Source: an uncultured Phycisphaeraceae bacterium (GTDB lineage: Bacteria > Planctomycetota > Phycisphaerae > Phycisphaerales > UBA1924). From it: a stretch of 28,335 bases of DNA. A program made the position numbers and the translations under genes. The notes under the pieces were generated by a model that saw only the letters and a program-made list of their open reading frames with translations, did no database searches and had not been told where the DNA came from. Shown here one piece after another: positions 1 to 28,335 of the stretch. Each line of letters starts with the position of its first letter. Within the stretch, counting starts at the first letter, position 1. Location of the stretch: positions 1 through 28,335 of the forward strand of contig CAZNEU010000189.1 in NCBI GenBank assembly GCA_964571915.1. Reading direction: 5' to 3'.

Positions 1-99
1 CTGGATGCCGCGCCCGGCACGGTGGTCGAGAGCCGCGCCGTGCCGGGGTTGCGTGTGGACATGGCCGCGGTGGGGCGCGACATCAAGCTGATCGACTGA
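1..99 (+). CDS. 3' end of a CDS entering the window, possibly Uma2-family endonuclease C-terminus (partial)
   Basis: Frame 1 reads LDAAPGTVVESRAVPGLRVDMAAVGRDIKLID* (TGA 97-99). ESRAVPGLRVD resembles the ESxxLPGxxLD tail of Uma2 (DUF820) proteins. Only 32 aa are visible. Confidence 0.4.
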   Translation: MDAAPGTVVESRAVPGLRVDMAAVGRDIKLID

Positions 100-102
100 T
101 GC

Positions 103-1161
103 CTACACGATCATGGCGAGCACGGCCACGAGCGACACCACGCTCACGATGAGCCACAGCACCACCCCCAAAACCAGCGGCCGCCACCCCGCTGCCGCAA
201 GGGCCTTGCGCGAGAGACCCGTGCCGATCAGGAACAGGGCCACGGTGAAGAGGGCCTTGCCCAGCCAGCGCAGCGATGCGGCGACCGATGCGCCGCCCGG
301 CAGCCACTCGCGTTCAACGACCAGCGCGGGCACGGTGGACCGCAGCAGACACGCGAGGAGAAACATGAGAATGAAGAAGGGCACCACGCGGAAGAATGAC
401 CGGCCTGCGCCACCCGGCGGGCGCTGCCCCGGCGCGGGTGCTGCGCGGTCCACGCCAGCCGCGGCCTGACGGCGCGTCCACGCCGCGAGGGCCAGCGCGA
501 CGGGCACGATCCACAGGACGCGGGTGAGTTTGACAATGGTCGCCTGGTCGAGCGCGACGGGCCCAAAGACCTTGCCCGCGGCCACCACGCCGGCGGTGTC
601 GTGGATGCCGATGCCGGCCCAGGTGCCGAACTGGATTTCGGAAAGGCCCATCCAGCGCCCCAGCGGTGGGTAGGCGTAGACACCACCGGCGTTGAGCAGG
701 AACACAATGGCGGTGGCGAGCGAGATGTGCGCGGCCGAAGCGCGGATGGCCGCGCCGGTGGCGATAATGGCCGACCCGCCACAGATGGCCGTGCCCGCCG
801 TGAGGAGCGTGATGATGTGCGTTTCGACACGCAGCAATCGGCCCAGCGCGACACCCGCGGCGAGCGCCAGCAGCACGGTGCCGAGCGTGAGGCCCAGACC
901 TGACAGGCCTGCGCGCAGCACTTCCGAAAAGGGGATGGAAAAGCCCAGCAGCACGATGCTGGTCTGCATCAGCACGCGCGCCCATACCTTGCAAGGCTGC
1001 TCGAACGCGGTGAGGCCCGCAAGCGCCAGCGCGATGCCGATCGCCAGGGCCACAGGCCCGCTCAGGGCCAGCGGCCCCACACCGCCGCTGCCCGCCGCAC
1101 CGACCACTACCACGCAGAGCGCGGCCACGAAGACAGCGCGAGCGATGGAGGGCACACTCAT
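103..1161 (-). CDS. YeiH/UPF0324 family membrane protein (putative sulfate exporter family)
   Basis: 352 aa with many hydrophobic segments. Family motifs TAICGGSAIIA, GIHDTAGVVAAG, IVKLTRVLW. ATG overlaps the psuG stop (ATGA). Confidence 0.88.
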   Translation of the reverse strand: MSVPSIARAVFVAALCVVVVGAAGSGGVGPLALSGPVALAIGIALALAGLTAFEQPCKVWARVLMQTSIVLLGFSIPFSEVLRAGLSGLGLTLGTVLLALAAGVALGRLLRVETHIITLLTAGTAICGGSAIIATGAAIRASAAHISLATAIVFLLNAGGVYAYPPLGRWMGLSEIQFGTWAGIGIHDTAGVVAAGKVFGPVALDQATIVKLTRVLWIVPVALALAAWTRRQAAAGVDRAAPAPGQRPPGGAGRSFFRVVPFFILMFLLACLLRSTVPALVVEREWLPGGASVAASLRWLGKALFTVALFLIGTGLSRKALAAAGWRPLVLGVVLWLIVSVVSLVAVLAMIV

Positions 1162-2021
1162 GCGGGGTTGGCCATTTCCACGGCCAGTTGCGCGGCCAGG
1201 TCGGTGTTGCTCTTCACCAGCGCGAGATTGGCCGCGAGGGTCTTGCCGCCGCTGATCTCGTGCAGTGCGCCCAACACGGCGGGCGTGACCTCGCGCCCGG
1301 CCGCGCCCTTGTCGCGGGCCTTGTCGGCGGCGCTCGCCATCCAGATGGACCAGTCCGACGCGTTGAGTTCGTGCGCCGCCGGGATGGGATTGCAGACCAC
1401 GATTCCGCGGCTGGTGCGTGCGAGTTCGCTGCGCACGAATCGACCCAGGTCGGCAAGGTCGTCGAAACGCTCATCGACCCCCACGCCGCCGTCGCGCAGG
1501 TAGAAGGCGGGGAAGCGGTCGGTCTGGAAGCCGACCACGGGGATGCCCAGAGTTTCGAGCATTTCACGCGTGCCGACGACATCGAGCAAACTCTTGCAGC
1601 CGCTGGCGACGACGGCCACGGGGAAGCGGGTGAACGCGGCGAGGTCGGCGGAGATATCCAGCCGCGTGGCCAGTTCGCGGTGTACGCCGCCCAGCCCGCC
1701 GGTGGCGAAGACACGGATACCTGCGCCCGCGGCGAGTTCCATGGTGGCCGAGACGGTGGTCGCCGCGTGCCAGCGGCGGTGCATGGCGAGGCCGATCGAG
1801 GCGGTGTTGATCTTGAGAACGCGGGGCGCGGCGAGCATCGTGGCCAACTGCGCATCGGTGAGGCCGATGGTGGGCACGCCCCCCACGACACCGACCAGCG
1901 CGGGCAGTGCCCCTCGCGCCCGCACGATGTCGCCCAGTTCACCGTTGAGAGCCACGGCCTGTTGGCGCGGCACACCGTGAAGGAGGAGCGTGGTTTCGAG
2001 GGCGACGCGGGGACCGATCAC
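1158..2021 (-). CDS. psuG: Pseudouridine-5'-phosphate glycosidase
   Basis: Motifs VALETTLLLHG, ATTVSATM, FATGGLGGVHR, DISADL, SGCKSLLD. Start placed at GTG 2021, overlapping the serS stop (GTGA), giving 287 aa. The ORF-track extension to 2318 lies inside serS. Confidence 0.92.
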   Translation of the reverse strand: MIGPRVALETTLLLHGVPRQQAVALNGELGDIVRARGALPALVGVVGGVPTIGLTDAQLATMLAAPRVLKINTASIGLAMHRRWHAATTVSATMELAAGAGIRVFATGGLGGVHRELATRLDISADLAAFTRFPVAVVASGCKSLLDVVGTREMLETLGIPVVGFQTDRFPAFYLRDGGVGVDERFDDLADLGRFVRSELARTSRGIVVCNPIPAAHELNASDWSIWMASAADKARDKGAAGREVTPAVLGALHEISGGKTLAANLALVKSNTDLAAQLAVEMANPA

Positions 2022-3433
2022 GAGATCCGCTCCATCCCGCCCATGTACGGCCGCAGCACCGGCGGCACGCGCACGCTGCCGTCGGCCTGCTGGTGAATCT
2101 CCAGGATGGGGATCATCAGTCGCGGGCTGGCGGCCACGGTGTTGTTGAGCGAGTGGCAGAACGTGGTCGGCCCCTTGCCCGCCTCGCCGCCGGGGCGGTA
2201 GCGCATGTTGAGGCGCCGGCACTGGTAGTCGTACAAGCGGCTGGCCGAGTGCGTCTCGCCGAAGCCCCCGGCGGGGATGCCGTTCTTGGCCACTTCGCCG
2301 CGCCCCGGCATCCAGCACTCCACATCCACCATGTCAGCGTTCTTGGGGCCGAGGTCGCCGGTGCAACACTGCAACAGGCGGTAGGGCAGTTCGAGGCTCC
2401 GCAGGAGTTCCTCAACGAAGCCGAGCATCTTGGTGTGCCAGGCGCGGCTCTCCTGCTCATCGGCCTTGCAGATCACCACCTGCTCCACCTTGTCGAACTG
2501 GTGGATGCGGTAGAGGCCCGCGGTGTCTTTGCCCGCAGCGCCGGCCTCGCGCCGGAAGCAGGTGCTGACGGTGGCATAGCGCAGGGGCAGTTTGGCTTCG
2601 TCCAGAATCTCGTCTTGATGGATGCCCATGAGGCCGACCTCGCCGGTGCCGGTGAGATAGAGGTCGTGCGTGCCGCCGCGCTTGGATTCTTCGATGTGAT
2701 AGGCCTGCTCGCGCCCGGCGGGGAAGAAGCCCGTGCCCACCATGCACTCCTCGCGCACGAGCACGGGCACGCTCATGGGTGTGAAGCCGTGCTTGTGGGC
2801 CATGAAGTCCAGCGCGTAGCGGGTGATGGCCTGGTGAAGCATCATGCCCGCGCCGGTGAGGATGTAGGATCGCGAGCCAGCCATGCGCACGCCGCGCGGG
2901 AAGTCGGCGAGCGCGAGGTCTTTGCAGAGTTGGATGTGGGTTTTGGGGGCGAAGCCCTTGTTGGCCTCGAAGGTCTTGGCGGTGTCGAAGCCGGGGGGGG
3001 GCGGGTTCCAGCGGCGAACCTCCACGTTCTCGTCGGCGGTGGCGCCCACGGGCACATCAGCATCGGGCGGCAGGGGCACGGTGAGGAGGAGCGCCTGCAC
3101 CTGCGGTTCAAGGCGCTGGACGATCGTCTCGAGTTCGGCGATCTGGTCTTTCAGGGCCTTGGGGCGGGCCTGGAGTTCGGCGAGTTGGGCTTCAAGGTTG
3201 GGGCGTGAGCCGCCCTTGGAGGGGCCGAGCGTGGCCCGCAGTTGGCCGATCTGGGGGCCCAGTTCCTTTTCGAGTTTCTTCTGCTCCGCGCGCAGGCCTT
3301 CGCGCTGCGTCAGCGCGGCACGGTGCTCTTCGTCCAGCCGCAGGAGTTGCTCGAACTGGACCTCGATGTTCTTCTTGGCCGCGCCGTCGCGGAAGCGCTG
3401 GGGGTGCTCGCGGAGTTGCTTCAGGTCGATCAT
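2018..3433 (-). CDS. serS: Serine--tRNA ligase
   Basis: N-terminal MIDLKQLRE plus coiled coil, TGEVGL, STCFRREAG (motif 2), GLYRIHQFDKVE, ETHSAS, HSLNNTVAASPR (motif 3). Confidence 0.98.
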   Translation of the reverse strand: MIDLKQLREHPQRFRDGAAKKNIEVQFEQLLRLDEEHRAALTQREGLRAEQKKLEKELGPQIGQLRATLGPSKGGSRPNLEAQLAELQARPKALKDQIAELETIVQRLEPQVQALLLTVPLPPDADVPVGATADENVEVRRWNPPPPGFDTAKTFEANKGFAPKTHIQLCKDLALADFPRGVRMAGSRSYILTGAGMMLHQAITRYALDFMAHKHGFTPMSVPVLVREECMVGTGFFPAGREQAYHIEESKRGGTHDLYLTGTGEVGLMGIHQDEILDEAKLPLRYATVSTCFRREAGAAGKDTAGLYRIHQFDKVEQVVICKADEQESRAWHTKMLGFVEELLRSLELPYRLLQCCTGDLGPKNADMVDVECWMPGRGEVAKNGIPAGGFGETHSASRLYDYQCRRLNMRYRPGGEAGKGPTTFCHSLNNTVAASPRLMIPILEIHQQADGSVRVPPVLRPYMGGMERIS

Positions 3434-3442
3434 GTCGCCGGT

Positions 3443-3448
3443 AGGTTA
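3443..3448 (-). promoter_or_regulatory. Putative -10 box (TAACCT) for serS, 9 nt before ATG, no SD
   Basis: Minus strand reads ccccTAACCTaccggcgacATG, matching TANNNT. Confidence 0.55.
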
Positions 3449-3465
3449 GGGGCCTTCCGGCTTGG

Positions 3466-3471
3466 TACCCT
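3466..3471 (+). promoter_or_regulatory. Putative -10 box (TACCCT) for the FHA-ATPase gene, 9 nt before ATG
   Basis: cttggTACCCTtctggccatATG matches TANNNT; no SD. Confidence 0.5.
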
Positions 3472-3480
3472 TCTGGCCAT

Positions 3481-5118
3481 ATGGCCAAGTACATGCTCAC
3501 GAGCGCCGACGGCCGCGGCCTGCTTTTCCCGCTCGGCAAGGGAGCCACGGTGATCGGCCGGGCAGCCGACGCGACGATCCCGCTGCCGGAGGATGAACTG
3601 GCGAGCCGCAAGCACTGCGAGATTCGGCCCGACGGCGCGGGGGGCCTGGTGGTTACGGACCTGGGCTCTCGCAACGGAACGAAGGTGAACAAGCAGAAGA
3701 TCGAGGGGCCGACGCCGCTGCGGCGGGGCGACTCCATCCAAGTGGGCTCGCATGTGTTTACGGTGGAGGCCGAGCAGAGCATGGCCGAAGCGCGGGCCGA
3801 AGCACGCGCCTGCTCGATCGACGCGGGCGGAGCGGGGGCCGTGACGTGGCCCGCCGAACTGCGCGGCATGATCGAGAGCCTCGCCCCGCGCGGCACCGGT
3901 GCGGACGACCCCGTGCAGATGGTGGACAACGCGGGGGACCCCTCGAACATCCTCACCACGGACACTGACGGGCCGAAACTGATGCGGAACCTGCTGCTGC
4001 TGGCCTCCAAGAGCCGCGCCACGGATATCCATCTTGAGCCGAAGGCGGATCGGGCCGCGGTGCGGATGCGTGTGGACGGGCAGATGGCGGCGATCACCGA
4101 GGTGCCGCTGAAGACCGGCGAGTTGTGCGTGGGCGTGGCCCGTGCGGGGTGCAACATGGTGGCCGCGGCGAAGGACGCGGCGGTGGACGGGCACTTCTCG
4201 GCGCGCTTCAAGAACAAGCGTGTGGACTACCGGGCCAGCATCACGCCCAGCGTACACGGGCCCAAACTGGTGCTGCGTGTGCTGGACGGCACCTCGGCCC
4301 CGAAAACGCTGCACGAACTGGGCCTGCCGTCGTACATGCACGACCGCGTGAAGCGCACGTGCGAGAAGGAGCACGGCCTGCTCTTGGTGAGCGGCCCGAC
4401 CGGGAGTGGCAAGACCACGACGTTGTACAACGCACTGCGCGAGATCGACCGCGACTCGACGAACGTGGTGACGATCGAGGACCCGGTGGAGTACAGCCTG
4501 GAGGGGGTTACGCAGATTCCCGTGGATGTGCAGCGGGGCAACTCGTTCCACGACCTGCTGCGCTCCGTGCTGCGGCAGGACCCGGACGTGATTCTGGTGG
4601 GCGAGATTCGTGATGAGGAGACGGCCCGCACGGCGATGCAGGCCTCCATCACCGGGCACGTGGTGTTCACGACGATTCACGCCAAGGACAGCATCTCCAG
4701 CGTGTTTCGCCTGCTGGACCTGAAGGTGGAGCCGTATCTGGTGGCCAACGCGCTGGACCTGGTGCTGGCCCAGCGGCTGGTGCGCATGCTGTGCGAGAAC
4801 TGCAAGCGGCCCGTGCGGACCACGGCCGGGCAACTCTCGCGCATCGGACGCTGGCTGGAGGGCAAGAGCGAGACCTTCGAGAGCGTCGGCTGCGCGCAGT
4901 GCCTGCGCACGGGTTATCGCGGCAGGCGGGCGCTGTTTGAGATGCTGGATGTCACCGATGAACTCCGCGACGTGATTCTGCGCGATGCCACCGTCACGGG
5001 CATCAAGCGTGTGGTGGAGCGCGGACTGTTTATGACCCTGCAGCAGTGCGGCTGGCAACTGGCCGCGCGTGGGCACACGAGCCTGGAAGAGGCGGACCGG
5101 GTGGCGGGCACCGGGTGA
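3481..5118 (+). CDS. FHA domain fused to GspE/PilB-family (T2SS/T4P) secretion ATPase
   Basis: FHA motifs VIGR, ASRKHCEI, DLGSRNGT. ATPase motifs ATDIHLEP, Walker A GPTGSGKTTT, Asp box TIEDPVE, Walker B VILVGEIRD, His box GHVVFTTIH, zinc motif CENC...CAQC..GYRGR. Confidence 0.92.
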   Translation: MAKYMLTSADGRGLLFPLGKGATVIGRAADATIPLPEDELASRKHCEIRPDGAGGLVVTDLGSRNGTKVNKQKIEGPTPLRRGDSIQVGSHVFTVEAEQSMAEARAEARACSIDAGGAGAVTWPAELRGMIESLAPRGTGADDPVQMVDNAGDPSNILTTDTDGPKLMRNLLLLASKSRATDIHLEPKADRAAVRMRVDGQMAAITEVPLKTGELCVGVARAGCNMVAAAKDAAVDGHFSARFKNKRVDYRASITPSVHGPKLVLRVLDGTSAPKTLHELGLPSYMHDRVKRTCEKEHGLLLVSGPTGSGKTTTLYNALREIDRDSTNVVTIEDPVEYSLEGVTQIPVDVQRGNSFHDLLRSVLRQDPDVILVGEIRDEETARTAMQASITGHVVFTTIHAKDSISSVFRLLDLKVEPYLVANALDLVLAQRLVRMLCENCKRPVRTTAGQLSRIGRWLEGKSETFESVGCAQCLRTGYRGRRALFEMLDVTDELRDVILRDATVTGIKRVVERGLFMTLQQCGWQLAARGHTSLEEADRVAGTG

Positions 5119-5147
5119 ACGCAGCGCGGCCCACAGGTGGGCGTGCC

Positions 5148-6368
5148 TCAGGCCAGTTCGGCCTTGAGCGCCTTGGCGAGGTACTCGTACTGCTCGATCG
5201 TGTTGTAGACGTGGGCCGAGATGCGCACCCAGCGCGCGGGCGATTCCGGGAAAGGGTTGCTCGGCACCTGCACGCGCCACGGCTCCAGCAGCCGCTCCTG
5301 CAAAGGGTCGGGGTACTTGCCGGTTACGCCGCGCTCGCCCCCGCGCCTGTCGGGCAATCGCACCACGGCCATCGCGCCCAGCATGTGGTCGGACACGGGC
5401 GGCTCAACGCCCAACACGCGGCACAACAAATCGCGGCCCCGCAGCGCCAGATCGCGGTTGCGGCACATGATCTCCGGCCAGCCGCCGGGCACGAGGCCAC
5501 CGACAATCGCCGCTGCGTCTGGCGCGGCGAGCCACGGGCTGGTGTCGAGCGTGCCGACGTAGTCGAACTCGAGGCGGAACTTGGAGCGATCGGTGCGGGC
5601 CGAGTTGAAGCCGTGGGAGAGGACGAGGGGGTGGATCAGGTGCTGGCGGTCTGACCGCACGTGCAGGAACGCCGCGCCCTGCGGGGCGCACAGCCACTTG
5701 TGGAAGTTGCCGGTGCAGTACGCCGCGCCGATCTCGGCGACGTTGAAGGGCACGAAGCCGGGTGCGTGGGCGCTGTCCAAGAGTGTGTCGATGCCGCGCG
5801 AGGCGAGTGCGGCGACGATGCGTTTGACGGGCAGGATGATGCCCGTGGGGCTGGTGATGTGAGAGACAAGGGCGAGGCGCGTGCAATTCGTGGCGGCGCC
5901 CACGATGGCATCGACGATTTCGTCGTCGCTGCGCACCGGAAAGGGCAGCGGCACGCTCACCACCCTGGCCCCCCACTGCCGCGCGGCCAGAGCCAGCACG
6001 TTGTTGCAGGCGTTGTACTCGTGCGTGTTGGTGAGGAGTTCATCGCCGGGCTCGAAGCGGAGCGAGCGCACCACGGTGTTCACGCCCGCGGTGGCGTTCT
6101 CCATAAAGGCGAAGTCGTCGGGCGGGCAGCCAACCAGCGCGGCCATGGTGGCGCGGGCCTCATCCAGCAGCGGCTCCAGATCCTCAACGAAGAAGCGGAC
6201 CGGATCGGCATCCATCCGCGCGCGGACGAGGGTCTGCTTGGCTCGCACGCCGCGCGGCACAGCGCCGAACGAACCGTGGTTCAGGAACACCCGGCCCGTG
6301 TCGATGCCGAAGTGCTCGGCCAGCGGCGAGTATGGCGGCAGCACGCTGGACGCGGGGATGTGCGCCAT
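5148..6368 (-). CDS. PLP-dependent class V aminotransferase (isopenicillin N epimerase / cysteine desulfhydrase-like)
   Basis: 406 aa. FLNHGSFGA, DSAHAPG, PLP-lysine motif YCTGNFHKWLCAP, WVRISAHVYN. Confidence 0.88.
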   Translation of the reverse strand: MAHIPASSVLPPYSPLAEHFGIDTGRVFLNHGSFGAVPRGVRAKQTLVRARMDADPVRFFVEDLEPLLDEARATMAALVGCPPDDFAFMENATAGVNTVVRSLRFEPGDELLTNTHEYNACNNVLALAARQWGARVVSVPLPFPVRSDDEIVDAIVGAATNCTRLALVSHITSPTGIILPVKRIVAALASRGIDTLLDSAHAPGFVPFNVAEIGAAYCTGNFHKWLCAPQGAAFLHVRSDRQHLIHPLVLSHGFNSARTDRSKFRLEFDYVGTLDTSPWLAAPDAAAIVGGLVPGGWPEIMCRNRDLALRGRDLLCRVLGVEPPVSDHMLGAMAVVRLPDRRGGERGVTGKYPDPLQERLLEPWRVQVPSNPFPESPARWVRISAHVYNTIEQYEYLAKALKAELA

Positions 6369-6376
6369 GCCTCAGG

Positions 6377-6694
6377 CTACGCCTGCACGTCGAGCGAGCG
6401 GCCGACCGCCACCGCCACCGCCACCGCGGCTTCGTTTCGGGCAATCGGGTTGCGATAGAACGGCAGGCTTGCCCCGGGTCTGGTGGCGATTGGCATCGCG
6501 TGCGCGGCAAAGTCCACCCCGCCGGGCACCACGCCGCCCACGAGCCGCTGGACCGATTCGGGCACCTTCGGGGTCGCGGACTCGGGCGCGCGGTTCGCGG
6601 CCACGATGCCGCGGATTGACCGCACCTGGCCATAGGCTTCGGCGATGCGGAATGAGAGCGGCGTGCTGGGTGTGCTGGCGGGTCCGACGGTCAT
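6377..6694 (-). CDS. Small hypothetical protein (105 aa)
   Basis: Start taken at ATG 6694 (MTVGPASTP...), preceded by TAGCCT 7 nt upstream. Ends AAVAVAVAVGRSLDVQA. It fills the gap between the aminotransferase and the divergent phoU. Confidence 0.65.
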   Translation of the reverse strand: MTVGPASTPSTPLSFRIAEAYGQVRSIRGIVAANRAPESATPKVPESVQRLVGGVVPGGVDFAAHAMPIATRPGASLPFYRNPIARNEAAVAVAVAVGRSLDVQA

Positions 6695-6897
6695 GGGATG
6701 AAGGCTATCGCCTCTGGCGGCACGAGCCCGCCACTTTTCCCGGGCATTTGCGCGGCGGGAGGGAAGCGTTCGGGGCCAAAGGGTCGATATCCGGGCATAT
6801 GCTCGGTTTACGTCTGGACTGGCCGCGCCCGTTGACGCACCATCCCGCCTTCGCAGGGATGAACGGGGCCAGAGCAGATCTTCCACGATTGGCCGCC

Positions 6898-7737
6898 ATG
6901 GCTTCTGCAAACCCGGCACCCGAAAACACGCCCTTCCCGGCGCGGCCCGAGCCCGCCGCCGCGGCCGATTCGTCCCCGGAACTGCTCCGTCCGCTGTTTG
7001 TGGCAGCGCGAGCGCCAGACCCGACGCTCGCCCGCCACATCAAGGACTTGAAGCGCCGCCTGATCCTCGAGGCCAACCTCGCCGTGGGCATGATCGAATC
7101 GGCCAGCGACGCGCTGATGCGTCTTGACCCCGCCGCGGCAGAGGCGGTGATGCGCCGCGATGACGAGATCGACAGCGAAGAGGTGCTGATCGAGGAGGAG
7201 TGCTTCCGCCTGCTCACGCTCTTTCAGCCCTTCGCGAAAGACTTTCGCACGGTCACGACGCTGCTGCGTGTGAACGCGGATCTTGAGCGCGTGGGCGACC
7301 ACGCGCACTCGATCGCCAAACTCACGCGCAAACTGCACAAACTCGGGGCAGGTGGCGGGGGCGCAGGGGTCGGCGGCGGCCCCGCGGGCATCCCCACGTC
7401 TCTGCAAGAACTGGCCCAGCGTGTGCCCATGCTCTGCCACGCGTTGCTCAACGCGCTCGTGTCGGAAGACGTGCAGAACGCCCGCTCCATCCTGGAGAAG
7501 GACGAGGCCATCGACTCCCTCGACAAACGCCTCTTTACCGAGTGCCTGCACGCCATGAGCGACGACACCGACTCCAAGGCCCGGGGCCTGCTGCTCTACC
7601 GGTGCGGACGGGAACTGGAGCGGGTGGGCGACCTGATGACCAACATCGCCGAGGACGTGATGTATCTGGCTACCGGCACCATCGTGCGCCACCAGACGAA
7701 GCGGCTGCGCTCGCAGGCTCGCTCCGAGAAGGCCTGA
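6898..7737 (+). CDS. phoU: Phosphate signaling complex protein PhoU homolog (paralog 1)
   Basis: DDEIDSEE, NADLERVGDHAHSIA, DEAIDSL, RELERVGDLMTNIAEDVMY (duplicated PhoU repeats). Start uncertain (ATG 6898 or 6859). The ORF-track start at 5881 is an antisense extension over the aminotransferase. Confidence 0.9.
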   Translation: MASANPAPENTPFPARPEPAAAADSSPELLRPLFVAARAPDPTLARHIKDLKRRLILEANLAVGMIESASDALMRLDPAAAEAVMRRDDEIDSEEVLIEEECFRLLTLFQPFAKDFRTVTTLLRVNADLERVGDHAHSIAKLTRKLHKLGAGGGGAGVGGGPAGIPTSLQELAQRVPMLCHALLNALVSEDVQNARSILEKDEAIDSLDKRLFTECLHAMSDDTDSKARGLLLYRCGRELERVGDLMTNIAEDVMYLATGTIVRHQTKRLRSQARSEKA

Positions 7738-7869
7738 AGACGCGCAGCGCAGCGGCCGCATCCCCATCCACCCGCTCACACACCGGACCCATGTTCGCGC
7801 CAAGTGAACGGTTGCGGCTACGAACGACGGCGGGAAGCGCGACCGCCGGCGTGGTGGAGCACGTGGCCG

Positions 7870-7875
7870 TATCAT
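7870..7875 (+). promoter_or_regulatory. Putative -10 box (TATCAT) for sucC, 9 nt before ATG
   Basis: ggccgTATCATcgccctcgcATG; no SD. Confidence 0.6.
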
Positions 7876-7884
7876 CGCCCTCGC

Positions 7885-9192
<1,308 letters not shown>

Positions 9193-9216
9193 GGCACTCA
9201 CGAAAATCCCTGCCCA

Positions 9217-9269
9217 TTTGGTCATCCGCCACGGCGGACCTTCGGTTTGGCTATTTGCTCACTTGTCTG
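9217..9269. repeat. Degenerate octamer run interrupted by a small GC palindrome
   Basis: TTTGGTCA (9217), TCCGCCACGGCGGA palindrome (9225-9238), then TTTGGCTA, TTTGCTCA, CTTGTCTG (9246-9269). Confidence 0.45.
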
Positions 9270-9275
9270 TATCCT
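9270..9275 (+). promoter_or_regulatory. Putative -10 box (TATCCT) for the nitrilase-family gene, 6 nt before ATG
   Basis: tctgTATCCTgctcccATG; no SD. Confidence 0.6.
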
Positions 9276-9281
9276 GCTCCC

Positions 9282-10151
9282 ATGCCCCGAATCACCCGTG
9301 CCGCGCTCATCCAGTGCTCCAACCCCCTCGCCGACACCACCGATCTCAAAAAGATCAAGTCGGCCATGATCGAAAAGCACCTGGGCCTCATCAAAGCCGC
9401 GGCAGACCAGGGGGCCAACGTCTGCTGCCTGCAGGAAATCTTCTACGGGCCGTACTTCTGCGCCGAGCAGCACGTGAAGTGGTACGAGACCGCCGAGCCG
9501 ATCCCTGACGGGCCGACCGTGCGCCTGATGCAGGAGCTCGCGAAGAAGCACCGCATGGTCATGGTGGTGCCGATCTACGAACTTGCGATGACGGGCGTGT
9601 ACTACAACACCGCCGCGGTGATCGACGAGACGGGCCAGTACCTGGGCCGCTACCGCAAGAAGCACATTCCGCACTGCCACCCCGGCTTCTGGGAGAAGTT
9701 TTACTTCAAGCCCGGCGACGGCGGCTACCCCGTGTTCGAGACGCGCTTCGGCCGCGTCGGTGTCTACATCTGCTACGACCGGCACTTCCCCGAGGGCGCC
9801 CGCGAACTCGGCCTCAACGGTGCCGAGATCGTCTTCAACCCCAGCGCCACCGTCGCGGGCCTGAGCGAGTAACTCTGGAAGTTGGAGCAGCCGGCCCACG
9901 CCGTGGCCAACCAGTATTTCGTGGGGGCCATCAACCGTGTGGGCACCGAGGCCCCGTGGAACATCGGCGAGTTCTACGGCCAGAGTTACTTCTGCGACCC
10001 GCGCGGCAAGATCATGCGGCAGGCCAGCCGCGACAAGGACGAGGTGGTGGTGGCCGACCTGGACCTTGACCAGATCACGGAGGTGCGCAACGTCTGGCAG
10101 TTCTACCGTGACCGTCGGCCCGAGACCTACACCGAGACGACGCGGGTGTGA
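9282..10151 (+). pseudogene. Beta-ureidopropionase-like nitrilase-superfamily amidohydrolase interrupted by an in-frame TAA at 9870-9872
   Basis: Catalytic E-K-C motifs CLQEIFYGPYFC, YRKKHIP, YICYDRHFPEGAR. The reading frame continues GLSE*LWKLEQPAHAVANQYFVGAINRVG...FYRDRRPETY. Could be a true nonsense allele, a sequencing error or read-through. Confidence 0.8.
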
Positions 10152-10209
10152 GCCTTGCCCAAGGGGTGTGCGGGAAGGCCAATAATCCACTGCCACCGAA
10201 GAGACAATC

Positions 10210-10452
10210 GTGCCCAAAGCGTTTGAGCAGGATGGGTTCGTGTTCAGTTTCTGGTCGAACGAGGGCCTGGAGCCGATGCACGTGCACGTCTCCAAGGGCG
10301 ATGCGGGCGGCAAGTGGTGGCTGGGCGATCTGACCATCGTGTACGCGACGGGCTTCAACCCGAACGAGATACGCAAGATCAGGCGGATTCTCAGGACGCG
10401 GCGTAAGGACCTTATCGATGCGTGGACGAAGCACTTCTCGCGGCCTGCCTAG
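10210..10452 (+). CDS. DUF4160 family protein (DhiT-like toxin)
   Basis: 80 aa. GFVFSFWSNEGLEPMHVHV..GDAGGKWWL.....ATGF matches the DUF4160 pattern (F.FyS.E...PHvHv). Confidence 0.85.
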   Translation: MPKAFEQDGFVFSFWSNEGLEPMHVHVSKGDAGGKWWLGDLTIVYATGFNPNEIRKIRRILRTRRKDLIDAWTKHFSRPA

Positions 10453-10864
10453 AGCCAGTTCGGTTCGGTTCGCATCCGCCGGCGACACCGAGTATCTCAT
10501 CGCGGTGCTCGCGAGCGGGAGCGCGGTCGTCGTGCCCCTGGACTACTACCCCACCCTGAAGGCCGCCTCGCCGGCGCAGCGGCGCCGCTGGAAACTGGTC
10601 GCGGCAGGCCAGGGTGTCTCATGGCCAGACCTGGACCTTGACCTTTCCACCGAAGGGTTGGTCGCGGGCCGTCCAGACGCGACGGCGAAGGCCCGCGCGG
10701 GCTTGACGAATGCGGCCGCGAACAAACTCACTCGCGTCGCCATTGCCAACCGGCCAGCCGCCGCAACGGCCCCCAACTTGGCACGGCTGCTGGCCCAGAC
10801 GCTCTCGCCCGCAGCGCTGCGGAACCTTGCTCGCAGCATCCAGCATCTTGCCAAGGCTTCGTAG
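10418..10864 (+). CDS. DUF2442 family protein (DhiA-like antitoxin) with C-terminal extension
   Basis: VVVPLDYYPTLKAASPAQRRRWKLVAAGQGVSWPDLDLDLSTEGLVAG is the DUF2442 signature. Overlaps the upstream DUF4160 gene. Confidence 0.85.
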   Translation: MRGRSTSRGLPRASSVRFASAGDTEYLIAVLASGSAVVVPLDYYPTLKAASPAQRRRWKLVAAGQGVSWPDLDLDLSTEGLVAGRPDATAKARAGLTNAAANKLTRVAIANRPAAATAPNLARLLAQTLSPAALRNLARSIQHLAKAS

Positions 10865-10908
10865 CGTGGAGCGAAGGGGCGGTGTTCACTCGTGAGCCGC
10901 CGTCCACT

Positions 10909-13120
<2,212 letters not shown>

Positions 13121-13133
13121 TGTTGGGGGCCTC

Positions 13134-13622
13134 ATGCCGAAGTTGCATAGAAAACAGCGAACCCGTGCCCACGTCTTGGAGGCCCTGTCCTTCAACCATC
13201 TCGAGCGAGCTGTTCTTGCCAACGGCTGGGCACTGGAGCGCATTGAGAATGATTATGGCTATGACGCCATGATGTTCACCTACTCGGCGCTGGGGTACAT
13301 CGAGACGGGGCAGGTGTGGCTATAACTCAAGGCGAGCGACCGCCTGAGGCACTCCGTGGATGGTTCCGTGGCGTTCGTCGCGATCAGTACGCGAGACCTG
13401 CGTCTGTGGGGGAAGGAACTCATGCCGGTCGTGCTGGTCGCCTTTGATGCCGCGAAGGGCCGTGCGTATTGGCTGCACATCCAGCCGTGGATCGCGGCGT
13501 CTCCGCCCCGCCCCGGCGCAGCCACAGCGTCTGTTCATATTCCGGCCACGTCCGTAGTGAACAAGGCCAGTGTGAAGGCCATGGGGCGGATAAAGAACTC
13601 CCTGACTACGATCTCGCCATGA
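13134..13622 (+). pseudogene. DUF4365 (PD-(D/E)xK-like) protein interrupted by an in-frame TAA at 13323-13325
   Basis: ENDYGYDAMMF...GQVWL*LKASD...RDLRLW...MPVVLVAFD....AYWLHIQ. The two ORF-track pieces (13134-13325 and 13356-13622) are in the same frame. The stop sits at the Q of the usual xQLK motif. Confidence 0.75.
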
Positions 13623-13885
13623 CCAAGGCCGTGCCCATCGCGACGGTGGCCAACATGCTGGAGAAGCACGGGTTTGTGCTTGCGCAGGTCAGGGGCGTGC
13701 ATCGCGTCTTTGTCCACGCTGACAAGGCAAAGCCGAAGATTTTTCTCCCCGCGGACGGCAGCCTTGTCCGTCCGCCGTACCTGCTCGCCATGCGCCGGAT
13801 TCTGGATGAGAGCGGCGTGATCACCACCGCAACGTTTGATCGCCTGATCGCCAAGCGGCCCCAGGCCTTGCGCCGAGCTTCGTAG
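13619..13885 (+). CDS. HicA-like (YcfA family) toxin-fold protein
   Basis: 88 aa from ATG 13619, ATGA-coupled to the DUF4365 stop. LEKHGFVLAQVRGVHRVFVH matches the HicA L...GF....rGSH..f.h pattern. Confidence 0.75.
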   Translation: MTKAVPIATVANMLEKHGFVLAQVRGVHRVFVHADKAKPKIFLPADGSLVRPPYLLAMRRILDESGVITTATFDRLIAKRPQALRRAS

Positions 13886-14020
13886 TTTTCCCCGCACAAC
13901 ACGCGCACCTTGCCCCTGTTGCCTCACCGCCACAAGCCGCGCTCGCGCCTTACCCAAGCACGTGCTCGCCCTGTTTTTATCAGACATAGGCCGCGGCACA
14001 CGCTTCGCCACGCAGCCGCC

Positions 14021-14458
14021 ATGCTCATCTCTCCACTCGAGTTCCTCGGGGGCGCGCTCCCCATCCTCTCCCCCAACAACGGCCACGTTGGCGGCGGCCT
14101 CAACGCCGACCCGGCCACCAACCTCAACTCCATCGCCAGCGCGCTCACCAGCGGCGATCTCTCCATCATCTTCGGCCTCCAGCCCGAAGCGGAGGACGTG
14201 GCCGCCGGGCCGAGCGCCCTGGACTTTGCCAACTCCCTCGCTCAACTCAGGGTCCAAGCCTCCGCCGCGTCGTTGGCCCAACTGCTCACCGGCGCGGCCC
14301 TGGGCTGGGAATCCGAATCGAGCCGCTTCGCCCCCCTGGGCCTGAAGTTCAGCCACAACCCGGGGGGTCCCTCGGCCACCGCCCTCGCCGACATGCTCAA
14401 CACGGCCTATGGCCTCGATCGTTCGACCGGGCCCTCCACGTTCAACCTGTTCGGCTGA
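14021..14458 (+). CDS. Hypothetical protein (145 aa)
   Basis: Start taken at ATG 14021 (MLISPLEF...). Third positions are strongly GC-biased. Ends STFNLFG. No family recognised. Confidence 0.65.
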   Translation: MLISPLEFLGGALPILSPNNGHVGGGLNADPATNLNSIASALTSGDLSIIFGLQPEAEDVAAGPSALDFANSLAQLRVQASAASLAQLLTGAALGWESESSRFAPLGLKFSHNPGGPSATALADMLNTAYGLDRSTGPSTFNLFG

Positions 14459-15083
14459 TCGGTCCCGGCGCGGCGGAATCGGGTCCTGCGGCGGCCTTTT
14501 GGGCAGCCACCAGCGCCCCCTCAAAGGCCTGCATGATCGCGTGGGTGCCCGCGGCGAGCAGCCCCATGCACACCGCGAAGGCCACGCACGCGCCCACCAC
14601 CCGCCACAGGCCCGAGAGCGCTGCGAACTGCGCGCCGCCAACCCCCTTGGCCACCAGGCCCGCCGCCACCACCACCGGCACCACCAGCGCCACACCCAAA
14701 CCCACACGCCGCAGCGAACGCGGGGCATCGTGCCGCAGCGTCTCGGCCGCGGCCACCAGGGCCAGCAGGGCCGCGGCGGCCCACCGCGCCAGCAGGTGCC
14801 ACTTCAGGGCCACGCCTGCCACGGTGCCGTTCACCGAGACATAACCCAGCGTGCTGCCCACCAGCACGCAGATCGCCACGCACAGCAGTGAAATCGCCAG
14901 GTCTTGACCCGTACCCAGGCAGGCACGCACGCCCCACACGCACGCGCTGGCAATGACGACCTCAAACATCAGGAGGAACCACGCGGGCTGGGGCGAGGTC
15001 AACCCCGCAACGCCCGCCAGACCCAGGGAACTCAACAGGACCAATGCACACAGGGCGGCGAGCACGCGGCGAACGGCGACCAT
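14442..15083 (-). CDS. Hypothetical integral membrane protein (213 aa, about 6 TM)
   Basis: ATG 15083 with GAGG SD. Consecutive hydrophobic stretches. The 3' end overlaps the convergent hypothetical gene by 17 nt. Confidence 0.75.
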   Translation of the reverse strand: MVAVRRVLAALCALVLLSSLGLAGVAGLTSPQPAWFLLMFEVVIASACVWGVRACLGTGQDLAISLLCVAICVLVGSTLGYVSVNGTVAGVALKWHLLARWAAAALLALVAAAETLRHDAPRSLRRVGLGVALVVPVVVAAGLVAKGVGGAQFAALSGLWRVVGACVAFAVCMGLLAAGTHAIMQAFEGALVAAQKAAAGPDSAAPGPISRTG

Positions 15084-15223
15084 AGAGACCTCGGGGGTGA
15101 GAACAGGCAAGCGGGCAGGCGCAACGGTATCGGTCCTTCGGGCCGCGGTGCCCGTGAACGGGCTCTCGCCGGGGCCGCACCAGGTCCGTTTTCTATTGTT
15201 TGGTATTTGACCGGGTTTCACGT

Positions 15224-15251
15224 TCAGAGCCCGAGGCCGACGAACCGATAA
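15224..15251 (+). promoter_or_regulatory. Putative sigma28 (FliA) promoter for fliD
   Basis: TCAGA-N15-ACCGATAA versus consensus TAAA-N15-GCCGATAA, upstream of a class-3 flagellar gene. Confidence 0.55.
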
Positions 15252-15330
15252 ACAGTGCGTCATCAGCCTTTCGGGCTTGGGGTGCGCCATCGCACCCACC
15301 CCCGGCGGTTCACGCGGCCTTGGAGCGATT

Positions 15331-18219
15331 ATGAGTGGTGTCACTTCCAGTGTCGGCATCTTCAGCGGCATCGACCGTGAACAGATCATCGGCCAGTTGC
15401 TCAACGCGGCCTCGCGCCCCAAGACGCTGATCCAGCGGCGCGTCGTCCAACTCCAGACCCAGTCCACCTCCCTTCTTGATATCTCCTCGCGCCTCAGCAC
15501 GCTGAAGGCGGCCGCGGCCAAGTTCAACACTTCACGCGTCTTCGAGCAGGTTCAGGCCACGACGTCGGACGACAAGGTCGCCACCGCCACCGCCGCGCCG
15601 GGGGCCGCTGCCGGCACGTACTCCTTCGTGGTCGATCGCCTCGTCTCGACGCACCAGGTGCTCGCGCGCGGGTTCGGCGCGTCCACCGGTGTCTCCGTCG
15701 GCGCCACCTCGTTCACGTTCGAGCCCGCTCAGGGCCGCCTCGACACGCAGACGCGCCTCTCCGACCTCAACGGCGGCGCCGGCATCACGCGCGGCAAGAT
15801 CGTCGTCACCGACTCCGGCGGGACGGCCACCACCGTCGATCTCTCCAAGGTCGAGAGCGTGGACGAGGGCATCAGAGCCATCAACGACGCCGCGCAGGGG
15901 CGCGTCGTGGCCAGCGTGTACGGCGACAAACTCCGCGTGCTCGATCAGGGCGGCGGTGTCGGCTCGCTGGCCGTCGCCGATGCTCCCGGCACCACCGGCA
16001 CCACCGCCAGCCTGGGCCTCACGAACGGCCCGACCGACCCCGGCGACGGCGGCGAAATCTTCGGCGGCGAGATCTACAAACTCGGCCGCTCCATCGCGCT
16101 CCGCACGCTCAACGACGGCAACGGCGTCAACTTCTCGAAGACCATCGGCACGTCCACGGCCGACATCAGGGTCACCACGCGGGACGGCACGGTGATCGAG
16201 GTTGACCTCGGCGAGGTGTACGAGAACGTGGTTCCCGCCGGCGGCGGCGCGGCGGTGCCCACCCTTACCAGGAACGCCGCGTCCGACGTGGGTGAGGTGA
16301 TCGACCGCATCAACGCCGTCGCGGGCGGCAAGGTCATCGCGGGCCTGAGCACCACAGGCCCGGGCCTGGTTCTTTCCGACACCACCGCCGGCGCGGGCTC
16401 GCTGCTCGTAGCGGACCTGGGCACCGGCACCACCGCCAGAGACCTGGGCATCAACGGCACGTCGGCCCTGGGTCAGATCGACGGGCGCAAACTCCTCGCC
16501 TCCATCAACTCCACGCTCTCGTACAACCTCAACGGCGGCGCGGGCGCTGGCAGCGGGGCCTTCACCATCACCGGGCGAGACGGCACCGTCCGCTCCTTCA
16601 CCGTCAACACCGGCGGGTCCGTGCAAGACCTCATCAACTCCTTCGGCGATGCCAGCGCCTACCTCGTCACCGCCGAACTCGACAAGAGCGGCACCGGCAT
16701 TCTCCTCAGGGACAACACCGGCGGCGGCGGCGCGTTCATCGTTTCGGGTGCCGGCGCCACCACCTTGGGCCTCGCCACCGCGCCCGCGGGCGTGGCCGCC
16801 TCCACCGTGCGGAGCGCACGCCTTCAGCACAAGTACGTCTCCACCGCCACACGCCTCGATGCCCTCAACGGCGGGCGCGGCATCGGCACCGGCAACTTCC
16901 AGATCGTGGACAGTTACGGCAAAACCTCCACCGTGCGCGTCACCACCAGCCAGTCCACCGTCGGCGACCTCATCTCCCAGATCAACTCCTCCGGCGGCGG
17001 CAGCATCGCGGCACGCATCAACGACAAGGGCGACGGCATCCTTCTCTACGAAGTCGTCGCGCCCGGCGGGGCCGGTGCCCGCGCCATCTCGGTCAAGGAC
17101 ACCACCGGCGGTGTCGCCAAGGCCCTGAACATCCTCTCCACCGCCGCGGGCACCGGCGCCCAGAACATCATCGACGGCTCCGCCGAACGCACCGTCGTCT
17201 TCACCGCCACCGATTCGCTCCAGCAGATCGCCGACAAGATCAACCAGGCCGGTGTGCAGGCCACCGCCGCCGTCATCAACGACGGCAGTTCCTCCACACC
17301 CAGCCGTCTCACCTTCACCAGCCGCGGCACCGGCGAGGCGGGGCGCTTCTCGGTGGACACGGGAGCCCTCGACCTGGGCCTTACCACCCTTTCACAGGGC
17401 CTCAACTCACGCGTGTTCTTTGGTTCGACCGACCCGGCCCGCGCCATCCTGCTCTCCAGTTCCAGCAACGCCGTGGCCGGCGTGGTGGCGGGCCTCACGC
17501 TTGACGTCAAGAGCGCCTCCGCGGCGCCGGTCTCGATCAGCGTCGCCAGCGACACCACCAGCATCGTCGCCTCCGTCAACGAGTTCATCACGGCCTTCAA
17601 CGAACTTGTCGACCGCATCGACGGCCTCACCGGTTTCGACAGCACCACCAACCAGCGCGGGCCGCTCCTGGGCGATTCCACCGCCTCCGGCCTGCGGGCC
17701 GAACTCAACAGCGTGCTCAACAGCCAGCCCAAGGCCGTGGGCGGGCGCTTCCAGTTCCTCAGCCAGGTGGGCGTCTCCTTCGACAAGGACGGCAGACTCA
17801 CGCTCAACGAGGACCGCCTGCGTACCTCCATCCAGACCGATGCCCAGGCCGTGCGCGACCTCTTCGCGGCCAAGGGGCAGGCCCAGGCCTCCACCACGGA
17901 GCGTGTGTTTGCCGACAACCCCGGCATCCTCGTCCGCGTCTCCACCAGCGGCGCCCTCACCACACTGGGCGTGGCCGAGCGGCTCGTTCAGTCGATCGAG
18001 AAATACACCAAGGCCGTAGACGGCATCATCCCGCGGCGGACCAAAACCATCGACGACCAGGTCCGCACCAGCAACACGCGCATCTCCCAACTCGACCTCC
18101 GGCTCGCCTCGCGCCGGGCCATTCTCGAGAACCAGTTCATCGCGATGGAGTCCGCCATCGGTCGCCTCCAGACGCAGTCCGGCAGCCTCCAGAACATCCG
18201 CGCCATCACCACCACCTGA
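15331..18219 (+). CDS. fliD: Flagellar filament cap protein FliD, very long (962 aa)
   Basis: FliD_N: SSVGIFSGIDREQIIGQLL...FVVDRLVSTHQ. FliD_C: NAVAGVVAGLTLDV, FITAFNEL, GPLLGDST, LSQVGVSFDKDGRLTLNE, QFIAMESAIGRLQTQ. Followed by fliS. Confidence 0.95.
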   Translation: MSGVTSSVGIFSGIDREQIIGQLLNAASRPKTLIQRRVVQLQTQSTSLLDISSRLSTLKAAAAKFNTSRVFEQVQATTSDDKVATATAAPGAAAGTYSFVVDRLVSTHQVLARGFGASTGVSVGATSFTFEPAQGRLDTQTRLSDLNGGAGITRGKIVVTDSGGTATTVDLSKVESVDEGIRAINDAAQGRVVASVYGDKLRVLDQGGGVGSLAVADAPGTTGTTASLGLTNGPTDPGDGGEIFGGEIYKLGRSIALRTLNDGNGVNFSKTIGTSTADIRVTTRDGTVIEVDLGEVYENVVPAGGGAAVPTLTRNAASDVGEVIDRINAVAGGKVIAGLSTTGPGLVLSDTTAGAGSLLVADLGTGTTARDLGINGTSALGQIDGRKLLASINSTLSYNLNGGAGAGSGAFTITGRDGTVRSFTVNTGGSVQDLINSFGDASAYLVTAELDKSGTGILLRDNTGGGGAFIVSGAGATTLGLATAPAGVAASTVRSARLQHKYVSTATRLDALNGGRGIGTGNFQIVDSYGKTSTVRVTTSQSTVGDLISQINSSGGGSIAARINDKGDGILLYEVVAPGGAGARAISVKDTTGGVAKALNILSTAAGTGAQNIIDGSAERTVVFTATDSLQQIADKINQAGVQATAAVINDGSSSTPSRLTFTSRGTGEAGRFSVDTGALDLGLTTLSQGLNSRVFFGSTDPARAILLSSSSNAVAGVVAGLTLDVKSASAAPVSISVASDTTSIVASVNEFITAFNELVDRIDGLTGFDSTTNQRGPLLGDSTASGLRAELNSVLNSQPKAVGGRFQFLSQVGVSFDKDGRLTLNEDRLRTSIQTDAQAVRDLFAAKGQAQASTTERVFADNPGILVRVSTSGALTTLGVAERLVQSIEKYTKAVDGIIPRRTKTIDDQVRTSNTRISQLDLRLASRRAILENQFIAMESAIGRLQTQSGSLQNIRAITTT

Positions 18220-18259
18220 GGCCGGCCGTACCCATCGGGCCGCCCAAACGCCGCGGGGC

Positions 18260-18287
18260 TGAAGAGGCCCGCCACTCCAGCCGATAA
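18260..18287 (+). promoter_or_regulatory. Putative sigma28 promoter for fliS
   Basis: TGAAG-N15-GCCGATAA (perfect -10), 11 nt before the fliS ATG. Confidence 0.65.
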
Positions 18288-18298
18288 GCCTCTCCACC

Positions 18299-18772
18299 AT
18301 GCCCACCGAGAACCCGGCCAATCAGTACCTGACCGTCAAGGTGATGTCCGCCGCGCCCGAAGAGTTGCGGCTCATGCTCATCGAGGGGGCGATCAAGTTC
18401 TGCCGGCAGGGGCAGGAGGCCCTCGCCCGCAAAGACTTTGAGGGGTGCCACAAGGGCTACACGCGCTGCCGCGAGATCATCCTGGAACTGATGAACACCA
18501 TGCGGGCGGACGTGGACCCCGAACTGTGCGGCCGCCTCAGCGGCATCTACACCTTCATGTACACCCAACTCGTTGAGAGCAGCGCCACCAAAGACCCGGC
18601 CCGGGCCGACCAGGTCGCCGCCCTCCTCGAATACGACCGCGAGACGTGGCTGATGCTCATGAAGAAACTCGCCGAGCAGAAGGGCACCGCCGCGTCGGCC
18701 GGAGATGGCACGCCCGATGGCACGCCTGCCAACACTGCCGCCGATCGCCCCGCGCTCTCCCTGAGCGCGTGA
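18299..18772 (+). CDS. fliS: Flagellin chaperone FliS
   Basis: NQYLTVKVMSAAPEELRLMLIEGAIKF, IILELMNTM, LSGIYTFMYTQL, LLEYDRETW; downstream of fliD. Confidence 0.93.
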   Translation: MPTENPANQYLTVKVMSAAPEELRLMLIEGAIKFCRQGQEALARKDFEGCHKGYTRCREIILELMNTMRADVDPELCGRLSGIYTFMYTQLVESSATKDPARADQVAALLEYDRETWLMLMKKLAEQKGTAASAGDGTPDGTPANTAADRPALSLSA

Positions 18773-18780
18773 GCGACGAA

Positions 18781-18887
18781 AGGCAAGCAGAACAAAGTTC
18801 AGAGTAGAAAGTTCAAAGTTCAAGTAGTGGGGTGCCTCCTGCGCGCCTGAACTCTGAACTTTGTGCTCTGAACTTTTGCATTTGCCT
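18781..18887. repeat. Palindromic heptamer element (YTGAACT arms)
   Basis: Left: AGGCAA...AGTTCAG-AGTAGAA-AGTTCAA-AGTTCAA (18796-18823). Right: CTGAACT-CTGAACT-TTGTGCT-CTGAACT (18847-18874)...TTGCCT. Confidence 0.9.
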
Positions 18888-18924
18888 CGGCCCTCGGCCC
18901 TCGGCCCAGTGCCCAGTGCCTTCC
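18888..18924 (+). repeat. Heptamer tandem (half-element) of the CCAGTGC family
   Basis: CGGCCCT-CGGCCCT-CGGCCCA-GTGCCCA-GTGCCTT-CC. The end CCAGTGCCTTCC is identical to the right end of the sucC insert. Confidence 0.8.
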
Positions 18925-18936
18925 CTCTCCCCCGAA

Positions 18937-18942
18937 TACCAT
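18937..18942 (+). promoter_or_regulatory. Putative -10 box (TACCAT), 6 nt before the uridylyltransferase ATG
   Basis: cgaaTACCATcggcccATG; no SD. Confidence 0.6.
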
Positions 18943-18948
18943 CGGCCC

Positions 18949-20430
18949 ATGCCCACCGCCCCCGCGCCAGTTGACACGCACGCACTCGCCCGGCGTCTGC
19001 GTGCGCTGGGGCAGGACCACGTGCTCAACCTCGAGAGCACGCTCACCCCAGACCGGCGTGCCACCCTCTGGTCGCAACTCGCATCGCTTGATCTCGCGGC
19101 GCTCCCGTCGCTCATCGATCGCTACGTCAAGTCCAAGCCGACCGCCGCCATCGCCGGCACAATCGAACCCGTCGCCGCCTACGCGCTCCATCCGTCCGCC
19201 GCCTCTCCCGCGTGGGACCGCCCCTCGTACACCTCCCGCGGCATCGACCTTCTCCGTTCGGGCAAGGTCGCGGCCTTCACCGTCGCTGGCGGACAAGGCT
19301 CGCGCCTCGGCTTTGAGGGTCCCAAGGGCTGCTACCCCGGCGGCAGTGTTACCGGCAAGCCGCTCTTCGCCTGCCTGGCCGAGTGGATCATCGCCGCCCA
19401 GCGCCGCTGGTGCGCACCCGGCGCCGCCATCCCCTGGTACATCATGACCAGCCCCGCCAACCACGCGGCCACCACCGCTTTCTTCGAGGAGCACCGCTTC
19501 TTCGGCCTGCGGCGCGAGAACGTCATGTTCTTCCCCCAAGGCGTGGCCCCGGCTCTCGAAATCGGTACAGGGCGCCTTCTCATGGCAAGCCCCTGTGAAC
19601 TCTCCCTCGCGCCCGACGGCCACGGCGGCTCTCTCAAGGCCCTCCTCGCGTCCGGCGCCATCGCCGACATGCGCCGCCGCGGCATCGAACACATCAGTTA
19701 CACCCAGATCGATAACCCCCTTGTCAAGGTCATGGATCCGCTCTTTCTCGGCCTGCACGCCTTCGCGCCAGACTCTTCCGCGGAGATGTCCACCAAGATC
19801 GTCGCCAAAGCCCACGCACACGAAAAGGTCGGCCTCCTCTGCCGCGTCGGCCGTGGGGGTGGAGAGGAACGCACCGCGGTCATCGAGTACTCAGACCTCC
19901 CCGCCGAACTGGCCACGGCCACGAACCCCGACGGTTCGCTCCGCTATAACGCCGGCAACATCGCCATCCACATCATCAGCGTGGCCTTCATCGAGCGGCT
20001 CTTCGCCCCCGGCAGCAGCACCGCCATGCCCTGGCACCGGGCCGACAAGAAGATCGCCTGCATCGACCCCGCCACGGGCTCCCGCATCGAGCCCGCCGCG
20101 CCCAACGCCGTGAAACTCGAGATGTTCGTCTTCGATGCCCTCCCCCTCTGCCGTCAGTCGCTCGTCCTCGAGACCGACCGCGAAGAGTTCGCTCCCATCA
20201 AGAACGCGACCGGCCCGGATTCGGTCGAAACCTGCCGCGACATCCAGACCGCCCGCGCCGCACGCTGGCTCATCGCATCCGGCCACGCCGTGCCGGCGCG
20301 CCCGGACGGCTCGCCCGACTGCACGCTCGAACTCAGCCCGCTCGTGGCCCTGGAGTCCGCCGACCTGCGCGGCAAGTCGCTCACCCAGCCCATCACGCCC
20401 GGCTCCAAGGTGAACGTGCAAACGCTGTGA
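18949..20430 (+). CDS. UDPGP-family uridylyltransferase (eukaryote-type UDP-GlcNAc/UDP-glucose pyrophosphorylase)
   Basis: VAGGQGSRLGFEGPKG, WYIMTS, FFPQG, APDGHGG, QIDNPL, HEKVG, VIEYSDL, KLEMFVFDALP, EFAPIKN. Start ATG 18949; 493 aa. Confidence 0.92.
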   Translation: MPTAPAPVDTHALARRLRALGQDHVLNLESTLTPDRRATLWSQLASLDLAALPSLIDRYVKSKPTAAIAGTIEPVAAYALHPSAASPAWDRPSYTSRGIDLLRSGKVAAFTVAGGQGSRLGFEGPKGCYPGGSVTGKPLFACLAEWIIAAQRRWCAPGAAIPWYIMTSPANHAATTAFFEEHRFFGLRRENVMFFPQGVAPALEIGTGRLLMASPCELSLAPDGHGGSLKALLASGAIADMRRRGIEHISYTQIDNPLVKVMDPLFLGLHAFAPDSSAEMSTKIVAKAHAHEKVGLLCRVGRGGGEERTAVIEYSDLPAELATATNPDGSLRYNAGNIAIHIISVAFIERLFAPGSSTAMPWHRADKKIACIDPATGSRIEPAAPNAVKLEMFVFDALPLCRQSLVLETDREEFAPIKNATGPDSVETCRDIQTARAARWLIASGHAVPARPDGSPDCTLELSPLVALESADLRGKSLTQPITPGSKVNVQTL

Positions 20431-21266
20431 ACCCCGCTCTGCCCTCGCCCATCACGCTCCCCGCGGCACTCGCACGCCAGACACGCTTCGTCCGCCTCGC
20501 CGCAGATGCCGAGGGCGGCGCCGGCATCCCCGCGCTGCTCGCCCATCCGGATTGGTCCACGCCCTGCCCCACCGTCATCTGGCTCCACGGCCGCACGGTG
20601 TCCAAAGAACTCGACAACGGTCGCTACCTCCGCTTCCTGCGCGCCGGAATCGCCACCTGCGCCATCGACCTGCCCGGCCACGGCGAACGGCTTGACCCCG
20701 CCTTTCACACGCGCGCCGCCACGCTCGACCTCGTCGCCCTGGGCATCGCGGAGATCGACCGCATTGTCGCCGCGCTCGCGGGCGCCGCCTTTGCAGGCGT
20801 GTTCGATGCCTCCCGCCTCGCACTCGGCGGCATGTCTGCCGGGGGCATGATCACGCTCCGCCGCCTCTGCGACGAGCACCCGTTCCGCTGCGCCTGCATC
20901 GAAGGCGCGGCGGGCAACCTCGAAATGCTCTGCAGCGGCTCGGCACTGCCGCTGGAAAGCCGCCCGCCGCGCATCCACCCGCCCGAACGCGTTGAGCCGC
21001 TGGACCCCAGCCGCCACCTGGCATCGTGGCGGCCCATCCCCCTCCTCGCCCTCCACTCCGAGGCAGACGACGTGGTGCCTCTCGCCTGCATCACCACCTT
21101 TGCCGACTCGCTGCGTGCCCATTACGCGGCGAGCGGTGCCGCCGATGTGCCGGTGGTGGTCCACACCTGGCCCAGCACCGGCGCGCCGCGAGAGCACAAC
21201 GGCTTCGGGCGGGTGGCGGCGGAGGCCAAGACCATCCAACTCGCGTTCCTCCAGCAGCACCTGTAA
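20427..21266 (+). CDS. Alpha/beta hydrolase (esterase, YjfP/FrsA-like)
   Basis: WLHG, nucleophile elbow GGMSAGG, DDVV, EHNG. GTG start overlaps the upstream stop (GTGA). Confidence 0.85.
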   Translation: MNPALPSPITLPAALARQTRFVRLAADAEGGAGIPALLAHPDWSTPCPTVIWLHGRTVSKELDNGRYLRFLRAGIATCAIDLPGHGERLDPAFHTRAATLDLVALGIAEIDRIVAALAGAAFAGVFDASRLALGGMSAGGMITLRRLCDEHPFRCACIEGAAGNLEMLCSGSALPLESRPPRIHPPERVEPLDPSRHLASWRPIPLLALHSEADDVVPLACITTFADSLRAHYAASGAADVPVVVHTWPSTGAPREHNGFGRVAAEAKTIQLAFLQQHL

Positions 21267-21450
21267 CAGAAGTCCCATGCACGGCCGGCGACCCGTTTCC
21301 GAGGGGTGGGCCGGGGCCACCAGCCGGCAGGGCTCGCAGAGGCGAGTTCAGCATTCCGGGGGCTCCTCCAACTGGCCCGCAATCGCTCGCCCGTGCCGTC
21401 CAATAATGATCGAGCCGCCGCCGCGGCATTCACCCCTCACGGAGTCGATC

Positions 21451-23583
21451 ATGGTTGCTACCGCCCGTCGCGTTTCGTCCGCCGCCGCGTTCCTGGCTCT
21501 GGCTGCGGGTGCCGCGCCCCTGGGGCGTGCCGCGACAGGGCGGGACGATGCCAAGCAGCCGGAAGCCAAACTCATCGCCCGCGCGATCCTCTTTGGCAAC
21601 CCGGACAAGGCCCGAGCGCAGATCAGCCCCGACGGCAAGCAGATCGCCTTCCTGGCTCCGCGCGACGGCGTGATGAACGTGTACGTGGCGCCCGTGGGCA
21701 AAATGGATGAGGCGAAGCCGATCACCAGCGAGACCACCCGCGGGATCCGCTCCTACTGGTGGGCCTACACCAGCCAGCACATTCTGTTCACCAACGACCT
21801 GGGCGGCGATGAGAACTGGAAGATCTACGCGGCGGGCGTGAGCACGGGCGTGGCGAAGGACCTCACGCCCATCGACAGCATCGCCGGCCCCGACGGCAAG
21901 CCGATCATGCAGCCAAACGGCAAGCCCCTGCGCCCGACGGCGCGGGTCCAGACGATCAGCCCGAAGTCGCCCGACGTGATCCTCGTGGCTCTGAACGACC
22001 GCGATCCGAAGTTCCACGACCTGTACAAACTCAACATCCGCACCGGTGAGCGCACGCTGGCGTTGCACAACGAGGGCTTCGCCAACTTCATCACCGATGA
22101 CGACTTCAAGCCCGTGCTGGCGGCCAAGCCCCGTCCGGACGGCGGCACCGACCTTCTGAAGTATGCCGGCGTTGGCGAGCGCACGGGCGGCAACGCTCCG
22201 ACAGCGAAATGGGAGCCGTTCCAGAGCGTGGCCTTCGAGGACAACACCTCGACTCGCCCGCTGGATGTGGACAAAGCCGGTACGCATGTGTACATGATCG
22301 ACAGCCGCGAGCGCGACACGGCGGCGGTCGTGAAGGTGGAGATCGCGACGGGCAAGTCGGCGGTGCTGGCCGAGAACGTGAAGGCGGATGCCGCAGGAGC
22401 CGTGATCCATCCGACCCTGAAAACGATGCAGGCGGTGGAATTCAACCACACCCGGACGGAGTGGAAGGTGCTGGACTCTGGGATCAAGGCCGACACCGAT
22501 TACCTGAAGACCGTTGTCGACGGCGACTTTGACATCACCAGCCGCTCGCTGGACGACGCGACGTGGACGGTGGCGTACACCTTCGACAACGCGCCGGCCA
22601 GGACGTATCTCTACGATCGCGCGGCCAGGAAGGCCACGCTGCTCTTCTCCAACGTGGCCGCGCTCGAGGGCCAGACGCTTGCGAAGATGCACCCGCAGAT
22701 GATCACCAGCCGCGACGGGCTGGAACTGGTGAGTTACCTCACCCTGCCGCCCGAGAGCGACACGGACGGCGACGCCCGCCCGGAGAAGCCGCTGCCCACG
22801 GTGCTGCTTGTGCACGGGGGGCCCTGGGCCCGCGACACCTGGGGCTACGCCGCGACCACGCAGTGGCTGGCCAACCGGGGCTACGCGGTGCTGCAGGTGA
22901 ACTTCCGCGGCTCGACGGGGTTCGGCAAGAAGTTCGTGAACGCCTCGAACCGCGAGTGGGCGGGCAAGATGCACGACGACCTGATCGACGGCGTGAACTG
23001 GGCGGTGAAGAGCAAGATCGCCGACGCGAAGAAGACGGCCATCATGGGCGGGTCGTACGGCGGCTACTCAACGCTGGTGGGCGTGACGTTCACGCCCGAG
23101 ACGTTCGCGTGCGGCGTGGACATCGTGGGCCCCTCCAACCTGGCGACGCTCCTGAACACGGTTCCGCCGTACTGGGCGGCCATGCAGGACCGCATGGCCC
23201 GTCAGGTGGGCGACCACCGGACAGAAGAAGGGCGTGCGTTCCTGGCGAGCCGCTCGCCCATCACGTTTGTGGACAAGATCACCAAGCCGCTCCTGATCGG
23301 TCAGGGCGCCAACGACCCGCGCGTGAAGCAGGACGAGAGCGACCAGATCGTGAAGGCGATGCAGAAGAAGAACATCCCCGTCACCTATGTGCTGTACCCG
23401 GACGAGGGCCACGGCTTCCAACGTCCTGAAAACCGCATGAGTTTCTACGCGGTGGCCGAGGCCTTTCTGGCCGAGCACCTGGGCGGACGTGCGGAACCCA
23501 TCGGTGAGGACTTCAAGGGTTCGTCGATCACGGTGCCGACGGGGGCGGAAGGCGTGAAGGGCGTGAAGGAAGCCCTGAAGTAG
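21451..23583 (+). CDS. Secreted S9 family (prolyl oligopeptidase / acylaminoacyl peptidase) peptidase
   Basis: ATG 21451 with GGAG SD. Signal-like N-terminus MVATARRVSSAAAFLALAAGAA. LFGNP, VHGGPWARD, GYAVLQVNFRGSTG, GGSYGG (Ser), DPRV (Asp), EGHG (His). Confidence 0.93.
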   Translation: MVATARRVSSAAAFLALAAGAAPLGRAATGRDDAKQPEAKLIARAILFGNPDKARAQISPDGKQIAFLAPRDGVMNVYVAPVGKMDEAKPITSETTRGIRSYWWAYTSQHILFTNDLGGDENWKIYAAGVSTGVAKDLTPIDSIAGPDGKPIMQPNGKPLRPTARVQTISPKSPDVILVALNDRDPKFHDLYKLNIRTGERTLALHNEGFANFITDDDFKPVLAAKPRPDGGTDLLKYAGVGERTGGNAPTAKWEPFQSVAFEDNTSTRPLDVDKAGTHVYMIDSRERDTAAVVKVEIATGKSAVLAENVKADAAGAVIHPTLKTMQAVEFNHTRTEWKVLDSGIKADTDYLKTVVDGDFDITSRSLDDATWTVAYTFDNAPARTYLYDRAARKATLLFSNVAALEGQTLAKMHPQMITSRDGLELVSYLTLPPESDTDGDARPEKPLPTVLLVHGGPWARDTWGYAATTQWLANRGYAVLQVNFRGSTGFGKKFVNASNREWAGKMHDDLIDGVNWAVKSKIADAKKTAIMGGSYGGYSTLVGVTFTPETFACGVDIVGPSNLATLLNTVPPYWAAMQDRMARQVGDHRTEEGRAFLASRSPITFVDKITKPLLIGQGANDPRVKQDESDQIVKAMQKKNIPVTYVLYPDEGHGFQRPENRMSFYAVAEAFLAEHLGGRAEPIGEDFKGSSITVPTGAEGVKGVKEALK

Positions 23584-23660
23584 TTTGGCACCACGGCAGA
23601 ACGGCGACGGGCGGTGCCGGGAGATGAACCTCAACCCCCGCCGCGCGAGCGCACGCCCTC

Positions 23661-23666
23661 TACAGT
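23661..23666 (+). promoter_or_regulatory. Putative -10 box (TACAGT), 8 nt before the TTG start of the lolC/E-like gene
   Basis: cctcTACAGTcgccccgcTTG. Confidence 0.45.
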
Positions 23667-23674
23667 CGCCCCGC

Positions 23675-25264
23675 TTGTATCACTCGCTGCTCACACGCCG
23701 GTATCTCACGACCAGGCTCATGCCGCTGCTGGCGGCGCTGGCGGTGACGCTGTGCACGGCCATGGTGCTGATCGTGTGGTCGGTGATGGGCGGGTTCCTG
23801 AACATGCTCCTGGCCAGCGGGCGGACCATGGCGGGCGACGTGCTCATCACCTGGCCCACGGTGGGCTTCGCGTACTACGACGACCTGATTGCCCGGCTGG
23901 AGAAGGAGACCGACACGGTCGCGGCGGCCACGCCGATCATCGAGACGCTGGGTGTGGTCAACCTTCCCGACGGGCGGGTGGAGGGCATCCAGGTGAAGGG
24001 GATCGATGCCGCCAGTTATGCACGGGTGGTGGACTTTGACGCCTCGCTGTGGTGGCGGCCGCTCGAGCGGCCGGTGAAGAAGGACCGCGACCGCCAGGAC
24101 CTGCGCCTGAGCCCCGAGTATCAGGAGCGTCTGGGACGGACCTTGGACGATGGGCTGGCGATGAGCCAGGCGGACCGTGGGGGCACGGGCGGGCAGGGGG
24201 GCGTGGTGGAACGGCCCGCCATGGTGACGGGGATCGAACTGCTGGGGCTCTCGCAGCGGGAGACGCAGGGTTTTTATTCCATCAAACGCTGGGGCAAGCC
24301 GGACGTGGCGGGCGACGTCGAGATGAAACAAGTCTTCGCACCCAACGCGGAGGTGACGCTGCGCGTGCTGCCGCTGGACAAAAAGGGGCGGACGATCGAC
24401 CTGGCCTCACGCGTGTTTCCCGTGGCCAACGAGTTCCGCACGGGCATCTTCGAGATTGACCGCCGGACCGCCCTGGTGCCCCTGCCCACGCTTCAACGCA
24501 TGCTGAAGATGGACGCGGCCAAGCGGCTGAACACGACCGACCTCGACACGTCGGCGGTGGAGCGCGACCCCGCGAGCGGACGCGAGGCCTTCGGCGAGGT
24601 GCGCACGCTTGGCGAAGAGCCGGCACGGGCCACCACCGTGCTCGTGCGGGCCCGGCCGGGCGTGTCGCCCGAGGCACTCCGCGACCGCTGCCTGGGCGTG
24701 TACGCGGACTTCGCAGCGGCCCGCGGCAAGGCCGTGCCGGCGCACATCCTGATGACGAGCAACCGGCTGATCCGCACGTGGGAGGAGAACAACGCGCAGT
24801 TGGTGGGCGCGGTGAAGAAGGAGACCATCGTGGTGCTCTCCATCCTCACGTTCATCTCGGTCACGGCATCGTTCCTCATCCTGGCGATCTTCTGGGCAAT
24901 GGTGAGCGAGAAGACGCGCGATGTGGGCATTCTGCGGGCGGTGGGCGCGAGCCGCGCGGGCGTGGCGTGGCTGTGGCTGCGGTACGGCCTGGCGATCGGC
25001 CTGGTGGGGTCGGCGTGCGGCGGGCTGCTCGCCTTCGGCGTGATCCACAACATCAACGAGATTCACGACTACCTGGGAGCACAGTTCCAGGTGGCGGTGT
25101 GGGACCCCAAGGTCTATTACTTCACGGAGATCCCCAGCGTGGTGGAGCCGTGGAAGGCGGCGCTGGTGCTCTCGTGCGGCCTGTTCTTCTCCGTTGTGGG
25201 TGCGCTCATCCCCGCCATACGCGCGGCGAGCATGGACCCGGTCCAGGCGTTGCGGTTTGAGTAG
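23675..25264 (+). CDS. LolC/E-like (MacB/FtsX family) ABC permease
   Basis: Start inferred at TTG 23675 (xYHSLLTRRYL). TM1 LLAALAVTLCTAMVLIVWSVMGGF, EKTRDVGILRAVGA, VYYFTEIPS, C-terminal DPVQALRFE. Confidence 0.88.
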   Translation: MYHSLLTRRYLTTRLMPLLAALAVTLCTAMVLIVWSVMGGFLNMLLASGRTMAGDVLITWPTVGFAYYDDLIARLEKETDTVAAATPIIETLGVVNLPDGRVEGIQVKGIDAASYARVVDFDASLWWRPLERPVKKDRDRQDLRLSPEYQERLGRTLDDGLAMSQADRGGTGGQGGVVERPAMVTGIELLGLSQRETQGFYSIKRWGKPDVAGDVEMKQVFAPNAEVTLRVLPLDKKGRTIDLASRVFPVANEFRTGIFEIDRRTALVPLPTLQRMLKMDAAKRLNTTDLDTSAVERDPASGREAFGEVRTLGEEPARATTVLVRARPGVSPEALRDRCLGVYADFAAARGKAVPAHILMTSNRLIRTWEENNAQLVGAVKKETIVVLSILTFISVTASFLILAIFWAMVSEKTRDVGILRAVGASRAGVAWLWLRYGLAIGLVGSACGGLLAFGVIHNINEIHDYLGAQFQVAVWDPKVYYFTEIPSVVEPWKAALVLSCGLFFSVVGALIPAIRAASMDPVQALRFE

Positions 25265-25305
25265 CGAGCGCGTGCGCGTGCGCGACACGCGCCTCATCGG
25301 AACGG

Positions 25306-25340
25306 CGGAACTCTGAACCTTGAACTCTGAACTTTGACCC
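25306..25340 (+). repeat. Heptamer tandem (half-element) of the YTGAACT family between lolC/E and lolD
   Basis: CGGAACT-CTGAACC-TTGAACT-CTGAACT-TTGACCC; same unit as the right arm at 18847-18874. Confidence 0.85.
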
Positions 25341-25368
25341 TTTTCCCCGCACGACACACACGCCCGGC

Positions 25369-26133
25369 ATGACCTCCTTCTCTGCCAACCCAACGCTTGA
25401 CGTTGCACCGCCGGTGCCTGCGGCGTACCTGTCTGCGCACAACGTCCATAAGACGTATCTGCTGGGTCGGGTGGAGGTGCCGGTGCTGCGCGGCGTGTCG
25501 ATCTCGGTCGCCAAGGGCGAGTGGGTTGCGATCCTGGGTGCTTCGGGCTCGGGCAAGAGCACCCTTCTGCACCTGCTGGGCGGGCTCGACCGGCCCGACC
25601 GGGGGCTGGGCGCCGTCTCCTTCGACGGGCGCAGCGTGACGGCGTTCTCCGCGGGCGCGATCGACATCTACCGCAACACGAGCGTGGGCTTTGTCTTCCA
25701 GTTCTACCACCTGCTGCCGGAACTGAACGTGATGGAGAACGTGCTGGTGAGCGCCATGATCCGCCACGGCCGGTTCGGGTTCAGCCGCCGCGCACCGGAC
25801 CTGCGCCGACGGGCGGCCGATCTGCTGAATCTTTTCGGCCTGGGGCACCGATTGCGGCACAGGCCCAGCGAGCTCTCCGGCGGCGAACGCCAGCGCGTGG
25901 CGATCGCCCGGGCCCTCATCAACCAGCCGCCCGTGCTGCTGGCCGACGAGCCGACGGGCAACCTGGACAAGGCGGCGGGCCGGGCCATTCTGGAACTCAT
26001 TGACGAACGCCGGCGTGCCGCGGCACTGACGGTGGTGATGGTTACGCACGATCCGGACGTGGCGGCGCGGGCCGATCGCGTGGTCCGGCTTCTGGACGGA
26101 CGGATGGACGAAGCAGGGGCACGCGGCGGCTGA
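25369..26133 (+). CDS. lolD: LolD-like ABC ATP-binding protein
   Basis: Walker A GASGSGKSTL, FVFQFYHLL, signature LSGGERQRVAIARAL, Walker B VLLADEPTGNLD, VTHD. Confidence 0.88.
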   Translation: MTSFSANPTLDVAPPVPAAYLSAHNVHKTYLLGRVEVPVLRGVSISVAKGEWVAILGASGSGKSTLLHLLGGLDRPDRGLGAVSFDGRSVTAFSAGAIDIYRNTSVGFVFQFYHLLPELNVMENVLVSAMIRHGRFGFSRRAPDLRRRAADLLNLFGLGHRLRHRPSELSGGERQRVAIARALINQPPVLLADEPTGNLDKAAGRAILELIDERRRAAALTVVMVTHDPDVAARADRVVRLLDGRMDEAGARGG

Positions 26134-26242
26134 TGCTGTTCGAGAACCTTGATGTACGGGTCCGGTTGGGCACCTTCAACCCGCGGTCCGGCCTCTCTTA
26201 TGATGGTGAACACGCTCGTTTCGTCAACGGCCCCGTTTCGGT

Positions 26243-27151
26243 ATGTCCACCCGCCTCGCGACCAACCCGACGACGGCGAACACCGGTGGAGGACTGCCCG
26301 CGGCGATGCTGCCCGCCCGCCTCACCCTCTGGCCCGTACACCCCGGCGACACCAGCGTGGGGGCCATCAACGCGAAGGTGATTGACATTCTGCCGCTCCG
26401 TCCCACGACCGCAGCGCGCGTCGTGTTCCTGCACGGGCTGGTCGGCCTGAACGACCACTGGGAAGAGGTCGTCCGGCTGGCGCGTGAGCGCGTGCCATGC
26501 ACGCTCTTCGAACTGCCGCTGCTGGAACTGCGGGGCGAGCACTGCTCCATCGAGGGTGTGGCGAGATTGACGGAGCGCTTCCTGCGTGAGCACGTGGGCG
26601 GCCCCAGCGTGCTGGTGGGCAACTCCTTCGGCGGGCACGTGGCGCTGCGGATGGCGATCGAGCGCCCGGACCTGGTGCGTGGCCTCGTGCTGGCGGGTTC
26701 GAGCGGGCTGATCGAGGCTTCCATCGTGGCCGAAGTGCAGATCCGCCCGAGCCGCGAATGGCTGGAGAGGAAGATCGGGGAGTTGTTCTTTGACCAATCG
26801 AAGATGCGCCCCAGCGACGTGGACCGCGCCCACGCCGAACTCAGCCAGCGCGGGCGGGCACGGGCCATGGTCAGGCTCAGCCGCTCCGCCCGACGCGACG
26901 TGCTCCGCGACCAGGTGGGAAGCATCGCCGCCCCCACGCTGTTGATCTGGGGCCGGCAGGACGTGGTCACGCCGCCCGAGGCCGCGGAGCGGTTCCACAC
27001 GCTGATCCGCGGCTCGCGGCTGGAGTGGCTGGACGGGTGCGGGCACGTGCCCATGATCGAGCACCCCGGCCCCTTCGCCGCGGCGCTGGTGCAGTTCGTG
27101 CAGGCGCTGGCCGAGCGGCCGTGCGACGGCACCCCACGAGGGGCGGGCTGA
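26243..27151 (+). CDS. Alpha/beta hydrolase fold protein
   Basis: VFLHGL, GNSFGG nucleophile, IWGRQD, CGHVP. Start uncertain (26243, 26306 or later). Confidence 0.88.
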   Translation: MSTRLATNPTTANTGGGLPAAMLPARLTLWPVHPGDTSVGAINAKVIDILPLRPTTAARVVFLHGLVGLNDHWEEVVRLARERVPCTLFELPLLELRGEHCSIEGVARLTERFLREHVGGPSVLVGNSFGGHVALRMAIERPDLVRGLVLAGSSGLIEASIVAEVQIRPSREWLERKIGELFFDQSKMRPSDVDRAHAELSQRGRARAMVRLSRSARRDVLRDQVGSIAAPTLLIWGRQDVVTPPEAAERFHTLIRGSRLEWLDGCGHVPMIEHPGPFAAALVQFVQALAERPCDGTPRGAG

Positions 27152-27153
27152 GC

Positions 27154-28335
27154 GTGGCCTGGACCGCGGCCGTTGGTGCCGGTCTTGCAGCCGTGCTCGC
27201 ACCACGGGTGCGCAGGCTGTCCGACACGCGCCACTGGCAGGCCCGCACGACGGCGATTCAGGTGCGGCAACTGCGGATGCTGTTGGAGACCGCGGCGGCG
27301 ACCGTGTTCGGACGCGCGCACGGGTTCTCCAAACTCGCGCGCTCGGGCGACGCGGAGTTGGTGGGGGCGTATCGAGCAGAGGTGCCTGCCACGGACTATG
27401 AGGCCTTCCGACCGCTCGTGGCCCGCATGAGGGAGCACGGCGAGCCCCACGTGCTCTGGCCGGGCCTGGTCAAGCACTTTGCCCAGACCAGCGGCACCAC
27501 GTCCGGCGACAAGTTCATCCCCGTGTCGCGCGAGATGCTGGGCAGCAACCGCCGCGCGGCGCTGGATATTTTCGCCAATGCGCAGCGCATGGGTGTGAGC
27601 CTGCCGGGCCTGCTGGCGGGCAAGGCGCTGTTCCTGGGGGGCAGCACGAGTCTGGAGACCAACCAGCACGGCATCATGACGGGCGACCTGTCGGGGCTGG
27701 TGACACCGATGATCCGCTGGCCGCTCTCGGCGATCTATCTGCCCGGCAAACGTATCGCCCTCATGAGCGACTGGCCCGCCAAGATCGATGCCATGGCTCG
27801 GGCGAGCGTTGACGAGGATGTCCGCATGGTCAGCGGCATGCCCAGTTGGATGCTGGTGCTGTTCGAGCGGGTGCTGGAACTGGCCCGCGAGCGCGGGCGA
27901 CACCCCCACGCCCGCACGATCTCCTCTGTGTGGCCCAATCTGCGTCTGGTGGTTCATGGCGGCGTGAAGTACAGCCCCTTCGCCCCGCGTGTGCGGGCCG
28001 CGTGGTCGGGCGGCAGCGAGGGTGCTGATGTGCCGCAGCGCCTCGAGTTGTACCCCGCCAGCGAGGGCTTCATCGCCATGCAGGACACACGCGGCGACCC
28101 CGGCATGCGTCTGCTCAGCGACATCGGCAACTTTTACGAGTTCATCCCGCTGGAGCGCGTACACGATGCCAGTCCGCCCGCGTTCACCTGCGATCGCGTG
28201 GAGAAAGGGCAGAAGTACGTCGTGTGCATGAGCACCTGCGCCGGCCTGTGGCGCTACATCATCGGCGATGTGGTCGAGTTCGACACCATCCCCGGCGACC
28301 TTCACGGGCGCGGCGGCGACGGCCCGGCCCGCCTG
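27154..28335 (+). CDS. GH3-family acyl-acid amido synthetase-like protein (partial, runs off the window)
   Basis: Absent from the ORF track because no stop falls in the window. Open from GTG 27154: VPATDYE, AQTSGTTSGDKFIPVS, SGMPSWML, WPNL, HGGVKYSPF, YPASEGFIA, FYEFIP, GLWRYIIGDVV. Confidence 0.9.
   Translation, partial: MAWTAAVGAGLAAVLAPRVRRLSDTRHWQARTTAIQVRQLRMLLETAAATVFGRAHGFSKLARSGDAELVGAYRAEVPATDYEAFRPLVARMREHGEPHVLWPGLVKHFAQTSGTTSGDKFIPVSREMLGSNRRAALDIFANAQRMGVSLPGLLAGKALFLGGSTSLETNQHGIMTGDLSGLVTPMIRWPLSAIYLPGKRIALMSDWPAKIDAMARASVDEDVRMVSGMPSWMLVLFERVLELARERGRHPHARTISSVWPNLRLVVHGGVKYSPFAPRVRAAWSGGSEGADVPQRLELYPASEGFIAMQDTRGDPGMRLLSDIGNFYEFIPLERVHDASPPAFTCDRVEKGQKYVVCMSTCAGLWRYIIGDVVEFDTIPGDLHGRGGDGPARL

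Follow-up and report, generated by a model that had tools for sequence, protein, structure and literature searches.

A compound heptanucleotide-repeat tract with a predicted hairpin downstream of fliS in an uncultured Phycisphaeraceae bacterium and its possible relation to four-helix-bundle gene cassettes

The spacer between fliS, encoding a flagellar chaperone, and the downstream UDP-sugar pyrophosphorylase (UDPGP) gene of an uncultured Phycisphaeraceae bacterium is occupied by 7-nt repeats, the middle ones of which make up a long hairpin. The explanation that we favour with moderate confidence is that this element is an ORF-less member of a class of heptamer-armed hairpins resembling the intervening sequences (IVS) of 23S rRNA, subject to gain and loss as a block and to turnover in place, with a putative role as an RNA stem. 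Heptamer-repeat hairpins have been seen in Xanthomonas and cyanobacteria, and this element is a further instance, from a lineage that is unstudied. The window referred to below is the whole stretch of DNA analysed (28,335 nt); all features lie on its forward (+) strand.

Repeat structure of the fliS spacer

The fliS gene (18299..18772) was identified from its translation by a match to Pfam PF02561 (E = 3e-28), and the repeat tract begins 8 nt 3' of its stop codon TGA. Positions 18781-18923 comprise six in-phase heptamers, a GC-rich loop of ~24-25 nt and 11 further in-phase heptamers. The two outer left units, AGGCAAG and CAGAACA (18781..18794), are complementary to the outer right sequence TTTGCAT TTGCCT. 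They are followed by a 5' arm of four units, AAGTTCA, GAGTAGA, AAGTTCA and AAGTTCA (18795..18822; detected by TRF at 18793-18823 with period 7 and 4.4 copies, and as an inverted repeat), the loop AGTAGTGGGGTGCCTCCTGCGCGC (18823..18846), delimited by inverted-repeat search and folding and with a small stem-loop of its own in the predicted fold, and a 3' arm of four units, CTGAACT, CTGAACT, TTGTGCT and CTGAACT (18847..18874; TRF 18847-18874, period 7, 4.0 copies, and inverted repeat). Seven more heptamers in the register of the 3' arm, TTTGCAT, TTGCCTC, GGCCCTC, GGCCCTC, GGCCCAG, TGCCCAG and TGCCTTC (18875..18923), include a TGCCT at 18883 and CCAGTGCCTTCC at 18913. The right side (18847-18923) is thus a single unbroken register of 11 heptamers of five unit types, and TRF reported two further period-7 stretches within it (18885-18907 and 18904-18920). 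A GAATACC motif and the ATG of the UDPGP gene (PF01704) lie at 18934..18951; the motif is kept in three related loci (L001, L358 and L360) and, with the ATG, bounds the freely evolving spacer on the right.

Identity at a lag of 7 nt was 0.60-0.66 across the tract, a value reached in 0/5000 shuffles. Inverted-repeat search placed the hairpin arms at 18794-18822 and 18848-18876 (29 nt, 90% complementary, 25 nt apart), so that the central 4+4 units AAGTTCA / YTGAACT give a 29-bp stem. The one degenerate unit that had been noticed on each arm does sit at mirror positions, GAGTAGA facing TGTGCTC with five Watson-Crick pairs, one G-U pair and one mismatch. The predicted RNA fold of 18781-18887 has an energy of -53.8 kcal/mol (z = -6.8), and none of 200 shuffles was as good; when the whole spacer was folded, the outer AAGGCA also paired with a distal TGCCTT at 18917-18922. 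The stem is AT-rich and is followed by the tail UUUUGCAUUUG. At the gathering score Rfam 15 gave no matches across the window.

The tract was found in independent Logan contigs from several metagenome runs with one SNP in the loop (18833 T>C) and no indels, and contigs from four DNA runs, which hide rare variants, contained no copy-number variants of it; a search for RNA-seq runs containing the locus returned none. The strings CTGAACT, CCAGTC and GAGCACA are all found in the Illumina TruSeq adapter. An assembly or adapter artefact was nevertheless rejected: the strand arrangement is unlike that of the adapter and the tract is tandem and in phase, it recurs in the independent contigs, a related copy within sucC is in frame and common to another MAG, and the same architecture occurs in finished plasmids of cultured cyanobacteria.

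The orthologous spacer

A single true ortholog of the spacer was available, in locus L001 (FliS 96% and UDPGP 88% identical), since UDPGP relatives at 72-76% identity have no fliS upstream; a metagenome scan with FliS gave distant relatives only (58% or less). The L001 spacer likewise consists entirely of in-phase heptamers, 13 in number and of other units (CATTTGC six times, and CTGACGC, CTGATGT and CTGACGT); its GAGCACA is the exact complement of the TGTGCTC of the window. Its predicted fold was no better than that of shuffled sequences (z = -0.09, against z = -6.1 for the window spacer). The site is therefore occupied in both genomes, by units that differ in sequence and copy number and with a stable fold in one only, which argues for turnover in place rather than presence or absence. 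The sequence-only reading, made from the letters of the window, had named gradual expansion at orthologous sites as evidence against a mobile element, and what L001 displays at fliS is unit turnover and expansion in a preserved register, with no empty site. Since the sole ortholog has not conserved the hairpin, it is doubtful that selection maintains an RNA function here. At this locus the element is probably close to neutral.

Other heptamer arrays in the window

Within the window, lag-7 periodicity was confined to three places (8217-8322, 18787-18932 and 25299-25350); control lags (not multiples of 3) gave 0-2 segments each. The first is a second hairpin (8219..8313; fold z = -5.3) that is read in frame within sucC, with AGGCATC, GGGCACT, GGACACT and CGGCACT as its 5' arm and CCAGTGC, CCAGTGC, CCAGTCC and CCAGTGC as its 3' arm. 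Presence and absence among close relatives, which the earlier reading had anticipated, was borne out here: the site is filled in the window and in L154 and empty in L155. This filled/empty pair reveals no visible target-site duplication and no defined ends, its flanks having diverged. The third place is a solitary array of the unit type found at fliS (CGGAACT, CTGAACC, TTGAACT, CTGAACT, TTGACCC; 25306..25347), which has no inverted partner and lies immediately 5' of an ABC ATPase gene. Relatives have similar arrays in an aminoacyl-tRNA synthetase and in another loop of sucC. The loops of the window hairpins have nothing recognisable in common with each other or with those of relatives. A half-arm of the CCAGTGC family had been described as following the fliS hairpin directly; CCAGTGCCTTCC does occur at 18913 and 8305, and only there, and at fliS 2.6 copies of CGGCCCT lie between the hairpin and the CCAGTGC units.

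Heptamer hairpins and four-helix-bundle genes

The proposed family of miniature hairpins proved real: each arm has ~4-5 heptamers, and its sequence varies between copies. This architecture of 4+4 units with interchangeable arms defines a large class. We examined 80 loci encoding TIGR02436/PF05635 four-helix-bundle (4HB) proteins (Avd-like, '23S rRNA IVS'). Period-7 arrays were present upstream in 58, downstream in 65 and on both sides in 53, which bears out, at the level of the class, the co-location with 4HB genes that had been suggested for testing; as the 80 were the best matches to a query built from array-associated proteins, the resulting 66% may be an overestimate for the whole family. 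The left and right units were reverse complements of each other, with at most one mismatch, in 38 of the 53 cassettes. Arms had a median of 4.6 and 4.4 copies, and their length peaked at 30-33 nt (49/135), whereas control arrays decayed from 14-17 nt; the fliS arms measure 31 and 28 nt by TRF. The dinucleotide AG occurred in the 5'-arm unit in 44/53 cassettes and in the 3'-arm unit in 8/53. Hairpins of the window follow this polarity, with an AG-type 5' unit and its 3' complement at fliS (AGTTCAA / TTGAACT) and sucC (RGGCACT / AGTGCCY), although AAGTTCA and GGCACTG depart at positions 4-7 from the usual 5'-arm logo, AGKKGYY. Among ORF-less hairpins the polarity was 24:0 and 25:9, a bias rather than a rule.

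The fliS-type unit is widespread. A search for three tandem copies of TGAACTY matched >120 loci from many phyla, where chance would give ~4, all nine strict inverted pairs of such arrays read 5'-AAGTTCA..TGAACTT-3', and perfect (AAGTTCA)n 31-mers reached 180-500x in the source metagenomes, where single-copy sequence stood at 7-39x. Gaps between inverted pairs were bimodal (7-80 nt or ~345-450 nt). ORF-less hairpins adjoin cassettes that have the same arms; in L299 such a hairpin lies beside a cassette with an arm identical at 31/33 positions, including the same degenerate third unit. In L277, also from the Phycisphaerales, a 4HB gene stands between (AGGGCAC)n and (GTGCCCT)n, a unit 6/7 identical to that of the sucC arm. 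Genes annotated as 'four helix bundle protein' or 'S23 ribosomal protein' lie between inverted heptamers on Nostoc and Calothrix plasmids, and the nrdB-nrdA site of N. edaphicum is filled by a cassette where the counterpart in Calothrix NIES-4105 is empty; in this pair, too, the flanks have diverged and neither a target-site duplication nor defined ends are visible.

An HMM search found no 4HB gene in the window or in the other loci of close relatives. Given its 24-nt loop and the lack of such a homolog in the window, the fliS element can only be an ORF-less relative of the cassette class. The reverse association is weak: 4HB genes near TGAACT arrays numbered three in 857 kb, against none in 876 kb, so that most arrays have no such gene nearby, and any dependence of the arrays on the 4HB gene is hypothetical.

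Comparison with known repeat systems

Cyanobacterial STRR sequences (Calothrix/Anabaena) are heptameric simple-sequence repeats, and an excess of heptamers was reportedly noted by Mrazek et al. in 2007, with 7 nt proposed as a slippage length favoured by the polymerase. Like bacterial heptameric simple-sequence repeats (SSRs), the fliS tract is intergenic and has a period of 7 with head-to-tail tandem units, a few preferred units recur at many loci, convergent pairs able to form stem-loops are frequent, and the same site is occupied in a relative with differing length and sequence. In Xanthomonas, 70-75 convergent pairs of GGGAATC heptamers vary in length but lie at sites that are conserved (Rehm et al., 2015; PMC4692102), and TAACTGA repeats are known from Beggiatoaceae (MacGregor, 2015; PMC4679880). 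Unlike the published heptameric SSRs, the fliS tract combines several unit types in one register and has a sister copy in frame in sucC. The papers on heptamer repeats that we searched describe neither the Phycisphaerales lineage nor the units AAGTTCA, RGGCAYY and CGGCCCT, and our literature search found no paper linking heptamer repeats to 4HB genes, a link that family annotations may note.

In the IVS of Coxiella burnetii 23S rRNA, an S23p ORF is accompanied by a terminal stem of 28 bp, which RNase III cuts, and by tandem heptamers that vary in number (PMC4990558). The heptamer hairpins share with IVSs carrying an S23p ORF (C. burnetii, Leptospira; PMC4990558) a long inverted repeat of ~28-30 bp and stem-region heptamers of variable copy number. 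The gene family of the IVS, PF05635/TIGR02436, is that found between heptamer arms in 53/80 loci here. ORF-less IVSs are also known. The fliS element differs from the IVS in that it lies in an mRNA spacer rather than in rRNA and encloses no TIGR02436/PF05635 gene; RNase III cleavage is a feature of the Coxiella IVS.

Rickettsia palindromic elements (RPE) are a sequence-conserved family found as in-frame insertions in protein genes. The palindromic sucC insert resembles them in its size (~90 nt, 30 residues), in being read in frame and in its probable position in a surface loop of a housekeeping enzyme, but here the architecture alone is conserved, not the sequence.

Alternative explanations

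The strongest rival, which we regard as rather unlikely, is a plain heptanucleotide microsatellite that arose by slippage in place, with a strand-switch duplication to account for the inversion and with neither relation to 4HB genes nor function. The single register across the five unit types of the right side and across the ortholog would fit such an origin, as would the turnover of units and copy number between the orthologs, the loss of the fold in L001, the over-representation of heptamer SSRs in many bacteria (PMC4679880, PMC4692102) and the absence of a 4HB gene near most arrays. Slippage alone, however, gives no account of identical units recurring at many loci in many phyla, of the fixed polarity of inverted pairs (9/9; 25:9), of an arm length that peaks sharply instead of decaying, of a whole arm recurring with the same degenerate unit at two loci, or of the all-or-none presence of blocks.

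That the hairpin simply terminates the fliD-fliS transcript intrinsically or stabilises its 3' end, and is built from repeats by happenstance, is unlikely. Its position just past the fliS stop codon and the strong stem followed by UUUUGCAUUUG are suggestive, a more distant FliS-encoding locus (L125, 49% identical) has a heptamer hairpin 3 nt past the fliS stop, and in L071 a classical terminator hairpin is flanked by heptamer arrays. A terminator and promoter scan nevertheless made no call at the fliS hairpin, which has neither the GC-rich stem, the short loop nor the T tract of an intrinsic terminator (its loop is too long, and no 5-of-8 T tract is present). Moreover, no stable hairpin forms in the closest ortholog, a T tract is also lacking from same-unit hairpins in other phyla, and the same architecture is found within the coding sequence of sucC, where termination would be lethal.

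A binding-site model, in which each heptamer contacts one subunit of a pentameric Avd-like 4HB protein or a different single-strand binder (a cold-shock protein, for example), the arms owe their length to the oligomer, and the protein promotes their spread or maintenance in trans, appears more improbable still. The family member Xcc0516 (PDB 2gsc) is a pentamer of four-helix bundles (PMC10053308), the arms peak at ~4.5 units, cassettes and nearby ORF-less hairpins carry the same units, and similar proteins tend to have similar units (Spearman -0.16; mean unit distance 2.3 versus 3.0). This covariation is weak and is explained by co-inheritance, and the numerical match is the sole direct argument; in addition, the S23p of Coxiella is apparently not produced in vivo (PMC4990558), and few arrays have a 4HB gene nearby.

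Least probable is the model of the sequence-only reading, a REP/MITE-like family defined by AGGCA...TGCCT termini and fold and mobilised in trans by a transposase (RAYT, IS200/IS605 TnpA) encoded elsewhere. The pentamers do stand where they had been placed (AGGCA at 18781 and 8219, TGCCT at 18883 and 8309, and also at 18833 and 18917), both window hairpins end in them, and AGGCA..TGCCT pairs 60-140 nt apart occur in the 28 kb at these two hairpins only (0.76 expected). Furthermore, arrays at other loci repeatedly have (T/G)AAGGCA at their 5' edge, and the sucC site varies by presence and absence. As family-defining termini, however, they did not hold up, since they lie inside heptamer units: in the sucC hairpin they belong to the first (degenerate) and last arm units, and at fliS to outer GCAAATG/CATTTGC-type units, of which the ortholog has ~6 copies. 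Among 71 short-loop heptamer hairpins both pentamers were found in four, three of which have a GGCA-containing unit; of the 66 hairpins whose unit lacks GGCA, the fliS hairpin alone had both. AGGCA and TGCCT hence belong to units of a second heptamer family (RGGCAYY / nnTGCCn) and do not mark the ends of an element.

Like REP/BIME (RAYT) and MITEs (Correia, Nezha), the heptamer hairpins are small, multi-copy extragenic palindromes, often just past stop codons and with possible effects at the RNA level. Unlike them, they share no conserved palindrome or terminal inverted repeat between copies, and their arms are tandem heptamers of changing sequence, those of the two window copies being unrelated, as are the loops. 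The window hairpins have in common only AGGCA/TGCCT in place of the conserved terminal inverted repeats of a MITE, and they do not contain the conserved imperfect palindrome with a 5' GTAG-type tetranucleotide of REP/BIME. No target duplication was visible at the two filled/empty pairs, whose flanks have diverged, and, as had been noted, no transposase, RAYT or IS200/IS605 gene is present among the 20 ORFs of the window. The MITE reading is only partly right.

Proposed mechanism and implications

Under the favoured explanation, an ORF-less member of the IVS-like hairpin class, the fliS-UDPGP spacer is a tract of several kinds of heptanucleotide repeat, with a long imperfect hairpin made up of the central 4+4 units. 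The class would consist of widespread bacterial inverted repeats with heptamer arms of ~31 nt (~4.5 units) and a variable unit; its full-length versions would enclose a TIGR02436/PF05635 gene (Avd-like; the 'S23p' of 23S rRNA intervening sequences), and cyanobacterial STRR arrays and the inverted GGGAATC pairs of Xanthomonas may be other faces of it. Heptamer units would join or leave sites as discrete blocks, as seen for the sucC hairpin and the Nostoc cassette, and once placed, whole 7-nt units would be gained, lost or replaced with the register kept, as seen at fliS and its ortholog. AGGCA/TGCCT are parts of RGGCAYY-family units on the outside of the tract rather than recombination ends. 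The tract is presumably co-transcribed with fliS, and its stem of ~29-40 bp could then function as double-stranded RNA. Analogy with IVS stems suggests that it may be a site for RNase III or a barrier at the 3' end, through which fliS would be uncoupled from the gene that follows; if the fliS hairpin acts at all, it probably does so as a long RNA stem.

A wider reading, which we regard as speculative and rather unlikely as a whole, is that heptamer-armed hairpins, the STRR type and the heptamer-SSR excess included, are ORF-less forms of a pan-bacterial selfish cassette in which an Avd-like pentameric 4HB gene stands between arms of ~4.5 heptamers. Its targets would be intercistronic spacers, rRNA helices and tolerant protein loops, hosts would tolerate it because the long stem is removed or neutralised in the RNA, and the length of the arms and their spread would be governed by the 4HB protein or by a host factor that reads 7-nt units.

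The origin and role of heptamer repeats have been a standing question since 1990 and 2007. Arms of ~31 nt with a variable unit and biased polarity bracket most of the sampled TIGR02436/PF05635 genes across many phyla, and both the cassettes and their ORF-less counterparts act as discrete insertions. One relative, the Coxiella 23S rRNA IVS, has been studied experimentally, and RNase III cuts its heptamer-bearing stem. The question 'why heptamers?' becomes testable in this way, through RNase III processing and protein binding to heptamers. The class also accounts for odd in-frame inserts in housekeeping genes of Phycisphaerales. Among the matches listed for the 14-mer CCAGTGCCCAGTGC, most were due to chance, yet true CCAGTGC arrays were found in Acidobacteriota, Gemmatimonadota and Actinomycetota.

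Anatomy of the heptamer tract downstream of fliS

Judging by the closest relatives, the window derives from a Phycisphaerales (Planctomycetota) genome. The 176-nt spacer between fliS (18299-18772, plus strand, PF02561) and the UDP-sugar pyrophosphorylase (UDPGP) gene (ATG at 18949, plus strand, PF01704), with fliD upstream of both genes, holds a compound structure of heptamer units that are in phase. The 5' arm of its hairpin (18795-18822) reads AAGTTCA GAGTAGA AAGTTCA AAGTTCA and the 3' arm (18847-18874) CTGAACT CTGAACT TTGTGCT CTGAACT, giving arms of 29 nt with 90% complementarity in which the degenerate units pair with each other. On the left, six heptamers run from 18781 (AGGCAAG CAGAACA AAGTTCA GAGTAGA AAGTTCA AAGTTCA), and on the right 11 heptamers follow in a single unbroken register (18847-18923: CTGAACT CTGAACT TTGTGCT CTGAACT TTTGCAT TTGCCTC GGCCCTC GGCCCTC GGCCCAG TGCCCAG TGCCTTC). 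All junctions between unit types are in phase, which argues that the tract diversified in place and was not built from separately inserted pieces. RNA folding of 18781-18887 gave -53.8 kcal/mol (z = -6.8), and G+C, 67.7% in the window, falls locally to 0.53-0.57. Lag 7 alone, of the lags not divisible by three, yielded several segments in the window, confined to three loci (8217-8322, 18787-18932 and 25299-25350). Independent Logan contigs from several metagenome runs recovered the fliS tract with one loop SNP and no indels. A Pfam scan of 20 ORFs in the window identified no transposase, and there was no Rfam match in the whole window.

Turnover of the orthologous spacer

Only one true ortholog of the locus was found, a MAG contig (L001) with 96% identity in FliS and 88% in UDPGP. 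Its spacer likewise consists entirely of heptamers, with 13 in-phase units on the right, and the units have turned over: CTGACGC CTGATGT CTGACGT stand where the window has the CTGAACT arm, CATTTGC is present in about six copies versus about 1.5 in the window, CGGCCC units number one versus three, and CCAGTGC one versus two. The left side retains AAGTTCAGAGCACA, the exact complement of the right arm in the window, indicating that the mirror 'degenerate' unit is ancestral and that the left copy in the window has changed since; one of its changes keeps a G-U pair and one breaks pairing. The L001 spacer folds no better than shuffled sequences (z = -0.09), compared with z = -6.1 for that of the window. 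The sequence-only reading had proposed a REP/MITE-like element mobilised in trans; at the fliS site, however, L001 shows turnover and expansion rather than presence or absence, the pattern that the same reading had listed as its refutation.

More distant UDPGP genes have different upstream neighbours and short spacers without heptamers. A GAATACC motif (18934-18940), about 15 nt before the UDPGP ATG, is conserved in L001 and in two further comparison loci (L358 and L360) despite different upstream genes among the relatives. This motif marks the right boundary of the free spacer and is probably part of the UDPGP gene's own expression signal. The C-terminal tail of FliS is the part most divergent from the L001 ortholog; it includes the peptide DGTPDGTP, encoded near the end of fliS by two exact tandem copies of a 12-nt sequence (GATGGCACGCC, 18704-18726).

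Recurrence of the units and the AGGCA/TGCCT strings

Searching with three tandem copies of TGAACTY returned at least 120 matching loci against about four expected by chance, those listed including Acidobacteriota, Planctomycetota, Verrucomicrobiota, Bacteroidota, Cyanobacteriota, Desulfobacterota, Chloroflexota, Patescibacteria and others. Among the matches listed, nine inverted pairs are strict, and every one has the polarity of the window, 5'-(AAGTTCA)n..(TGAACTT)n-3'. Arrays and hairpins of CCAGTGC were also found in several phyla. Perfect (AAGTTCA)n 31-mers occurred at 180-500x in the source metagenomes versus 7-39x for single-copy sequence, showing that the unit is abundant there. One AAGTTCA hairpin, at the start of a contig (L196, 1-200), continues past its arms into 30-nt flanks of perfect complementarity and may be a palindromic assembly artefact of the contig end.

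The strings AGGCA and TGCCT, which had been taken as the termini defining a family, are all present where they were reported, as are the other sequences quoted by the sequence-only reading. The window has 14 copies of AGGCA and 19 of TGCCT, and pairs spaced 60-140 nt apart were found only at the fliS and sucC hairpins, against 0.76 expected, a non-random pairing. It is explained by unit composition: in the fliS element TGCCT falls inside the unit TTGCCTC and AGGCA inside AGGCAAG, while in the sucC hairpin the arm of RGGCACT units opens with a degenerate copy, AGGCATC, and TGCCT comes from the last arm unit together with one further base. Units of the RGGCAYY / nnnTGCC type are frequent among Phycisphaerales arrays (L071, L125, L070, L026 and L276). 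Across all fetched DNA, both pentamers occurred in 4 of 71 short-loop heptamer hairpins, three of which have a unit with GGCA; among the 66 with no GGCA in the unit, the fliS element is the sole carrier of both. The strings thus lie within heptamer units and do not define a family. Left over by this account is (T/G)AAGGCA, which recurs at the 5' edges of arrays directly after stop codons.

Inverted heptamer arrays flank four-helix-bundle genes

Co-location with four-helix-bundle genes, suggested as a check by the sequence-only reading, proved positive. At 6168-6771 of L277, a contig that encodes a Phycisphaerales SucC homolog, (AGGGCAC)n and (GTGCCCT)n bracket a gene of 127 residues matching TIGR02436 ('four helix bundle protein'), PF05635 (23S rRNA IVS protein) and Avd-like models; the nearest solved relative is the pentameric Xcc0516 (PMC10053308). 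Homologs in two loci fetched for TGAACT arrays (L164, 5659-6209 and 7503-8000; L194, 4327-4754) are likewise bracketed, by other units. A scan with an alignment of array-associated four-helix-bundle proteins gave as best matches 80 loci (L278-L357) from many phyla. A period-7 array lay within 300 nt upstream of the gene in 58 of these, downstream in 65 and on both sides in 53, so that 53 of 80 genes stand between inverted heptamer arrays. The left consensus unit and the reverse complement of the right differed by no mismatch in 25 loci and by one in 13. Arms had a median of 4.6 and 4.4 units, with the arrays a median of 394 nt apart; of the roughly 430 tandem repeats that these loci contain, 205 have period 7. 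Arm lengths peak sharply at 30-33 nt (49/135), whereas those of arrays at control loci simply fall off from the detection limit. AG is present in 44 of 53 units on the 5' arm (logo A-G-K-K-G-Y-Y) and in 8 of 53 on the 3' arm. Gaps between inverted arrays are bimodal, at 7-80 nt (hairpins without an ORF) and at about 345-450 nt (with the gene). Five loci (L283, L299, L338, L345 and L357) have ORF-less hairpins 1-2 kb or less from cassettes with the same unit; in L299 the hairpin arm is 31/33 identical to the cassette arm and repeats its degenerate third unit, implying that whole arms were copied. The correlation between protein and unit is weak and compatible with co-inheritance, and 857 kb of TGAACT-array loci held only three four-helix-bundle genes.

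Finished plasmids of cultured cyanobacteria rule out the cassette architecture as a MAG artefact. In Nostoc edaphicum, Calothrix brevissima and Nostoc PCC 7120, plasmid genes annotated as 'four helix bundle protein' or 'S23 ribosomal protein' stand beside heptamer arrays, which are inverted complementary pairs in the first two and non-complementary in the third. On N. edaphicum pNe_5 (L362, NZ_CP054697 258982-260126), a cassette of about 480 nt, (AGTAGGG)n - four-helix-bundle gene - (CCCTACT)n, fills the nrdB-nrdA spacer, which measures 16 nt in a Calothrix NIES-4105 plasmid (L364, AP018291 170162-170925); no clear target duplication was seen in this filled-versus-empty comparison.

Relationship of the fliS hairpin to known heptamer elements

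Heptamer repeats are over-represented in bacteria, with polymerase slippage proposed as the cause, according to the summaries in PMC4679880 and PMC4692102. Xanthomonas has about 185 GGGAATC arrays, 70-75 of them convergent pairs, at sites that are conserved while length varies between species (PMC4692102). In Coxiella, the 23S rRNA IVS is selfish and carries an S23p ORF; RNase III cuts its 28-bp terminal stem, and the number of its tandem heptamers differs between strains (PMC4990558). Our literature search found no published statement of a general link between TIGR02436/PF05635 genes and heptamer arrays.

The fliS element belongs to this known but unexplained kind of heptamer hairpin. The cassette association with its preferred arm length is established, as are two pairs of filled and empty sites. 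The window arms (28-31 nt), their AG-type 5'-arm unit and the start 8 nt after a stop codon fit the cassette class, although the four-helix-bundle gene is absent, and we infer that the fliS hairpin is related to the cassettes as a form without an ORF. It is probably transcribed and would act as a double-stranded RNA stem, serving as an RNase III site or a 3' barrier. Because the fold is lost in L001, the hairpin appears to be near neutral at this site. Of the earlier interpretation, the family, the architecture and the four-helix-bundle lead are borne out; the termini and the transposase-driven MITE model are not supported, and the fliS site evolves in place. What merits further work is the link to the cassettes.

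Heptamer inserts in sucC and other arrays

The sister hairpin, with GGCACTG/CCAGTGC arms (8219-8313, fold z = -5.3), is an in-frame insert inside sucC (7885-9192, plus strand), whose translation lengthens a SucC loop by about 30 residues after DIAER. The window shares it with comparison locus L154 (SucC 87% identical), and it is missing in L155 (91% identical over aligned columns), where the loop reads AAG GGT GGC GGC AAA. In distant Phycisphaerales this loop has different inserts, one of them a GGCAATG/CATTGCC heptamer hairpin in L276, and a second sucC loop of L277 carries (GAGTCAG)9(CAGGACC)5, encoding 7-residue peptide repeats such as QESGVRS. In L026 (2880-2908), an in-frame CCAGTGC array ending CCAGTGCCTTC lies shortly before KMSKS in a class I aminoacyl-tRNA synthetase gene and encodes SAQSPVPSA, a peptide that is also encoded by the window's sucC insert. 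This distribution, with the other in-frame arrays, indicates that discrete heptamer blocks come and go and that they accumulate in tolerant loops of proteins.

Heptamers are a general feature of the spacers in this clade. The spacer after the sucC stop (9190-9281) starts TAAGGCAC and has degenerate CATTTGC-like units (TTTGGCT ATTTGCT CACTTGT); in L155 the same spacer contains one CCAGTGC unit along with an array of the heptamer CTCTTCG. The carbon-nitrogen hydrolase gene that follows (9282-10151, plus strand) has an in-frame stop at 9870-9872 in place of a tyrosine codon that the L155 ortholog conserves (GLSE*LWKLE versus GLSEYLWKLE). The stop may reflect a sequencing error, a pseudogene or a nonsense mutation. 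A solitary array of units of the fliS type (CTGAACY/TTGAACT, 25306-25347), preceded by a GCGTGC hexamer repeat (25264-25284), has no inverted partner and stands a short distance before an ABC-transporter ATPase gene (ATG at 25369).
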